A stretch of 64,000 nt of DNA from an uncultured Actinomycetota bacterium (GTDB lineage: Bacteria > Actinomycetota > Actinomycetes > CAVWCF01). Positions 1 to 64,000 of this stretch are shown piece after piece (within the stretch, counting starts at the first letter, position 1; the number at the start of each line of letters is the position of its first letter). The notes under the pieces are model-generated. The model searched no databases, was not told where the DNA came from, and was given only the letters and a program-made list of their open reading frames with translations. The stretch is from positions 192,001 to 256,000 of the forward strand of contig CAVWCF010000001.1 in the NCBI GenBank assembly GCA_963753435.1. The letters are read 5' to 3'. A program made the translations under genes and the position numbers.

Positions 1-3703
<3,703 letters not shown>

Positions 3704-3779
3704 ACAAAAACCTGCTATTCGCGTCCACTGTGCGGTTCCCGAGTTACGGTCGGGAACCCCCAACCGAGAACTCAATAGT

Positions 3780-3897
3780 GTTTCGGCGGCCATGGCGGAG
3801 GGGAAACGCCCGGTTCCATTCCGAACCCGGAAGCTAAGCCCTCCAGCGCCGATGGTACTGCGTGGGGGACCGCGTGGGAGAGTAGGACGCCGCCGGA
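3780..3897 (+). rRNA. rrf: 5S rRNA
   Basis: CCCGGTTCCATTCCGAACCCGGAAGCTAAG and GCGCCGATGGTACTG motifs; the two ends pair. Confidence 0.97.
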
Positions 3898-3906
3898 CAT
3901 CATTTC

Positions 3907-3939
3907 CTTCGGGGGTCGGCATTTTGCCGGCCCCCGAAG
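3907..3939 (+). terminator. rRNA operon terminator hairpin
   Basis: CTTCGGGGGTCGGCA-TTT-TGCCGGCCCCCGAAG, a 15-bp GC-rich stem just after 5S. Confidence 0.8.
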
Positions 3940-4010
3940 CGCATTTCAGGGTGTTTAGCATCGCTAGTGGGGCCAATTCCAGTTGGCGATGAGTGAGTTT
4001 GGAGGCCCAG

Positions 4011-5498
4011 GTGGCTGAATCTCGATCCGGTCAACCCGATCGGCGCAAGTCGAGCGGTCGAGGCGGGGCATCGTCCGGTAAGCCGCGTTCTTCCGGTGGA
4101 GCCGGCAAGGGTGGTTCGTCGGCTGGTAAGCCGCGTTCGAGCGGTGGGCCTGCTGCTGGCGGTAGGGGTGGTTCGTCTTCGGGTAAGCCGCGTTCGAGCG
4201 GTGGGCCTGCTGCTGGCGGTGCAGGGGTGGTTCGTCGGCTGGTAAGCCGCGTTCGGCTGGTGGGCCTGCTGCTGCCGGTAGGGGTGGTTCGTCGGCTGGT
4301 AAGCCGCGTTCGGCTGGTGGGTCTGCTGCTGCCGGTAGGGGTGGTTCGTCGGCTGGTAAGCCGCGTTCGGCTGGTGGGTCTGCTGCTGCCGGTAGGGGTG
4401 GTTCGTCGGCTGGTAAGCCGCGTTCGGCTGGTGGGTCTGCTGCTGCCGGTAGGGGTGGTTCGTCGGCTGGTAAGCCGCGTTCGGCTGGTGGGTCTGCTGC
4501 TGCCGGTAGGGGTGGTTCGTCGGCTGGTAAGCCGCGTTCGGCTGGTGGGTCTGCTGCTGCCGGTAGGGGTGGTTCGTCGGCTGGTAAGCCGCGTTCGGCT
4601 GGTGGGTCCCGCTGCTGGCGGTAGGGGTCGGCCGGCCCCGGGTGGCCGCCGACCAGCGCCGGGGCGTAGCAGTTCCGCAGTGGGCCGAGCAACCGACGCC
4701 AAGTCGACCGGTCCGCGTGGTCCACGCCCCGATGATCCGCTGGTGCCGGATGAGATCACTGGCAAGGAACTCGACCCGGAAGTCGCCCGGGACCTCTTGT
4801 CGTTGTCCGGACCCATGGCAACCGCTGTCTCGCGGCACCTGGTTGCTGCCGGTGCCCTGATCGACGTCGACCCTGCTACCGCTTATCGGCACGCAAAAGC
4901 AGCGGCCCGCCGTGCCGGCCGAGTCGCGGTGGTGCGCGAGGCCGCAGGCTTGACGGCCTACCGGGCCGGGGAGTACTCCGACGCGCTGAAGGAGCTCCGC
5001 GCCTATCGGCGGATGACCGGCTCCGGTGAACACCTGCCGGTCATGGCCGACTGCGAACGTGGCCTGGGCCGGCCAGAGCGGGCTTTGGAGATCGCTGCCG
5101 ACTCCGCACTGGATCGGCAGCCGGTGGAGGTTCGTGCGGAGATGCGCATCGTGGCCGCCGGTGCCCGGCACGACCTCGCTCAGCCCGAGGCCGCGTTGGT
5201 GACGCTGCAGGGGCCCGAACTGTCCAAGCAGCGGGCAACCGCCTGGTGGGCCCGCTTGGCTACCGCCTACGCCGATGCGCTGCAGGCACTCGGCCGGGAT
5301 GAAGAGTCAACGCAGTGGCTGCGCCGAGCCGCTGACTCGGACCCGGACGGGTCCAGTGGTGCCGCCGAACGGCTGGGCCTGGCCGACGGTTCGGATGAAG
5401 CGTGGGATGACGATTTGATCTGGCAGGAAGACGCAGATGCCGTGGCCGAACCCGAACGCGGTCCGCGTACTTCTACTCAGCCGGACTCGTCGGACTGA
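4011..5498 (+). CDS. Tetratricopeptide-repeat protein with low-complexity G/S/R/K N-terminal extension
   Basis: GGAGG at 4001 and GTG at 4011. C-terminal half (VARHLVAAG-like, REAAGLTAY, ADCERGLGRPERAL) matches the conserved actinobacterial TPR protein found downstream of rrn and upstream of tlyA. Confidence 0.8.
   Translation: MAESRSGQPDRRKSSGRGGASSGKPRSSGGAGKGGSSAGKPRSSGGPAAGGRGGSSSGKPRSSGGPAAGGAGVVRRLVSRVRLVGLLLPVGVVRRLVSRVRLVGLLLPVGVVRRLVSRVRLVGLLLPVGVVRRLVSRVRLVGLLLPVGVVRRLVSRVRLVGLLLPVGVVRRLVSRVRLVGLLLPVGVVRRLVSRVRLVGPAAGGRGRPAPGGRRPAPGRSSSAVGRATDAKSTGPRGPRPDDPLVPDEITGKELDPEVARDLLSLSGPMATAVSRHLVAAGALIDVDPATAYRHAKAAARRAGRVAVVREAAGLTAYRAGEYSDALKELRAYRRMTGSGEHLPVMADCERGLGRPERALEIAADSALDRQPVEVRAEMRIVAAGARHDLAQPEAALVTLQGPELSKQRATAWWARLATAYADALQALGRDEESTQWLRRAADSDPDGSSGAAERLGLADGSDEAWDDDLIWQEDADAVAEPERGPRTSTQPDSSD
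4077..4628 (+). repeat. 57-bp coding tandem repeat, about 10 units
   Basis: GGTAAGCCGCGTTC recurs at 4077, 4125, 4182, 4241, 4298, 4355, 4412, 4469, 4526 and 4583; the unit encodes GRGGSSAGKPRSAGGSAAA in its native frame. Confidence 0.97.
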
Positions 5499-6436
5499 GC
5501 ATCCAGCCAGCGACCGATGCCTACGACGTTGGTTCGGTCGGCGTTCAGGTGCTGGAACTTCTCCCACACGTCCGGATCGGCCCGCATCCGTGGTGCCCGT
5601 CGGGCGACCTTGGCGCGCACCATTTCCACCGCGTGATCCAGGTCCAGGTTTGCTGCGCGGCTGTCGCGGACGGCGTCCACCCACGCCCGAATCTCCTCCT
5701 CGGCCTGCTGCAGCGTGCCCGCCGGTTCGGTGACAGGTCCGAAGTGACTGAATAGGAGTCGTTGCGGCTTGCGCGCGCGGAACGACCGCAGGCTTGCGAC
5801 GGCTTGGTCCAGGTCGAACTCAGGTGGCGGGGTCCCGGGTAGCAACTCACCGGTCTCCGGTACGTGGATGCCGGCGGCATCGCCGACGTAGAGATCCCCG
5901 GTGGCCGAGTCGATCAGCCCAAGGTGGTGCGAAGCGTGCCCGGGGGAGTGGAACGCCTGCAGTCGGCGCCCGGCGCCAAGGTCGATCTCCCCGGTGTCGC
6001 CGATCGTCATGATGCGGTCCGCGTCCGTCGCAGCCAGGGGACCGAACACGTCATCCAGTACTGACCCGAAGACCTGGCGGGCACTGTTCATCAACCGTTC
6101 GGGGTCTGCCAAGTGCCGGGCCCCGCGCTCATGTACGACCACTTTGGCTCGCGGAAATGCTGCTGCCAGGTCGCCCACTCCGCCGGCGTGATCGAGATGG
6201 ATGTGCGTAACGACCAGGTACTCCAGGTCATCCGGCCCGACACCGAGTTCGGCCAACGTCGCGACGACTGTGGCGGCGGAAGTCGCTGTGCCCGTCTCCA
6301 CCAGGCAGGGTCGATCAGCCAAGATCGCGTAGGCCGCGGTGATGCCGTCGTACCCGGACATCCGGGTGTCGATCAGGTGCGTGTCAGAACCGAGCGGTAG
6401 CGCCGGTGCCGGCGGGTGCAGGTCAGCTGGACCCAC
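5477..6436 (-). CDS. MBL-fold metallo-hydrolase
   Basis: THIHLDHAGG (HxHxDH), SPGHASHH, YVGDAAG and FSHFG metal ligands. Confidence 0.9.
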   Translation of the reverse strand: MGPADLHPPAPALPLGSDTHLIDTRMSGYDGITAAYAILADRPCLVETGTATSAATVVATLAELGVGPDDLEYLVVTHIHLDHAGGVGDLAAAFPRAKVVVHERGARHLADPERLMNSARQVFGSVLDDVFGPLAATDADRIMTIGDTGEIDLGAGRRLQAFHSPGHASHHLGLIDSATGDLYVGDAAGIHVPETGELLPGTPPPEFDLDQAVASLRSFRARKPQRLLFSHFGPVTEPAGTLQQAEEEIRAWVDAVRDSRAANLDLDHAVEMVRAKVARRAPRMRADPDVWEKFQHLNADRTNVVGIGRWLDAQSDESG

Positions 6437-6440
6437 GCGG

Positions 6441-6773
6441 TCAGCCCAAGCTGCGCAGTCGCATCAGGTCACCGAAACTGGCGTCCACTTTGAGTTTGCC
6501 GCTCATGAATGCCTTGCCGGCGCCGAGCTCACCGTTGACCAGATCTACCAGGTCGTCGCTGTGCACCGTCAATCGCACCTGTGCCCGTTCGCCAGGTTCG
6601 GTGGTGACGTCCACCAACTCGCCGTCCCGGATCTCGCCGCTGAACGTGACAGCCAAGTCTGGGATCGTGCAACTGATGGTCCGGTCCGGGAACTTCTTGG
6701 CGTGGTGGGAGTTGTCGCCAAGCATCTTGCCTAGCTGCTGAACCGCCGCCGCGCACTCATCAACTGATGCCAC
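6441..6773 (-). CDS. SCP2 sterol/lipid-binding domain protein
   Basis: C-terminal AFMSGKLKVDASFGDLMRL is typical of SCP2; GGAGG RBS; conserved position near tlyA. Confidence 0.8.
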   Translation of the reverse strand: MASVDECAAAVQQLGKMLGDNSHHAKKFPDRTISCTIPDLAVTFSGEIRDGELVDVTTEPGERAQVRLTVHSDDLVDLVNGELGAGKAFMSGKLKVDASFGDLMRLRSLG

Positions 6774-6861
6774 CCGCCACCTCCCCGGCGGAATTTAGCG
6801 CACCGGAACCGGGAACTCGCGGCGGCTGGACTAACGTGGGCGCGTCCCGAGGAGGCTTCAC

Positions 6862-7320
6862 ATGGCGCTCGACGCGTTGCGCAATTACGTCCAGTTGGCC
6901 AGCGGTCTGACTGATCTCACCTTGCAGCGGGCCAAGCAGGCGGCTCAGGCGGTCACCGACCAGGCAGAGCCCCTCAAGGCGCTGTCGCCGGATCTGGCCA
7001 AGAAGTTGAGCAGCGATCTGGCGACCGAACTGTTCGCGACGTCGAAGAACAACAGAGACCTGCTGATCGCCGTGATTCGGTCGGAGATGGAGCGGATGCT
7101 CGACCGACTCGGTGTCGCCACGCAAGACGACCTGGAAGCGGTCGATTCGCGGCTACGGCGCCTGGATGCCCGGATTGACGAACTCCAGTCCGCTGCGGCC
7201 AGCAAGCCGGCGAAGAAGGCACCGGCGAAGAAGGCACCGGCCAAGAAGGCCACAAGCAAGCGCGCTCCCGCAAAGAAGGCAGCGGCGCCGAGCGCACCCA
7301 AGCCCCAGGCGAGCGAGTGA
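6862..7320 (+). CDS. Phasin-like coiled-coil protein with PAKKA histone-like tail
   Basis: GGAGG RBS; helical N-terminus, LGVATQDDL motif, (PAKKA)n repeats at 7207-7280. Confidence 0.7.
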   Translation: MALDALRNYVQLASGLTDLTLQRAKQAAQAVTDQAEPLKALSPDLAKKLSSDLATELFATSKNNRDLLIAVIRSEMERMLDRLGVATQDDLEAVDSRLRRLDARIDELQSAAASKPAKKAPAKKAPAKKATSKRAPAKKAAAPSAPKPQASE

Positions 7321-7616
7321 ACGAGTCCGATCGGCCAGTCGAACTGGCCACGCAGCAACACCTGCCCGGGTCCCCGGTGGCGTCTACCGGCGACGCGCAG
7401 GTGGATGCAGCGTTGACTGCCCTGCAGGGCCTGGAGGAGTTGCCGGCGGCCGAGCAGGCGGATGTCATTGAGGCGGTCCACGATCGCCTGCGCAGCACAC
7501 TGACCGGCCTGGACAACACAGATCAGCCGAGCACCGCGCCCGAATCCGGTGACGCCGGCGACTCTGCCAACCCGGCCGACTCTGCCAACCCGGCCAGCTC
7601 TCAAGCCGCCAACTGA
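7317..7616 (+). CDS. Conserved hypothetical protein upstream of tlyA
   Basis: GTGA overlap with the upstream gene; TGDAQVDAAL...EAVHDRLR motif typical of this small actinobacterial gene; 18-bp duplication encoding DSANPA twice. Confidence 0.6.
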   Translation: MNESDRPVELATQQHLPGSPVASTGDAQVDAALTALQGLEELPAAEQADVIEAVHDRLRSTLTGLDNTDQPSTAPESGDAGDSANPADSANPASSQAAN

Positions 7617-7620
7617 GGTC

Positions 7621-8454
7621 GTGGCCCGCCGTCGGTTGGACGCCGAACTGGTGCGGCGCGGATTGGCTCGGTCCCGCGAGCGTGCCAGTGCCATGATTGC
7701 CGCCGGCCAAGTCCGCGTTGACGGTGTGACCGCGACCAAGGCGGCGACTCAGGTCGACGCAGCGGCCGCAGTCGAAATCCGTGACTCCGGCGGTCCGGAG
7801 TACGCCTCCCGTGGTGGTCACAAGCTGGCCGGTGCGCTGGACGTGTTCGGCCAATCGGCCGCAGAGGCATCTGGGTCAGAGGCGCCACGGGCACCCTTGT
7901 CCGTGGCCGGCCGCCGGTGTCTGGATGCCGGCGCTTCCACCGGCGGATTCACCGACGTTCTGCTGCGTCGGGGTGCGTCGGGGGTGATCGCTGTCGACGT
8001 CGGCTACGGCCAATTGGCCTGGCCGTTGCGGACCGATCCACGGGTCGAGGTGCGGGACCGCACCAACGTCCGAAACCTTGGACCGGCCGACGTCCAGCCC
8101 CCGGTCGATGTCATCGTCGCCGATCTGTCCTTCATCTCGCTCACGACCGTGTTGCCGGCTCTGGACTCCGTCGCTGCGCCGGACGCCGATCTGGTGCTCA
8201 TGGTCAAACCGCAATTCGAGGTCGGGCGCAGCAATGTCAGCGGCGGGGTCGTGCGTCACTCCGAACTGCGGGCCCAAGCCGTGCGTAGGATCGCTGACGC
8301 AGCATGGGACCTCGGGTGGGGGACCGTTGGCGTAGTAGCCAGCCCACTGCCCGGACCTTCGGGGAACGTGGAGTATTTCGTGTGGTTGCGCCGTGACGCC
8401 GACCCGCTATCCGCGGCCGACTTGGACCGAGCTATCGCCGAGGGACCCCAATGA
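7621..8454 (+). CDS. tlyA: TlyA 16S/23S rRNA 2'-O-methyltransferase
   Basis: RRRLDAELVRRGLARSR S4 domain, YASRGGHKL, LDAGASTGGFTDVLL, DLSFISL, VKPQFE, GNVEYF. Confidence 0.97.
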   Translation: MARRRLDAELVRRGLARSRERASAMIAAGQVRVDGVTATKAATQVDAAAAVEIRDSGGPEYASRGGHKLAGALDVFGQSAAEASGSEAPRAPLSVAGRRCLDAGASTGGFTDVLLRRGASGVIAVDVGYGQLAWPLRTDPRVEVRDRTNVRNLGPADVQPPVDVIVADLSFISLTTVLPALDSVAAPDADLVLMVKPQFEVGRSNVSGGVVRHSELRAQAVRRIADAAWDLGWGTVGVVASPLPGPSGNVEYFVWLRRDADPLSAADLDRAIAEGPQ

Positions 8455-9344
8455 GTCGCTCCGTGCTGCTGGTGACGCACACCGGCCGCCCAGACGCCCT
8501 AAGAGTTGCAATTGAGTTGGTCGTCGGCTTGGCGGCCGCCGGTATCACGGTGCGGGTACCGGCTGCGGAGGCCGAGGCCTTCCACACTGGTTCGGTCGAG
8601 GCAGCCCGAGGAGCGACCCCGGCAGCCGGCTGCGAATTGGTTGTCGTGGTCGGTGGCGACGGCACCCTGCTGCGCGCCGCCGAGTTGGCGCGCGGCAGTT
8701 CCGTCGCCGTGCTCGGCATCAACCTGGGACACGTCGGCTTCCTCGCCGAGGCCGAGGCCGACGACTTGGGGATCGTCATCAACCGGGTGGTCGACCGTGA
8801 CTACGCAGTCGAGGAGCGGACCGCCGTCGACGTGACGGTTTGGCGCGGCGACACCCGGGTCGTGTCCGACTGGGCGCTCAACGAGGCCTCGGTGGAAAAG
8901 GCCGAGCGGGAACGAATGATCGAGGTTGTGGTCGGCGTCGACGCCAGTCCGCTGTCCCGCTGGGGGTGTGACGGGGTCGTGTGCGCCACCCCGACCGGGT
9001 CGACTGCCTACGCGTGGTCGGCCGGCGGCCCGGTCGTGTGGCCGGACGTGGCTGCACTGCTGTTGGTGCCGCTTTCGGCGCACGCCCTGTTCGCACGGCC
9101 GATGGTGGTTGCCCCCGAATCGGTGATCGGCGTCGACCTGGTCGGTGCCGCGGCGGGGGTCCTGTGGTGCGACGGCCGCCGGACCCACCCCCTTGCTCCC
9201 GGTGACCGCATCGAGGTGCGGGTGAGCCCGCAACCGGTTCGACTTGCGCGACTGCACTCCGCCCCATTCACGGATCGCCTGGTGGCCAAGTTCGACCTGC
9301 CGGTCGAAGGTTGGCGTGCCGGGCGTCGCGACCCCGGTCGGTGA
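8451..9344 (+). CDS. nadK: NAD kinase
   Basis: GGDGTLL, LNE and ATPTGSTAYAWSAGGP motifs; tlyA-nadK-recN synteny. Confidence 0.97.
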   Translation: MSRSVLLVTHTGRPDALRVAIELVVGLAAAGITVRVPAAEAEAFHTGSVEAARGATPAAGCELVVVVGGDGTLLRAAELARGSSVAVLGINLGHVGFLAEAEADDLGIVINRVVDRDYAVEERTAVDVTVWRGDTRVVSDWALNEASVEKAERERMIEVVVGVDASPLSRWGCDGVVCATPTGSTAYAWSAGGPVVWPDVAALLLVPLSAHALFARPMVVAPESVIGVDLVGAAAGVLWCDGRRTHPLAPGDRIEVRVSPQPVRLARLHSAPFTDRLVAKFDLPVEGWRAGRRDPGR

Positions 9345-9350
9345 CCCGGA

Positions 9351-11081
9351 GTGCTTGAGTACCTGCGCATCCGCGATCTAGGGGTGATCGCGGACGCCAG
9401 CATGGATTTGGGCCCGGGGTTGACCGTGGTGACCGGTGAAACCGGTGCCGGCAAGACGATGCTGCTGTCCGCGCTCGGTCTGCTCCTCGGCGAGCGAGCC
9501 GATTCCGCCTTGGTGCGCACTGGCGCCGATCGCGCGATCGTCGAGGGCCGGTTCGCGGACCTGACGCCAGCCGCGCGCGCAGCAGCCGAGGAGGCCGGCG
9601 CGGAACTGGACGAAGACGGTTCGCTGATAATCACCCGCAGCGTCGGCCGCGACGGTCGATCGCGGGCCACCGTCGGTGGAACCGCCGTCCCGGTCGCGGT
9701 GCTCTCCCGGTTGGCCGCGGAGTTGGTGCGAGTTCACGGCCAGAACGACCGTGGCCTCACCGACCCGGCCCGCCAGCGCGATGCGTTGGACCGATTCTCC
9801 ACCGCCGCGGAGTCGCTGCGCGCCGACTACGCCGCCGTATACGGCCAGCTTCGCGCCGCCGAAACGGCCCTGGCTAAATGGACGGAATCCGAACAGACGC
9901 GAGTGGAGGACCTACGCCGTTACCGGGATGGGCTGGCCCAGATCGATGCGCTGGACCCGCAGCCGAACGAGGACGAGCAGTTGGCCATTGAGGTGGCCCG
10001 GCTGGGACATGCTGACCTCCTGCGAACCGCAGCGGCCGCTGCTCGGTCGGCCTTGTCCGGGGACGTCGAGTCCGAACTGACTTCGGCCCTGGATCTGCTG
10101 GCCACCGCCGAACGCGAACTCGCGCCGGGGGCCGAACTTGATCCGGAGCTGGGCAAGTTCGCTGAAAGTCTGCACTCCACGACCGTCGTGCTGGCAGATC
10201 TGGCTGCCGACCTGGCCCGATACGCCGACTCCGTCGAAGCCGATCCGGCCCGCCTGGCGCATGCCCAGGAGCGCCAGGCCGGATTCACCGCTCTGCTGCG
10301 CTCCTTCGGGCCCCAACTCAGCGACGTACTCGCCTGGCGGGACGAGGCGCGACGTCGGATCGACGAACTGGACCACAGCGGCCAGGCCGTGGACCACCTG
10401 CGCACCGAAGCGCAGCAGGCCCGGCAGCGGTTGCAGGCCCTGGCTGTTGAGCTTTCCGGCCTGCGGGCCGAGGCGTCGCACAGGTTCGCGGAGGCCGTGG
10501 CACTGGAATTGCAGGCACTGGCGATGGGGCAGGCCCGGTTACAGGTAGACGTCAAACAAACCGAGACGGCGGACGGCCTGGAGGTTGCAGATCGCATCGT
10601 CCGGTTCGGGCCGACCGGGGTCGACGACGTCACCATCCTGCTTTCGGCGCATCGTGGTGCGCCGTTGCGGCCCGTCGCCAAGTCCGCCAGTGGTGGCGAA
10701 TTGAGTCGCATCATGTTGGCGCTGGAGGTGGTCTTCGCCGGCAGTGACCCCGTGGGCACTTTCGTCTTCGACGAGGTGGACGCCGGTGTCGGCGGGACAG
10801 CGGCCGTGGAGGTCGGTCGACGCTTGGCCCGGCTTGCGGCTTCCGGTCAGGTCCTGGTGGTCACCCACCTGCCTCAGGTTGCCGCGTTCGCCGACGAACA
10901 CCTGACCGTGGCCAAGGATGCGACCGGCGCGGTTGGTCGGACCGACGTCCGCGGGGTCAGCGGCGCCGAGCGGGCCACTGAGTTGAGCCGCATGCTGGCG
11001 GGGCTGCCCGACTCCGAAGCCGGTCGGGCCCACGCTGAGGAGCTGATTCTGCTAGCCGACTCCGAAAGGGCAGTCCGCTAG
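9351..11081 (+). CDS. recN: DNA repair protein RecN
   Basis: Walker A TGETGAGKT, HGQ, ASGGELSR signature, FDEVDAGVGG, VTHLPQVAA. Confidence 0.97.
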   Translation: MLEYLRIRDLGVIADASMDLGPGLTVVTGETGAGKTMLLSALGLLLGERADSALVRTGADRAIVEGRFADLTPAARAAAEEAGAELDEDGSLIITRSVGRDGRSRATVGGTAVPVAVLSRLAAELVRVHGQNDRGLTDPARQRDALDRFSTAAESLRADYAAVYGQLRAAETALAKWTESEQTRVEDLRRYRDGLAQIDALDPQPNEDEQLAIEVARLGHADLLRTAAAAARSALSGDVESELTSALDLLATAERELAPGAELDPELGKFAESLHSTTVVLADLAADLARYADSVEADPARLAHAQERQAGFTALLRSFGPQLSDVLAWRDEARRRIDELDHSGQAVDHLRTEAQQARQRLQALAVELSGLRAEASHRFAEAVALELQALAMGQARLQVDVKQTETADGLEVADRIVRFGPTGVDDVTILLSAHRGAPLRPVAKSASGGELSRIMLALEVVFAGSDPVGTFVFDEVDAGVGGTAAVEVGRRLARLAASGQVLVVTHLPQVAAFADEHLTVAKDATGAVGRTDVRGVSGAERATELSRMLAGLPDSEAGRAHAEELILLADSERAVR

Positions 11082-11136
11082 CACCCGCGGCGTGCCGTTA
11101 CCCAGGGTTACCGTCGGCAGCGGTCACCATGAAGCG

Positions 11137-12291
11137 GTGAGAAGAAAGAGCGCTTCCCCAGAGTCCAGCACTGCCATCGCGGGCCGCGCCCGCGTCGGGC
11201 GCCGCGCCGAACAGGTCGCCGCGCGCGCCAAGTCCGGCGACATCATCGTGATCGATCATGTGGATCTGGATCGCGCCGGAGCCCAGGCACTGTTGGCAGC
11301 TCGCCCAGCCGCGGTCGTCAACGCCTCCGCAACGGTGTCTGGCCGCTTCCCGGCGGTGGGGGCGGAGACCCTCGCCGCCGCCGACGTGCCGCTGCTTGAT
11401 GCGGTCGGCGGGTCGGTGCTCACCATGTTGGCCGACGGCGACCGCATCCGCATCGACGGCGTGCGGCTTCTTCGCGGTGAGGACGAGCTGGCTCGTGGTC
11501 GCCGACAGGACCCGGAGTCAGTCGCGGAAGACCTGGAGCATGCCCGGGCGGGTCTGGTGCGCCAGGTCAGCGCCTTTGCCGATGCCACCGCTGAGTACCT
11601 GGGTCGCGAGCAGGACCTCTTGGCTGAGCGCACCGGGGTGCCGGAGACGGGCATCGACTTCACCGATCGAGATGTGCTCGTTGTCGGCCGCGGGCCGAAG
11701 GTCGCCGAGCAGTTGAAGGAGCTGAAGTCCTTCATTCGGGACCGCCGTCCGCTGGTCATTGGGCTGCCGGGCGGGGCGGACGTTCTTCAGGGCAAGCGCA
11801 TGCCCGTTCCGGATCTGCTGGTTGGCGATCCGCTGGCCCTGCCGGAACAGGCCATGCGGCGCACCCCGACGATCGTCGTGCCCGGGGGTCCGACGCTGGA
11901 TGCGGAGATCCAGGCCGAACACCTCGGCCTGCGACTGATCGCGTTCCCGGGCGCGGTCGGCACGGAGGACGCGGCGCTGCTGTTGGCGGACACCGGTGGC
12001 GCGCGCAGCATCGTCTTGGTGGGGGAGCCCATCTCGTTGTCGGAGTTCCTGGACCGTGGTCGTTCCGGCATGGCCGGGTCGTTCCTCACCCGGTTGGTCG
12101 CCGGTGCCCGGGTGGTGGAGGGGCCGGTTGCTGCCGAACTGCATCGTCGGGCGGTGCCAGCCGGGATGCTGGTGTTCCTGGCCGCCGCTGGTCTGCTGGC
12201 CGTGGCTGCGGCCGTCGGCATCACCCCCGTTGGGCAGGAGTGGCTGGACGCCGTGGGGTTGGAGTGGCTGACGCCAGGCAGCGGTTCCTGA
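11137..12291 (+). CDS. steA: SteA cytokinesis protein (thiamine pyrophosphokinase-like)
   Basis: GDIIVIDHVDLDR, VVNASATVSGRFP, EFLDRGRSGMAGSFLTRL and a C-terminal TM helix; follows recN. Start placed at a leaderless GTG 6 nt after CACCAT. Confidence 0.8.
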   Translation: MRRKSASPESSTAIAGRARVGRRAEQVAARAKSGDIIVIDHVDLDRAGAQALLAARPAAVVNASATVSGRFPAVGAETLAAADVPLLDAVGGSVLTMLADGDRIRIDGVRLLRGEDELARGRRQDPESVAEDLEHARAGLVRQVSAFADATAEYLGREQDLLAERTGVPETGIDFTDRDVLVVGRGPKVAEQLKELKSFIRDRRPLVIGLPGGADVLQGKRMPVPDLLVGDPLALPEQAMRRTPTIVVPGGPTLDAEIQAEHLGLRLIAFPGAVGTEDAALLLADTGGARSIVLVGEPISLSEFLDRGRSGMAGSFLTRLVAGARVVEGPVAAELHRRAVPAGMLVFLAAAGLLAVAAAVGITPVGQEWLDAVGLEWLTPGSGS

Positions 12292-13196
12292 TGATCGGCA
12301 TGCGCTATCACGTCGTCTCCTTGGCGGCAGCGCTGTTCGCGCTGGCCGTCGGCGTTGCCCTCGGTTCCGGACCGTTGGACAACACCGTCAATGCCGCGTT
12401 CGGCGTGGAGCAGCTGCGGGAGGAGAAAGATCAACTGGCCGCGGACGTGTCCCAACAACAAGCAGTGGCGACGTTCGCCGACGCGTACGCGGACACGACC
12501 GAACCACTGGTGCTACCCGGTCAGTTGACCGAGGCGGCCGTCGTGATCGTCACCGCGGCCGACGCGCCACCGGCGATGGTGGATGCGGCTCGGGAGGCCT
12601 TGGGCCTGGCTGATGCAACCGTGACCGGGGTGCTGACGTTGACCCCGGCCTACACCGACCCCGAGCAGGCCTCCGTGCTGGGCGGTCTCGTTGATCGGCT
12701 GGCAACTGGCGAGCTTCCCGACGGAACCACGTCGGAGCGGGCGGCGGCGGCGCTGGCAACAGCGCTGCTGAGTGACGAGAGCGGTGGAGCGGCGCTGGCG
12801 GAGACCGACGAGGCCTTACTGGCCGGACTGGCCGAGGTCGGCATGGTGAGCCCACTGGCGCCGGTGACCGCACGGGCCGGGGCGGCACTGGTCCTGGTCG
12901 GTCCAACTGGGGACGATGCGACTCGCGACGCCGTCCTGCCGTTGCTGCGCGCATTCGCCGACTCCGGTGCAGGAACCGAACTGGCCGGGCCGGTCGGCTC
13001 GGCCGGCGGCGGCGGCGTGGTCGCAGCCATGCGCACCGACGAGGACCTGCGCCGGGTTGTTGCCAGCACCGACGCTGCCGACACCGCCGCAGGTCGAATC
13101 GTGACCGTGGTGGCCTTGGCGCAGGCGCTTGAAGGCAGCATCGGTCATTACGGAACGGGGCCTGGGACCACCACGGCGGCGCCACCGCTGGAGTGA
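12291..13196 (+). CDS. steB: SteB/MctB (DUF3186, 'copper transporter') family protein
   Basis: MIGMRYHVVSLAAALFALAVGVALG N-terminus, GHYGTG C-terminus; TGATG overlap with steA. Confidence 0.82.
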   Translation: MIGMRYHVVSLAAALFALAVGVALGSGPLDNTVNAAFGVEQLREEKDQLAADVSQQQAVATFADAYADTTEPLVLPGQLTEAAVVIVTAADAPPAMVDAAREALGLADATVTGVLTLTPAYTDPEQASVLGGLVDRLATGELPDGTTSERAAAALATALLSDESGGAALAETDEALLAGLAEVGMVSPLAPVTARAGAALVLVGPTGDDATRDAVLPLLRAFADSGAGTELAGPVGSAGGGGVVAAMRTDEDLRRVVASTDAADTAAGRIVTVVALAQALEGSIGHYGTGPGTTTAAPPLE

Positions 13197-13255
13197 TCCC
13201 CGGCCGGGATCTTCAGCCTGAAATCGCGTGGCGAATCGGACCGGCGCCGGATCGC

Positions 13256-14955
<1,700 letters not shown>

Positions 14956-14956
14956 G

Positions 14957-15571
14957 TTGCGCGACGAACCAGCGTCGCGGCCGGTCTCCGACCGGCGCCA
15001 TCTGCATCGCGGAGCAACGTTCGTGCTGGAAGCAGATGACGTCGAGTTCGCAGACGGCGTCGTCACGCGGGACGTGGTGCGTCACCCGGGTGCTGTCGGT
15101 GTGATCGCAGTGGACGACGACGATCGCGTTCTCCTGGTCCAGCAGTACCGACACCCGGTGCAGGCGATGCTTTGGGAACCGCCCGCGGGATTGCTCGACG
15201 TGCCGGGGGAGCCGCCGTTGGCTGCGGCCCGGCGGGAGTTGGCTGAGGAAGCGCATCACGAGGCGGACGAGTGGGCCGTGTTGGTCGATGCGTTCACTAC
15301 GCCCGGGATGAGTGACGAATCGATCCGGATCTACCTGGCGACGTCGGTGCGACCCCTGCCCGGCGTCCGGCCGCCGCAGGCGGCTGAAGAACGGAACATG
15401 CCCGTCCGCTGGGTTCCGTTCCAGGAGGCGCTGGCGGCAGTGCTTGGCGGTGGATTGCACAACCCGATGGCGGTGATGGGGATTCTGGCCTGGGCCGCGT
15501 TACGTGCCGAACCAGGTCGCCTGCGCGCGGCTGACGCTGATTGGGACTTCGCGCCGAAGCAGGCCCGTTGA
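14957..15571 (+). CDS. NUDIX hydrolase (ADP-ribose pyrophosphatase-like)
   Basis: HPGAV, QYRHP and Nudix box PAGLLD...AARRELAEE; standard position after pyrG. Confidence 0.92.
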   Translation: MRDEPASRPVSDRRHLHRGATFVLEADDVEFADGVVTRDVVRHPGAVGVIAVDDDDRVLLVQQYRHPVQAMLWEPPAGLLDVPGEPPLAAARRELAEEAHHEADEWAVLVDAFTTPGMSDESIRIYLATSVRPLPGVRPPQAAEERNMPVRWVPFQEALAAVLGGGLHNPMAVMGILAWAALRAEPGRLRAADADWDFAPKQAR

Positions 15572-15695
15572 CACCTGGCCGGATTGGCTGAGTGGATCAG
15601 CCGCCAGCGCGGCTCGCGCGGATTATGCTCGCCGAATCGGCCAGCCATCGGTGAGACGCCGTCTCCGCGGTCGATCGAAAGGTGCGTGAGGTGCG

Positions 15696-16841
15696 GTGAA
15701 GGTCGGTGTCCCCCGCGAACTGAAGAATCACGAGTACCGAGTCGCCATAACTCCGGCAGGGGTACTGGAGTTGACCCGCAACGGCCACGACGTCTACGTC
15801 GAACAGGACGCCGGCGCCGGGTCCTCCATCAGTGACCAAGAATTCGTATCAGCAGGAGCCAAGATCCTGCCGACCGCCGATGACGTATGGGGCACTGGGG
15901 ATTTGATCCTCAAAGTCAAAGAGCCCATCGCCGACGAGTACCACCGCATGCGTCGGGACCAAGTGCTGTTCACCTATCTGCACCTGGCCGCCAGCCGCGA
16001 ATGCACCGAGGCCCTGGTCAAGGCGGGGACCACGGCGATCGCCTACGAGACGGTCGAGATGCCCGATCGAAGCCTGCCGCTGCTTGCCCCCATGTCGGAA
16101 GTGGCCGGGCGGTTGGCGCCCCAGGTCGGCAGTCATGTGCTCATGCGCTCCCAGGGCGGGCGCGGTGTGCTCATGGGCGGGGTGTCTGGCGTTTACGCGG
16201 CCAAAGTTGTCGTCATCGGGGCCGGTGTCGCGGGAGCAAACTCAGCGGCGATCGCGCTGGGGATGCAGGCCGAGGTGCTCCTGCTGGACCGCAACATCGA
16301 TCGACTTCGGTACATGGACGCCATCTACCAGGGCCACGTGCAGACGGTTGCGTCCAACACCTACGAGGTGGAGCGCGCCGTCGTGGACGCTGACATGGTC
16401 ATCGGGGCCGTGCTCGTACCCGGGGCCAAGGCGCCCAAACTGATCACTAACGAACTGGTCTCGCGGATGAAGCCCGGCTCGGTCCTCGTCGACATCTCCA
16501 TCGACCAGGGGGGCTGCTTCGAGGACTCCCGCCCCACGACCCACGACGACCCGACGTACCCGATTCACAACTCGGTCTTCTACTGCGTGGCAAACATGCC
16601 TGGGGCCGTGCCGAACACCAGCACCTACGCACTCACCAACGTGACCCTGCCGTACGCGGTGGAATTGGCGAACAAGGGCTGGCACCGGGCACTGAAGGAG
16701 GACCCTTCCCTGGCGCTTGGGCTAAATGTTCACGCCGGGCGGATCACCTACACCGGAGTTGCCGAGGCGTTCCCCGACTTGCCGCATGTGACTTTGGACC
16801 AGGTGCTCAAGGTGCGTCCGGAGGAATGGCGGTTGAGCTGA
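15696..16841 (+). CDS. ald: Alanine dehydrogenase
   Basis: [57 protein letters not shown]. Confidence 0.98.
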
Positions 16842-17782
16842 CGCAATCGCGCGCGGCACTTCCGACCGAACTTCGCGCGTACCTGGCGCACCTGACTGTC
16901 GAACGCGGGCTGTCCAAGTTGACCGTCTCCGCATACCGCCGGGACCTCACGCGCTACTGCGACTACTTGGCCAACCGCGGGATCGGGAGTCTCGCTGACG
17001 TTTCCGAAGTCACCATCGCTGAGTACCTGGCTTGGTTGCGAAGCCCCGGCGACGACCATCCCGCCCTATCGAGTTCGTCGGCTGCGCGGGCATTGGCTGC
17101 CGTGCGCGGCTGGCACAAGTTCGCCGTCACCGAAGGAATCAGTTCGGCTGATCCGGCGCGCAACGTCCGGCGACCAGCACAGACCCAACGCCTTCCCAAG
17201 GCAGTGCCCTTGCAGACCATTGAGGCCCTGATTGCCACGGCCTCCGGAGCCGACCCTGCGGATCTACGGGATCGAGCGCTGTTGGAGTTCCTGTACGGCA
17301 CTGGGGCCCGCGTCTCCGAGGCGGTTGGTCTGGACATTGACGATCTGGACCTGGAAGCCGGCCTCGTCCGACTCCACGGCAAGGGTGACAAGCAGCGCGT
17401 CGTTCCGCTGGGGTCGTTCGCGGTGGCTTCCGTGAGTACGTACCTGGCCGGCGGGCGTCCGAAACTGGCCGAGGCCGGCCCCGGACCGGGCGCTGCCGTG
17501 TTTCTGAATGCGCGCGGTCGTCGACTCAGCCGTCAAGGTGCGTGGGGGCGGTTGCAGCGGGCCGCTAGTGCCGCGGGCCTGCCGCCGGGGTCCATCTCGC
17601 CACACACATTGCGGCACTCATTCGCCACTCATCTGCTCGACGGCGGCGCCGACGTCCGGGTGGTGCAGGAACTGCTCGGACATGCCTCGGTATCGACGAC
17701 GCAGATCTACACACTGGTCACGGTGGACCGGTTGCGGGAGGTGTACGCGGCCGCGCATCCACGGGCCCGGGCCACGAACTAG
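16826..17782 (+). CDS. xerD: Site-specific tyrosine recombinase XerD
   Basis: [52 protein letters not shown]; core synteny. Confidence 0.95.
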
Positions 17783-17903
17783 GGGTCTTGGCAGCGGCAG
17801 GCGATGGGGTCGCGGCGGCCGTAGAGCCCAACGGCCTTGCCCGTGCGTTGACCGACCCCCTACAGTCCGGCACACCGCCGAAGGGGGTTGTCTGCTCGTG
17901 TCC

Positions 17904-18908
17904 ATGTCGACATCTCAACTGTCCGAACCGCCCCAAGAGCCTAAGTCTCAAGTAGAGACTGAGGGCCCGGAGGCGGATCTGCGACCGGAGTTGGGCCAAG
18001 AAGCTCAGAGCGACGCGGATGCCGCGACCGATCTTGAGCCGGACCTCGAGTTGGGCCCCACGGGTCGGCCGTTGCCGGACTTCGTGGACCCGCAGCCAGT
18101 GCGGACGCACGGCCCCGCGCATGTCATCGCGCTGTGCAACCAGAAGGGCGGGGTCGGCAAGACCACGACGACGATCAACCTGGGTGCCGCGCTTGCCGGC
18201 TATGGCCGCCGGGTGCTGCTGGTGGACTTCGACCCGCAGGGGGCGCTGTCCGCTGGTCTCGGGCTAGGCCGCGAGCATGAGGCCCGATCGGTGTACGACC
18301 TGCTCGTCGAGAACGGGACGCGAGCCGAATCGGTGCTCCTCAAGACCGACGTCCCCGGGCTGGACGTCCTGCCCAGCGACATCGAGCTTTCCGCCGCTGA
18401 GGTGCAACTGGTCAACGAGGTGGCGCGGGAGCAGGCGTTGGAGCGGGCGCTGGCCCCGGTGCGCGACTACTACGACTACATCCTGATCGACTGCCAGCCG
18501 AGCCTCGGCCTGTTGACGGTGAACGCCTTGACCGCCGCCGACGGCGTGATGATCCCGCTGGAATGCGAGTACTTCGCCCTGCGCGGGGTGGCCTTGCTGA
18601 TGGACACCGTCACCAAGGTGCAGCGTCGGCTCAACCCGAGGTTGGAGCTCACCGGGATCCTGGCAACGATGTTCGACCCGCGCACGGTGCACTCCCGCGA
18701 GGTCGTGGACCGCATCCTTGAGGGATTCGGGGATCGCGTGTTCCACACGGTGATCTCGCGGACGGTGAAGTTCCCGGAATCCACGGCCCACGGCGAGCCC
18801 ATCACCGAATACGCGGCCAAGTCATCCGGAGCCGACGCGTACCGGCAGTTGGCGCGCGAACTGATCGCGCGCACTGGGACCGTCGGAGCGGCGACGGCGC
18901 AGCAGTGA
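17904..18908 (+). CDS. ParA/Soj-family ATPase (Rv1708-like)
   Basis: NQKGGVGKTTT, DFDPQG, IDCQPSLG, ECEYFALRG; upstream of scpAB. Start may be GTG 17898. Confidence 0.93.
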   Translation: MSTSQLSEPPQEPKSQVETEGPEADLRPELGQEAQSDADAATDLEPDLELGPTGRPLPDFVDPQPVRTHGPAHVIALCNQKGGVGKTTTTINLGAALAGYGRRVLLVDFDPQGALSAGLGLGREHEARSVYDLLVENGTRAESVLLKTDVPGLDVLPSDIELSAAEVQLVNEVAREQALERALAPVRDYYDYILIDCQPSLGLLTVNALTAADGVMIPLECEYFALRGVALLMDTVTKVQRRLNPRLELTGILATMFDPRTVHSREVVDRILEGFGDRVFHTVISRTVKFPESTAHGEPITEYAAKSSGADAYRQLARELIARTGTVGAATAQQ

Positions 18909-19192
18909 CCGCCAACCGGGCGCGTCCCAGCGACGAGTTCTTCCGGGCCACGGCACCGGCGCCAGTTGCGCCGCGGGACAGTGGCCGGAGTCGTCACGAC
19001 ACCAAGATCACGGTCTACCTGTCCAACGAAGAGTTGGTGGCCTTGGAGCGGGCCCGCCTGGATCTGCGGGCCGAACACGGCCTGGCGGTCGACCGGGGCC
19101 GAATCGTCCGGGAAGCGGTTTCGCTGCTACTGGCGGATTTCGCGCAGCGGGGAAGCGACAGCGACCTGGTGCGGCGGCTGAACTCAGCCTGA
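18905..19192 (+). CDS. Small putative ribbon-helix-helix DNA-binding protein coupled to ParA
   Basis: GTGA overlap with parA; KITVYLS strand followed by two helices (EELVALERAR, DRGRIVREAV). Confidence 0.7.
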   Translation: MTANRARPSDEFFRATAPAPVAPRDSGRSRHDTKITVYLSNEELVALERARLDLRAEHGLAVDRGRIVREAVSLLLADFAQRGSDSDLVRRLNSA

Positions 19193-19211
19193 GTCGGCTA
19201 GGTTTCGGGAC

Positions 19212-20090
19212 GTGACCGCCACTCCCGCAGCGACCGCCCCAACGGTTGAACCAGCGGTGGCAGCAGTGGAGCCAGAGGTTGCTCCCCGCGCCGGTTTCGT
19301 GGTGGACCTGGACGTCTTCTCCGGGCCCTTCGATGTTCTCCTCGGGCTGATCGCCAAGCATCAACTGGACATCACCGAGGTGGCGCTGGCGAGGGTCACC
19401 GACGAGTTCATCTCGTTCATCAGCAACCACGAGGACACGTGGGATCTGGAGCAGTCCTCACAGTTCCTGGTCGTTGCCGCGACGCTTCTGGACCTGAAAG
19501 CGGCGCGGTTGCTGCCGCAAGCCGAGGTTGAGGACGAGGAGGACCTCGCGCTGCTCGAGGCGCGGGACCTGCTCTTCGCTCGCCTGCTGCAGTACCGGGC
19601 GTTCAAGGACGTTTCGGCGATCTTCGCCGAGCGCATGCAGGCGGAGTCGCATCGTTTTCCGCGCGCGGTCGGGCTGGAGCCGCGGTTCGCGTCGTTGGTA
19701 CCGGAAGTCCTCCTCGGCCTTGGGCCCGTCGAATTCGCGACCCTGGCCGGTGCCGCGCTCGCACCCAGGTCGGCTCCGGTGGTCTCGATCGAGCACCTGC
19801 ACGCGGCGCGGGTCAGTGTCCGTGAGCAGGCAGCCCTGATGGTTGAACGACTACGCATGGCGCACGCCGTGACGTTCCGCAGCCTGGTCGCCGACGCCGA
19901 GGACACCGCGACCGTGGTGGCTCGCTTCCTCGCCTTGCTGGAGTTGTTCCGCGAAGGCGCCGTGGCGTTCGAGCAGGTGCAGGCGTTGGCGGACCTGCAC
20001 GTGCGCTGGACCGGAGCCGAGTCGGGTGCGGTGGACGTGCACGACGAGTTCGATGAACTGTCCGACGCCGGCAATGAGGAAGAGGCATGA
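19212..20090 (+). CDS. scpA: Segregation/condensation protein A
   Basis: FSGPFDVLLGLI, FLVVAATLLDLKAARLLP, RFLALLEL. Confidence 0.96.
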   Translation: MTATPAATAPTVEPAVAAVEPEVAPRAGFVVDLDVFSGPFDVLLGLIAKHQLDITEVALARVTDEFISFISNHEDTWDLEQSSQFLVVAATLLDLKAARLLPQAEVEDEEDLALLEARDLLFARLLQYRAFKDVSAIFAERMQAESHRFPRAVGLEPRFASLVPEVLLGLGPVEFATLAGAALAPRSAPVVSIEHLHAARVSVREQAALMVERLRMAHAVTFRSLVADAEDTATVVARFLALLELFREGAVAFEQVQALADLHVRWTGAESGAVDVHDEFDELSDAGNEEEA

Positions 20091-20662
20091 CCGAGACGAT
20101 TGATCTGACCCGTGCGGAGCGGTCACAGCCGCTGACCGCGGCTATCGAGGCGATCCTGCTGGTCGTTGACGAGCCGGTCACGGCGACGGTGTTGGCGCAG
20201 GTGCTCAGCGAGCCGGTCCCGGCGGTCACCGAGGCGCTGCAGGCGCTGTCGGGGGAGTACACCGAGGCGAAACGCGGTTTCGACCTGCGTGAGGTGGCCG
20301 GCGGTTGGCGGCTGTACACGCGCGAGGAGTACGCCGACCTGGTGGAGCAGTTCCTTACCGACGGCCAGCAAACTCGGCTGACGCAGGCGTCGCTGGAAAC
20401 GTTGGCCGTGGTCGCCTACCGGCAACCTGTGAGCAGGGCTCGCGTTTCGGCCATCCGGGGTGTCAACGTCGATGGGGTCATGCGCACCCTGGTCAACCGC
20501 GGGCTCGTGGAGGAATGCGGTACGGAGTCCGACAGCCAGGCGATCCTGTACCAGACCACATCCTTCTTCCTGGAGCGGCTCGGCCTGCGTTCGCTGGACG
20601 AGTTGCCGCCGATCGCTGAGCACGTGCCAAGCGCCGCGGCGATCGAGCAGGAGCAGTCCTGA
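20087..20662 (+). CDS. scpB: SMC-Scp complex subunit ScpB
   Basis: IEAILLV, LETLAVVAYRQPVSRARVSAIRGVN, FLERLGLRSLDELP. Confidence 0.97.
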   Translation: MTETIDLTRAERSQPLTAAIEAILLVVDEPVTATVLAQVLSEPVPAVTEALQALSGEYTEAKRGFDLREVAGGWRLYTREEYADLVEQFLTDGQQTRLTQASLETLAVVAYRQPVSRARVSAIRGVNVDGVMRTLVNRGLVEECGTESDSQAILYQTTSFFLERLGLRSLDELPPIAEHVPSAAAIEQEQS

Positions 20663-21381
20663 GCGCCATCCGGATCCAGAAGGTGCTTGCCGAAGCTGGG
20701 ATCGGCAGCCGGCGACAGTGCGATCAACTCGTCGCTGAGGGCCGGGTCGAAGTGGACGGTCAGCCGGCCATCCCCGGCCAGCGAGTAGATCCGGCGACGG
20801 CGGTGATTCGCGTCGACGGTGACCGCCTCGTAACCGCCCCGGACAAGAGCTACCTGGCGTTGAACAAGCCCGCCGGGGTGGTGACGACGATGTCGGACCC
20901 GCAGGGCCGCGAATGCGTCGGCGACTACCTACCGGAGCGGGGTGCGCGCCTCTTCCACATCGGTCGCCTGGACACCGACACCGAGGGGCTGCTGCTCCTG
21001 ACCAACGACGGAGACCTGGCCCACCGGCTCATGCACCCGTCCTACGGCGTGCCGAAGACCTACCTGGCCGAGGTGATCGGTCCCGTGCCCCGAGACCTCG
21101 GCCGGCAACTGCGCTCAGGGGTGGTCCTGGACGATGGACCCGCTTCGGTGGACTCCTTCCGTGTCGTCCAGAGCTCGGGCAATCGGATCCTGGTCGAACT
21201 GGTTCTGCATGAAGGGCGCAACCGGTTGGTGCGGCGCCTGCTGGAAGCAGTCGGGCTGCCCGTGCAGCGGCTGGTTCGGGTGAAGGTTGGTGACGTTGCC
21301 CTCGGCGAGTTGCGACCTGGGCGCGTGCGCCCGCTGAACCGGCGTGAGGTGGCCAAGCTGTTCAAGGCGGTTGACCTGTAG
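20659..21381 (+). CDS. rluB: rRNA pseudouridine synthase, RluB/RsuA family (probable CTG start)
   Basis: S4 domain RIQKVLAEAGIGSRR, LNKPAGV, catalytic GRLD, LHEGRNR. The only start candidate upstream of RIQK is CTG 20659; the first canonical start is GTG 20683. Confidence 0.9.
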   Translation: MSAIRIQKVLAEAGIGSRRQCDQLVAEGRVEVDGQPAIPGQRVDPATAVIRVDGDRLVTAPDKSYLALNKPAGVVTTMSDPQGRECVGDYLPERGARLFHIGRLDTDTEGLLLLTNDGDLAHRLMHPSYGVPKTYLAEVIGPVPRDLGRQLRSGVVLDDGPASVDSFRVVQSSGNRILVELVLHEGRNRLVRRLLEAVGLPVQRLVRVKVGDVALGELRPGRVRPLNRREVAKLFKAVDL

Positions 21382-21412
21382 GGCGTACTCGCTCACACGC
21401 GGTGCAGGTTGT

Positions 21413-22057
21413 TCAGGAGGCTGGCTCGGCCGCCGCAGGCTTGCCCGACACCAGGCGCAGCACGAGCCCGATCAGGACGCCTAGGGCGGCGCCGGCCACA
21501 ACGTCGAGCGGGTTGTGGGCCCCCAGGTAGACCCGGGACACGCACACACCCACGGCGGCGACAACCGCGAACACCCGACCGGCTCGACCCAGCCAGGGCC
21601 ACAGCAGACTGGCGAGCGCGAACGCGATGACCGCGTGGCCAGATGGGAACGAGGGTCCGTAGAGGGGGACGTCGCGAAACTGCGCGCAGTCAGGGTCCTC
21701 CGCACACACCGTCACGAACGGTCGGTCCCGCTCGACCAGTTGCTTGAGGACTAGGTACTCAACCGCGAGTTTGACCGGCACGATGAGCGCCAGAGCGACC
21801 GCCAGGCGCCAGCGACCTACCGCAGCCGCCACCGCGGCCAATCCCAGTGGCACAACCAGGACGCCCAGCAGTTGCAGGGCATACATGACCGGTCGCCAGG
21901 ACTCCGGCAGACCATTGATCCAGCCGAAGATCTCGGCCTCCAGGTCGGATACCTGGCCGGAGCGGGCGATCCAACTGCTGCCCAGCAGCAGCAGTGCTGC
22001 TGCCCCGAACGTGACGGCTAGGACCGGCTTGGTCAATTGACCCCCCAGAAGGCGCAT
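21413..22057 (-). CDS. PAP2-family phosphatase
   Basis: KQLVERDRP, SFPSGHA and SRVYLGAHNPLDV motifs with TM helices; start may be TTG 22036. Confidence 0.9.
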   Translation of the reverse strand: MRLLGGQLTKPVLAVTFGAAALLLLGSSWIARSGQVSDLEAEIFGWINGLPESWRPVMYALQLLGVLVVPLGLAAVAAAVGRWRLAVALALIVPVKLAVEYLVLKQLVERDRPFVTVCAEDPDCAQFRDVPLYGPSFPSGHAVIAFALASLLWPWLGRAGRVFAVVAAVGVCVSRVYLGAHNPLDVVAGAALGVLIGLVLRLVSGKPAAAEPAS

Positions 22058-22132
22058 CGCAGGCTACCGCCGGCGCGCGAGGTTCCGGCGCAGACGCGGC
22101 TAGGGTTCTGACGAATTCGGAGGAGGTGCGCC

Positions 22133-22495
22133 GTGGCTGTGCGTGCGATTCGCGGCGCAACTGCGCTGTCGGCAGATGATCGCGACGAGATGGTCGAAGC
22201 CGTGGTCGAGTTGCTGAGGGAGTTGTTGCAGCGCAACGCGATTACCACGGAGGACCTGGTCAGCATCATCTTCACGGCGACCCCGGACCTGCACTGCGAG
22301 TTCCCCGCGGCGGCGGCCCGCACTTTGAGTTTGGGTGATGTGCCGTTGTTGTGCGCCCAGGAATTGGCCATTGCCGGCGCGATGCCGCGAGTGGTGCGGG
22401 TGATGGCGCACGTCAACACCGAGCGGCCCCGGGATCAGGTCCAGCACGTGTACCTGCGTGGGACTGAGACGTTGCGCTCGGACTTGGCGCAGTGA
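22133..22495 (+). CDS. aroH: Chorismate mutase, AroH class
   Basis: VRAIRGAT, FTATPDL, FPAAAAR, HVYLRGTETLRSDL; GGAGG RBS. Confidence 0.96.
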   Translation: MAVRAIRGATALSADDRDEMVEAVVELLRELLQRNAITTEDLVSIIFTATPDLHCEFPAAAARTLSLGDVPLLCAQELAIAGAMPRVVRVMAHVNTERPRDQVQHVYLRGTETLRSDLAQ

Positions 22496-23550
22496 GCGAC
22501 GTCCTGGTCGTCGGCACCGGGTTGATCGGCGGTTCCCTCGGGTTGGCGCTGACGGCTGCGGGACGTTCGGTTTGGTTGACCGACAAGGACGAGGCTGCAG
22601 TCCAGTTGGCCGCCGACCTCGGGGCAGGTCGGCCTTGGTCGGGTCAGGACTGCGACCTGGTCGTGCTGGCCGTGCCACCGTCGGCGGTCCCGGAGGAGTG
22701 CCGCAACTGGCAGGGGCGGTTCCCACAAGCCACCGTCACCGATGTCGCCAGCGTCAAGTCGCAGGTGGTGCTGGAGGTCCGGCGGTCGGCCGACCCGAAA
22801 CGATTCGTGGGCGGTCACCCGGTCGCGGGCCGTGAGGTCGCCGGTGTGCGCGGGGCCCGAGCGGACCTGTTCATCGCCCGGCCGTGGGTGCTCACCTCGG
22901 AGGGCGCTGACCCCGACCGGGTCGACGCGGTCCAGGAACTGACCGTGGCTGTTGGCGCGGTGCCCGTCCGGATGAGCGCTGCGCAGCACGATGAGGCGAT
23001 GGCCCTGGTTTCGCACGCCCCACAGGTGGCTGCTTCGGTGATGGCCGGGCTGCTCGCCGATGCCGACCCCCGACTCGTCGACCTGGCCGGACAGGGTTTG
23101 CGGGACACGACGCGCATCGCCGCCGGCGATCCCGGGCTGTGGGCCGACATTCTGCTCGGCAACCGGGAGGCCGTGTTGCCGGTCCTGCAACGGCTGAGTC
23201 AGAACCTCGACCGCATTCGGGCGGCGCTGCAGGACGCGGACGCCGATTCCGTGCGTACCGGTCTAGGTGCCGGGGTTGCCGGCCGCAGCCGTATCCCCGG
23301 CAAGCACGGGGGTTCGGCCACCTCCTACACGGCCGTCACCGTCGTGATCGATGACGCGCCCGGCGCTCTGGCTCGACTGCTGGTCGCCGCCGGTGAGGCA
23401 GGCGTGAACGTCGAGGATCTGCGGCTGGAGCACTCGCCCGGACAGCCGGTTGGTTTGGTGGAACTGGCCGTCCGACCCGAAGCCGCCGCCGAACTGGCCG
23501 CGGCCCTCACCCAGGCTGGTTGGCGAGTTCATGCCGAACAGCGCCAGTAG
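22492..23550 (+). CDS. tyrA: Prephenate dehydrogenase with C-terminal ACT domain
   Basis: GTGLIGGS, TDVASVK, GGHPVAG, HDEAMALVSHAPQ, RDTTRIA, DAPGALA ACT domain. Confidence 0.93.
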   Translation: MSDVLVVGTGLIGGSLGLALTAAGRSVWLTDKDEAAVQLAADLGAGRPWSGQDCDLVVLAVPPSAVPEECRNWQGRFPQATVTDVASVKSQVVLEVRRSADPKRFVGGHPVAGREVAGVRGARADLFIARPWVLTSEGADPDRVDAVQELTVAVGAVPVRMSAAQHDEAMALVSHAPQVAASVMAGLLADADPRLVDLAGQGLRDTTRIAAGDPGLWADILLGNREAVLPVLQRLSQNLDRIRAALQDADADSVRTGLGAGVAGRSRIPGKHGGSATSYTAVTVVIDDAPGALARLLVAAGEAGVNVEDLRLEHSPGQPVGLVELAVRPEAAAELAAALTQAGWRVHAEQRQ

Positions 23551-23560
23551 CCTCACCCGC

Positions 23561-24235
23561 GTGCAGGCCGCAAGTGCAGTGATCGCGGTGGACGGCCCGA
23601 GCGGATCGGGCAAGTCCTCAGTGTCCCGGGGCGTGGCCGCTGCCTTCGGGCTGCGGTACCTGGACACCGGGTCGCTTTACCGCGCTGCCACCTGGTGGGT
23701 GCTGCACAACGGTGCCGATACTTCTGACGCAGCAGCGGTCGCGGCTTTGGTGGACGCTGCTGACATCGCCGCTGGCACGGATCCCGCGTCACCGACCATC
23801 TCCGTCAATGGGCGCAACCTCGCCACGGAGATCAGGTCGGCGGAGGTCACCGGTGCGGTTAGCCAGGTGAGCGCCATCCCGCAGGTGCGGGCGCGGCTGC
23901 TGACCTTGCAGCGGGATTTGATCGGCTCCGGCGGTGTGGTGGTCGAGGGGCGCGACATCGGCACCGTGGTCGCCCCCGATGCCGTGGTCAAGATCTTCCT
24001 GACCGCCGACCCGGAGGTCCGGGGTCAGCGGCGACATCTGGAGACTGCGCATCACGAAGATGCGACGGTCACGGCGCAGGCACTGAAAGCTCGTGACGAG
24101 ATCGATTCCAATCGCCAGGCCAGCCCGTTGCGCGCGGCAGCAGATGCCATCGAGGTGGACGCGACCGACCTCAACTTGGAGCAGGTGATCGCGAAAGTGA
24201 GCGGGATTGTGGCGGAGCGGCTGACCCATGACTGA
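23561..24235 (+). CDS. cmk: Cytidylate kinase
   Basis: [30 protein letters not shown]; leaderless GTG 7 nt after TAGCCT (alternative ATG 23531). Confidence 0.96.
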
Positions 24236-25565
24236 AGAGGCGGTGACGCAAGCAGCGCTGCCCGTGGTCGCCGTGGTCGGGCGTCCCAACGTGGGCAAGT
24301 CGACCTTGGTTAACCGACTCCTCGGACGTCGCGAAGCGGTAGTTCAGGACATTCCGGGCGTGACGCGCGACCGGGTCGCCTACGACGCGGAATGGTCCGG
24401 GCGCCGGTTCACGGTCGTGGACACCGGCGGCTGGGAACCCGACGCGCAGGGGATGGCCGCCCGCGTTGCGGCGCAGGCGGAGTTGGCCATGCTGTCGGCT
24501 GATGTGATCGTGCTGGTTGTCGACGCCACCGTTGGGGCCACCGACACCGAAGAAGCGGTCACTCGAGTGTTGCGGCGCTCTGGCGCGCCAGTACTGCTGG
24601 CCGCCAACAAGGTGGACGACTCTCGCACCGAATCAGATGCGGCGTCGCTTTGGTCATTGGGGCTGGGTCAACCGCACCCGGTGTCGGCACTGCACGGGCG
24701 TGGCAGCGGCGACCTGCTGGACGCGATCCTGGCGGCCTTCCCGGAGGTGGCCGCAATGCCGGAGCCGCTGGGTGGTCCGCGCCGGGTGGCGTTGTTGGGG
24801 CGGCCCAACGTGGGCAAGTCCTCGCTGCTGAACCGGCTGGCCGGTGAAGAGCGCGTAGTTGTGGACTCGGTTGCCGGCACGACAGTCGACCCGGTCGATG
24901 AGGTCGTGGAACTTGGCGGGGAGTCGTGGACCTTCGTCGACACCGCCGGGATCCGGCGTCGGGTGAAGGAGGCTTCCGGTCAGGAGTACTACGCGTCCTT
25001 GCGGACCAGGGCTGCGCTGGACAAGGCGGAGGTGGCGATCGTCCTGCTGGACGGGTCGCAGCCGCTGACGGAGCAGGACGTGCGGATCGTGCAGATGGTT
25101 GTGGACGCTGGCCGGGCGCTGGTGCTCGCAATCAACAAGTGGGACCTGTTGGACGAGGATCGGCGTGACCTGTTGGAGCGGGAGATGGAGCGGGAGCTGG
25201 CGCATGTGGCGTGGGCTCCGCGGGTCAACGTCTCTGCAAAGTCCGGACGTCACGTAGAGAAGCTGGTTCCCGCACTCCATGAGGCGCTGCAGGGCTGGGA
25301 CACTCGGGTTTCGACCGGCCGCCTGAACGCACTGATCGGGCAGGTAGTCGCCGCGCACCCGCACCCGGTCCGTGGCGGCAAACAGCCCAAGCTCTTGTTC
25401 GCTACCCAGGCGTCGACGCAGCCGCCGAACTTCGTGCTGTTCACCACCGGCTTCCTGGAAGCCGGCTACCGGCGGTTCCTGGAACGACGATTGCGCGAGG
25501 AGTTCGGCTTCCGCGGCACGCCGATGTTGCTCAGCATGAAAGTGCGGGCCAAGCGCAAGAACTAG
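24228..25565 (+). CDS. der: Ribosome biogenesis GTPase Der (EngA)
   Basis: Two GRPNVGKS P-loops, DTGG and DTAG, NKVD and NKWD, KH-like C-terminus. Confidence 0.99.
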
Positions 25566-25638
25566 GCGGGTTTCCGTCGGGAATCGCTTCGGCGTCGTTC
25601 GGGTAGCATCGGCGCGCTCTGCCGGTTGCGCGGGGCAC

Positions 25639-25712
<74 letters not shown>

Positions 25713-25916
25713 CGGTGTTCGTGCAGGCCATGGGCAGCCATGCCTAGTTCCGTCAATTCGTTGGCTCGAAAGTCGGGCCGCTCCTGCGCTTAGGACTTCT
25801 CTGGCTGCTCGGTCGGCGAGGAGTCCCGACAAGGCGACTTGCCCATGGATGCTTCCGTCAGGGCGTGTTGAGACAACATTGCGACGATGTTTTGACCCAA
25901 AGCAGTTGACATACGG

Positions 25917-25960
25917 TGTGACGCCGGTCACAAAAAGGGGAAAAGTTCTTCTGGTATTCT
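25917..25960 (+). promoter_or_regulatory. CRP-family box plus extended -10 promoter
   Basis: TGTGA-CGCCGG-TCACA at 25917-25932; TGg-TATTCT at 25952-25960. Confidence 0.75.
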
Positions 25961-25966
25961 TTCCGC

Positions 25967-26092
25967 ATGAGCACCGTCACCGCGCACCGTTGGTCCATCG
26001 AAACATCAGAAACCGCCTCCGGGATCCGCACGATAGGCAGCGTCCTAGGCCGCGCCTTCAATCTGTTCCTGCGCGCGCCCGCCAACTACTGA
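25967..26092 (+). CDS. Putative leaderless 41-aa small protein
   Basis: ATG 6 nt after TATTCT; MSTVTAHRWSIETSETASGIRTIGSVLGRAFNLFLRAPANY*; shorter than any ORF in the supplied track. Confidence 0.55.
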   Translation: MSTVTAHRWSIETSETASGIRTIGSVLGRAFNLFLRAPANY

Positions 26093-26230
26093 GGCGCCCG
26101 TGGCGAGTCCATCTGGTGGACTGGGCAACCTGGTCCCCTTGGACAGCCACTCGTCACTGAATCTCGCATGGCCGATTTCATCCTCGCGGGACCGTATGCG
26201 CCCGCCGCCACGGCAGCCAGAGCATTTCCC

Positions 26231-27868
26231 TCATTCGTTCTGACGTGCTCGGGAACCCTCCGGAACCACGCTGGGCAGTTCCTTGGTGAACGCCAGCGAC
26301 AGGAGTGCCAGCAGGGCCGCGGCCAGCAATCCCGCCTTCAGCGCCTGCAACTGGGATTGCTCGTAGTCCTCCACTAGGGCGTCGGCGGTCGGCTGATCGA
26401 GACCGGCCGACTCCACTGCGGCACGGACTTGATCGGAGTCGACGAAGTCCAGCCCCGACTGCACACTGACGCCGACCTCAGCGGAGATTTCCGCGCTGAT
26501 CCGCGGGTCCTCCTCTATCTGGGACACGAAAGTGCTGGTCAGTCCCGTCAAGACGATCGCACCAATCAGGGCGATGCCAAGGGAGGAGCCGAGCTGCTGG
26601 CCGGTGTACTGCAGTCCGCCCGCCTCGCTGCGGCCGGACGCGTCCACCGAGGACTGCACCACGTTGCCCAGTTGGGAAACTATGAGTCCCATCCCAACGC
26701 CCAGAATCGCCATGGACAACGCGAACCAGCCGCCCTTGAGAACCGGGTCGATCGTGGCCATGAGGATGAGCACGGCAGCGGCGGCAGTCACCAGGCCCGA
26801 GCGGACGATGCCTCGAACGCTGAACCGTGCCGAGAGCCGGGACCCGATGGCCGACGTGGCGAACATCGTTATTGAGATCGGCAGCATGCGGATGCCGGTG
26901 TCGAGGGCATTGAGACCAAGAACCAGTTGCAGATACAGGGGCACGACGAAGAAGACGCCCATGAGGATCAAGTTCTGGATGAACAGCCCCGACAGCCCCG
27001 ACCGCAGCATCGGGATTCGCATCAGGTCCAGGTGCACCAGGGGGTCGGTGCCAATCCGTTCCCGGTGGCGTTGCCAGACAGCGAACGCCCACAGCAGCAG
27101 CCCGCCACTGGCGATCACGAACAGAGTCGGGGAGAAGCCGAATAGCGTGAAGGGCACATCTTTCGGCGCCACCCAGCCCCAGGTGCTGGACTGCAGTACC
27201 CCGAGAACCACGACGCCCAGGCCCGAAGCCGACAGCGCCGAACCCACGTAGTCCAGGCGTGGCGCCGCACCGGCTCGCGGTGCGTCTGCGACAACCCTGG
27301 TCATGATGAGGATGAACGCGACCAAAAGGACTTCGCCCACGAAGACCACGCGCCAAGACAACTCCGTCGTGGCCCACCCGCCGACAATCGGTCCGATTGC
27401 GATTCCGGCCCCGGCGACCCCGCCGAGCACGGCGTAGGCGGCGAGCCGCTGCCGCCCCTCAAAGTTGCCGGCCACGAGAGCGGCCAGGGCCGGCAGCACC
27501 AGGGCGGCACCGATCCCTTCCAAGATCGACCAGCCGAGGGTCAGCACCTGCACTGTCGGAGCCACCGCGGTCAGCGCCGAGCCGGCGCCATAGATGAACA
27601 GCCCGACCACAAAAGCCCGGCGTCGGCCGATGATGTCGCCCACCTTGGCCCCAGTGAGGATGAACATCGCCATGGTCAGGCAGTACAGGGTGATGACCGC
27701 TTGGATCGTGGTGACAGTTGTGTCGAAGTCTTCCACCAGAGTGCTGATTGAGACGTTCATGACCGACTGGTCGAGGACCATGACGAACTGAGCCGTGGCG
27801 AGGGCGATCAACGGCGCCCAACCGACCCGCGAATCTGACTTCGTGCTGGGTATTTGGGCATCGGCCAT
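26231..27868 (-). CDS. MFS transporter, DHA2 (14-TM) type
   Basis: QFVMVLDQSVMNVSI, GKVGD-like motif A (GAKVGDIIGRRR), GPIVGGW..SWRVVF; leaderless ATG after TAGGGT. Confidence 0.92.
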   Translation of the reverse strand: MADAQIPSTKSDSRVGWAPLIALATAQFVMVLDQSVMNVSISTLVEDFDTTVTTIQAVITLYCLTMAMFILTGAKVGDIIGRRRAFVVGLFIYGAGSALTAVAPTVQVLTLGWSILEGIGAALVLPALAALVAGNFEGRQRLAAYAVLGGVAGAGIAIGPIVGGWATTELSWRVVFVGEVLLVAFILIMTRVVADAPRAGAAPRLDYVGSALSASGLGVVVLGVLQSSTWGWVAPKDVPFTLFGFSPTLFVIASGGLLLWAFAVWQRHRERIGTDPLVHLDLMRIPMLRSGLSGLFIQNLILMGVFFVVPLYLQLVLGLNALDTGIRMLPISITMFATSAIGSRLSARFSVRGIVRSGLVTAAAAVLILMATIDPVLKGGWFALSMAILGVGMGLIVSQLGNVVQSSVDASGRSEAGGLQYTGQQLGSSLGIALIGAIVLTGLTSTFVSQIEEDPRISAEISAEVGVSVQSGLDFVDSDQVRAAVESAGLDQPTADALVEDYEQSQLQALKAGLLAAALLALLSLAFTKELPSVVPEGSRARQNE

Positions 27869-28116
27869 GCGATGGACCCTAGCGAGCGCAGGTGGTCTAG
27901 CCGGGGACCTGAGCCGACCGCCTCCTGGTGTTGTTGAGCGGCCACCGCCTATGCGCCCTACAGGTGCTGAAGCCACCCGGAGCTGCCTTGCGTGACATGC
28001 GCCACACCCGCCCGCCCAGTCCCGCACGCGAAGGAAGCAACGCTGGTCGGGGGATAAGTCCACGAATGTCAGCGCGTGTAGCCTCCGGCTCACGCCCCGC
28101 TCACAAAGGACGATTC

Positions 28117-29964
28117 ATGGTTGACCCGGCTGTTGTGGACCAAGCGCTGGACGCAGGGGGACTGACAAACCCACGGGTACGCGAGTACGTCCACCACTGG
28201 GCCGCCCACACCGGAGCCGACCGTATTGAGGTCGTCAGCGCCGCCGACGACGAGCGCCTCATCGCGGAGAGCCTGGAAGCCGGCGAGATTCAGCCCGCTG
28301 GCGAGGGTCTGTACTACTCACGCAGCTACTCCAAGGACACCGCGCGCTCGGAGGAGCGCACGATCGTGGCGACGAGCAACCCGTCGGACAAGGGTGTCTA
28401 CAACAACTGGCGACCGGCGGCGGAGATGCGGCCGCTGCTGGAAGACAAGATGCGCGGCGCTTCGGCCGGCAAGACGATGTATGTCATTCCCTACTTGATG
28501 GCGCCGCCAGGGTCGCCTCTGGAGCAGTTCGCGGCAGGTGTGGAACTGACGGATCACCGCACGGTCGTGCTGCACATGATCCGAATGGCTCGCGTTGGCG
28601 CGCAGTTCGTCAACAACCTTGCGGACCCGGACAGTTTCGTGCGCGCCGTGCACGTCACCGGGGACCTGCCGAACCTGGGTCAGGGCACCCCGGACGACCA
28701 GCGCTACTTCGTGACCCTCGGCGACGAGCGCACGATCCTGCACTTCGGATCTTCCTACGGTGGCAACGCGCTGCTCGGCAAGATCGCGCACGGTCTGCGC
28801 CAGGCCGCCTACGACGGCTGGTCGTCGGGGAAGTTCCTCGGCGAACAGTTCATGCTGCTGGGCATCACCGACAAGCAGACTGGTCGCAAGTACCACATCT
28901 GCGGTGGTTTCCCGAGTGCCTCGGGCAAGACGAACCTGGCGATGACGCTTGCACCGGACGCCCTCGGCGACCGCTACCACGTGGACTTCTACGGCGACGA
29001 CATCGCCTGGCTCTGGGTGGGTGATGACGGTCGCCTGTACGGCATGAACCCGGAGTTCGGCGTATTCGGCGTCGCCAAGGACACCAACGAGAAGACCAAC
29101 CCGACCGCCCTTGGCTCGATCGCACCCGGCACGCAGGCGCTGTTCACCAACGTCGCGTACAACGAGGTGACGCAGGAGGTTTGGTGGGAGGGCCGCACAC
29201 CGCAGCCTCCCGCCGACGTCACCGGTTGGCGGGACTGGAAGGGCGAGCTCATCTCCGAGCGCGAGCCCGGCGACGACAGCCCCTGGGCGCACCCAAACAG
29301 CCGTTTCACGACGACTCTGGCGAATGTGCCCAACATCGCCGACGACTTCTCCAACCCGGCTGGCGTGCCGATCGACGCGATCATCTTCGGCGGCCGGACC
29401 CGCGATCGGGAGCCGCTGGTCCGCGCCATCACCGACATCGCCGAAGGCGTCTACGACGGACTTACGTTGGGCGCAGAAGCCACGTTTGCCGCTGAGGGCG
29501 TCGAGGGGCAACTTCGCTACGACCCGATGTCAATGCGCCCCTTCATGTCCTACGCCGAGGGCGACTACGCGGCGCACTGGCTCAAGGTCATCGGCGCCGC
29601 CAGCGTGAAGCCGATATTCGCGCACGTGAACTGGTTCCAGCGAGACCCCGAAGACGGCCACTTCCTGTGGCCCGGTTACCGGGAGAACCTGCGTCCCTTG
29701 CTGTGGCTGATGCAGCTGCGCAACGGCGAGGTCTCCGGGCAGGAAACCCCGGTGGGGATCGTGCCGACCAAGGAAGAACTGAACCTGGACGGGCTGGAGA
29801 TCGATGCCGCCGACCTGGACCACATCCTCTCGATCGACCTGGACCGTTGGCACCAGGAGGCCGACTTCCGCCAGAAGCACCTGGAGCAGTTCGACCGACT
29901 GCCGGAGGAGATCTGGGCCGCTCACCGTCGAGTGGCCGCAGCCATCGACTCCGCACGCGGCTGA
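28117..29964 (+). CDS. pckG: Phosphoenolpyruvate carboxykinase (GTP)
   Basis: DTARSEERT, SYGGNALLGK, FPSASGKTNLAM, GDDIAW, NPEFGVFGVA, HPNSRF, DPMSMRPF, VNWF; AAAGGA RBS. Confidence 0.95.
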   Translation: MVDPAVVDQALDAGGLTNPRVREYVHHWAAHTGADRIEVVSAADDERLIAESLEAGEIQPAGEGLYYSRSYSKDTARSEERTIVATSNPSDKGVYNNWRPAAEMRPLLEDKMRGASAGKTMYVIPYLMAPPGSPLEQFAAGVELTDHRTVVLHMIRMARVGAQFVNNLADPDSFVRAVHVTGDLPNLGQGTPDDQRYFVTLGDERTILHFGSSYGGNALLGKIAHGLRQAAYDGWSSGKFLGEQFMLLGITDKQTGRKYHICGGFPSASGKTNLAMTLAPDALGDRYHVDFYGDDIAWLWVGDDGRLYGMNPEFGVFGVAKDTNEKTNPTALGSIAPGTQALFTNVAYNEVTQEVWWEGRTPQPPADVTGWRDWKGELISEREPGDDSPWAHPNSRFTTTLANVPNIADDFSNPAGVPIDAIIFGGRTRDREPLVRAITDIAEGVYDGLTLGAEATFAAEGVEGQLRYDPMSMRPFMSYAEGDYAAHWLKVIGAASVKPIFAHVNWFQRDPEDGHFLWPGYRENLRPLLWLMQLRNGEVSGQETPVGIVPTKEELNLDGLEIDAADLDHILSIDLDRWHQEADFRQKHLEQFDRLPEEIWAAHRRVAAAIDSARG

Positions 29965-29995
29965 TCCGAGCGGGCTGACGCCCTAGGGTCAGCCC

Positions 29996-30844
29996 ATGGC
30001 CGACGCGGCTCGCCTTGAGTCTTTTGACCGCGACGGCCTGCGGTTCGACGTTGTCGACCAAGGTCCACTAACCGGGCCGGCGATCGTGCTGCTGCACGGA
30101 TTCCCGCAGGACTCCAGTTGCTGGCGTGATGTCACACCGTTGCTGACCGCGGCTGGATGTCGAACCCTCGCCCCCGATCAACGCGGGTACTCGCCGCAGG
30201 CCCGCCCACATGGGCGCAACGCCTACCGGCAGCGGGAATTGGTCGACGACGTGATCGGGCTCCTGGACGCCGCCGACATCGAACGTGTCCATCTGATCGG
30301 ACATGACTGGGGCGGATTTGTCGCCTGGGGGGTGGCGGCCACGCACCCGGATCGCGTGGCAGCGATGACGGTGCTGTCCACGCCCCATCCGGCCGCGTTC
30401 GTCAACTCGATGTTGCACGGACAGGCATTGCGGTCCTGGTACATGGCGGCGGTGCAGTTGCCGGTTCTGCCCGAGATGCTGCTGCGGCCCGGTAGTCGGG
30501 TTTGGCAATCCCTGCAGCAAGGGCTGGGATCAGAAGCGGCCGATGCGTACAAGCAGCGCCTGTCCGAACCGGGGGCAGCGACCGCAGCGCTCAACTGGTA
30601 CCGAGCGTTGCCTGCCGACCTGAGGCAGCCGTCTGTTCGCGTTGGCTCGATCGCGGTGCCGACGCAGTACGTGTGGGGGGAGAAGGACCCCTTCCTCGGT
30701 CGGCAGGCCGCGGAACGCACAGCGGCATACGTACGTGGGCCGTATCGATTCCGACCGCTGCCGCGAGCAGGTCACTGGCTGCCAGAGCGCAATGCTCGGC
30801 AGGTGGCCGATCTGGTGCTCGAATGGTCCGAAGAGGTTGGCTGA
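29996..30844 (+). CDS. Alpha/beta hydrolase, epoxide-hydrolase-like
   Basis: LHGFPQ, PDQRGYS, GHDWGG nucleophile, GHWLPE. Confidence 0.92.
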   Translation: MADAARLESFDRDGLRFDVVDQGPLTGPAIVLLHGFPQDSSCWRDVTPLLTAAGCRTLAPDQRGYSPQARPHGRNAYRQRELVDDVIGLLDAADIERVHLIGHDWGGFVAWGVAATHPDRVAAMTVLSTPHPAAFVNSMLHGQALRSWYMAAVQLPVLPEMLLRPGSRVWQSLQQGLGSEAADAYKQRLSEPGAATAALNWYRALPADLRQPSVRVGSIAVPTQYVWGEKDPFLGRQAAERTAAYVRGPYRFRPLPRAGHWLPERNARQVADLVLEWSEEVG

Positions 30845-30865
30845 GCTGTGAACGGAAGGCCCGGA

Positions 30866-31693
30866 ATGGACGATTACCGTGCGGTAAACCGCGCGAACTG
30901 GGACGAACGAGCGCCGGCTCACGCCGCTTCGCCGGACTACGCGGTAGATCGCTTCATCGCTGATCCCACCTTCATCAGTGGAGTGGTGGCGTTCGATCGA
31001 CCGCGTCTGGGTGACATCGCCGGGCTGCGCGGCGTGCACCTGCAGTGCCACATCGGCACCGACACCGTCTCGTTGGCCCGGCTGGGCGCGGAGATGACGG
31101 GGCTGGACTTCTCCGCGGCGTCGCTGGTCGAGGCCCGCGACCTGGCTGACCGAGCCGGGGCTCAAGTGAGTTTCGTCGAGGGCGACGTGTACGACGCCGT
31201 GGACCTGCTCGGGGCAGCGCAATTCGACTTCGTCTACACCGGCATCGGCGCGATCGGTTGGCTGCCGAGCATCGATCGGTGGGCTGAAGTTGTGTCCGGC
31301 CTGCTACGGCCCGGTGGCCGGCTGTTCATGCGCGAGGGTCATCCCGTCCTGTACTCCCTGGCGGATGGTCGAACTGATCAGCTGCTTGTCATCGAGTACC
31401 CGTACTTCGAGCAGGTCGAACCCTTGGTGTGGGACGAGCCCGGCACCTACGTACGAACCGAGGCAGAGTTCGAAAGCACCATCACCCACGAGTGGAACCG
31501 TGGGCTGGGGGAGATAGCCACGGCCCTGCTCGATCACGGGATGACGCTCACCATGCTGGTTGAGCACGACAGCGTCCCGTGGGAGGCCCTGCCAGGTCAG
31601 ATGCGAACACTGCCGGGGGGCGAGTGGCAGTTGGCCGATCGGCCACAGCGGTTGCCGCACTCCTACACCGTGCAGGCGGTGCTCGGGGAGTAG
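30866..31693 (+). CDS. Class I SAM-dependent methyltransferase
   Basis: NRANWDER, HLQCHIGTD, GLDFS, FDFVYTG, LRPGG. Confidence 0.9.
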   Translation: MDDYRAVNRANWDERAPAHAASPDYAVDRFIADPTFISGVVAFDRPRLGDIAGLRGVHLQCHIGTDTVSLARLGAEMTGLDFSAASLVEARDLADRAGAQVSFVEGDVYDAVDLLGAAQFDFVYTGIGAIGWLPSIDRWAEVVSGLLRPGGRLFMREGHPVLYSLADGRTDQLLVIEYPYFEQVEPLVWDEPGTYVRTEAEFESTITHEWNRGLGEIATALLDHGMTLTMLVEHDSVPWEALPGQMRTLPGGEWQLADRPQRLPHSYTVQAVLGE

Positions 31694-31738
31694 GCGCGGT
31701 TGCGCTATTGGGGGCGAAGCGCTAGCTAGGGTCGGAGC

Positions 31739-32305
31739 ATGGCTGTCGCGTCCACGATGCTCGAACTGGGCTCCCCAATGCCGGACTTCGCGCTTGCGGA
31801 CGTGGCAGACGGAACGCTACGGCGGTCAACGGACTTCGGCGGCAGGGCGCTCGTGGTGGCGTTCATCTGCAACCACTGCCCGTACGTCAAGCGCATCGCA
31901 TCCGGTCTAGCCGAATTCAGCCGGGACTATGCCGACGCGGATGTGTCGATGGTCGGTATCGCCTCCAATGACGCGGTTGCCTACCCCGAAGACGCACCCG
32001 AGGAGCTAGCCCGCTCCGCGCAACAACTGGGCTACCGGTTTCCTGTCCTGTTCGACGAGGATCAGTCCGTGGCGCGCGCCTTCTCGGCGGCCTGCACCCC
32101 GGACTTCTTCGTATATGACCAGCAACGGGCACTTGTCTATCGCGGCCAGTTCGATGGTGCTCGGCCGTCCAACGACATTGCCGCGACCGGGGCTGACCTG
32201 CGGGGCGCCGTCGATGCGGTCCTGGCAGACCGGCCGGTCCCCGCAGACCAGCGGCCTTCACTCGGGTGCTCCATAAAGTGGAAACCCGGCAATGAACCGG
32301 ACTGA
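31739..32305 (+). CDS. Thioredoxin-family (AhpC/TSA, PRX-like) protein
   Basis: FICNHCPYV, AACTPDFF, YRGQFD, PSLGCSIKWK. Confidence 0.93.
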   Translation: MAVASTMLELGSPMPDFALADVADGTLRRSTDFGGRALVVAFICNHCPYVKRIASGLAEFSRDYADADVSMVGIASNDAVAYPEDAPEELARSAQQLGYRFPVLFDEDQSVARAFSAACTPDFFVYDQQRALVYRGQFDGARPSNDIAATGADLRGAVDAVLADRPVPADQRPSLGCSIKWKPGNEPD

Positions 32306-32322
32306 CCGGACTGACCGGACTG
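32296..32322 (+). repeat. 9-bp tandem repeat, three copies (ACCGGACTG)
   Basis: Three exact copies spanning the thioredoxin stop codon and running into the mscS RBS. Confidence 0.85.
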
Positions 32323-32332
32323 AGGTGACCAG

Positions 32333-33328
32333 GTGCTAGGGCTGTTCGGCGGCGTACTCACGGCCGACCCGGAACGATTCAGCAGTGACTGGTGGTGGCA
32401 GGTCTTCTTCGGAGGGTTTCTGCGCGTCGCCGTCATCCTCATTGTCGGGCTCGTAGTCCGGTTCCTCCTGATCCGCATCGTCCGACGCGTCGTCAAGAGT
32501 GCGGCCGCCAAGCCAGTGCCCGGTGAAGATGACGGCAAGCGAACCCAGACGGCTCGTGTCGTCTTCGGCGAAGACCCGGTCGCACTGGAGCGTCGGGCCG
32601 CGCGTGCCAATACCCTCGGCAGCCTCTTCGAGAGCATCGTCAATCTGGTCGTGTGGACCCTGACCATCCTTCTGGTTGCCGCACAATTGGGCTTCAACCT
32701 CGGCCCGCTCCTGGCCGGTGCCGGCGTCTTGGGTGTGGCTCTTGGCTTCGGTGCCCAGTCGGTGGTTGCGGACTTCCTGTCCGGGGTGTTCATGCTCCTG
32801 GAGGATGAGTACGGGGTCGGCGATTACATCGACATGGGCGAGGCCAGCGGCACAGTCGAGGACGTCGGCTTGCGGGTCACCCGGCTGCGCGGCGTGGACG
32901 GCGTCGTCTGGTTCGTCCGAAACGGCGAGGTCGTACGGGTCGGCAACCACTCCCACGGCTGGTCCAGCGCGATCCTGGACATCGGCGTTGCCTACGGGAC
33001 GGACGTAGCCGAGGTGCGGCGAGTGTTGGACGAACTCGCCGAGGAAGTGATCACCGACTCGCCGGTGGCCGACCTGCTGCTGGAGCGCCCGACGATCCTC
33101 GGGGTGCAGGACCTAGCCGCCGACTCGGTGGTCGTTCGGATGGTCATCAAGACTGAGCCTGGGGAGCAGTGGGTCGTTGCCCGTTTCGTTCGAGAACGGG
33201 TCAAGGAGGTCTTCGACGCGGCGGGCATTGAAATCCCCTTCCCACAGCGCACCGTCTGGAATCGGAACGACGACCCCAGTGCGACTCCACCAAGGCCGCC
33301 CCAGCCGCCCGCAACCGACGGTGGGTAG
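32333..33328 (+). CDS. Small-conductance mechanosensitive channel (MscS family)
   Basis: LLAGAGVLGVALGFGAQ, GDYI, GTVEDVGLRVT, GIEIPFPQR. Confidence 0.93.
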   Translation: MLGLFGGVLTADPERFSSDWWWQVFFGGFLRVAVILIVGLVVRFLLIRIVRRVVKSAAAKPVPGEDDGKRTQTARVVFGEDPVALERRAARANTLGSLFESIVNLVVWTLTILLVAAQLGFNLGPLLAGAGVLGVALGFGAQSVVADFLSGVFMLLEDEYGVGDYIDMGEASGTVEDVGLRVTRLRGVDGVVWFVRNGEVVRVGNHSHGWSSAILDIGVAYGTDVAEVRRVLDELAEEVITDSPVADLLLERPTILGVQDLAADSVVVRMVIKTEPGEQWVVARFVRERVKEVFDAAGIEIPFPQRTVWNRNDDPSATPPRPPQPPATDGG

Positions 33329-33337
33329 CTGCCCGGG

Positions 33338-33628
33338 TCAGCCCGTGGCTGGACGATCCACTGGCGCGCCCACGGTCTGGGCGTAGCGGGCTCCTACGAG
33401 CCCCCCGACCAGCAGAAACACCACCAGGCTGGCCAGGGCGAACCAGTCGCCGGGCAGCAGCACCTGAGCGCCGAAGTCGCGCGCGACCGTGAGCCGATCT
33501 GCTACCTCGTGCGCGGCTCCGCCTTCGGAGTCCAGCAGGTAGAAGGCGAATGCGATCACGTACGAGACCGGAACCCAGAACATGAATCCGAACGTCATGC
33601 CCAGGACGGCCGCCAGCAGCGTGCGCAT
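33338..33628 (-). CDS. Small two-TM hypothetical membrane protein
   Basis: GGAGG RBS, two hydrophobic segments, fills the gap between mscS and DUF3048. Confidence 0.6.
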   Translation of the reverse strand: MRTLLAAVLGMTFGFMFWVPVSYVIAFAFYLLDSEGGAAHEVADRLTVARDFGAQVLLPGDWFALASLVVFLLVGGLVGARYAQTVGAPVDRPATG

Positions 33629-33706
33629 ATGAACCCCTCCGGGGTTGTTCTACCAGGCTCGGCAGAACCGCGGGGGAGCGGACGGGCCAAGACCTGGCCC
33701 TCAGCG

Positions 33707-34711
33707 CTACTGCAGCGCAGGTGCCTGCCGCTTGTCGAGCAGGACCACCCAGGTCTGGCCGGGCTTCAATGGGAAGTCCTTGCCTTGGAACAGCCAGCGC
33801 GTCGGCGCCGACTTCGAAGCGCGCTCCCAGGTAACGGAGAAAGCGCGCCCGTCGCGCAGGATGAGGGCCTTGCCCCGGCCCACGGTTCGCGTGAACGGCA
33901 CCGAAGCGCCGGACACGTCTGAACGCTTGAGCGTCTCCACCGCGACCGACTGCACGATCACGTTGTCGGCAGCCGAGGGGCCTTCGGCGGTCTGATCCTT
34001 CCGGCCGTCCAGCGTGTACACCCAACGCGTAGAAGCCGAGTCGTAGGCGAAGCCGATCTTGGCGGCAGGGAAGCGCGCTGTCACCGCGGTTGCGGCAGTG
34101 CCGTTGGCCGGCAGTGCGCCGAACCGAAACCCGACGTCCTTGGGCGGCACCGACCCGTCGGCACGTTTGATGAGGGAGCTAGGCGTCGCGGCCAGGTTGT
34201 ACGGCGCCGGCCGACCGGAGACCCGGTTGTACCCGGCAGGCCCGCGGTCGGCGCTGACATCCACCAGTCCGGCTTCGCGCACCTTGGCGTGGACCGACGA
34301 CACGGACCCGGAGAAGCCGAAGGCGACAGGTCCGTACATGGGCAGTAGCTCGGTATCGGTTTCCCGGGCGCTTCGCACCGGAACCACGGACTTGGGCAGT
34401 TTCGTTGAATAGACCGCGGCGAGTCGGGTGACGCCGCCCTCAACCTGCTGCACGTACACGACATCTGCGGCGGCCAGCCCTACATGCGGCAATGACTTGC
34501 GCGAGTTGTCGATCTTCATGACCAGGGTTGGTCCGTCCGGCACGGCTGCACCGGTCAGGAGGGAGCGCACCGTGGGGGAGGGGCTCGGGGTCTGGGACTG
34601 CGTCTTGCTGGGGGTGGGAGTCGGCGACGATGCGACCTCGCCGCCGCCGCTGCAGCCCGACGCCGCGACCACGAGGGCCACACCGGCTGCCGCGAGTGCG
34701 ATCGGCTTCAT
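33707..34711 (-). CDS. DUF3048 (YerB-like) lipoprotein
   Basis: Lipobox ASGC, P/T/S linker, KIDN..P..GL..AD.VY..VEGG.TRL, PVRSAR, LKPGQTWV. Confidence 0.85.
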   Translation of the reverse strand: MKPIALAAAGVALVVAASGCSGGGEVASSPTPTPSKTQSQTPSPSPTVRSLLTGAAVPDGPTLVMKIDNSRKSLPHVGLAAADVVYVQQVEGGVTRLAAVYSTKLPKSVVPVRSARETDTELLPMYGPVAFGFSGSVSSVHAKVREAGLVDVSADRGPAGYNRVSGRPAPYNLAATPSSLIKRADGSVPPKDVGFRFGALPANGTAATAVTARFPAAKIGFAYDSASTRWVYTLDGRKDQTAEGPSAADNVIVQSVAVETLKRSDVSGASVPFTRTVGRGKALILRDGRAFSVTWERASKSAPTRWLFQGKDFPLKPGQTWVVLLDKRQAPALQ

Positions 34712-34800
34712 TCGAATGAAGGTACGTGGAGGGGACCTTCGGTACCGGCATCGCCACGCTTACCCTTCTAGGCTGCGGCCAACAACGGGAGGGGTAGGGC

Positions 34801-35601
34801 ATGCCAAGCGCGGTCATCACCGGGAGTAGCAAGGGCGTCGGATTCGGCCTGGCCAAGGCATTCGCGGCCAAGGGCTGGGATGTCGTGATCTCCGGGAGCA
34901 GCGACTCGACCACGGCGGCGGCGGTCGACCGGCTCGCGGAGACGCAGCCACGTGGGCGGGTAGTAGGGCAGGCCTGCCAGGTCACGGACCCGAGTTCCAT
35001 GCAGGCCCTCTGGGATCGGGCCAGCGCCGAGCTCGGACGGGTGGACATCTGGGTCAACAACGCCGGTCTGGCCAAGACCACGCAGGACTTCGTGGACCTG
35101 CCTGCGGAGCAGATCGAGCAGATGGTCATCACCAACATGGTGGGCACCATGAATGGCGTCCAGGTCGCGCTGAAGGGCATGCGCGAGCAGGGCAGCGGGC
35201 GCATCTTCAACGTCCTCGGAGGTGGATCCGACGGCTCCATCCGCGAACACATGAGCGTTTACTCGTCGACCAAGTTCGGCCTGAAGTACTTCACGGACTC
35301 CGTGGTCAAGGAGACCAAGGGCGGACCCGTTCTCATCGGCGAAGTGCGGCCAGGAATCCTGATCACCGAAGGCTGGTTGCGCGAGGCCAAGGAGTTGCCT
35401 GGCGGCATCCCCGAGAAGCAGAAGCGCGCTTTGAACGCCTTGGCGGATCACGTTGACGACGTGGCCCCTTGGCTCGTGGATCAGATGATCGGCACGAGCA
35501 AGCACGGTGCCGAGATTGCGTGGCTGACTGGCACCAAGATCGCCGGGCGCTTCGCTACCTCGTGGCGTGGCCGGGATGTGCTGAGCGGCTTCGACGTCTG
35601 A
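34801..35601 (+). CDS. SDR-family oxidoreductase
   Basis: ITGSSKGVG, WVNNAG, YSSTK (YxxxK). Confidence 0.92.
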   Translation: MPSAVITGSSKGVGFGLAKAFAAKGWDVVISGSSDSTTAAAVDRLAETQPRGRVVGQACQVTDPSSMQALWDRASAELGRVDIWVNNAGLAKTTQDFVDLPAEQIEQMVITNMVGTMNGVQVALKGMREQGSGRIFNVLGGGSDGSIREHMSVYSSTKFGLKYFTDSVVKETKGGPVLIGEVRPGILITEGWLREAKELPGGIPEKQKRALNALADHVDDVAPWLVDQMIGTSKHGAEIAWLTGTKIAGRFATSWRGRDVLSGFDV

Positions 35602-35603
35602 CC

Positions 35604-36209
35604 GTGGCAACCCCGGAGCACCTGAGCGACAGAGTCTGGACTGTTCCCAACTTCTTGTCGCTGCTGCGCCTGGCGGCCATCCCGCTCCTGTTGTGGTTGG
35701 TGCTCGGGCCGGAGGAGGACGTCTGGGCCGGGGTCCTGCTGGTTGCCGTCGCCGTAACCGACTGGGCCGATGGCGTCATCGCCCGGCGTACCGGCGCCAC
35801 CTCCGAACTGGGTCGCCTGTTGGACCCCTTGGCCGACCGGCTGACCACGTTGGCTGTGCTTGGTGCTTTCGGTATCCGCGGAATTGTGCCGTGGTGGTTC
35901 GTCGGCGTGCTGCTGCTGCGCGACGTGCTGATGACGGTGGCCCTCTGGCGTTTGCGCCGACGTGGAATCGAGCCCCTCGAGGTCTCGTTCGTGGGCAAGG
36001 CGGCGACGGCCGCGCTCCTGTCTGCATTCCCCGCATTGCTGTTCGGGGGTGGCTCGGGCTGGTGGGCCGATGCCTGGCTGGCGTACGGCTGGGCGGCCGC
36101 GGCCTGGGGCGTTCTTCTGTACTGGTGGTCGGCGCTGCTGTATCTGCGCCAGGTTCGGGTACTACTGGCCGGGTCCCGGGCGCACGTGTCCAGCGGTTCC
36201 ACGGCATAG
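35604..36209 (+). CDS. CDP-alcohol phosphatidyltransferase (PgsA2-like)
   Basis: WTVPNFLSLLR and TDWADGVIARR..SELGRLLDPLADR motif. Confidence 0.93.
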   Translation: MATPEHLSDRVWTVPNFLSLLRLAAIPLLLWLVLGPEEDVWAGVLLVAVAVTDWADGVIARRTGATSELGRLLDPLADRLTTLAVLGAFGIRGIVPWWFVGVLLLRDVLMTVALWRLRRRGIEPLEVSFVGKAATAALLSAFPALLFGGGSGWWADAWLAYGWAAAAWGVLLYWWSALLYLRQVRVLLAGSRAHVSSGSTA

Positions 36210-36237
36210 GCTCCTGCCAGCGCGACAGGAGGTGCCG

Positions 36238-37062
36238 ATGTCCAACGGGCCGGGAAGGTCCTCCACTGCGCTGCTGACCGAGATCGTTGATACCGCGCTG
36301 GAACCGGGGTATGCAGCCGCCGCGGAAGCCCGTCGAAACAGCGATGGTTCGGCACCGCGCCAGAGTGCCGGTCGCTCCGTGACCGTGCTGGTGGGCACCG
36401 TTGTGCTGGGGCTATTCCTCGGCGTGGCCGCTGTCGTGGCGGATGCGTCCGATCCGCAGCAAGCCCAATCGCGCAGCCAACTGGTCGCCGAGGTCGAGGA
36501 GTCCTCGGCGCAGGTGGCCGAACTACAGCAGACGGCTACCCAACTGCGAGCCGAAGTCACCGATCTGCAGCGTGAGGTGCTGCTGACTGCGGATGCGGAC
36601 CCTGCGGAGTTGCTGGCTCTGGAAGTCGCGGCGGCGACCGTGGCGGTTGCCGGCCCCGGTCTGGAAGTGCGTATCGACGATGCCGCGAGCACGCCCGCCG
36701 GGCAGGACCCGGCCCTGAGTCGGGTCCTCGACAGCGACCTGCAGGGCATCGCCAACAGCCTCTTCAACGCAGGTGCTGAGGCGATCGCCATCAACGACCA
36801 GCGCCTCAGCAGCCTCAGCGCGATCCGCGGCGCCGGGGAGGCGATCCTGGTCAACTACCGACCGCTTACTCGCCCTTATGTCGTCCAGGCAATCGGCGAC
36901 CCGCTGCGACTGGAAGCCTCGTTCGCGCAGTCTCCGGCGGGCGTCGGCCTGCGCACGCTGACCGACAGCTACGGCATCCGCAGCGATGTGCGCACGGTGG
37001 ATTCGCTCCGGCTGCCGGCCGCGCCGGCAGCGACTCTCAGTGAGGCGTCGGTGGCACCGTGA
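36238..37062 (+). CDS. DUF881 family membrane protein
   Basis: AGGAGG RBS; LEPGY, TM helix, coiled coil, VAGPGL, DSDLQ..N.LF.AGAEAIAINDQR, PYVVQAIG. Confidence 0.88.
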   Translation: MSNGPGRSSTALLTEIVDTALEPGYAAAAEARRNSDGSAPRQSAGRSVTVLVGTVVLGLFLGVAAVVADASDPQQAQSRSQLVAEVEESSAQVAELQQTATQLRAEVTDLQREVLLTADADPAELLALEVAAATVAVAGPGLEVRIDDAASTPAGQDPALSRVLDSDLQGIANSLFNAGAEAIAINDQRLSSLSAIRGAGEAILVNYRPLTRPYVVQAIGDPLRLEASFAQSPAGVGLRTLTDSYGIRSDVRTVDSLRLPAAPAATLSEASVAP

Positions 37063-37391
37063 TCGCGGTACTGGGCCTGCTGATCGGCATCGTCCTCGGC
37101 CTCGTGCTGCAACCGGACGTGCCGACCTGGCTGCAGCCCTACTTGCCGATCGCTGTGGTGGCCGCGCTGGATGCGGTATTCGGTGCAGTGCGCGCCAGCC
37201 TGGAGGGAACCTTCAGCGACCGTGTCTTCGTCATTTCCTTTGTGGGCAATGTTCTGGTCGCCGGCTTGATCGTCTTCCTTGGCGACCAACTCGGGGTCGG
37301 CGCGCAACTGTCGATCGGAGTGGTCGTCGTGCTGGCCATGCGGATCTTTGCCAACGCAGCCGCCATTCGCCGCGACATCTTCAAGGGTTGA
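37059..37391 (+). CDS. Small basic protein (Sbp/DUF1290)
   Basis: YLPIAVVAALDAVFGAVRA..F.DRVFVISF..N, RIFAN.AAIRR. Confidence 0.9.
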   Translation: MIAVLGLLIGIVLGLVLQPDVPTWLQPYLPIAVVAALDAVFGAVRASLEGTFSDRVFVISFVGNVLVAGLIVFLGDQLGVGAQLSIGVVVVLAMRIFANAAAIRRDIFKG

Positions 37392-37392
37392 C

Positions 37393-38109
37393 ATGACCGA
37401 TACCGAGTCGACCCCCGAAACCGATAACGAGGCCAACCGGCCCTCGCGCCGCTGGCTGCTGCCGATCGCGATTCTGGCCGGACTTCTCGGCTTCGCGGTC
37501 GTTGCCCAGGTGCGCGCCACTGATGAGGACCCCCTCGCTAGCGCCCGGCAGACCGACCTCGTGCGAATCTTGGGTGACTTGGACACCCAGGCTGAGCGGT
37601 TGCGGCAGGAGATTTCCGATCTCACCGCCGCGCAAGCGGAGTTGGTGAGCGGCGCGCCCGAGGCCGAGGCGCTGGCCCAGGCGCAGCGCCGCACGGAGGT
37701 ACTGAGCCTGCTCGCCGGAACGGTTCCGGCTGAAGGCCCCGGCGTGGTCGTGCGTCTCAGCGGTTCGGACATCTCCGCGGCGGTGGTGCTGGATGCGGTT
37801 CAGGAGCTTCGGGATGCCGGCGCCGAGGTGATTCAGATCGGGGACGTACGACTGATCGCATCAAGTTCCTTCGCCGACGGCAGCAACGGCGGATTGGTTG
37901 TGGACGGCACCACGCTCAACAGCCCCTACCGCCTGCTGGCGATCGGGGACGGCCGGACGCTGGAGGCGGCGCTGCGGATCCCCGGGGGTCTTGTCGACGG
38001 CGTGGGGGCAGCCGGTGGCTCGGTGGATATCCAGGCGGTCGATAGGGTCCAGATCGACGCGGTGGTCGCACCCGTCACCCCTGAGTTCGCTGAACCCGTC
38101 GCTGATTGA
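37393..38109 (+). CDS. DUF881 family membrane protein
   Basis: TM helix, coiled coil, LAGTVPAEGPG, QELRDAGAE, PY..LAIGD..LE.AL.IPGG. Confidence 0.88.
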   Translation: MTDTESTPETDNEANRPSRRWLLPIAILAGLLGFAVVAQVRATDEDPLASARQTDLVRILGDLDTQAERLRQEISDLTAAQAELVSGAPEAEALAQAQRRTEVLSLLAGTVPAEGPGVVVRLSGSDISAAVVLDAVQELRDAGAEVIQIGDVRLIASSSFADGSNGGLVVDGTTLNSPYRLLAIGDGRTLEAALRIPGGLVDGVGAAGGSVDIQAVDRVQIDAVVAPVTPEFAEPVAD

Positions 38110-38120
38110 GGAGAGAGTCG

Positions 38121-38489
38121 ATGGTTCCCGAAGACCTGCGCTACACGGCCGAACACGAGTGGATCCGTGAAGAGGGCGGTGTCTTGGTGGTCGGCATCAC
38201 CGACTATGCCCAGGACCAACTCGGCGACGTGGTCTTCGTGTCGGCACCGGCGGCGGGAACTGCGGTGACGGCGGGATCGCCCTGCGGCGAGGTGGAGTCG
38301 ACCAAGAGCGTCAGCGACCTGTATGCGCCGGTCGACGGTGAGGTGGTGGAGAGCAACGACGCCCTGCAGAACACCCCCGAGCTGATCAACACCGACCCTT
38401 ACGGCGAAGGCTGGATCATGCGCATTCGCCCCACCGCCGGCACGGATGGAACGCTTGACGCGGCCGCCTACACCGCACTGATCTCTTGA
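38121..38489 (+). CDS. gcvH: Glycine cleavage system H protein
   Basis: YTAEHEW, GITDYAQDQLGD, VESTKSVSDL (lipoyl Lys), DPYGEGW. Confidence 0.98.
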   Translation: MVPEDLRYTAEHEWIREEGGVLVVGITDYAQDQLGDVVFVSAPAAGTAVTAGSPCGEVESTKSVSDLYAPVDGEVVESNDALQNTPELINTDPYGEGWIMRIRPTAGTDGTLDAAAYTALIS

Positions 38490-38516
38490 CGCCCCACCCG
38501 ATCGACGTATCGGCGC

Positions 38517-38575
38517 TTGACGCGCTGGCGTGACGGTCATACGGTAACCCAACCCTCAACTGAAAGTAGAGGGTT
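38517..38575 (+). promoter_or_regulatory. SigA-type promoter with overlapping palindromic operator (FtsR-like box)
   Basis: TTGACG-N17-TACGGT, then AACCCTCAACT-GAA-AGTAGAGGGTT at 38551-38575. Confidence 0.7.
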
Positions 38576-38611
38576 AGCAGGGCCGGGTTCCGGCCAGGAA
38601 TGGGAGGCACC

Positions 38612-39100
38612 GTGAACCTGTGCCCGGCGTGCGGGGCGGAGATCCCGGACGGCAGCGTCATCTGCCCCGAATGCGGCCATCGCGGACCCGAAGCGACGTC
38701 CGCGCTGCAGCCGGTAGGCGGGCAGCGTGAACCCCAGCCCGAACCGCAGCCAGAGCTCGTCGACATGGGGGTGGACCTGTCCCAACTGCGCGAAGAGACG
38801 GCCATCCTGCTGGTCCACGAGGGGCCTGGCGCCGGGAGCAGGTTCCTGCTGGACGCTGACGAGGTCATGGCCGGGCGCTCGCCGGACGCCGAGATCTTCC
38901 TGGACGACATCACCGTCTCCCGGCGGCACGCGGTGTTTACCCGCGAGGGCGGCTCCTTCCGCGTCACCGATCAGGGGTCGCTGAACGGCACTTACGTGAA
39001 CAACGAGCCGGCGATCACGGAACTCCTTGCCGACGGTGACGAGGTGCAGATCGGCAAGTTCCGCATGTCCTTGCGTCTGCCTGGGGGAGAGGATGGGTGA
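38612..39100 (+). CDS. garA: FHA-domain protein (GarA/OdhI family) with N-terminal zinc ribbon
   Basis: CPACG..CPECG; GPGAGSRFLLD, GRSPDAEIFLDDITVSRRHA, SLNGTYVN, QIGKFR; between gcvH and ftsR. Confidence 0.85.
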   Translation: MNLCPACGAEIPDGSVICPECGHRGPEATSALQPVGGQREPQPEPQPELVDMGVDLSQLREETAILLVHEGPGAGSRFLLDADEVMAGRSPDAEIFLDDITVSRRHAVFTREGGSFRVTDQGSLNGTYVNNEPAITELLADGDEVQIGKFRMSLRLPGGEDG

Positions 39101-39818
39101 GGCTGCCCGTGTTCGGGAGTCGGTGAGCATCGGGGAGGTCATCCGGCAACTCAAACCGGATTTCCCGGACGTAACCATCTCCAAGATCAGGTTCCTTGAG
39201 GCGGAAGGTCTGATCACGCCCGAACGCAGCCCATCCGGATACCGCCGGTTCAGCACGGAAGACCTGGATCGGCTTCGGTATGTGTTGACCGCCCAGCGGG
39301 ACCACTACCTGCCTTTGAAGGTCATCAAGGAACACCTGCACGCAATCGACCGCGGCCTGACGCCCCCGCCGCTGGCGGGTCGCCCGGTCGTGCCCGTCCC
39401 GGATGCACCGGAGTTGTCTGGTGCGGACGAACTCGCAGCCGAACCGGATCTGCGGCTGACCGCAACTGAGATCTGCGAAAGTGCCGGCATCTCGGCTGCC
39501 ACCCTGAAGGAGTTGCAGGCCTACGGTCTGCTCAGTCCGATCAGCGGATCCAAGCACTTTGACGCCGACGCCCTGGCCATTGCGCGCACCGTTGCCGGGT
39601 TCGCCGAATACGGTCTCGGTCCCAGGCATCTGCGCGCCTTCAAGTCGGCGGCGGATAGAGAGATCGGGATGATCGATCAGATCGTCACCCCCCTTCGGCG
39701 GGATCGGCGCGAGGGGGCTTCGGCGCGAGCTGACGACACCGCCCAAAACCTCGCGGCGCTGTCAGTTCGTCTGCACGCAACCTTGGTACGCGCTGGCCTG
39801 GCCTCGGTTTCCGGCTAG
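39093..39818 (+). CDS. ftsR: MerR-family regulator FtsR (Rv1828-like)
   Basis: SIGEV...FPDVTISKIRFLEAEGL..PERSPSGYR, YLPLKVIK, PRHLRAFKSAADRE. Confidence 0.88.
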   Translation: MGEAARVRESVSIGEVIRQLKPDFPDVTISKIRFLEAEGLITPERSPSGYRRFSTEDLDRLRYVLTAQRDHYLPLKVIKEHLHAIDRGLTPPPLAGRPVVPVPDAPELSGADELAAEPDLRLTATEICESAGISAATLKELQAYGLLSPISGSKHFDADALAIARTVAGFAEYGLGPRHLRAFKSAADREIGMIDQIVTPLRRDRREGASARADDTAQNLAALSVRLHATLVRAGLASVSG

Positions 39819-39857
39819 TCGCGGCGCTCCCTGTGTGACCGGCATACAGTTGCCGGT

Positions 39858-40346
39858 GTGGAACCCCTGGACGTGGTCGGTGTCCGTGTAGAGATGCCGT
39901 CGAACAGCCCGATCGTGCTGCTGAAGGAATCCGCGGGGAAGCGGTACTTGCCCATCTGGATCGGCGCCATGGAGGCCACCGCCATTGCCTTCGCTCAGCA
40001 GGGCGTCGTGCCGCCGCGACCGCTGACACACGATCTGCTCAAGGACGTACTGCAGTCGCTGCAGCGGCGGTTGGAGCAGGTGCAGATAACAGACCTGAGC
40101 GACGGGGTGTTCTTTGCGACTCTCGTCTTCGACGACGGCACCGAGGTGAGCGCCCGCCCCTCCGACGCAATCGCGCTGGCGCTGCGTACGGGTAGCCCGA
40201 TCGTCGGGGCGCCTGAGGTTTTGGACGAAGCCGGAATCCTGATCGAAGACGAGCAAGAGGATGAGGTCGAGAAGTTCCGGGAGTTCCTGGACAACATCAC
40301 GCCCGAGGACTTCGAGGGGGAGGGCGGACCAGAACCGTCAAGTTAA
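39858..40346 (+). CDS. Bifunctional nuclease family protein (DUF151)
   Basis: PIVLLKE, LPIWIG..EA.AI, PRPLTHDL, ARPSDAIALA, FREFLDNITPEDF. Confidence 0.93.
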   Translation: MEPLDVVGVRVEMPSNSPIVLLKESAGKRYLPIWIGAMEATAIAFAQQGVVPPRPLTHDLLKDVLQSLQRRLEQVQITDLSDGVFFATLVFDDGTEVSARPSDAIALALRTGSPIVGAPEVLDEAGILIEDEQEDEVEKFREFLDNITPEDFEGEGGPEPSS

Positions 40347-40441
40347 GGTTGAGACTTGAGAGTCTGAAGTTGTGGTGAAGAGTTTGCTGCGGCGTGTCGG
40401 TTCGGAGCGTCGTTGACCGGACCGCGCACCGGTCCTAGCGT
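40333..40441 (+). promoter_or_regulatory. Second FtsR-like box and SigA-type promoter of the merR gene
   Basis: AACCGTCAAGTTAAGGTTGAGACTT (40333-40357); TTGACC-N17-TAGCGT (40413-40441). Confidence 0.6.
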
Positions 40442-40484
40442 TGCGACGCAGTTACGACGATGTGTTTTACGTCCGGAGGTTCAC

Positions 40485-41081
40485 GTGGTTGACGAGAGCA
40501 AGCAGCACACCGCGGAACCACCCGCCATGGACCTGGGGCAGGACACGTTGTTTCACTCCGGCCCAGCTGCGCCGCTACCGGCCGACGTCGGATATCGCGG
40601 ACCCACGGCCTGCTCCGCAGCCGGAATCACGTATCGGCAGTTGGACTACTGGGCCCGCACCGGTCTCGTTGAACCGGGGATCCGTCCGGCGTCTGGATCG
40701 GGCACCCAGCGGCTGTACAGCTTCCGGGACATCCTGGTCCTGAAGATCGTCAAACGGCTTCTGGACGCGGGTGTCTCACTGCAGCAGATTCGCAAGGCCG
40801 TCGAGCACTTGGCCGACAGGGGTGTGCAGGACCTGACGCAGATCACGCTGATGAGCGATGGGGCGTCGGTCTACGAATGCACCTCCAGCGATGAGGTCGT
40901 CGACCTGCTGGCCGGTGGTCAGGGTGTCTTCGGCATCGCGGTGGGCCGGGTTTGGCAGGAGGTCGAAGGCTCCCTGGCCGAAATGCCGGGTGAGCGGGCC
41001 GAGGATTCCGAGATCGCAATTGACGAAGCCGCGCACCCTGACGATGAACTGGCGGCGCGTCGTCGCCGCCGCACCGGCTGA
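40485..41081 (+). CDS. MerR-family regulator (Rv1830-like)
   Basis: GYRGPTACSAAGITYRQLDYWARTGLV, QRLYSFRDIL, MSDGASVYEC, DELAARR; GGAGG RBS. Confidence 0.92.
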   Translation: MVDESKQHTAEPPAMDLGQDTLFHSGPAAPLPADVGYRGPTACSAAGITYRQLDYWARTGLVEPGIRPASGSGTQRLYSFRDILVLKIVKRLLDAGVSLQQIRKAVEHLADRGVQDLTQITLMSDGASVYECTSSDEVVDLLAGGQGVFGIAVGRVWQEVEGSLAEMPGERAEDSEIAIDEAAHPDDELAARRRRRTG

Positions 41082-41113
41082 CGCCGGCCCGGCCGCTAGG
41101 CTTGCCGCGTCGC

Positions 41114-41293
41114 TGACCCCGGGCGGGAGAGTTCCGTCGCCGCCAGCGGCGGGCGCCGAAGGAGCAACACCCCGAAACCTCTCAGGCACCCAGGACCGCC
41201 CGGGTGAGACACCTCTGGAAAGCGGCCTACGGGCCCGCCGACGGTGCAAGGGCGCACAGCCCGAAGCTCTCAGGCTCCGATGACAGAGGGGGC
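41114..41293 (+). ncRNA. Tandem glycine riboswitch
   Basis: Aptamer 1 GGAGAG...CGCCGAAGGAGCAA...AACCTCTCAGG; aptamer 2 CTCTGGAAAG...CGCCGACGGTGCAA...AAGCTCTCAGG...GACAGAG; upstream of gcvP; -10 TAGGCT at 41097. Confidence 0.93.
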
Positions 41294-41320
41294 GTCGATC
41301 TCGGCCGCCTGGAGGAGCCC

Positions 41321-44173
41321 ATGAGCACCGACTTTTCGAATCGTCACATCGGCTGCACGCCTTCGCAGCGGTCCGAGATGTTGGCCGCAATCGGCCTGCC
41401 TGACGAGCGGGCGCTGATTGCCGATGTGCTACCCGAAGTCATTCGCGAGGACGAGCCGCTTGCCTTGCCGCCGGCTCTGTCGGAGGCCGAACTGGAGGCC
41501 CGGCTCCGCGAGCTGGCCGCCAAGAACACCGTCCTGACCTCGATGATCGGGATGGGTTACCACGGCACCGTCACGCCGCCGGTGATCCGACGCAACGTTC
41601 TGGAGAGCCCCGCCTGGTACACCGCATACACGCCCTACCAGCCGGAGATCAGTCAAGGGCGCCTCGAGGCGCTGCTGAACTTCCAGACTCTCGTCGAGGA
41701 CCTGGCCGGACTGCCGACGGCGAACGCCTCGCTGCTGGACGAGGCAACTGCGGCCGCTGAGGCCATGGCTTTGGCCCGCCGCGTCGATCGGTCCGACGCA
41801 GGCGCCTTCTTGGTCGACGTGGAACTACATCCCCAGGTGCGGGCCGTCCTGCAGACGCGGGCGGAAGCGTCGGGCGTTCTGCTCATCGATGCCGACCTGA
41901 CCGGACCCTGGCCGGACGAGGCGGTCTTCGGGGTATTGGTACAGACACCGGGCACCACCGGGCGGCTGCCGGACGTCGCGGACGTCGCGGCGCGGGCGCA
42001 CGACCGGGGTGCACTGTGCGTCGTCTCCGCTGATCCGCTGGCGATGGTGTTGTTGCGGTCCCCGGGGGAGTCGGGGGCGGACATCGTCGTCGGATCCCTT
42101 CAGCGGTTCGGGGTGCCCATGGGCTTCGGCGGGCCGCACGCCGCGTTCATGGCCGTGCGCTCCGGACTTGAACGCCAGCTGCCGGGCCGGTTGGTCGGGG
42201 TCTCGGTGGACGCCGACGGCCGGGGCGGGTATCGCCTGGCCCTGCAGACTCGGGAACAGCACATCCGGCGCGACAAGGCGACCAGCAACATCTGCACCGC
42301 CCAGGTGCTGCTGGCGATCGTCTCGGCGATGTATGCGGTGTACCACGGTGCCGACGGGCTGCGCAGCATCGCGTGGCACACGGCCGACTCGGCACGCCGG
42401 CTCGCTGCGGCGTTGCGATCGGGCGGGTTGTCGCTGCGGCACGAGGAGTTCTTCGACACCGTTGTGGTGGAGGTTCCAGGGGCGGCGCGCTCCGTGGTTG
42501 ACGAAGCCCGATTACGCGGCATCAACCTGCGGCTGCTGGACGAGGACGCCGTGGGGGTGAGCACTGACGAAACGACCACGGACGCACACCTATTGGCGGT
42601 TTGCGCGGCCTTCGGCGTGCCCGAGTCGTTGCCTGCTGCGAATGAATCGGCACCCACGCTGCCTGCGGAGTTGCTCCGCACCGGGCCGCTGTTGACCCAT
42701 CCGGTGTTCAGCAACTACCAGACCGAGACGGAGATGTTGCGGTACCTGCGGCGTCTCTCCGACCGTGACCTGGCCTTGGACCGGACGATGATTCCGCTCG
42801 GCTCGTGCACCATGAAGCTGAACGCAACCGCGGAGATGGAGCCGATCAGTTGGCCGGAGTTCGCCAACCTGCACCCGTATGCGCCGGCTGAGCAGGCCGG
42901 CGGCACGCTGGAACTGATCGAGGAACTCGGACACATGCTGGCCGAGGTCACCGGGTACGCGGCGGTTTCGGTGCAGCCCAACGCCGGCTCCCAGGGCGAA
43001 TTCGCCGGCCTGTTGGCGATCCGCGCCTATCACCGTGATCGCGGCGAACCGCAGCGGGAGGTCTGCCTGATCCCGTCCTCGGCGCATGGAACGAACGCGG
43101 CCAGCGCGGTGATGGCGGGGATGCAGGTCAGCGTCGTCGCCTGCGACGACGCCGGGGATGTGGATGTCGTCGACCTGAAGGACCAGATCGCAGCGGCGGG
43201 CGACCGACTGGCCGCGCTGATGATCACGTACCCGAGCACCCATGGTGTGTTCGAGGAACACATCGCCGAGATCTGCGCGATGGTGCATGACGCCGGAGGT
43301 CAGGTGTACGTGGACGGCGCCAACCTCAACGCCCTAGTCGGATTGGCCCGGCCGGGACGATTCGGTGCCGATGTCAGTCATCTGAACTTGCACAAGACGT
43401 TTTGCATCCCTCACGGCGGGGGCGGGCCGGGCGTCGGCCCGGTGGCCGTCGCTGACCACCTTGTGGCCTATCTGCCGTCCCACCCACTGGCCGCCACTGG
43501 GGGAGTAGGGCCGGTGGCGGCAGCGCCGTTCGGTTCCGCGCTCGTTCTGCCGATCTCCTGGGCGTATCTGCGGCTAATGGGTCCGCAGGGGCTTCGGGAC
43601 GCCACGGTCGCGGCGATCCTGTCCGCCAACTACATAGCAACGAGGCTCAAGTCCCATTACCCGGTCCTGTACAGCGGCCGTGACGGTCTGGTTGCGCATG
43701 AATGCATCGTGGACTTGCGCGACATCACCAAGCACACCGGCGTCACGGTGGAGGACGTTGCCAAGCGGCTGATCGACTACGGCTTCCATGCGCCGACGAT
43801 GGCGTTCCCGGTAGCCGGCACGCTGATGATCGAACCCACCGAGTCGGAGAGCTTGGCTGAGTTGGACCGCTTCTGCGACGCGATGATCGCGATCCGCGGC
43901 GAAATCGCCCAGGTTGCTGATGGGACCTTGGATCGGGAAGACAACCCGCTCAAGCGCGCACCCCACCCGGTCGCTGCCGTCCTCGGGTGGGACCGGGCGT
44001 ACCCCTTGGAGTTGGGGGTCTTCCCGACCGGTAGTCAGGACAAGTACTTCCCGCCCGTATCCCGAATTGATTCGGCCTTTGGAGACCGGAACTTGGTCTG
44101 CTCCTGCCCTCCCGTGGAAGCCTTCGCGCAAAGCAATGCGGAAGGTCAGGCAAGCCCTTCGGGGATTGTCTGA
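41321..44173 (+). CDS. gcvP: Glycine dehydrogenase (decarboxylating), P protein
   Basis: [56 protein letters not shown]; GGAGG RBS. Confidence 0.99.
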
Positions 44174-44469
44174 CCGAGTTGGTCGCTCAAGCCGCCAGTG
44201 GCGGAGTCAACGGAGTCAGTGACTGAAGTAGTGGCGTCCGTGATGCCGTCGGTCACACCGGTGGCTGCGTCGGAAAGACCGTCGGTCACGCCAGTCGCTG
44301 CGTCAGAAAGCCCGTCCGACAAGCCGGTCGCGGCCTCGGTCACGCCGGCAATCAGGTCGGATGCACCGGAGGCCCCGCCTTCGATCAGAGACTGGACCTG
44401 ATCGGTCACACCGCCCAGATCGATGTCGCCGCCACCAAGAATCCCCTTGAGGGAGTCAAGAAGGCCCAT
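44146..44469 (-). CDS. Hypothetical protein with 11-aa repeats
   Basis: AAGGAG RBS; [14 protein letters not shown]-terminus; [11 protein letters not shown]-type 33-bp repeats; 3' end overlaps gcvP. Confidence 0.72.
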
Positions 44470-44573
44470 GACCAACTCCTTCTGCCGTTGCCGCGTCGCA
44501 TCGCGGGCGTGAAACGAGGCTAGGCCAGGTCTGGGCTTCGTGCCTGGTGGGGGATTCGGGGAGGGGAGGGGTC

Positions 44574-45056
44574 CTACGTGCGACCTTCTCCCTCCTGGGC
44601 CGCGAACAGTGACGGTTGTTCGGCCATCCAGTCGGCGTGCAGCACGGTGAAGCCGGCCCGCCGTAGTGCGCGCACCACTGCGATGTCATCGTCCACGCAT
44701 ACGGCGACAGTGGCGTCACTGGCTAGGCGAAGAACGACCTCGGTCTTCATGGCGCTGCTGGGCCGTCGGTCGGAGTTGCGGCGCATGAGGAGTCGGCCCT
44801 GAGGCAGACCATGTTCGGTAAGCCAACCGGTGGTGTCCTGCCGGCAGCGCTCCGGGCGCCCGGTCAGGTAGACGATCTCGTGGTCGCTGGCCAACTTCGC
44901 CACAACCGCGCGGCCCTCGGCCAGCAACGGGTCGTTCGGTGCATCTGCAAAGAACCCGTCCCAGTCCTTGGGCCTGGACTGCAGGTGGTGCAACCGGTGA
45001 CGCACGTCGGCCAGGACTCCATCCAGGTCCACGGTGGCCAGCGGTCGAGCACTCAC
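44574..45056 (-). CDS. HAD-superfamily phosphatase (PNK 3'-phosphatase-like)
   Basis: VDLDGVLAD, YLTGRPE, K, VDDD motifs; leaderless GTG after TAACGT. Confidence 0.85.
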   Translation of the reverse strand: MSARPLATVDLDGVLADVRHRLHHLQSRPKDWDGFFADAPNDPLLAEGRAVVAKLASDHEIVYLTGRPERCRQDTTGWLTEHGLPQGRLLMRRNSDRRPSSAMKTEVVLRLASDATVAVCVDDDIAVVRALRRAGFTVLHADWMAEQPSLFAAQEGEGRT

Positions 45057-45088
45057 CCGGTGGACGTTATCGGGCCTACGGTGTCGAC

Positions 45089-45574
45089 ATGACTGACCTG
45101 ACCGCTGTCGTGGGAACGCAGATGACGACCCAGGTGCCGATGGCCGCCACATTGGGACTGCGCTTCGTGTCCGTGACCCGCGACGAGGCCGTACTGGAGT
45201 TGCCAGATGCCGCCCCGTGGCGCAATCACGTTGGTGGCCCCCATGTCGGGGCGATGTTCACCCTCGCCGAAACGGCTACCGGTGCGCTGCTGCTGGCCAA
45301 CATGGGCGACCTACTCGGTGTGGTCACCCCGCTAGCGAAAGACGTGCACATGAACCTGCTGGCCCTCGCTCGCGGCGATGTCACCGCCTCGGCGAGGTTC
45401 ACCGAAGACGGCAGCGGCGGGACGGGCGCGCGGATCCGCCGGCAGATAGAAGCGGGGGAGCGGCCGGAGTGCAGCATCGACGTGGAACTGCGGGATGGGC
45501 AGCGACAGACAGGTGCGGTGCGCATCGATTGGGCGTTCGTTGCGACGCCTGGGGCAGGTGGGTCCGGGCGGTGA
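45089..45574 (+). CDS. Hot-dog fold protein (PaaI/DUF4442)
   Basis: NHVGGPHVGAMFTLAETATG; leaderless ATG after TACGGT. Confidence 0.85.
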   Translation: MTDLTAVVGTQMTTQVPMAATLGLRFVSVTRDEAVLELPDAAPWRNHVGGPHVGAMFTLAETATGALLLANMGDLLGVVTPLAKDVHMNLLALARGDVTASARFTEDGSGGTGARIRRQIEAGERPECSIDVELRDGQRQTGAVRIDWAFVATPGAGGSGR

Positions 45575-45601
45575 CGCTCCACATATGCCACGCTCGTACC
45601 C

Positions 45602-47080
45602 GTGGGTGAAGACGTAGCAGCGGCCGGGTTCAGCCGCGAAGACCGCCGCCGGCACCGGGACAAGCTCGGGCGCTGTGTAGACGCATTGGAACTGATGCTG
45701 GCGGAATCCTCTTTCGACTTTGAGCGGCCCATGACCGGGCTGGAGGTCGAACTGAACCTGGTGGGGGATGACTACGACCCGGCGATGCGCAACGAGCAGG
45801 TGCTGAACGCCATCGCCGACCCGGCGTTCCAAACCGAACTGGGGCAGTTCAACCTCGAGATCAACGTGTCCCCGCGAACACTTCGCGATGACGGAGCGGT
45901 CGAGCTGGAAAAGCAATTGCGCGACTCACTGAACAACGCCGATGCGGTCGCATCTCAACATGGCGCACACATCGTCATGATCGGCACTTTGCCCACGCTG
46001 CAAGCGGAACACCTCTCGCCACAGGCGATGAGCCGCAACCCCCGGTACGCGCTTCTGAACGAACAGATGCTGGCCGAACGCGGCGAGGACATCGAGTTGG
46101 ACATCCGTGGGCCGTCGGAGCGGCTGCAGTTGCACGCGGACTCGATCCTGCCGGAGGCGGCTTGCACGTCCGTGCAGTTCCACCTGCAGGTCAGCCCGGA
46201 CGAGTTCGCCACCTACTGGAACGCGGCGCAGAGCGTGGCGGCAGTACAGGTGGCGCTGGCTGCGAACTCACCGTTCCTGTTCGGGCGGGAGCTGTGGCGG
46301 GAGACCCGGATCCCGCTGTTCGAGCAGGCAACCGACACGAGGTCTGCGGAACTGCGCGCGCAGGGCGTGCGCCCACGGGTCTGGTTCGGGGAGCGCTGGA
46401 TCACCAGTGTGTTCGACCTGTACATGGAGAACATCACCTTCTTCCCGCCGTTGCTGCCGATCACCCAGGACGAGGACCCTCTGGAGGTGCTTGCCGCCGG
46501 TGGGGTGCCGAACCTGGGTGAGTTGCGGCTGCACAACGGCACCATTTGGCGCTGGAACCGACCGGTCTACGACGTCGTCGACGGCCGGCCGCATCTGCGG
46601 GTGGAAAACCGCGTGCTTCCGTCCGGCCCAACCGTCGTCGACATTCTGGCCAACGGCGCCTTGTACTTCGGTCTCGTCCGATCGCTAGTTGAAGCGGATC
46701 GTCCCGTCTGGAGCCAGCTCTCGTTCAGCGCCGCCCGCGAGAACCTGGAAACCGCGGCACAGCACGGCATCGATGCGAACATCTTCTGGCCGGGAATCGG
46801 TGAGGTTCCGGTCACCGAACTCGTCCTTCGCCACCTGCTGCCGATGGCGCAGGCCGGCTTGGAGACGTGGGCGGTAGACGGGGCTGTGATCGACCGGTTA
46901 CTGGGAGTCATCGAGGGGCGATGCCTGGCCAGCCAGAACGGCGCCACGTGGCAGGTGGACCGGGTTCGCAAGGCCCAAAACCAAGGCGCCTCCCGGGAAC
47001 AGGCGCTGCGGGAGATGACGCGGGACTACTGCGTGCTGATGCACGCCAACCAGCCGGTCCACACCTGGCCGCTGGGCTAG
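45602..47080 (+). CDS. Glutamate--cysteine ligase family (GCS2-like) protein
   Basis: GLEVELNL, TELGQFNLE, EAACTSVQFHLQV, ANSPFLFG, HNGTIWRWNR, RVENRVLP. Confidence 0.85.
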   Translation: MGEDVAAAGFSREDRRRHRDKLGRCVDALELMLAESSFDFERPMTGLEVELNLVGDDYDPAMRNEQVLNAIADPAFQTELGQFNLEINVSPRTLRDDGAVELEKQLRDSLNNADAVASQHGAHIVMIGTLPTLQAEHLSPQAMSRNPRYALLNEQMLAERGEDIELDIRGPSERLQLHADSILPEAACTSVQFHLQVSPDEFATYWNAAQSVAAVQVALAANSPFLFGRELWRETRIPLFEQATDTRSAELRAQGVRPRVWFGERWITSVFDLYMENITFFPPLLPITQDEDPLEVLAAGGVPNLGELRLHNGTIWRWNRPVYDVVDGRPHLRVENRVLPSGPTVVDILANGALYFGLVRSLVEADRPVWSQLSFSAARENLETAAQHGIDANIFWPGIGEVPVTELVLRHLLPMAQAGLETWAVDGAVIDRLLGVIEGRCLASQNGATWQVDRVRKAQNQGASREQALREMTRDYCVLMHANQPVHTWPLG

Positions 47081-47105
47081 CTGGGGGATCAGGCCTCAGA
47101 AGGCC

Positions 47106-47133
47106 ACTTGACATAATGTTCATTATCGGCTCA
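47106..47133 (-). other. dif chromosome dimer resolution site (XerC/XerD)
   Basis: Minus strand reads TGAGCCGATAA-TGAACA-TTATGTCAAGT, 11-6-11 architecture (compare E. coli GGTGCGCATAA-TGTATA-TTATGTTAAAT); intergenic; dominant gene orientation flips here. Confidence 0.88.
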
Positions 47134-47242
47134 ATGTGAGTGGAGCCGGCCACCCTTCTCGAAACGTCGAAAAGGTGCAGTTTGCGCATCCGTTCAGGCC
47201 AGCAAGAACGAATACCCCAATGACGATGCACGCGGCGTGAAC

Positions 47243-47268
47243 GGAATGAACTAGGTCATAAGGGCGTT
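47243..47268 (+). promoter_or_regulatory. SigR/SigH-type ECF promoter of rbpA
   Basis: GGAAT-N18-GTT exact spacing; rbpA is a known SigR target in Streptomyces. Confidence 0.75.
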
Positions 47269-47288
47269 GGACGGCATAGGAGGCGTGA

Positions 47289-47690
47289 ATGTCTGACAGG
47301 TCGCTGAAGGGCACCCGGCTCGGGGTTACCAGTTACGAGAACGAGTCGCTGGCGGAGTTGGCTCCGCGGCAATCGTTCGAGTTCAAGTGCCCGAACGGTC
47401 ACACCACCAGCGTGACCTTCGCCGAGGAAGGCGACGCCCCAGGCGTATGGGAGTGCCGGGTCTGCGGCGCCCAAGCGCGGCGACAGGGCGGTCGCATCCC
47501 GGAACAGCGTGCCGTCAGGCCGGTCCGGACCCACTGGGACATGCTTCTGGAGCGCCGCTCGGTCGACGACCTCGAGTTGTTGCTCAATGAGCGCCTGGAG
47601 TGGCTGCGCAACGAGGACGGTGCCGACACTCCGCATTCAGACCACCACCGATCCGCCGCCGAGGCCTCTCGGCGCAAGAAGACCGCTTGA
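47289..47690 (+). CDS. rbpA: RNA polymerase-binding protein RbpA
   Basis: MSDRSLKGTRLG.TSYE, CPNGH..WECRVC zinc site, RTHWDMLLERRS..DLELLLNERL. Confidence 0.96.
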   Translation: MSDRSLKGTRLGVTSYENESLAELAPRQSFEFKCPNGHTTSVTFAEEGDAPGVWECRVCGAQARRQGGRIPEQRAVRPVRTHWDMLLERRSVDDLELLLNERLEWLRNEDGADTPHSDHHRSAAEASRRKKTA

Positions 47691-47710
47691 ATCCCCTCCC
47701 CCTGCAAGAT

Positions 47711-47740
47711 CGAAATGACCCGCGAAAGCGGGTCATTTCG
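47711..47740. terminator. Hairpin between convergent rbpA and fxsA
   Basis: CGAAATGACCCGC-GAAA-GCGGGTCATTTCG, perfect 13-bp stem. Confidence 0.8.
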
Positions 47741-47768
47741 CTGTTCGAGGCAATCGCGGGTTGCCGCC

Positions 47769-48248
47769 TTACTGCGGCCCGCCCGGTGGTGGCCCCGCTG
47801 GTGGTGGCAGCTGCGGAGGGGCAGGCGGGTCGGGGTCTGGATCGTTCCGGATCACTTCCCCGGTGATGACGGTGTACTGCGCGCTGATCGGGCCCACGCG
47901 GCCGGCGAACCTTCGGGTGATGCGCTCGCGGGCCCATGCCTGAACCGGCGGAATCAGGAGGACGGCTCCCAGGAGCCCGGACAGGATGCCCGGTATCAGT
48001 AGCAGCAAGCCCGCCAGCCACCTCGTGAACAGGTCCAGGTCTTCGATTCGGGCACTGGCCGGGTCGGCGCCGAGTTGCTGCGCCCGCCTGCGGGCCGATC
48101 GGGTGGCAGCCCGCAGCACGAACCAACCCGCCACGCTCAGTCCCACCAAGAGGAACAGGGCAACGGCGGCACCGGCCCAATCAGCAATGAGCGCCACGAC
48201 TGCGGCTTCGCCGAGCAGCCACAGAAACAGCGCCAGGAGCACGATCAT
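47769..48248 (-). CDS. fxsA: FxsA family membrane protein
   Basis: TM helices, AGLLLLIPG..S..LG..LLIPP motif; standard ppm1-fxsA-rbpA synteny. Confidence 0.78.
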   Translation of the reverse strand: MIVLLALFLWLLGEAAVVALIADWAGAAVALFLLVGLSVAGWFVLRAATRSARRRAQQLGADPASARIEDLDLFTRWLAGLLLLIPGILSGLLGAVLLIPPVQAWARERITRRFAGRVGPISAQYTVITGEVIRNDPDPDPPAPPQLPPPAGPPPGGPQ

Positions 48249-48994
48249 CAGTCGGCTCGCCGGGTCCGCATCCTCGCCCAGCGATCCTGTGCGCCCCAGG
48301 CAGTAACGCGACCCAATGCCTCGGCCACGATGGCCGGACTCATCTTCGACGTCCCGGCGGAGCGTTCGACGAACGTGATCGGCACCTCGACGACGCGAAG
48401 TCCGGCTCGTAGCGCGCGCCAGGCCACGTCCACCTGGAAGCAGTAGCCGGAGGACTGCACGTCGTCCAGTTCCATGGCATCGAGGGCAGAAGTGCGGATC
48501 GCGCGATATCCCCCGGTGGCATCCCGAAGCGGCACGCCCAGGGCCATTCGGGTGTAGCGATTTCCGCCGCGGGACAGCAGTAGGCGGTGCTTGGGCCAGT
48601 TCTTGACCTCACCGCCGGGGATCCAACGCGAGCCCAGGACGAGGTCGGCTCCCGCCAACGCTCCCAGCAGCCGCGGCAGTTCCTCTGGTTGATGGGAACC
48701 GTCGGCGTCCATCTCCACTACGGCGTCGTAGCCGCGCTCCTTTGCCCAGGCGAACCCGGCGAGGTAGGCACGACCGAGGCCGTCCTTGCTGGTGCGGTGC
48801 ATGACGTGTACTTGACCGTCAGCCGCGGCCAGCGACTCGGCAATGTCGCCCGTCCCGTCGGGGCTGCCGTCGTCCACGACCAGAATGTCCACGTCCGGAG
48901 TGGCCGCACGAACCCGGGCGACGATCTTCTCCAGGTTCTCCGACTCGTTGTAGGTGGGGATCACGACCAGGACCCGCTCAACGGGTTCTCTCAC
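48248..48994 (-). CDS. ppm1: Polyprenol monophosphomannose synthase
   Basis: VVIPTYNE, VDDGSPDGTG, EMDADGSH, GSRW, DATGGYR, GYCFQV; GTGA overlap with lnt. Confidence 0.93.
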   Translation of the reverse strand: MREPVERVLVVIPTYNESENLEKIVARVRAATPDVDILVVDDGSPDGTGDIAESLAAADGQVHVMHRTSKDGLGRAYLAGFAWAKERGYDAVVEMDADGSHQPEELPRLLGALAGADLVLGSRWIPGGEVKNWPKHRLLLSRGGNRYTRMALGVPLRDATGGYRAIRTSALDAMELDDVQSSGYCFQVDVAWRALRAGLRVVEVPITFVERSAGTSKMSPAIVAEALGRVTAWGAQDRWARMRTRRAD

Positions 48995-50520
48995 GCGGCT
49001 TCCTCCACAATCGCAGCCCGGCGCCGGGCACCAACGACAAGCATGCCTGCTGAGACCAGTCCGGCGAACAGCAGCACCCATTCGACGCCGCGGCCAAGTC
49101 TGGTCCCCCAGGTCAACTCCGTGAATTGTTCCAGGTCGGCGGTCAGTGTGGCCTGGGTGAACTCCGCGGTTGCCTGACGCAGGTTGCCGTCCGGGCCGAT
49201 GACAGCGCTGATGCCACTGGTAGCCGCTACGGCGGTGGTGCGCCCGTGCTCCATCGCCCGCAGCCTGGTGATCTGCAATTGCTGTTCGGGCTGACCGGTT
49301 CGACCGTAGGTGGCGTTGTTCGTCTGCACGGCAATGAACTCACCCCCGGCAGCGACGTGCTCGGCCACCAACGGGCCGTCGGCGATCTCGAAGCAGATCA
49401 CGATCCCTGCTTTGGCCGGGCCGATCTGTAGCACTCCTACCTCGGTCCCGGCGATGAAGTCACGCGGCACCCGATCAAACCGGGTGATCACCCCCTCCAG
49501 GAGGGACCGGAACGGCACGTACTCCCCGAACGGAACTGGATGCCGTTTCACATACCGCTGCCCCGGACCGTCCTGCGGGTCCCAAACGATCGACGTGTTC
49601 GCCACGCGGGTGGGGTCATCGGTGCCCACGACTGCGCCGACGAGGATCGGTGCGTCGATGTCGGCCGCGGCGGAGTCGATGAGATCTCGCGTCCTTGTGT
49701 CCGTGAACGGGTCCAGGTCGGTGGAGTTCTCCGGCCAGAGCACCAGCTGCGGCTGCACGGCGCGTCCGGCGGCCACCTCGTCGGCCAGGGCCGCGGTGGC
49801 CTGCACATGGTTGCGGAGCACTTGCCGCGATTGCCCCAGGAAGTCCAGCCCCAACCGCGGGACATTTCCCTGCACGATCGCCGCGTTGACCCGGTCGGTC
49901 GGCTGCAGGTCGGGCAGCGGCACCGGGACCACAGCGATGGCGGCTGCGGCGATCAGCGCAACCACCACGCCGCGCCGGCCGGGGACGCGACGGATCCGTC
50001 GCGCCGCGTACACGAGGAGACCGGCAGCTGAAACCAGCAGGAACCCGACCAGCGGCAGACCGCCGTAGGCGGACCAGTGGGCCGTCGGAGCATCCGCCGA
50101 GGCCATGGCCACCTGACCCCAGGTGAAGCCGCCGAACGGGAAGCGGGCGCGGATCGCTTCGCCGGCCACCCATACCGCCGCGACCAGGAACGGGGTGAGC
50201 AGGCGTTCGAACCTGGCCAGGCCGATGACTGCGCCAGCCGCCGCCGCGTACAGCGCGCAGACCAGGGCCAGCCCGATCCACGCGTCGGGCCCGATGACAT
50301 CGAGCCACTGCAGTAGGACCAGGAAGTATGCGGCGGCGCTGAGGCCGCCGATGATCGCCCCGCGCCGGGCCCCGGCACCGCCAATGGCGCCCAGCATCAG
50401 CGCCAGCGCCGGCACGGTCAGCGGCCACCAGCCGGTGGGTTCGAAACTGAGGCCAAGCAGCACGCCACCGGCGACACCCAAAGGCACCCGCCACAGCAAC
50501 GACCGCCAGCCACCTCCCAT
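48991..50520 (-). CDS. lnt: Apolipoprotein N-acyltransferase
   Basis: PFGGFTWG, QGN, WPENS, KRHPVPFGEY, ICFE, TNNATYG. Confidence 0.96.
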   Translation of the reverse strand: MGGGWRSLLWRVPLGVAGGVLLGLSFEPTGWWPLTVPALALMLGAIGGAGARRGAIIGGLSAAAYFLVLLQWLDVIGPDAWIGLALVCALYAAAAGAVIGLARFERLLTPFLVAAVWVAGEAIRARFPFGGFTWGQVAMASADAPTAHWSAYGGLPLVGFLLVSAAGLLVYAARRIRRVPGRRGVVVALIAAAAIAVVPVPLPDLQPTDRVNAAIVQGNVPRLGLDFLGQSRQVLRNHVQATAALADEVAAGRAVQPQLVLWPENSTDLDPFTDTRTRDLIDSAAADIDAPILVGAVVGTDDPTRVANTSIVWDPQDGPGQRYVKRHPVPFGEYVPFRSLLEGVITRFDRVPRDFIAGTEVGVLQIGPAKAGIVICFEIADGPLVAEHVAAGGEFIAVQTNNATYGRTGQPEQQLQITRLRAMEHGRTTAVAATSGISAVIGPDGNLRQATAEFTQATLTADLEQFTELTWGTRLGRGVEWVLLFAGLVSAGMLVVGARRRAAIVEEAA

Positions 50521-50530
50521 TCGGTGAACG

Positions 50531-51676
50531 CTACGTGCCCAGGAGGTGTCGACCGATGACCATGCGCTGGATCTGGTTGGTTCCCTCCACGATCTGCAGC
50601 ACCTTGGCCTCTCGGAAGTACCGCTCCGCGGGGAAATCGCTGACGTAGCCGTAGCCGCCGAGGACCTGCACCGTGTCGGTGGTCACTCGCATCGCGGTGT
50701 CGGTGGCGAAGAGTTTCGCCATCGCGGCCGCGGCGCTGAAGGGCTTCCCAGAATCACGCAGCCGGGCCGCGTCCAAGTACAGAGCCCGGGCCGCGGCGAC
50801 CTGGGTGGCCATGTCCGCTAGCAGGAATTGCAGACCTTGGAAGCTGCCGATGGGACGGCCGAACTGCTCCCGCTGCCCGGCGTATTCAACGGCCAAGTCG
50901 AGGGCGGCTTGGGCCAGGCCCACCGCGCAGGCGGCGATGCCGAGTCGGCCGGCGTCCAGGGCAGCCAGGGCGATCTTGAACCCCTCCCCTTCGGCCCCGA
51001 TCAGCCGCGTTCGCGGGATGCGGGCCGCGTCCAGCACGATCGGTGTGGTCGGCGAGGTGGCAGCTCCCATCTTGCGTTCCGGACGCTGCACCGCCAAACC
51101 AGGTGTATCCGTGGCGGCAAACAGGCAGCTGATTCCAGCCGGCCCGGCTTCGCCGGTGCGGACCATCAGCGCGACGACGTCGGCGACCGAACCATGGGTG
51201 ATCCATGCCTTGGTGCCGGTTACCACGTAGTCGTCGCCATCAACGACGGCCGTTGTTGCCAATGACGCGGCGTCGGATCCGGACTGTGGCTCACTGAGCG
51301 CGTACGCGCCCAGTTGCTCGCCGGCCAGCATCGGGGGTAACCACTGGCTGCGCTGTTCGTCCGTTCCGAAGTTCGCAAGGGGAAAACACGAAAGCGTGTG
51401 GACGCTTACCCCGATGCCGACGGCCAGCCAGGCGGTGGCCAGTTCCTCGAGTACCTGCAGGTAGACCTCATATGACAGGGACCCGCCGCCGTACTCCTCC
51501 GGGTAGGGCAGTCCGAGCAGACCGGTCTGGCCCAGTGTCCGGTACACATCCGCCGGGAATCGGCCGGCGGCCTCGGCAGCGTCCACCGCCGGTCGCAATT
51601 CGGCATCGCAGATCTGCTGAACCAGTTCCAGCAACTGTTCGGAGTCGGCATCCGGCAGCCGTCGTGTCACGGGCAT
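50531..51676 (-). CDS. Acyl-CoA dehydrogenase
   Basis: YALSEPQSGSD, GTKAWIT, REQFG, LGGYGY, IVEGTNQIQR. Confidence 0.95.
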   Translation of the reverse strand: MPVTRRLPDADSEQLLELVQQICDAELRPAVDAAEAAGRFPADVYRTLGQTGLLGLPYPEEYGGGSLSYEVYLQVLEELATAWLAVGIGVSVHTLSCFPLANFGTDEQRSQWLPPMLAGEQLGAYALSEPQSGSDAASLATTAVVDGDDYVVTGTKAWITHGSVADVVALMVRTGEAGPAGISCLFAATDTPGLAVQRPERKMGAATSPTTPIVLDAARIPRTRLIGAEGEGFKIALAALDAGRLGIAACAVGLAQAALDLAVEYAGQREQFGRPIGSFQGLQFLLADMATQVAAARALYLDAARLRDSGKPFSAAAAMAKLFATDTAMRVTTDTVQVLGGYGYVSDFPAERYFREAKVLQIVEGTNQIQRMVIGRHLLGT

Positions 51677-51685
51677 CCGCTGCTC

Positions 51686-52786
51686 CTATCGGCTGAGTAC
51701 GTGCAGTTCGCGAGCAGTGTGGTTCAGACGCATGGGACCCGATTCGGTGCAGACCACGATGTCCTCGATGCGGGCGCCATGGCGCCCGGGTACGTAGAAG
51801 CCGGGTTCGACGGAGAAGGCGTCACCGACCTGCAGCGGGTCCCGATTGCCGGCGACGAGGTAGGGGTGCTCATGGGTCTCCACGCCGATACCGTGCCCGG
51901 TCCGGTGGATGAAGAACTCACCCAGGCCGGCGTCGGCAAGGACGCCGCGTGCAGCCGCGTCGACAGACTCCGCGGTCGCTCCGACCACGGCTGCGTTGAC
52001 TCCTGCCTCCTGGGCCGCCAGCAGGACCTCATAGGCCTCGGCGTACTCGCGGCTCGGCTCCCCCAGGTGGTACACGCGCGTGCTGTCGGAGCAGTAGCCG
52101 GCCGCAGTGGTGCCGCCGATGTCCACCACGACCGGATCCCCCACCCCGATGACCCGGTCGGAGACCTCATGATGCGGACTGGCGCTGTTCGGACCGGACG
52201 CCACGATGACGAAGTCAACGGTTTCGTGCCGCCCGCGAATCGCCTCGGCGATGTCGTGAGCCACGGCGCGCTCCGTGCGGCCCACCAGTAGCCACTCCCC
52301 CATCGCTGCATGCACCGCGTCGATGGCTGCGGCCGCCTCTTGCAGCGCCGCCACCTCCGCCGACGACTTGCGGCGGCGGAGGTCGTTGAGGACTGACCCG
52401 GCCAGCGTCGGTGTCGTATTCAGCGACGCGGCCAGCCGAAGGAGCGATCGGGCCTGCATGGCGTCGTCCACGGCGACGCGGGCTCCGGTGCCAATTAGCT
52501 CCGCCACCAAGGCATACGGATCATCCGTCTCCGCCCACGGCTGGATCGCAACGCCTAGACGTTCGGCGCCGGAGGCTTCAGCCGCTGGCGCCTCCAACTC
52601 CGGTACAACAAGAGTTGCCGGTCCAGACGTGGGGACGACAAGACAGGTCAGCCGCTCCAAGGCGATGGCGTGGTAGCCGACGAGGTAGCGCAGGTCCGGT
52701 CCCGGACCGATGAGAAGCCCGTCGAGGCCGTGAGCGGTCAGCGACTGTTGGGCGCGTTGGAGACGGTCTTCGTCAACGGTCAGCAC
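51686..52786 (-). CDS. M24-family (Xaa-Pro) peptidase
   Basis: PHH, DIGG..YCSDSTR, HRTGHGIG..HEHP, SVEPG, RIED. Confidence 0.93.
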   Translation of the reverse strand: MLTVDEDRLQRAQQSLTAHGLDGLLIGPGPDLRYLVGYHAIALERLTCLVVPTSGPATLVVPELEAPAAEASGAERLGVAIQPWAETDDPYALVAELIGTGARVAVDDAMQARSLLRLAASLNTTPTLAGSVLNDLRRRKSSAEVAALQEAAAAIDAVHAAMGEWLLVGRTERAVAHDIAEAIRGRHETVDFVIVASGPNSASPHHEVSDRVIGVGDPVVVDIGGTTAAGYCSDSTRVYHLGEPSREYAEAYEVLLAAQEAGVNAAVVGATAESVDAAARGVLADAGLGEFFIHRTGHGIGVETHEHPYLVAGNRDPLQVGDAFSVEPGFYVPGRHGARIEDIVVCTESGPMRLNHTARELHVLSR

Positions 52787-52946
52787 GCGGCCACGTTAGT
52801 CCGACCCGGGGCGAACCGATGGCGGCGCTGACATCGAAGGCGAGGTTGTTTGGGTTGGCAGCCAAGAAGTTGGCTCCCAATGATGCTTTGAACTCCATGA
52901 ATGCGCTGTCGTGGAGTGGGAGGATCCTCCAGACATAGGGGAACCT

Positions 52947-53423
52947 TTGAGAACGTCTGTTGCAGTTGCCGCGATCGCTTCTCTCGTGCTGCTGGCGGGA
53001 TGCGAAGCTGAGGGCGTTGCGAGCGACCCCCCGACGAGCGCCGCACCATCGGCTTCTGCGACACCTTCGAAGTCGGCGGCGACCGTCTCGCCGTACGCCT
53101 CGACGGTGTCAGAGTGGGCAGGGAACTTCCGCGACGCCTACGCAAAGTATGAGGAGGCGGCGCTTGGCGGCGACCCGCTAGCGGGGCTCGCGGCGGCGAC
53201 GGTGAGCAACCTATGCGAGGTCATCTACGGGCAACTCTCAGCCCTCAACTCGATTGAGTTCGCTCCGCCGGCCGAGGAATTGGATCTAGTCGTGCAAACC
53301 CGGGCGGACCTCAAGGACTGCGGTGAATCCGATCCCGACGATGCAGTTGCGTTCCGCGTCGCCGCAGACGAAGTGGAGGGCGATCTCGACGCTTGGGCGC
53401 CCTACGGCGTTCCGGCCGGATAG
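52947..53423 (+). CDS. Hypothetical lipoprotein
   Basis: AGGGG RBS and TTG 52947; signal peptide ending LLAGC; P/S/T linker; helical domain with two further Cys. Confidence 0.65.
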   Translation: MRTSVAVAAIASLVLLAGCEAEGVASDPPTSAAPSASATPSKSAATVSPYASTVSEWAGNFRDAYAKYEEAALGGDPLAGLAAATVSNLCEVIYGQLSALNSIEFAPPAEELDLVVQTRADLKDCGESDPDDAVAFRVAADEVEGDLDAWAPYGVPAG

Positions 53424-53478
53424 GAGCGACGGCTCTTGTTCCGCAACGTCGGGTAGGGCTTCCGCCTAATCTCCTTCC

Positions 53479-54408
53479 GTGGCTCATCGCCCTGAGAAGA
53501 TTGCTCTTCTTGACTCCGCGTCGCTGTACTTCCGCGCCTTCTTCGGCGTGCCCACATCGACGGTGGCTCCGGACGGGACCCCGGTGAACGCGGTTCGGGG
53601 CTTCCTGGACATGGTGGCAACGCTGGTCACCCGATTCCAGCCGACCGATCTCGTGGCCTGCTGGGACGATGACTGGCGGCCGCAGTGGCGCGTAGACCTG
53701 ATCCCGGGATACAAGGCTCACCGCGTGGCCGACGGTGGCTCAGACAGCGTCGAAGAGGTACCCGACCTGCTCGAACCGCAGGTTCCGATCATCGCCGAAG
53801 CCCTGGCCGCCCTGGGGCTGGCCCGGGTCGGAGCACCCGGTTACGAAGCCGATGACGTCATCGGGACCTACGCAACAGCGGCCACCATTCCCGTCGACGT
53901 AGTAACTGGGGATCGGGACCTCTTCCAGCTCGTCGACGACCCCCGACAGGTGCGTGTCGTATACACGGGCAAGGGCGTCAACCGCGCTGAACTGGTGAAC
54001 GAAGCCTGGCTGCGGGCCAAGTACGGGGTCGACGGTCCGGGGTACGCCGACCTCGCTGTCCTGCGCGGCGACCCGTCCGACGGGCTGCCGGGCGTGCGGG
54101 GTATCGGGGAGAAGACAGCGGCCGGGCTGCTGGAGCGCTTCGGAACCTTGGACGACCTCCTGGCGGCGGTGGCGGCCGGTGAGGACGTGCCCAAGGCGGC
54201 CGCTCTGCGTGAGGCGAGCGAGTACCTGGCGGCAGCTCAGCGCGTTGTGGCTGTTGCCACCGACGTCCAGTTGCCGGATGTGCCCACGCGCATCCCGCAA
54301 CAGCCGGCTCATCCGGAGAGATGGGCGGACCTGATTCAGCGCTGGGGGCTTGGCGGCAGCGCCACCCGGGTGGAAGCGGCGCTCTTCGGTCACAACACCG
54401 AGGTGTAG
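53479..54408 (+). CDS. 5'-3' exonuclease / flap endonuclease (stand-alone PolI N-domain)
   Basis: LLDSASLYFRAFFG, PVNAVRGF, YKAHR, EADDVIGT, TGDRDL, GDPSDGLPGVRGIGEKTA. Confidence 0.93.
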   Translation: MAHRPEKIALLDSASLYFRAFFGVPTSTVAPDGTPVNAVRGFLDMVATLVTRFQPTDLVACWDDDWRPQWRVDLIPGYKAHRVADGGSDSVEEVPDLLEPQVPIIAEALAALGLARVGAPGYEADDVIGTYATAATIPVDVVTGDRDLFQLVDDPRQVRVVYTGKGVNRAELVNEAWLRAKYGVDGPGYADLAVLRGDPSDGLPGVRGIGEKTAAGLLERFGTLDDLLAAVAAGEDVPKAAALREASEYLAAAQRVVAVATDVQLPDVPTRIPQQPAHPERWADLIQRWGLGGSATRVEAALFGHNTEV

Positions 54409-57078
54409 GCCACCACGCCGCGAAGCAACTGTTCGCGCGCTGCCCGAGCGGTCCGGCCCAACTCCGCCGGCGCCGCGTCCTCCACCTGACCCAGCAAGTC
54501 AGCCACCTGCTTGGTCCAGCGCACGAAGTCGCCGGCCGTCATCCCGGACTCGCTGAGGACCCGGTCCAACGTGGCGCCAGACGCCCAGCGGTGCACGGCC
54601 AGCACGAACCCGAGGTCCGGTTCGCGAACGAAGGACAGCCGATGGTCCTGCTCGGCTTCGCTGAGCCGTCCCCACAGCCGCACCGTCTCGGCCAGTGCGG
54701 TCTGCAACGACGTGCGCCCAGGCAGCCGGGGGCTCTCGGCTTCTGAGTCGCGCGCTTCGTACACGAGCACGGATACGCAGGCGGCGAGGTCTGCTGCGTC
54801 AAGTCCATCCCACAGTTGGGCACGGATGCATTCGCCGGTGAGCAGATCGTTCTCGCTGTACAGGTTGGCCAGCATCCGGCCCGACTCGGTTACCCGGTCC
54901 CCATCCAAGTAGCCAAGGCTCTGCAACAGTTCGCAGACCCGGTCGAAAGTGCGGGCAACGGTGTTGGTTCTGCCTTCGACCCTCCTGGCCAACCCTTCGG
55001 TCTCCCGACGCAGCCGCCAATACCGTTCCGCCCAGCGCGCGTGCGCCTCGCGATCGTCACAGCCGTGGCAAGGGTGGGCGCGGATCCGCCGCCGCAGATC
55101 CGTGATCAGTTGGTCGTCAGCGGCCTCGGAGCGTTGCCGGGTACGGCCCGGGGTTTCCAGTGCGCGCATGGTGGCAGCGAGATGGCGGCGTGCTTCGCGG
55201 TCCTTGCTGCGGAAATCCTTCGGCACCCGGACGCGTCCCAGCGGTTCCAGCGCCCCGGTCAACTCGGCAGCGTTGATCCGGCGCAGGCGCCCGGACTCGG
55301 TCAGCAGCAGCGGCCGCGGTGGGTTCACGTCGACGGCGAGGACGACGGCGCGGCCCGGCTCTGCGACCACCGGGCAAGGCGATCACGTCGCCGATTTTCA
55401 GCCGCTCCAGGGAGTCCACGGCCGCAGCGCGGCGCGCGGCTCCGGCGGCGCGGGCCAGGTCGTTCTCCCGGTCCTTGAGTTCGCGGCGCATGGCGGCGTA
55501 CTCGGCGAAGTCGCCGAGGTGGCAGGCCATGGCCTCCTCGTATCCGGCCAGCGCCTCTTCGTTGCGCTGCATCTGCGTGGCCAGCCCAACGACGGCCCGG
55601 TCCGCCTGGAACTGCGCGAAGGACTGCTCCAGGACCTCCCGGGCGGCGTGGCGGCCCATCTGCCCGACCAGGTTCACGGCCATGTTGTAGGAGGGGCGGA
55701 AGCTGGAACGCAGCGGATAGGTGCGGGTCGAGGCCAGACCGGCGGCGGCCTGCGGATCGAACCCTGGTTGCCACACCACGACGGCGTTGCCCTCTACGTC
55801 GATGCCACGCCGACCGGCGCGGCCGGTCAACTGCGTGTACTCCCCCGGGGTCAAGTCGACATGGGCTTCGCCGTTGAACTTCACGAGCCGTTCCAGGACG
55901 ACTGCGCGGGCGGGCATGTTGATCCCAAGGGCCAGAGTTTCGGTGGCGAAGACGGCCTTGACCAGGCCCCGCTGGAAGAGATCCTCAACGACTTCCTTGA
56001 ACGTGGGCAGCAACCCAGCGTGGTGGCTGGCCAGCCCACGTTCGAGCGCGTCCAGCCACGGCCCGTACTGCAGCGCTGCCAAGTCCGCGTCCTCAAGTCC
56101 CGCGGTGCGGTCCTCGGCGATCTCGCGGATCTGCTCGCGTTCGGCCGGAGTGGTCAGCCGTAGCCCAGCGCGTGCGCACTGTTCCACCGCGGCATCGCAC
56201 CCGGCCCTGGAGAAGATGAAGGTGATCGCGGGCAGCAGGTGCTCCCGGTCCAGGCGTTCGATCACGTCGACTCGGCTGGGGGTGTGGATGGACCTGGGGC
56301 GCCGCCCCCCGCGTTGGGGCCGCTTTCCACCCCACTGCACGGCCTGGCGATCCTCGCGTGCCAGTCGCACCAGATCCGGGTTGATGACCTGCTGCTCGTC
56401 GTCGACGAACAGGTCCCGAAGGTGGTTGCCGGTCATTACCTGCTGCCACAGCGGCACCGGCCGGTGTTCCTCGAGCACAACCTCGGTGTGCCCGCGCACC
56501 GTAACCAGCCAGTCAGCGAACTCCTCCGCGTTGCTAACCGTCGCCGACAGGCTCACCAACCGCACATCGGCGGGAAGATGGATGATCACCTCCTCCCAGA
56601 CCGCACCGCGAAAGCGATCAGCCAGGTAATGCACCTCGTCCATCACGACGTAGCCGAGGCCGGCGAGCGTGGGCGAGTCGGCGTACAGCATGTTGCGTAG
56701 GACCTCGGTGGTCATGACGACCACCGGTGCCTCACCGTTGAGCGAGTTGTCCCCCGTCAGCAGCCCCACCTTGTCGATGCCGTGCCGCTCGACCAGGTCG
56801 TGGTACTTCTGATTGGACAGTGCCTTGATCGGGGTCGTGTAGAAGGCCTTGCGTCCCGTTGCCAGCGCCAGGTGCACCGCGAACTCGCCGACGACGGTCT
56901 TGCCGGCGCCAGTGGGTGCACAGACCAGAACGCTGCGCCCGTGCTGCAGTGCCTCGCACGCGGTCTCCTGGAATCCGTCCAGACCGAACGGGTAGCCCTC
57001 ACGAAAGCGACCCAACTCGGTCCGGGCCTCGGCAGTGCGCCTGCGGGCCGCGGCGTACCGCTCCGCCGGCGACGTCAT
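54390..57078 (-). pseudogene. helY: HelY DEAD/DEAH (Ski2-like) RNA helicase, split by one extra base near 55350
   Basis: APTGAGKT, TPIKALSNQK, MDEVHY, SATVSN, GRAGRRG in ORF 57078-55117; the DSHCT C-terminus (AGDFVRWTKQ, RGVV) is in ORF 55370-54390. Removing one base gives 895 aa. May be a sequencing error. Confidence 0.85.
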
Positions 57079-57087
57079 GAGGCCAGG

Positions 57088-57996
57088 CTAAGCCGGACCG
57101 GGGGCGTACACCCGAAGCGCGCCCGGGATCGCTTCCGCGGACACTGGCAGCGGCCCGATTCGCTCCCCGTCGGCGTATGCCAGCCCGCCGGGCGCGGACA
57201 CCTGCACCTTCCGGGCACGGTGATAGTCCACGGCCGGATGCTGCAAGTGGGTACCGGCGTAAACACGCGGGAAGACCCGCAGGAACTCCGCCTTGCTGAT
57301 CTCGTTGACAACGGTCACATCCAGCAAGCCGTCATCGAGGTCGGCGTGCGGGCACACCCGCATGCCGCCGCCGTAACAGGGACCGTTGCCGACCGCCACG
57401 AGCATCATCGGCCCGGCGACGGTCCGCTCGTCCAAGGTGATCTCGAAGGGCATGGGTCGAAACACCTTCATTTCGGCCAGCATCGCGGCCACGTAACGCA
57501 GTGTTCCCGGACCGCGCCGCATCTGGTTGGCCCGTTCGTTGGCCAGCGCGTCGAACCCGCAGGCCATAACCCCGGCGAACCACCGATCCCCCACTTTGGC
57601 GGCATCCACCGAGATCCAATCGCCGGACAAGATGATGGCGATGGCGGCAGCGATGTCATTGCTGGGGATGCCAAAGCTGGTGGCGATGTCGTTGCCTGTG
57701 CCGGCGGGCACGATGCCCAGTGGGACCTCGGTTCCGCTGACCTCCTGTAGTGCCAGGTGCACCAGCCCGTCGCCGCCGACGGCCACGACGGCATCCGGTT
57801 TGGCAGCCATAGCCGCGGTCAGAGCAGTTCGCGTTGCGGCTTCATCCGTTCCCCAGGCCGCGGTCACGGCGACTCCGGCGCGTTGCAGCAACTGCGCGGC
57901 CCGACGGCCCACATGGCGCCCGCTGGATCTCTTGCTGGAGGGATTGACGACGAGTGCAACGGTTGCCGGGGGCTCGGCGATCAGCCGCTCACTCAT
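57088..57996 (-). CDS. Diacylglycerol kinase family (YegS/Rv2252-like) lipid kinase
   Basis: VNPSS, GGDGLVH, PAGTGNDIA, GNGPCYGGGM, DDGLLDV, ADGE. Confidence 0.93.
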   Translation of the reverse strand: MSERLIAEPPATVALVVNPSSKRSSGRHVGRRAAQLLQRAGVAVTAAWGTDEAATRTALTAAMAAKPDAVVAVGGDGLVHLALQEVSGTEVPLGIVPAGTGNDIATSFGIPSNDIAAAIAIILSGDWISVDAAKVGDRWFAGVMACGFDALANERANQMRRGPGTLRYVAAMLAEMKVFRPMPFEITLDERTVAGPMMLVAVGNGPCYGGGMRVCPHADLDDGLLDVTVVNEISKAEFLRVFPRVYAGTHLQHPAVDYHRARKVQVSAPGGLAYADGERIGPLPVSAEAIPGALRVYAPGPA

Positions 57997-58891
57997 CGTG
58001 ACCGCGCCGTTCGGGTGCGGCCGAGTCATCTTGAGCGGACCCGGACTGGTCCAGGTCCAAGGGGCTGGCCTCATCGTCGCTCAGTTGGTGCAGCGGATCG
58101 GCTGCGTCTCGGCGCGCTCGACGTCGGTCGTTCAGTGCCGCTATGCCCAGGCTGATCGCCAGCAGGAGCAGCATCGGGCCGGCCAGCAAGGCCATCGTCA
58201 GCGGATCCCCCGTCGGCGTGGCAACCGCGGCGAAAACGAAGACGCCGAAGATCAGGATGCGCCACCAGCGCGCCAGCGTGCCGGCGCTGAGTACGCCGGC
58301 AGCGTTCAGTCCGACGACGAATACCGGGAGCAGGAAGGCGATCCCGAACACGAGCGCAAGGCGCAGGAGGAACGACAGGTACCGGTCGACGGCAACGAGG
58401 TTGCTAACCCCCTCGGGCGTGAAGCCCAGCAGCAGGGACAACCCCTGGGGCAGGACCCAGTAGGAGACCCACACTCCCAACAGGAACAGCGGCACGGCGG
58501 CGGCAGTGAAACCCAGTGCCCAGCGGCGCTCGTTGCGGAGCAGCCCCGGGGTGACGAAGCCCCACAACTGGTAGATCCAGATGGGCGAGGCCAGGACCAG
58601 GCCGGCAACCGCAGCCACCTTGAGTTGGAGGACGAAGGGATCGGTGATCCCGGTGAGGGTCAGGCGGACGTCCAGGCCCTGCTCGGCAACCGCGTCCTGC
58701 AGGTCATCGAAGGGGCCGCGAATGAACTCAAAGATCTGCGGGTAGAGGATCCAGCCGACAACGGCCCCGACCACGATCGCCAGTCCGGCGATGAGCAGCC
58801 GCCGCCGCAACTCCCGCAGGTGGTCGGCCAGGGGCATGGAACCGTCGGTGCGACCCCGACGCCCTTCGGGCCGACGTGACGTTGTGGTCAC
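57989..58891 (-). CDS. tatC: Twin-arginine translocase subunit TatC
   Basis: MPLADHLRELRRRL, YQLWGFVTPGL..ERR, ATPTGDP. Confidence 0.97.
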   Translation of the reverse strand: MTTTSRRPEGRRGRTDGSMPLADHLRELRRRLLIAGLAIVVGAVVGWILYPQIFEFIRGPFDDLQDAVAEQGLDVRLTLTGITDPFVLQLKVAAVAGLVLASPIWIYQLWGFVTPGLLRNERRWALGFTAAAVPLFLLGVWVSYWVLPQGLSLLLGFTPEGVSNLVAVDRYLSFLLRLALVFGIAFLLPVFVVGLNAAGVLSAGTLARWWRILIFGVFVFAAVATPTGDPLTMALLAGPMLLLLAISLGIAALNDRRRARRDAADPLHQLSDDEASPLDLDQSGSAQDDSAAPERRGHDE

Positions 58892-58904
58892 CGCCGGGTT
58901 GCGG

Positions 58905-59156
58905 TCAGCGGTCGGAGTCTGAGTCGGAACGGCGTTCCGAAGCTGCGTCCGCGGTTGGGGCCGGTGGTTGGGCTGGTGCCTGGTCGGCGGACCGCGGCTC
59001 ATCGGTGTCGTCGTTAAGCCCCTTCGTCTCCGCCTTGAAGATTCGCAGGGACCGACCCATTCCCCTGGCCATGTCCGGCAGCCGCTTGGCGCCGAACAGC
59101 AGCAAGATGATGAACAGGAGGATCAGGATCTCCGGCGCACCGAAGTTGCGGAACAT
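58905..59156 (-). CDS. tatA: Twin-arginine translocase subunit TatA
   Basis: [27 protein letters not shown]; GGAGTG RBS. Confidence 0.97.
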
Positions 59157-59235
59157 CAGACCACTCCTAACAGCAGGGTCACAAACGTATCCGCATCAGT
59201 CTAATGCTGTTCCAGGTCCGCGGGGCGGGTACTGA

Positions 59236-59562
59236 TCAGGGGCGCGCCAGAAGCGGCGCGATCACGTCTGCGCTGCCGTTGAGCCAAAGGGCGAAATCGA
59301 GCAGGTCGTCGTAGACCAGCGGTGGCCCCTCATGCGGCTCCATCGCCTCCGCCGGGATGTGCCACGGCTCCGCCGGAACTCCCCCGGAGGTCAGCAACGC
59401 GATCACCTCGGAGTCGGCGTGCTTGCGCACCTCATCACCGCAATCCGGGCACAGGAACGAGTAGTAGGACCACTCGGTGCGGGTGCAAACGACCAAGCGG
59501 AGCTGGCGCGGCTTCAGGCTCACGTCGCCACAGTCGGGGCAGGCTGCCTTGATGGTGGTCAT
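59236..59562 (-). CDS. Conserved zinc-ribbon hypothetical protein
   Basis: Two CPDCG motifs, YSFLCP..VRK, LLTSGGV; AGGAGG RBS. Confidence 0.8.
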   Translation of the reverse strand: MTTIKAACPDCGDVSLKPRQLRLVVCTRTEWSYYSFLCPDCGDEVRKHADSEVIALLTSGGVPAEPWHIPAEAMEPHEGPPLVYDDLLDFALWLNGSADVIAPLLARP

Positions 59563-59610
59563 CGCGGCACCTCCTGTCGTTCAGCGGGTTGTGCTGGTCC
59601 CTCCGACACG

Positions 59611-59637
59611 TTCGGCACCGCGACGACCAACCTTGAG
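59611..59637 (-). promoter_or_regulatory. Putative WhiG/FliA-type (sigma-28 family) promoter
   Basis: CTCA-N17-GCCGAA on the minus strand about 50 nt upstream of the zinc-ribbon gene. Confidence 0.5.
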
Positions 59638-59676
59638 CCGCTGACTACGCCAGGAGCGCTACTCGGCTCGCCGCCC

Positions 59677-60603
59677 CTAGGGGTATTGGGCCAGTGCGCT
59701 GCCGGCCTCGTGGCGAACCTGCTGGGCCAGTTCCGGTGGGTCGACCACCTTCGCAGCGCCGGCCAGGCGCAACACCAACCGACGTAGCCAGGCCGATGAC
59801 GGCGAGGTGACCACCACCCGCAGGCCGCCGTCAGGCAGTTCCGCAGAACTCTCCACTGGCACGTACTCAGGCAACCAGCGTGCCGACGGCTGGAGGTCCA
59901 GCACGGCCCGAAGGTCCGAGTCCGCAGCAACGTATGTCGGTGGCGGCGGCTGTGGTCGATCCGGTTCGGCCAAGTCCGGCAGCACTTCTGCCGCCGCGAT
60001 GCGGTCCATTCGGAACGTCCGCACTGACTGAGCCAGATGGCACCACCCCTGCAGGTAGCGGTGGCCGTCGGCGGTCACGATCCGCAGCGGGTCCACGTCC
60101 CGCCGAGTTGGTTCGTCTCGATTGGCCGCGTGATACGTGAAGCGGACGCGATGGCCGGAGTCGAGCGCGGTGAGGATGACGTCCTCCCCCGGCGCGACCA
60201 CTGGTTCATCCAGCGCGGTGGGCAAATCCCCCTGGACCACCGCCTCGAGTTTGGCCAAGGCGGAATCGACCGACCTGCGTGTGGCCAACTCGGTGTTACC
60301 GGCCAGATGACGCAGCCCCAAGATCAACGACGCCGCTTCGTCCGGGCGAAGGGTCAACGGCCGATCCAGCCCTTGTGGCTCAAGGACGGTCACGCAGTCC
60401 TCGTCCAGGAAATCCAGATCGATGCACCACTCCGGGTGCCCGGGGATCTCCGCGACGAACATCGTGCCCAGGATCCGATCCAACTGACCCACAGTGATTC
60501 CGAACTGACTCGCTGCGTCGGACTTGGCAACTCCGGGGTGCGCCGCCAGCCAGGGCAGCAGCGAAAGCATCAACTCGACGCGCGCCGTCGCGGTCAACGC
60601 CAT
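59677..60603 (-). CDS. pafC: PafC HTH-WYL transcription factor
   Basis: LLPWLAAHPG HTH, RPLTLRPDEA, RDVDPLR, YLQGWC..RTFRMDRI; follows pafB. Confidence 0.92.
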   Translation of the reverse strand: MALTATARVELMLSLLPWLAAHPGVAKSDAASQFGITVGQLDRILGTMFVAEIPGHPEWCIDLDFLDEDCVTVLEPQGLDRPLTLRPDEAASLILGLRHLAGNTELATRRSVDSALAKLEAVVQGDLPTALDEPVVAPGEDVILTALDSGHRVRFTYHAANRDEPTRRDVDPLRIVTADGHRYLQGWCHLAQSVRTFRMDRIAAAEVLPDLAEPDRPQPPPPTYVAADSDLRAVLDLQPSARWLPEYVPVESSAELPDGGLRVVVTSPSSAWLRRLVLRLAGAAKVVDPPELAQQVRHEAGSALAQYP

Positions 60604-60604
60604 C

Positions 60605-61552
60605 TCATTCCCCTGCCAGCGTTTGCAGGCGCGTGCGCACCGCTTGGATCAGTTCGACCGGCTGCAGCACCCGCACGTTCGCGCCGTACCCGGTCAGTTC
60701 GTCGGCGAAGGCTTCCAGGTCGGGGTACTCCACACGCAGGTGCAATCTCGCGTCCTGGCCCGCCTCGTCCGGCACCACGGTCGACGCCCGCCGCTGCAGC
60801 GGCCAGGCGGCCTCCTTGCTCACGACGAGTTCGGCCACCCCTGGATTCGCCATCGGTCTAGTTGTCGACGCCAGATCGACACTCGCGGGAAGGTCGTAGC
60901 TGCCAGCTGCGCCATGTGCCATCGGGGGCCCGACAAGCCGGTTCAGCCGAAATACCCGCTGCGCGTTGCGGTCGACGTCCCAGGCCACCAGGTAGGAGGC
61001 GTGGGCGCGCAGCACGACCCGCCACGGCTGGACCGTGCGCTGATCAGCAGTGGTCGCGTCTACGCGTCGGTACTTGAAGCGGACTGGTTGGCGCCGATTC
61101 ACCGCGTCGGTCAAAGCCGGGACGTGCTCCCAGCCCTGCCCAAGAGCGAACCCCGCGTCGGGTAGGGCTGGGACCCCATCGGAGCCCGAGGCGACCTTCA
61201 AGGCCGCGGTCCGGGCGGCCGTTTCCGCGCCGGTGCTGCGCCACAGCGACGCTGCCACAGCTACGGCGGCGGCTTCGTCCGGGGTGAGTTCAATCGGTGG
61301 CAGCGTCAGCCCAGCCCAGTCGACGGTGTAGCCGACCTCGTTCTCGTCGGCCGGGTCCAAGGAGACCGTGTTCAGCGGCACACCCAGGTCGCGCAAGTCC
61401 TGCTTGTCGCGCTCGAACATGCGCTCAAACGCATCGTCGCTGGTGGCCTTGGTGTAGTCGTCGATGACCTGGCGCAGGCGGGCCTTGGTCGGGCGGGAGT
61501 GCTGCAGGATCAGCAGGAGTTGCAGCAGCCGCTCCGACTTGTCCCTGGCCAC
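60605..61552 (-). CDS. pafB: PafB HTH-WYL transcription factor
   Basis: KSERLL, AFERMFERDKQDLRDLGVP, RTVQPW..YLVAWD..RVFRLNR. Confidence 0.93.
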   Translation of the reverse strand: MARDKSERLLQLLLILQHSRPTKARLRQVIDDYTKATSDDAFERMFERDKQDLRDLGVPLNTVSLDPADENEVGYTVDWAGLTLPPIELTPDEAAAVAVAASLWRSTGAETAARTAALKVASGSDGVPALPDAGFALGQGWEHVPALTDAVNRRQPVRFKYRRVDATTADQRTVQPWRVVLRAHASYLVAWDVDRNAQRVFRLNRLVGPPMAHGAAGSYDLPASVDLASTTRPMANPGVAELVVSKEAAWPLQRRASTVVPDEAGQDARLHLRVEYPDLEAFADELTGYGANVRVLQPVELIQAVRTRLQTLAGE

Positions 61553-61559
61553 GGCTGGC

Positions 61560-61925
61560 TCAGCCCACGTCCAGCAGGTCGATCACGAAGACGAGCGTCT
61601 TGCCCGAAAGCCGGTGCCCACCCCCGGCGGGGCCGTAGGCCAGGTGCGGCGGGATTACGAGCTGGCGTCGACCGCCCACCCGCATACCCGGGATGCCCTC
61701 CTGCCAGCCGGGGATCAGTTGTTGCAGGGGGAACCGGATCGGTTCGCCGCGGTTCCAGGAAGCATCGAACTCTTCCCCGGAGTCAAACTCGACGCCCAGG
61801 TAGTGAACGAGCACGACGGCGCCTGGTGTGGCCTCCGCGCCCTCCCCGACCACGAGGTCGGTGCTGACCAGGTCGGCAGGGGCATCGCCTTCAATGAAGT
61901 CAATCTCGGGACGCTGCAGTTCCAT
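61560..61925 (-). CDS. FKBP-type peptidyl-prolyl isomerase (cytoplasmic)
   Basis: VHYLG..FDASWNRG, IPGWQEGIPGMRVGGRR, AYG, TLVFVIDL. Confidence 0.95.
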   Translation of the reverse strand: MELQRPEIDFIEGDAPADLVSTDLVVGEGAEATPGAVVLVHYLGVEFDSGEEFDASWNRGEPIRFPLQQLIPGWQEGIPGMRVGGRRQLVIPPHLAYGPAGGGHRLSGKTLVFVIDLLDVG

Positions 61926-61934
61926 TGTCCGCTC

Positions 61935-62435
61935 CTAACCGACCGCTACGAGGTCAACGACGAAGACCAGGGTCTCCCCCGACAGCGGGTTGCCGCCACC
62001 GGCCGGGCCGTAGGCGGAATCCGGGGTGCAAACCAGTTCGCGGCGGCCGCCTTCGCGCATGCCCGGGATCCCGTCCTGCCAGCACGGAATCAGTCCGTCC
62101 AACGGGAAGGTCGCCGGCTCGCCACGCAGGAAGGAGGAGTCGAACACCTCACCGGTGGACCAAGTGACGCCGTGGTAGTCCACGGTCACCGTGTCTCCGG
62201 CTTGCGCTTCGGTGCCGTCCCCGACGGACAGGTCCTCCACGATCACCTCGGTCGGCGGGTCGCCCTGCGGCTGCTCGATCGTGGGTTCCTCACCAAAGCC
62301 GCCCGTCACCTCGGGGGCTGTGCCCACGGAAGTGGAGCCGCCCGCATCGTCGTTGTCGGTGGTGGAATCGCTGCTGCAGGCGGCCAGGCTCAGGGTGAAC
62401 GCTGCTGCGACTACAAGGGCGGCTGCGCGGCGCAT
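61935..62435 (-). CDS. FKBP-type peptidyl-prolyl isomerase, lipoprotein
   Basis: GGAGG RBS; signal peptide MRRAAALVV..LAAC; FDSSF.RG, GMREGGRR, TLVFVVDL. Confidence 0.92.
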   Translation of the reverse strand: MRRAAALVVAAAFTLSLAACSSDSTTDNDDAGGSTSVGTAPEVTGGFGEEPTIEQPQGDPPTEVIVEDLSVGDGTEAQAGDTVTVDYHGVTWSTGEVFDSSFLRGEPATFPLDGLIPCWQDGIPGMREGGRRELVCTPDSAYGPAGGGNPLSGETLVFVVDLVAVG

Positions 62436-62490
62436 TGGGACCTCCGGTTCGGGGCGGGCCGTCACCCTAACCGCAGCTGCACGCCCGTCC

Positions 62491-63852
62491 TCACATCGCC
62501 TCGATCAGGCGGGCCACCCGTTCGTCCACGCTTCGGAACGGGTCCTTGCACAGGACTGTCCGCTGGGCCTGGTCGTTGAGCTTCAGGTGGACCCAGTCCA
62601 CCGTGAAGTCGCGTCGCTTCTCTTGGGCGCGGCGGATGAAGTCGCCGCGCAACTTCGCCCGGGTCGTCTGGGGCGGGACCGACTTGGCTTGGTATACCGA
62701 CAGGTCCGTGCTGACTCGTTCGACCAGTCCGGATCGTTCCAGCCCGTAGTACAGGCTGCGGGCCCTGTTGATGTCGTGATAGGCCAGATCCAATTGGGCG
62801 ATGCGTGGGCTGGTCAACGGCAGTCCGTGCTTGTCTGCGTAGCGGTACAGCAGCCGGCGCTTGATCACCCAGTCGATCTCGCGCTGGACCAACTCGGGCT
62901 TGTCCTCAGCCACCGAGCGCAGCGTGCGCTCCCAAAGATCCAGCACCCGGCGGGTATTCGGCGAGTCGTCCCCGCGCCGGGCGACGAAGGCCTGAACCCG
63001 TTCCAGGTACTCCGTTTGGATGTCCAGGGCGGAAAGGTCCCGGCCGTTCACCAATCGAACTGTGCGCCGACCGGTGACGTCGTGGCTGATCTCGCGGATC
63101 GCCCGGATCGGGTTCTCCAGTGTCAGGTCGCGCATGCTGCCGCCGGACTCCAGCATGCGCAGCACCAGATCAGTGGCGCCCACCTTCAGCAGGGTCGTCG
63201 GTTCGGCCATCGACGAGTCGCCGACGATCACATGGAGTCTGCGGAAGCGCTCGGCGTCGGCATGCGGTTCGTCACGCGTGTTGATGATCGGCCGGGAGCG
63301 CGTGGTTGCCGAGCTGACGCCTTCCCAGATGTGCTCGGCGCGCTGGGACAGGCAGTAGACCGCTCCGCGGGGTGTCTGCAGCACCTTCCCGGCTCCGGTG
63401 ATCAACTGCCGGGTCACCAGGAACGGGATCAGGACCTCGGCGAGGCGACCGAAGTCGCCGGCGCGGGAGATGAGGTAGTTCTCATGGCACCCGTAGGAGT
63501 TACCGGCGGAGTCGGTGTTGTTCTTGAACAGATAGACGTCCCCAGGAACCCCCTCCTCGGCCAGCCGCCGTTCGGCATCGACCAGGAGTCCCTCCAATAT
63601 CCGTTCCCCGGCCTTGTCGTGAACGACCAGGTCAGTCAGGTCATCGCACTCCGGAGTGGCGTACTCGGGGTGACTGCCGACGTCGAGGTAGAGCCGGGCA
63701 CCGTTGCGTAGAAAGACGTTGCTGCTACGGCCCCAGGAGACCACGCGCCGGAAGAGGTACCGGGCGACTTCGTCGGGGCTGAGCCGTCGATGGCCGTGGA
63801 AGGCGCAGGTGACCCCGTACTCCGTTTCCAAGCCGAGGATTCGCCGGTCCAT
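62491..63852 (-). CDS. pafA: Pup--protein ligase
   Basis: [59 protein letters not shown]. Confidence 0.98.
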
Positions 63853-63905
63853 GCGTCCAAGGTAGGCATACCCGGCGGCTGGCGCGCGCAGGCGCGGCGC
63901 AACGG

Positions 63906-64000
63906 CTAGCCGGAGAGCGCTGCGGCAACCTCCGCTTCGGTCAGCCGCCGGAACTTCCGGCGCTGGTCTCGGGTCCGGTCGAGGACAGCTGCCTCGATCA
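63906..64000 (-). CDS. prcA: 20S proteasome alpha subunit, 3' end (partial)
   Basis: [19 protein letters not shown] matches the PrcA C-terminal motif; directly upstream of pafA. Confidence 0.85.

Follow-up and report, generated by a model that had tools for sequence, protein, structure and literature searches.

The question raised by this locus is whether a 41-codon open reading frame lying behind a perfect Crp/GlxR-type palindrome is a gene and, if it is, how it would be controlled and what its product might do. The locus lies in a window of 64,000 nucleotides, the whole stretch of DNA analyzed, within a 2.17-Mb genome of 68% G+C (G000) whose gene content is that of an actinomycete. It occupies the region between the tRNA-Pro(GGG) gene (25639-25713, plus strand) and a convergent MFS transporter gene (Pfam MFS_1; 26231-27868, minus strand) that ends at 26231; the two flanking genes serve here as context only. 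On the plus strand, the palindrome TGTGA-N6-TCACA (25917-25932) is followed by an A-rich spacer (25933-25947), an extended -10 block of the form TG-N-TATTCT (25948-25961) and the ORF itself (25967-26092). The -10 motif reads TGG-TATTCT at 25952-25960, its hexamer takes up 25955-25960, and the ATG at 25967 begins 6 nt past the hexamer and is the sole in-frame start, with no other ATG, GTG or TTG. Every string that a preliminary description of the locus had reported for the box, the extended -10, the ATG and the 41-codon ORF was found in its place.

The length of the frame alone is no evidence of coding, because 44% of the ATGs in shuffled intergenic DNA open at least 41 codons. Seven non-identical relatives, all of 41 aa and with the same start and stop, are 54-98% identical where identity was measured. 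Three are variants of a protein called as a gene by JGI/IMG (90-98%), one at 54% was obtained in a full HMMER scan (E 5e-5 in 1.8 billion), and alignment searches contributed further relatives at 66% and 63% together with one more cluster member. Three of the four matches of the HMMER scan were rejected as long proteins aligned in 5-7 stretches, P0006 being a tandem repeat. In the alignment of the 41-aa family residues 3-12 are variable, and G-I-R, L-G-R-A-F, L-R-A-P-A and a final Y/F are kept. The expectation in the preliminary description that gene callers would miss the ORF did not hold in general, because the protein exists as a JGI/IMG gene call.

A contig from a sister species (L039), the lone related locus in a metagenome scan, is 88% identical in DNA over 2.1 kb. 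All four differences within its ORF are silent, one of them exchanging the stop codon TGA for TAA (p about 0.005 under neutrality). The preliminary description had proposed a small protein gene, to be judged by setting silent against protein-changing differences in relatives, and both the seven 41-aa relatives and the wholly silent changes in L039 bear it out; we regard the ORF as almost certainly protein-coding. Four DNA runs yielded near-identical strains with no change in the ORF, and two RNA runs gave 151-nt unstranded contigs at a depth of 2-3 over the spacer, the ORF and the MFS gene alike, which are uninformative on transcription. The MFS gene adjoins the small gene in L039 as it does in G000. 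A gene that we take to encode glutamate decarboxylase (L039:2129-3523) precedes the transporter in the sister species and has a 77%-identical copy in G000 at C1:1037909-1039102; in G000 the transporter instead adjoins a gene that we read as GTP-dependent PEP carboxykinase.

The small gene is single copy in G000 and its product belongs to no catalogued family that we searched, with no match in Pfam, NCBIfam or PHROGs and no PDB chain. Rfam gave no match at the small-gene locus, and no description of the 41-aa family was found in the open-access literature. Two unnamed clusters in the ESM Atlas, of 41 and 42 aa with 71 and 99 members and scores of 0.95 and 0.94 against the relative P0009, may be further kin of the family. 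Elsewhere in the window, a glycine riboswitch aptamer (Rfam RF00504) was seen at 41114-41208, where a single aptamer reaches the gathering score.

When 400 other genomes were searched by promoter pattern and nothing else, five matched, against one for a control pattern. One of the five, G001, belongs to the same family as G000 and to another genus, and it carries what appears to be the same unit. The box there is perfect and has C and G at the same inner positions, the -10 again stands 22 nt away, the 14 nt around the extended -10 are identical to those of G000, and an ATG comes 7 nt downstream. The G001 spacer equals that of G000 in length and shares 6 of its first 14 bases. The ORF that follows encodes a protein of 58 aa, in which an amphipathic helix is succeeded by an A-P-A-F-Y-stop ending, and hairpins lie after it. 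In the 60 bases that precede the box the two genomes agree at just 14, and the neighbors in G001 are SnoaL-like and PAP2-like genes, the MFS gene not being among them. Because the upstream sequence and the neighbors differ, the unit looks like a self-contained cassette; the differing neighbors also point to no partner. The preliminary description had tied the gene to the der-tRNA-Pro locus. This tie was not sustained: G001 carries the unit elsewhere, and at the der-tRNA-Pro locus of G001 and G002, where other genes follow the tRNA, the unit is absent. G002, which is 58% complete, gave no match in promoter, DNA or protein searches.

The homology between the G000 and G001 units is drawn from the promoter and the tail, because the similarity of the proteins alone is marginal. 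Aligning the 41-aa family with the G001 protein by hhalign gave a probability of 0.9%, which is not significant; the similarity score of the G001 protein was equalled by 4% of shuffles and by 114 of 4000 random ORFs, and the coding DNA of the G000 gene has no match in G001. The APAx[Y/F]-stop ending, on the other side of the ledger, was seen in none of 4000 small ORFs drawn at random from G000, and when a pattern running from the -10 to the tail was applied to 181 genomes, the ending was in frame in G000 and G001 only. The other matches to this pattern (180 genomes) were TetR-like genes or out of frame.

Among the 401 genomes covered by the searches, the small-protein family was thus found in two alone, which belong to one family known from metagenome assemblies; these genomes are a sample, and absence elsewhere is limited to them. 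A DNA search of 40 relatives with positions 25560-26260 as query returned tRNAs only, plus one 26-nt match. Protein and profile searches gave weak matches only, in 1 of 2 other genomes, 5 of 400, 2 of 60 and, beyond G001, 5 of 300; the loci inspected lacked a box and proved to be shadow frames or fragments of longer genes, one place in G048 having matched twice, and all were rejected. When the promoter pattern was relaxed, 9 of 250 genomes matched in addition to G001, all of them lacking a similar ORF. Viral contigs and species genomes contained no confirmed relative, and the lone match to the tail pattern was out of frame and behind a stop and was rejected. Our main claims concern G000, G001, L039 and the proteins listed; the unpublished genomes G008, G030, G032, G036 and G043 enter only through negative tallies, one rejected weak match and a 47-aa gene described below.

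The layout of the promoter was compared with the rest of G000. Among ATGs near the starts of long ORFs, a TANNNT hexamer stands 6 nt ahead in 49 of 1751 and 7 nt ahead in 31; a spacer of 8 was found for 10, and every remaining spacer from 0 to 19 for 0-6. TANNNT-N6-ATG is therefore the usual leaderless layout of this genome, since spacers of 6 and 7 dominate the counts, and the leaderless arrangement given in the preliminary description agrees with it. The small gene has its TANNNT 6 nt ahead of the start and no Shine-Dalgarno sequence at a working distance, and the same is true in G001 with 7 nt. A -35 element is indeed missing from the spacer, as had been described (best match 2/6), but its absence carries no weight, because 106 of 113 leaderless promoters in G000 match at 3/6 or less and are without one too. 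The spacer is otherwise out of the ordinary: the 22 nt between box and hexamer are 59% A+T against a mean of 29%, a value matched by 1 of 113 leaderless promoters, and a TG extension at this offset occurs in none of the 113 others (2-13 at offsets farther upstream). The A+T-rich spacer and the TG extension together suggest an unusual and probably strong core promoter. Across G000, leaderless promoters in front of long genes avoid a TG of the extended -10 type, and the promoter studied here is an outlier among them.

The box and promoter are also conserved in the sister species. Between G000 and L039 there are no changes in 67 nt covering the box and the -10, and 18 changes in 153 nt of flanking non-coding DNA (Fisher p 0.002, for a 67-nt window picked after seeing the data). 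The conservation of the box that the preliminary description had named as a check was found, the box being unchanged in L039 and perfect in G001, two loci in all. Upstream of the box are a TTGACA at 25906-25911 and a TANNNT hexamer (TACGGT, 25912-25917) that overlaps the first base of the box, both missed in the preliminary description. TACGGT, which directly adjoins the TTGACA, is a common -10 hexamer in G000, and L039 retains the pair whereas G001 lacks it. The hexamer at 25912-25917 could belong to a second promoter with its start inside the box, but this was rejected for want of a -35 and a ribosome-binding site and because G001 does not have it. A SigF or ECF promoter was likewise rejected, no matching -35 being seen by eye. 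The two short overlapping inverted repeats that had been described further upstream (25866-25878 and 25875-25891) are present, but they are probably outside the conserved unit, of which they form no part in G001; at least two such repeats arise in 6% of 2000 shuffles, and one arm base is altered in L039.

The reading that we tentatively prefer is that this is a Crp-activated leaderless gene whose product lies on the membrane surface as an amphipathic helix and adjusts a partner protein through its tail. Transcription would, very likely, run from a leaderless start at 25967 to a hairpin near 26155, giving a monocistronic RNA of about 190 nt. It is fairly likely that residues 19-36 would lie flat on the inner surface of the membrane, with Ile, Val, Leu and Phe pointing inward while three Arg lie at the head groups. 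The variable Ser/Thr-rich N-terminus would act as a spacer. Docking on a membrane-associated enzyme, transporter or protease would be the task of the APAx[Y/F]-COOH end, which would retune this partner when cAMP-Crp is active.

The protein itself offers several observations that bear on this proposal. The cationic amphipathic C-terminal helix of the preliminary description was found at residues 19-36 (26021-26074), with a net charge of +3 and a hydrophobic moment of 0.50-0.60; in all seven proteins tested the moment of this segment exceeded that of shuffles (p 0.002-0.011), and the hydrophobic periodicity of the family alignment peaks at 100 degrees. Structure prediction, which had been suggested as a check, agrees with it: AlphaFold gives a single helix over residues 3-36, confident in the middle only (pLDDT 88 at residues 21-30, mean 72, from a six-sequence alignment). 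The helix has a HeliQuest discriminant D of 1.46-1.56, which passes the lipid-binding threshold of D = 1.34. It is followed by the conserved tail (26075-26092), A-P-A-x-[Y/F]-stop, which is invariant in the alignment of the relatives apart from x and the choice of Y or F, and is shared by the G001 ORF. What is kept across genera is the amphipathic pattern and this ending, and the Ser/Thr-rich N-terminus varies by 17 residues. A proteasome HbYX tail was rejected since the aromatic residue here is last and not next to last.

An amphipathic helix could equally bind a soluble protein, and a soluble target is the nearest rival to the membrane reading. In that case the gene and promoter would be the same, and the helix would contact a metabolic enzyme, Crp or a protease adaptor in place of the membrane, after the manner of VcdP, SR1P and SpfP. 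The low overall hydrophobicity of these proteins fits this, especially for G001 (the best 19-residue Kyte-Doolittle mean is 0.94 for the window protein, 0.79-1.24 in the seven proteins and about 0 in G001), as does a tail whose invariance is more specific than lipid binding requires. Small proteins under Crp or CcpN control that have soluble targets are also known from excerpts of the literature (PMC10187061, PMC10730256, PMC8672173). The hydrophobic moment, the charge and the lipid-binding discriminant argue the other way, and so does the wide divergence of the helix residues between G000 and G001 with the amphipathic pattern retained. We consider a soluble partner somewhat unlikely.

For the membrane-helix reading, control by Crp is the next element. 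The Crp of G000 (L031) matches structures of M. tuberculosis Rv3676 with E 1e-82 and has a conserved recognition helix, two adenylate-cyclase domains are encoded in the genome, and Crp is also present in G001 and G002. The boxes of G000, L039 and G001 agree at 10 of 10 positions with TGTGA-N6-TCACA, which is given as the consensus of this Crp family in the excerpted source (PMC7739888); in the partial accounts available, Rv3676, GlxR and M. smegmatis Crp1 have the same consensus as the window box, and G000 has the orthologous regulator. The palindrome is very likely bound by a Crp of the Rv3676/GlxR type. Perfect boxes are more frequent in G000 than chance would give, with 3 observed against 0.13 expected from pentamer counts; the true background lies above 0.13, because the control spacers 2 and 12 also gave 2 and 1 matches, and the excess is genuine but smaller than apparent. 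Boxes with at most one mismatch in G000 were found at C5:40756, C1:424721 and C1:1657596, and the genes behind them are, on our reading, rpf-like, ssgA-like and rbpA-like.

A perfect box is no proof of regulation, as one at another small gene of G000 is not retained at the 14 other loci compared. That gene (G000:C1:1491807-1491950; L045:408-551) encodes a leaderless 47-aa hydrophobic small protein without a Pfam match, and its box lies at -60.5. It is far more widespread than the gene studied here: of 151 genomes from the class, 40 encode it, G008, G030 and G036 among them. A TANNNT lies at -12 or -13 in 13 of the 15 loci. In many cases it is divergent from what we read as dnaK and upstream of a gene presumed to be Fe-S oxidoreductase-like.

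The sign of control is a separate matter from the identity of the regulator. The preliminary description had assigned the site to class II geometry, and its center does lie at -42.5 from the ATG, which overshoots the E. coli class II optimum by 1 bp; the gap from core to -10 is 22 nt in both G000 and G001, against 21 for a site centered at -41.5, and the centers of -42.5 (G000) and -43.5 (G001) refer to predicted start sites. We infer activation because the spacing is fixed and the box leaves the -10 free, and activation in a class II-like fashion is likely. In the excerpts of the reports on actinobacterial Crp (PMC2844151, PMC7739888, PMC10187061), activating sites are of class I (-58.5, -65.5, -93.5) and a site at -37.5 represses; a site at -42.5/-43.5 over a leaderless small gene is not among the activating sites that those excerpts give. 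The site at -37.5 is that of M. tuberculosis whiB1, a class II position at which Crp represses and to which cAMP enhances binding only weakly (PMC2844151, in part), and the affinity of GlxR for DNA is described in an excerpt as rising 100-fold with cAMP (PMC10187061). We keep "cAMP-activated" as a proposal, because whiB1 is repressed with little effect of cAMP whereas GlxR is cAMP-dependent.

The main regulatory rival is repression by Rex. More broadly, the palindrome could be a repressor site, for Rex or for a repressing Crp, and the gene would then be on at high NADH or low cAMP. Rex is encoded in G000, its operator shares the TGTGA..TCACA core with the Crp box, and S. avermitilis Rex binds sites with three mismatches, one of its footprints spanning -50 to -22 (PMC5355995, in part). 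The box spans -50 to -35 relative to the predicted start and differs from the Rex consensus TTGTGAA-N4-TTCACAA at three positions in G000 and four in G001. An extended -10 with an A-rich spacer would suit a promoter able to fire alone, and AzuCR and Spot 42 are Crp-repressed in the partial accounts available. Crp is nevertheless the likelier reader, because of the Rex mismatches, because both half-sites, in G000 and G001 alike, have C/G at positions for which Rex favors A/T, and because G000 has better Rex sites that lie closer to the -10, those before rex and the atp-like operon being 6 and 8 nt from it as against 22. Exact conservation of the 22-nt gap also suits contact with an activator better than occlusion. 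Repression of either kind seems unlikely to us. Rex-type operators with 1-2 mismatches were noted in G000 at C1:732523, 1162152 and 1201501. We read them as preceding the atp-like operon, the nuo region and rex itself, which would match the Streptomyces Rex regulon.

The RNA that a Crp-activated promoter would yield has features of its own. The preliminary description had drawn two stem pairs after the stop; these share bases 26106-26108 and are mutually exclusive, and a single long imperfect hairpin at 26093-26155, directly 3' of the stop codon, folds best (z -3.5 on the plus strand, -1.1 on the minus strand). L039 has the same outer fold (z -1.6). Among the variants in related DNA, 26112, 26151 and 26157 are unpaired in the hairpin, and 26134 and 26137 rearrange its inner part. 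No classical terminator was found at the 3' end of the small gene, the hairpin having no U-tract; it is likely the 3' end of the transcript, as a terminator or a stabilizer. An attenuator leader peptide was rejected, the next gene being convergent. Within the ORF, the first 63 nt show less structure than recodings with synonymous codons do (z +2.6, reached by none of 113 leaderless genes) and the 3' half is ordinary (z 0.6). Rare A-ending codons are kept, and of the fourfold-degenerate sites 2 of 26 within the ORF differ between G000 and L039, compared with 121 of 326 for the MFS gene (p 0.002). The open 5' half and the constraint on silent sites may be read as selection for efficient leaderless initiation.

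The same constraint, codons and open 5' end would also fit a dual-function RNA, in which the transcript of about 190 nt encodes the peptide and in addition pairs with mRNAs by way of its 5' half, which is C-rich and single-stranded, as happens with AzuCR, Spot 42 and VcdRP. The openness is, however, confined to that half, as efficient leaderless initiation also needs; a patch of local recombination could account for the low divergence; and conservation of the coding DNA does not extend to G001, nor does the locus match Rfam. We think a dual function very unlikely. On the minus strand, TANNNT hexamers at 26191-26196 and 26030-26035 are possible antisense starts and are not beyond chance in this A+T-richer spacer; the former is unchanged in L039.

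A toxin-like role had been raised in the preliminary description, and a membrane-damaging peptide of the type I toxin-antitoxin kind would have a cationic amphipathic helix such as this one, with an antisense RNA that could begin from the minus-strand hexamers (starting at 26196 and 26035). A toxin is nonetheless most improbable, because two defining features of type I systems fail: a transmembrane segment is absent, the Kyte-Doolittle means given above falling short of one, and the 5' end is leaderless and open where a sequestered ribosome-binding site would be expected. The gene is also single copy with no match among viral contigs or PHROGs, and the hexamers are not beyond chance. That the locus yields a Crp-dependent RNA with no coding function, the ORF being incidental, is scarcely credible: frames of this length are common by chance and the silent sites are constrained, but length, frame, helix pattern and tail persist in relatives as distant as 54% identity, and the changes in L039 are all silent.

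We regard the small-protein family as real and lineage-restricted, with a conserved regulatory site, and we infer its function. The kind is already known, being AzuC/SpoVM-like, and the family itself is uncatalogued; the likeness is one of functional class, and membership by sequence is absent, no catalogued family having matched. AzuC of E. coli, according to an excerpt (PMC8915982), is a Crp-controlled protein with an amphipathic membrane-associated helix that modulates GlpD. The gene described here resembles it in being small, of limited distribution and probably under Crp control, and in having an amphipathic helix with a partner, the last being our presumption. AzuC differs, in the same excerpt, in being 28 aa long, Crp-repressed, furnished with a leader and connected with Hfq/ProQ, whereas the window family has 41-58 aa, is leaderless and has its box at an activating-type position. 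SpoVM of Bacillus subtilis, a short amphipathic surface helix that recruits or inhibits SpoIVA and FtsH, is in the part of the source available (PMC10730256) sigma-E-controlled, sporulation-specific and 26 aa long, in contrast to the Crp-type box and 41 aa here. SpfP (from Spot 42), VcdP (VcdRP) and SR1P (SR1) are small proteins under carbon-catabolite regulators that bind larger proteins; in the partial accounts available they come from dual-function RNAs, have soluble targets and are repressed by their regulators.

A Gly/Arg/aromatic amphipathic helix at the C-terminus is the means of membrane targeting in proteins of the MinD/FtsA type. The window helix, unlike these, makes up nearly the whole protein and has no folded domain attached.

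A bolder reading, which we consider quite unlikely, is that this is the first recognized Crp-activated small-protein family of actinobacteria, combining a membrane-anchored helix, a docking tail and an open 5' RNA that acts as an Hfq-independent regulator. The tail would then be a ligand for a membrane enzyme, a protease or Crp itself, and the family would be wider than sequence searches show. Were it true, the locus would represent an actinomycete counterpart of the enterobacterial AzuCR/Spot 42 layer, class II-like and with 22-nt spacing.

The reach of the preferred reading is limited by the two genomes that carry the unit and by Crp-controlled amphipathic small proteins being already known in enterobacteria. 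If it is right, an uncatalogued small-protein family would be added to the actinobacterial Crp regulon, with a natural example of a leaderless gene whose Crp site and extended -10 stand at a constant 22 nt from each other, and the helix together with the APAx[Y/F] tail would provide a defined handle for partner fishing.
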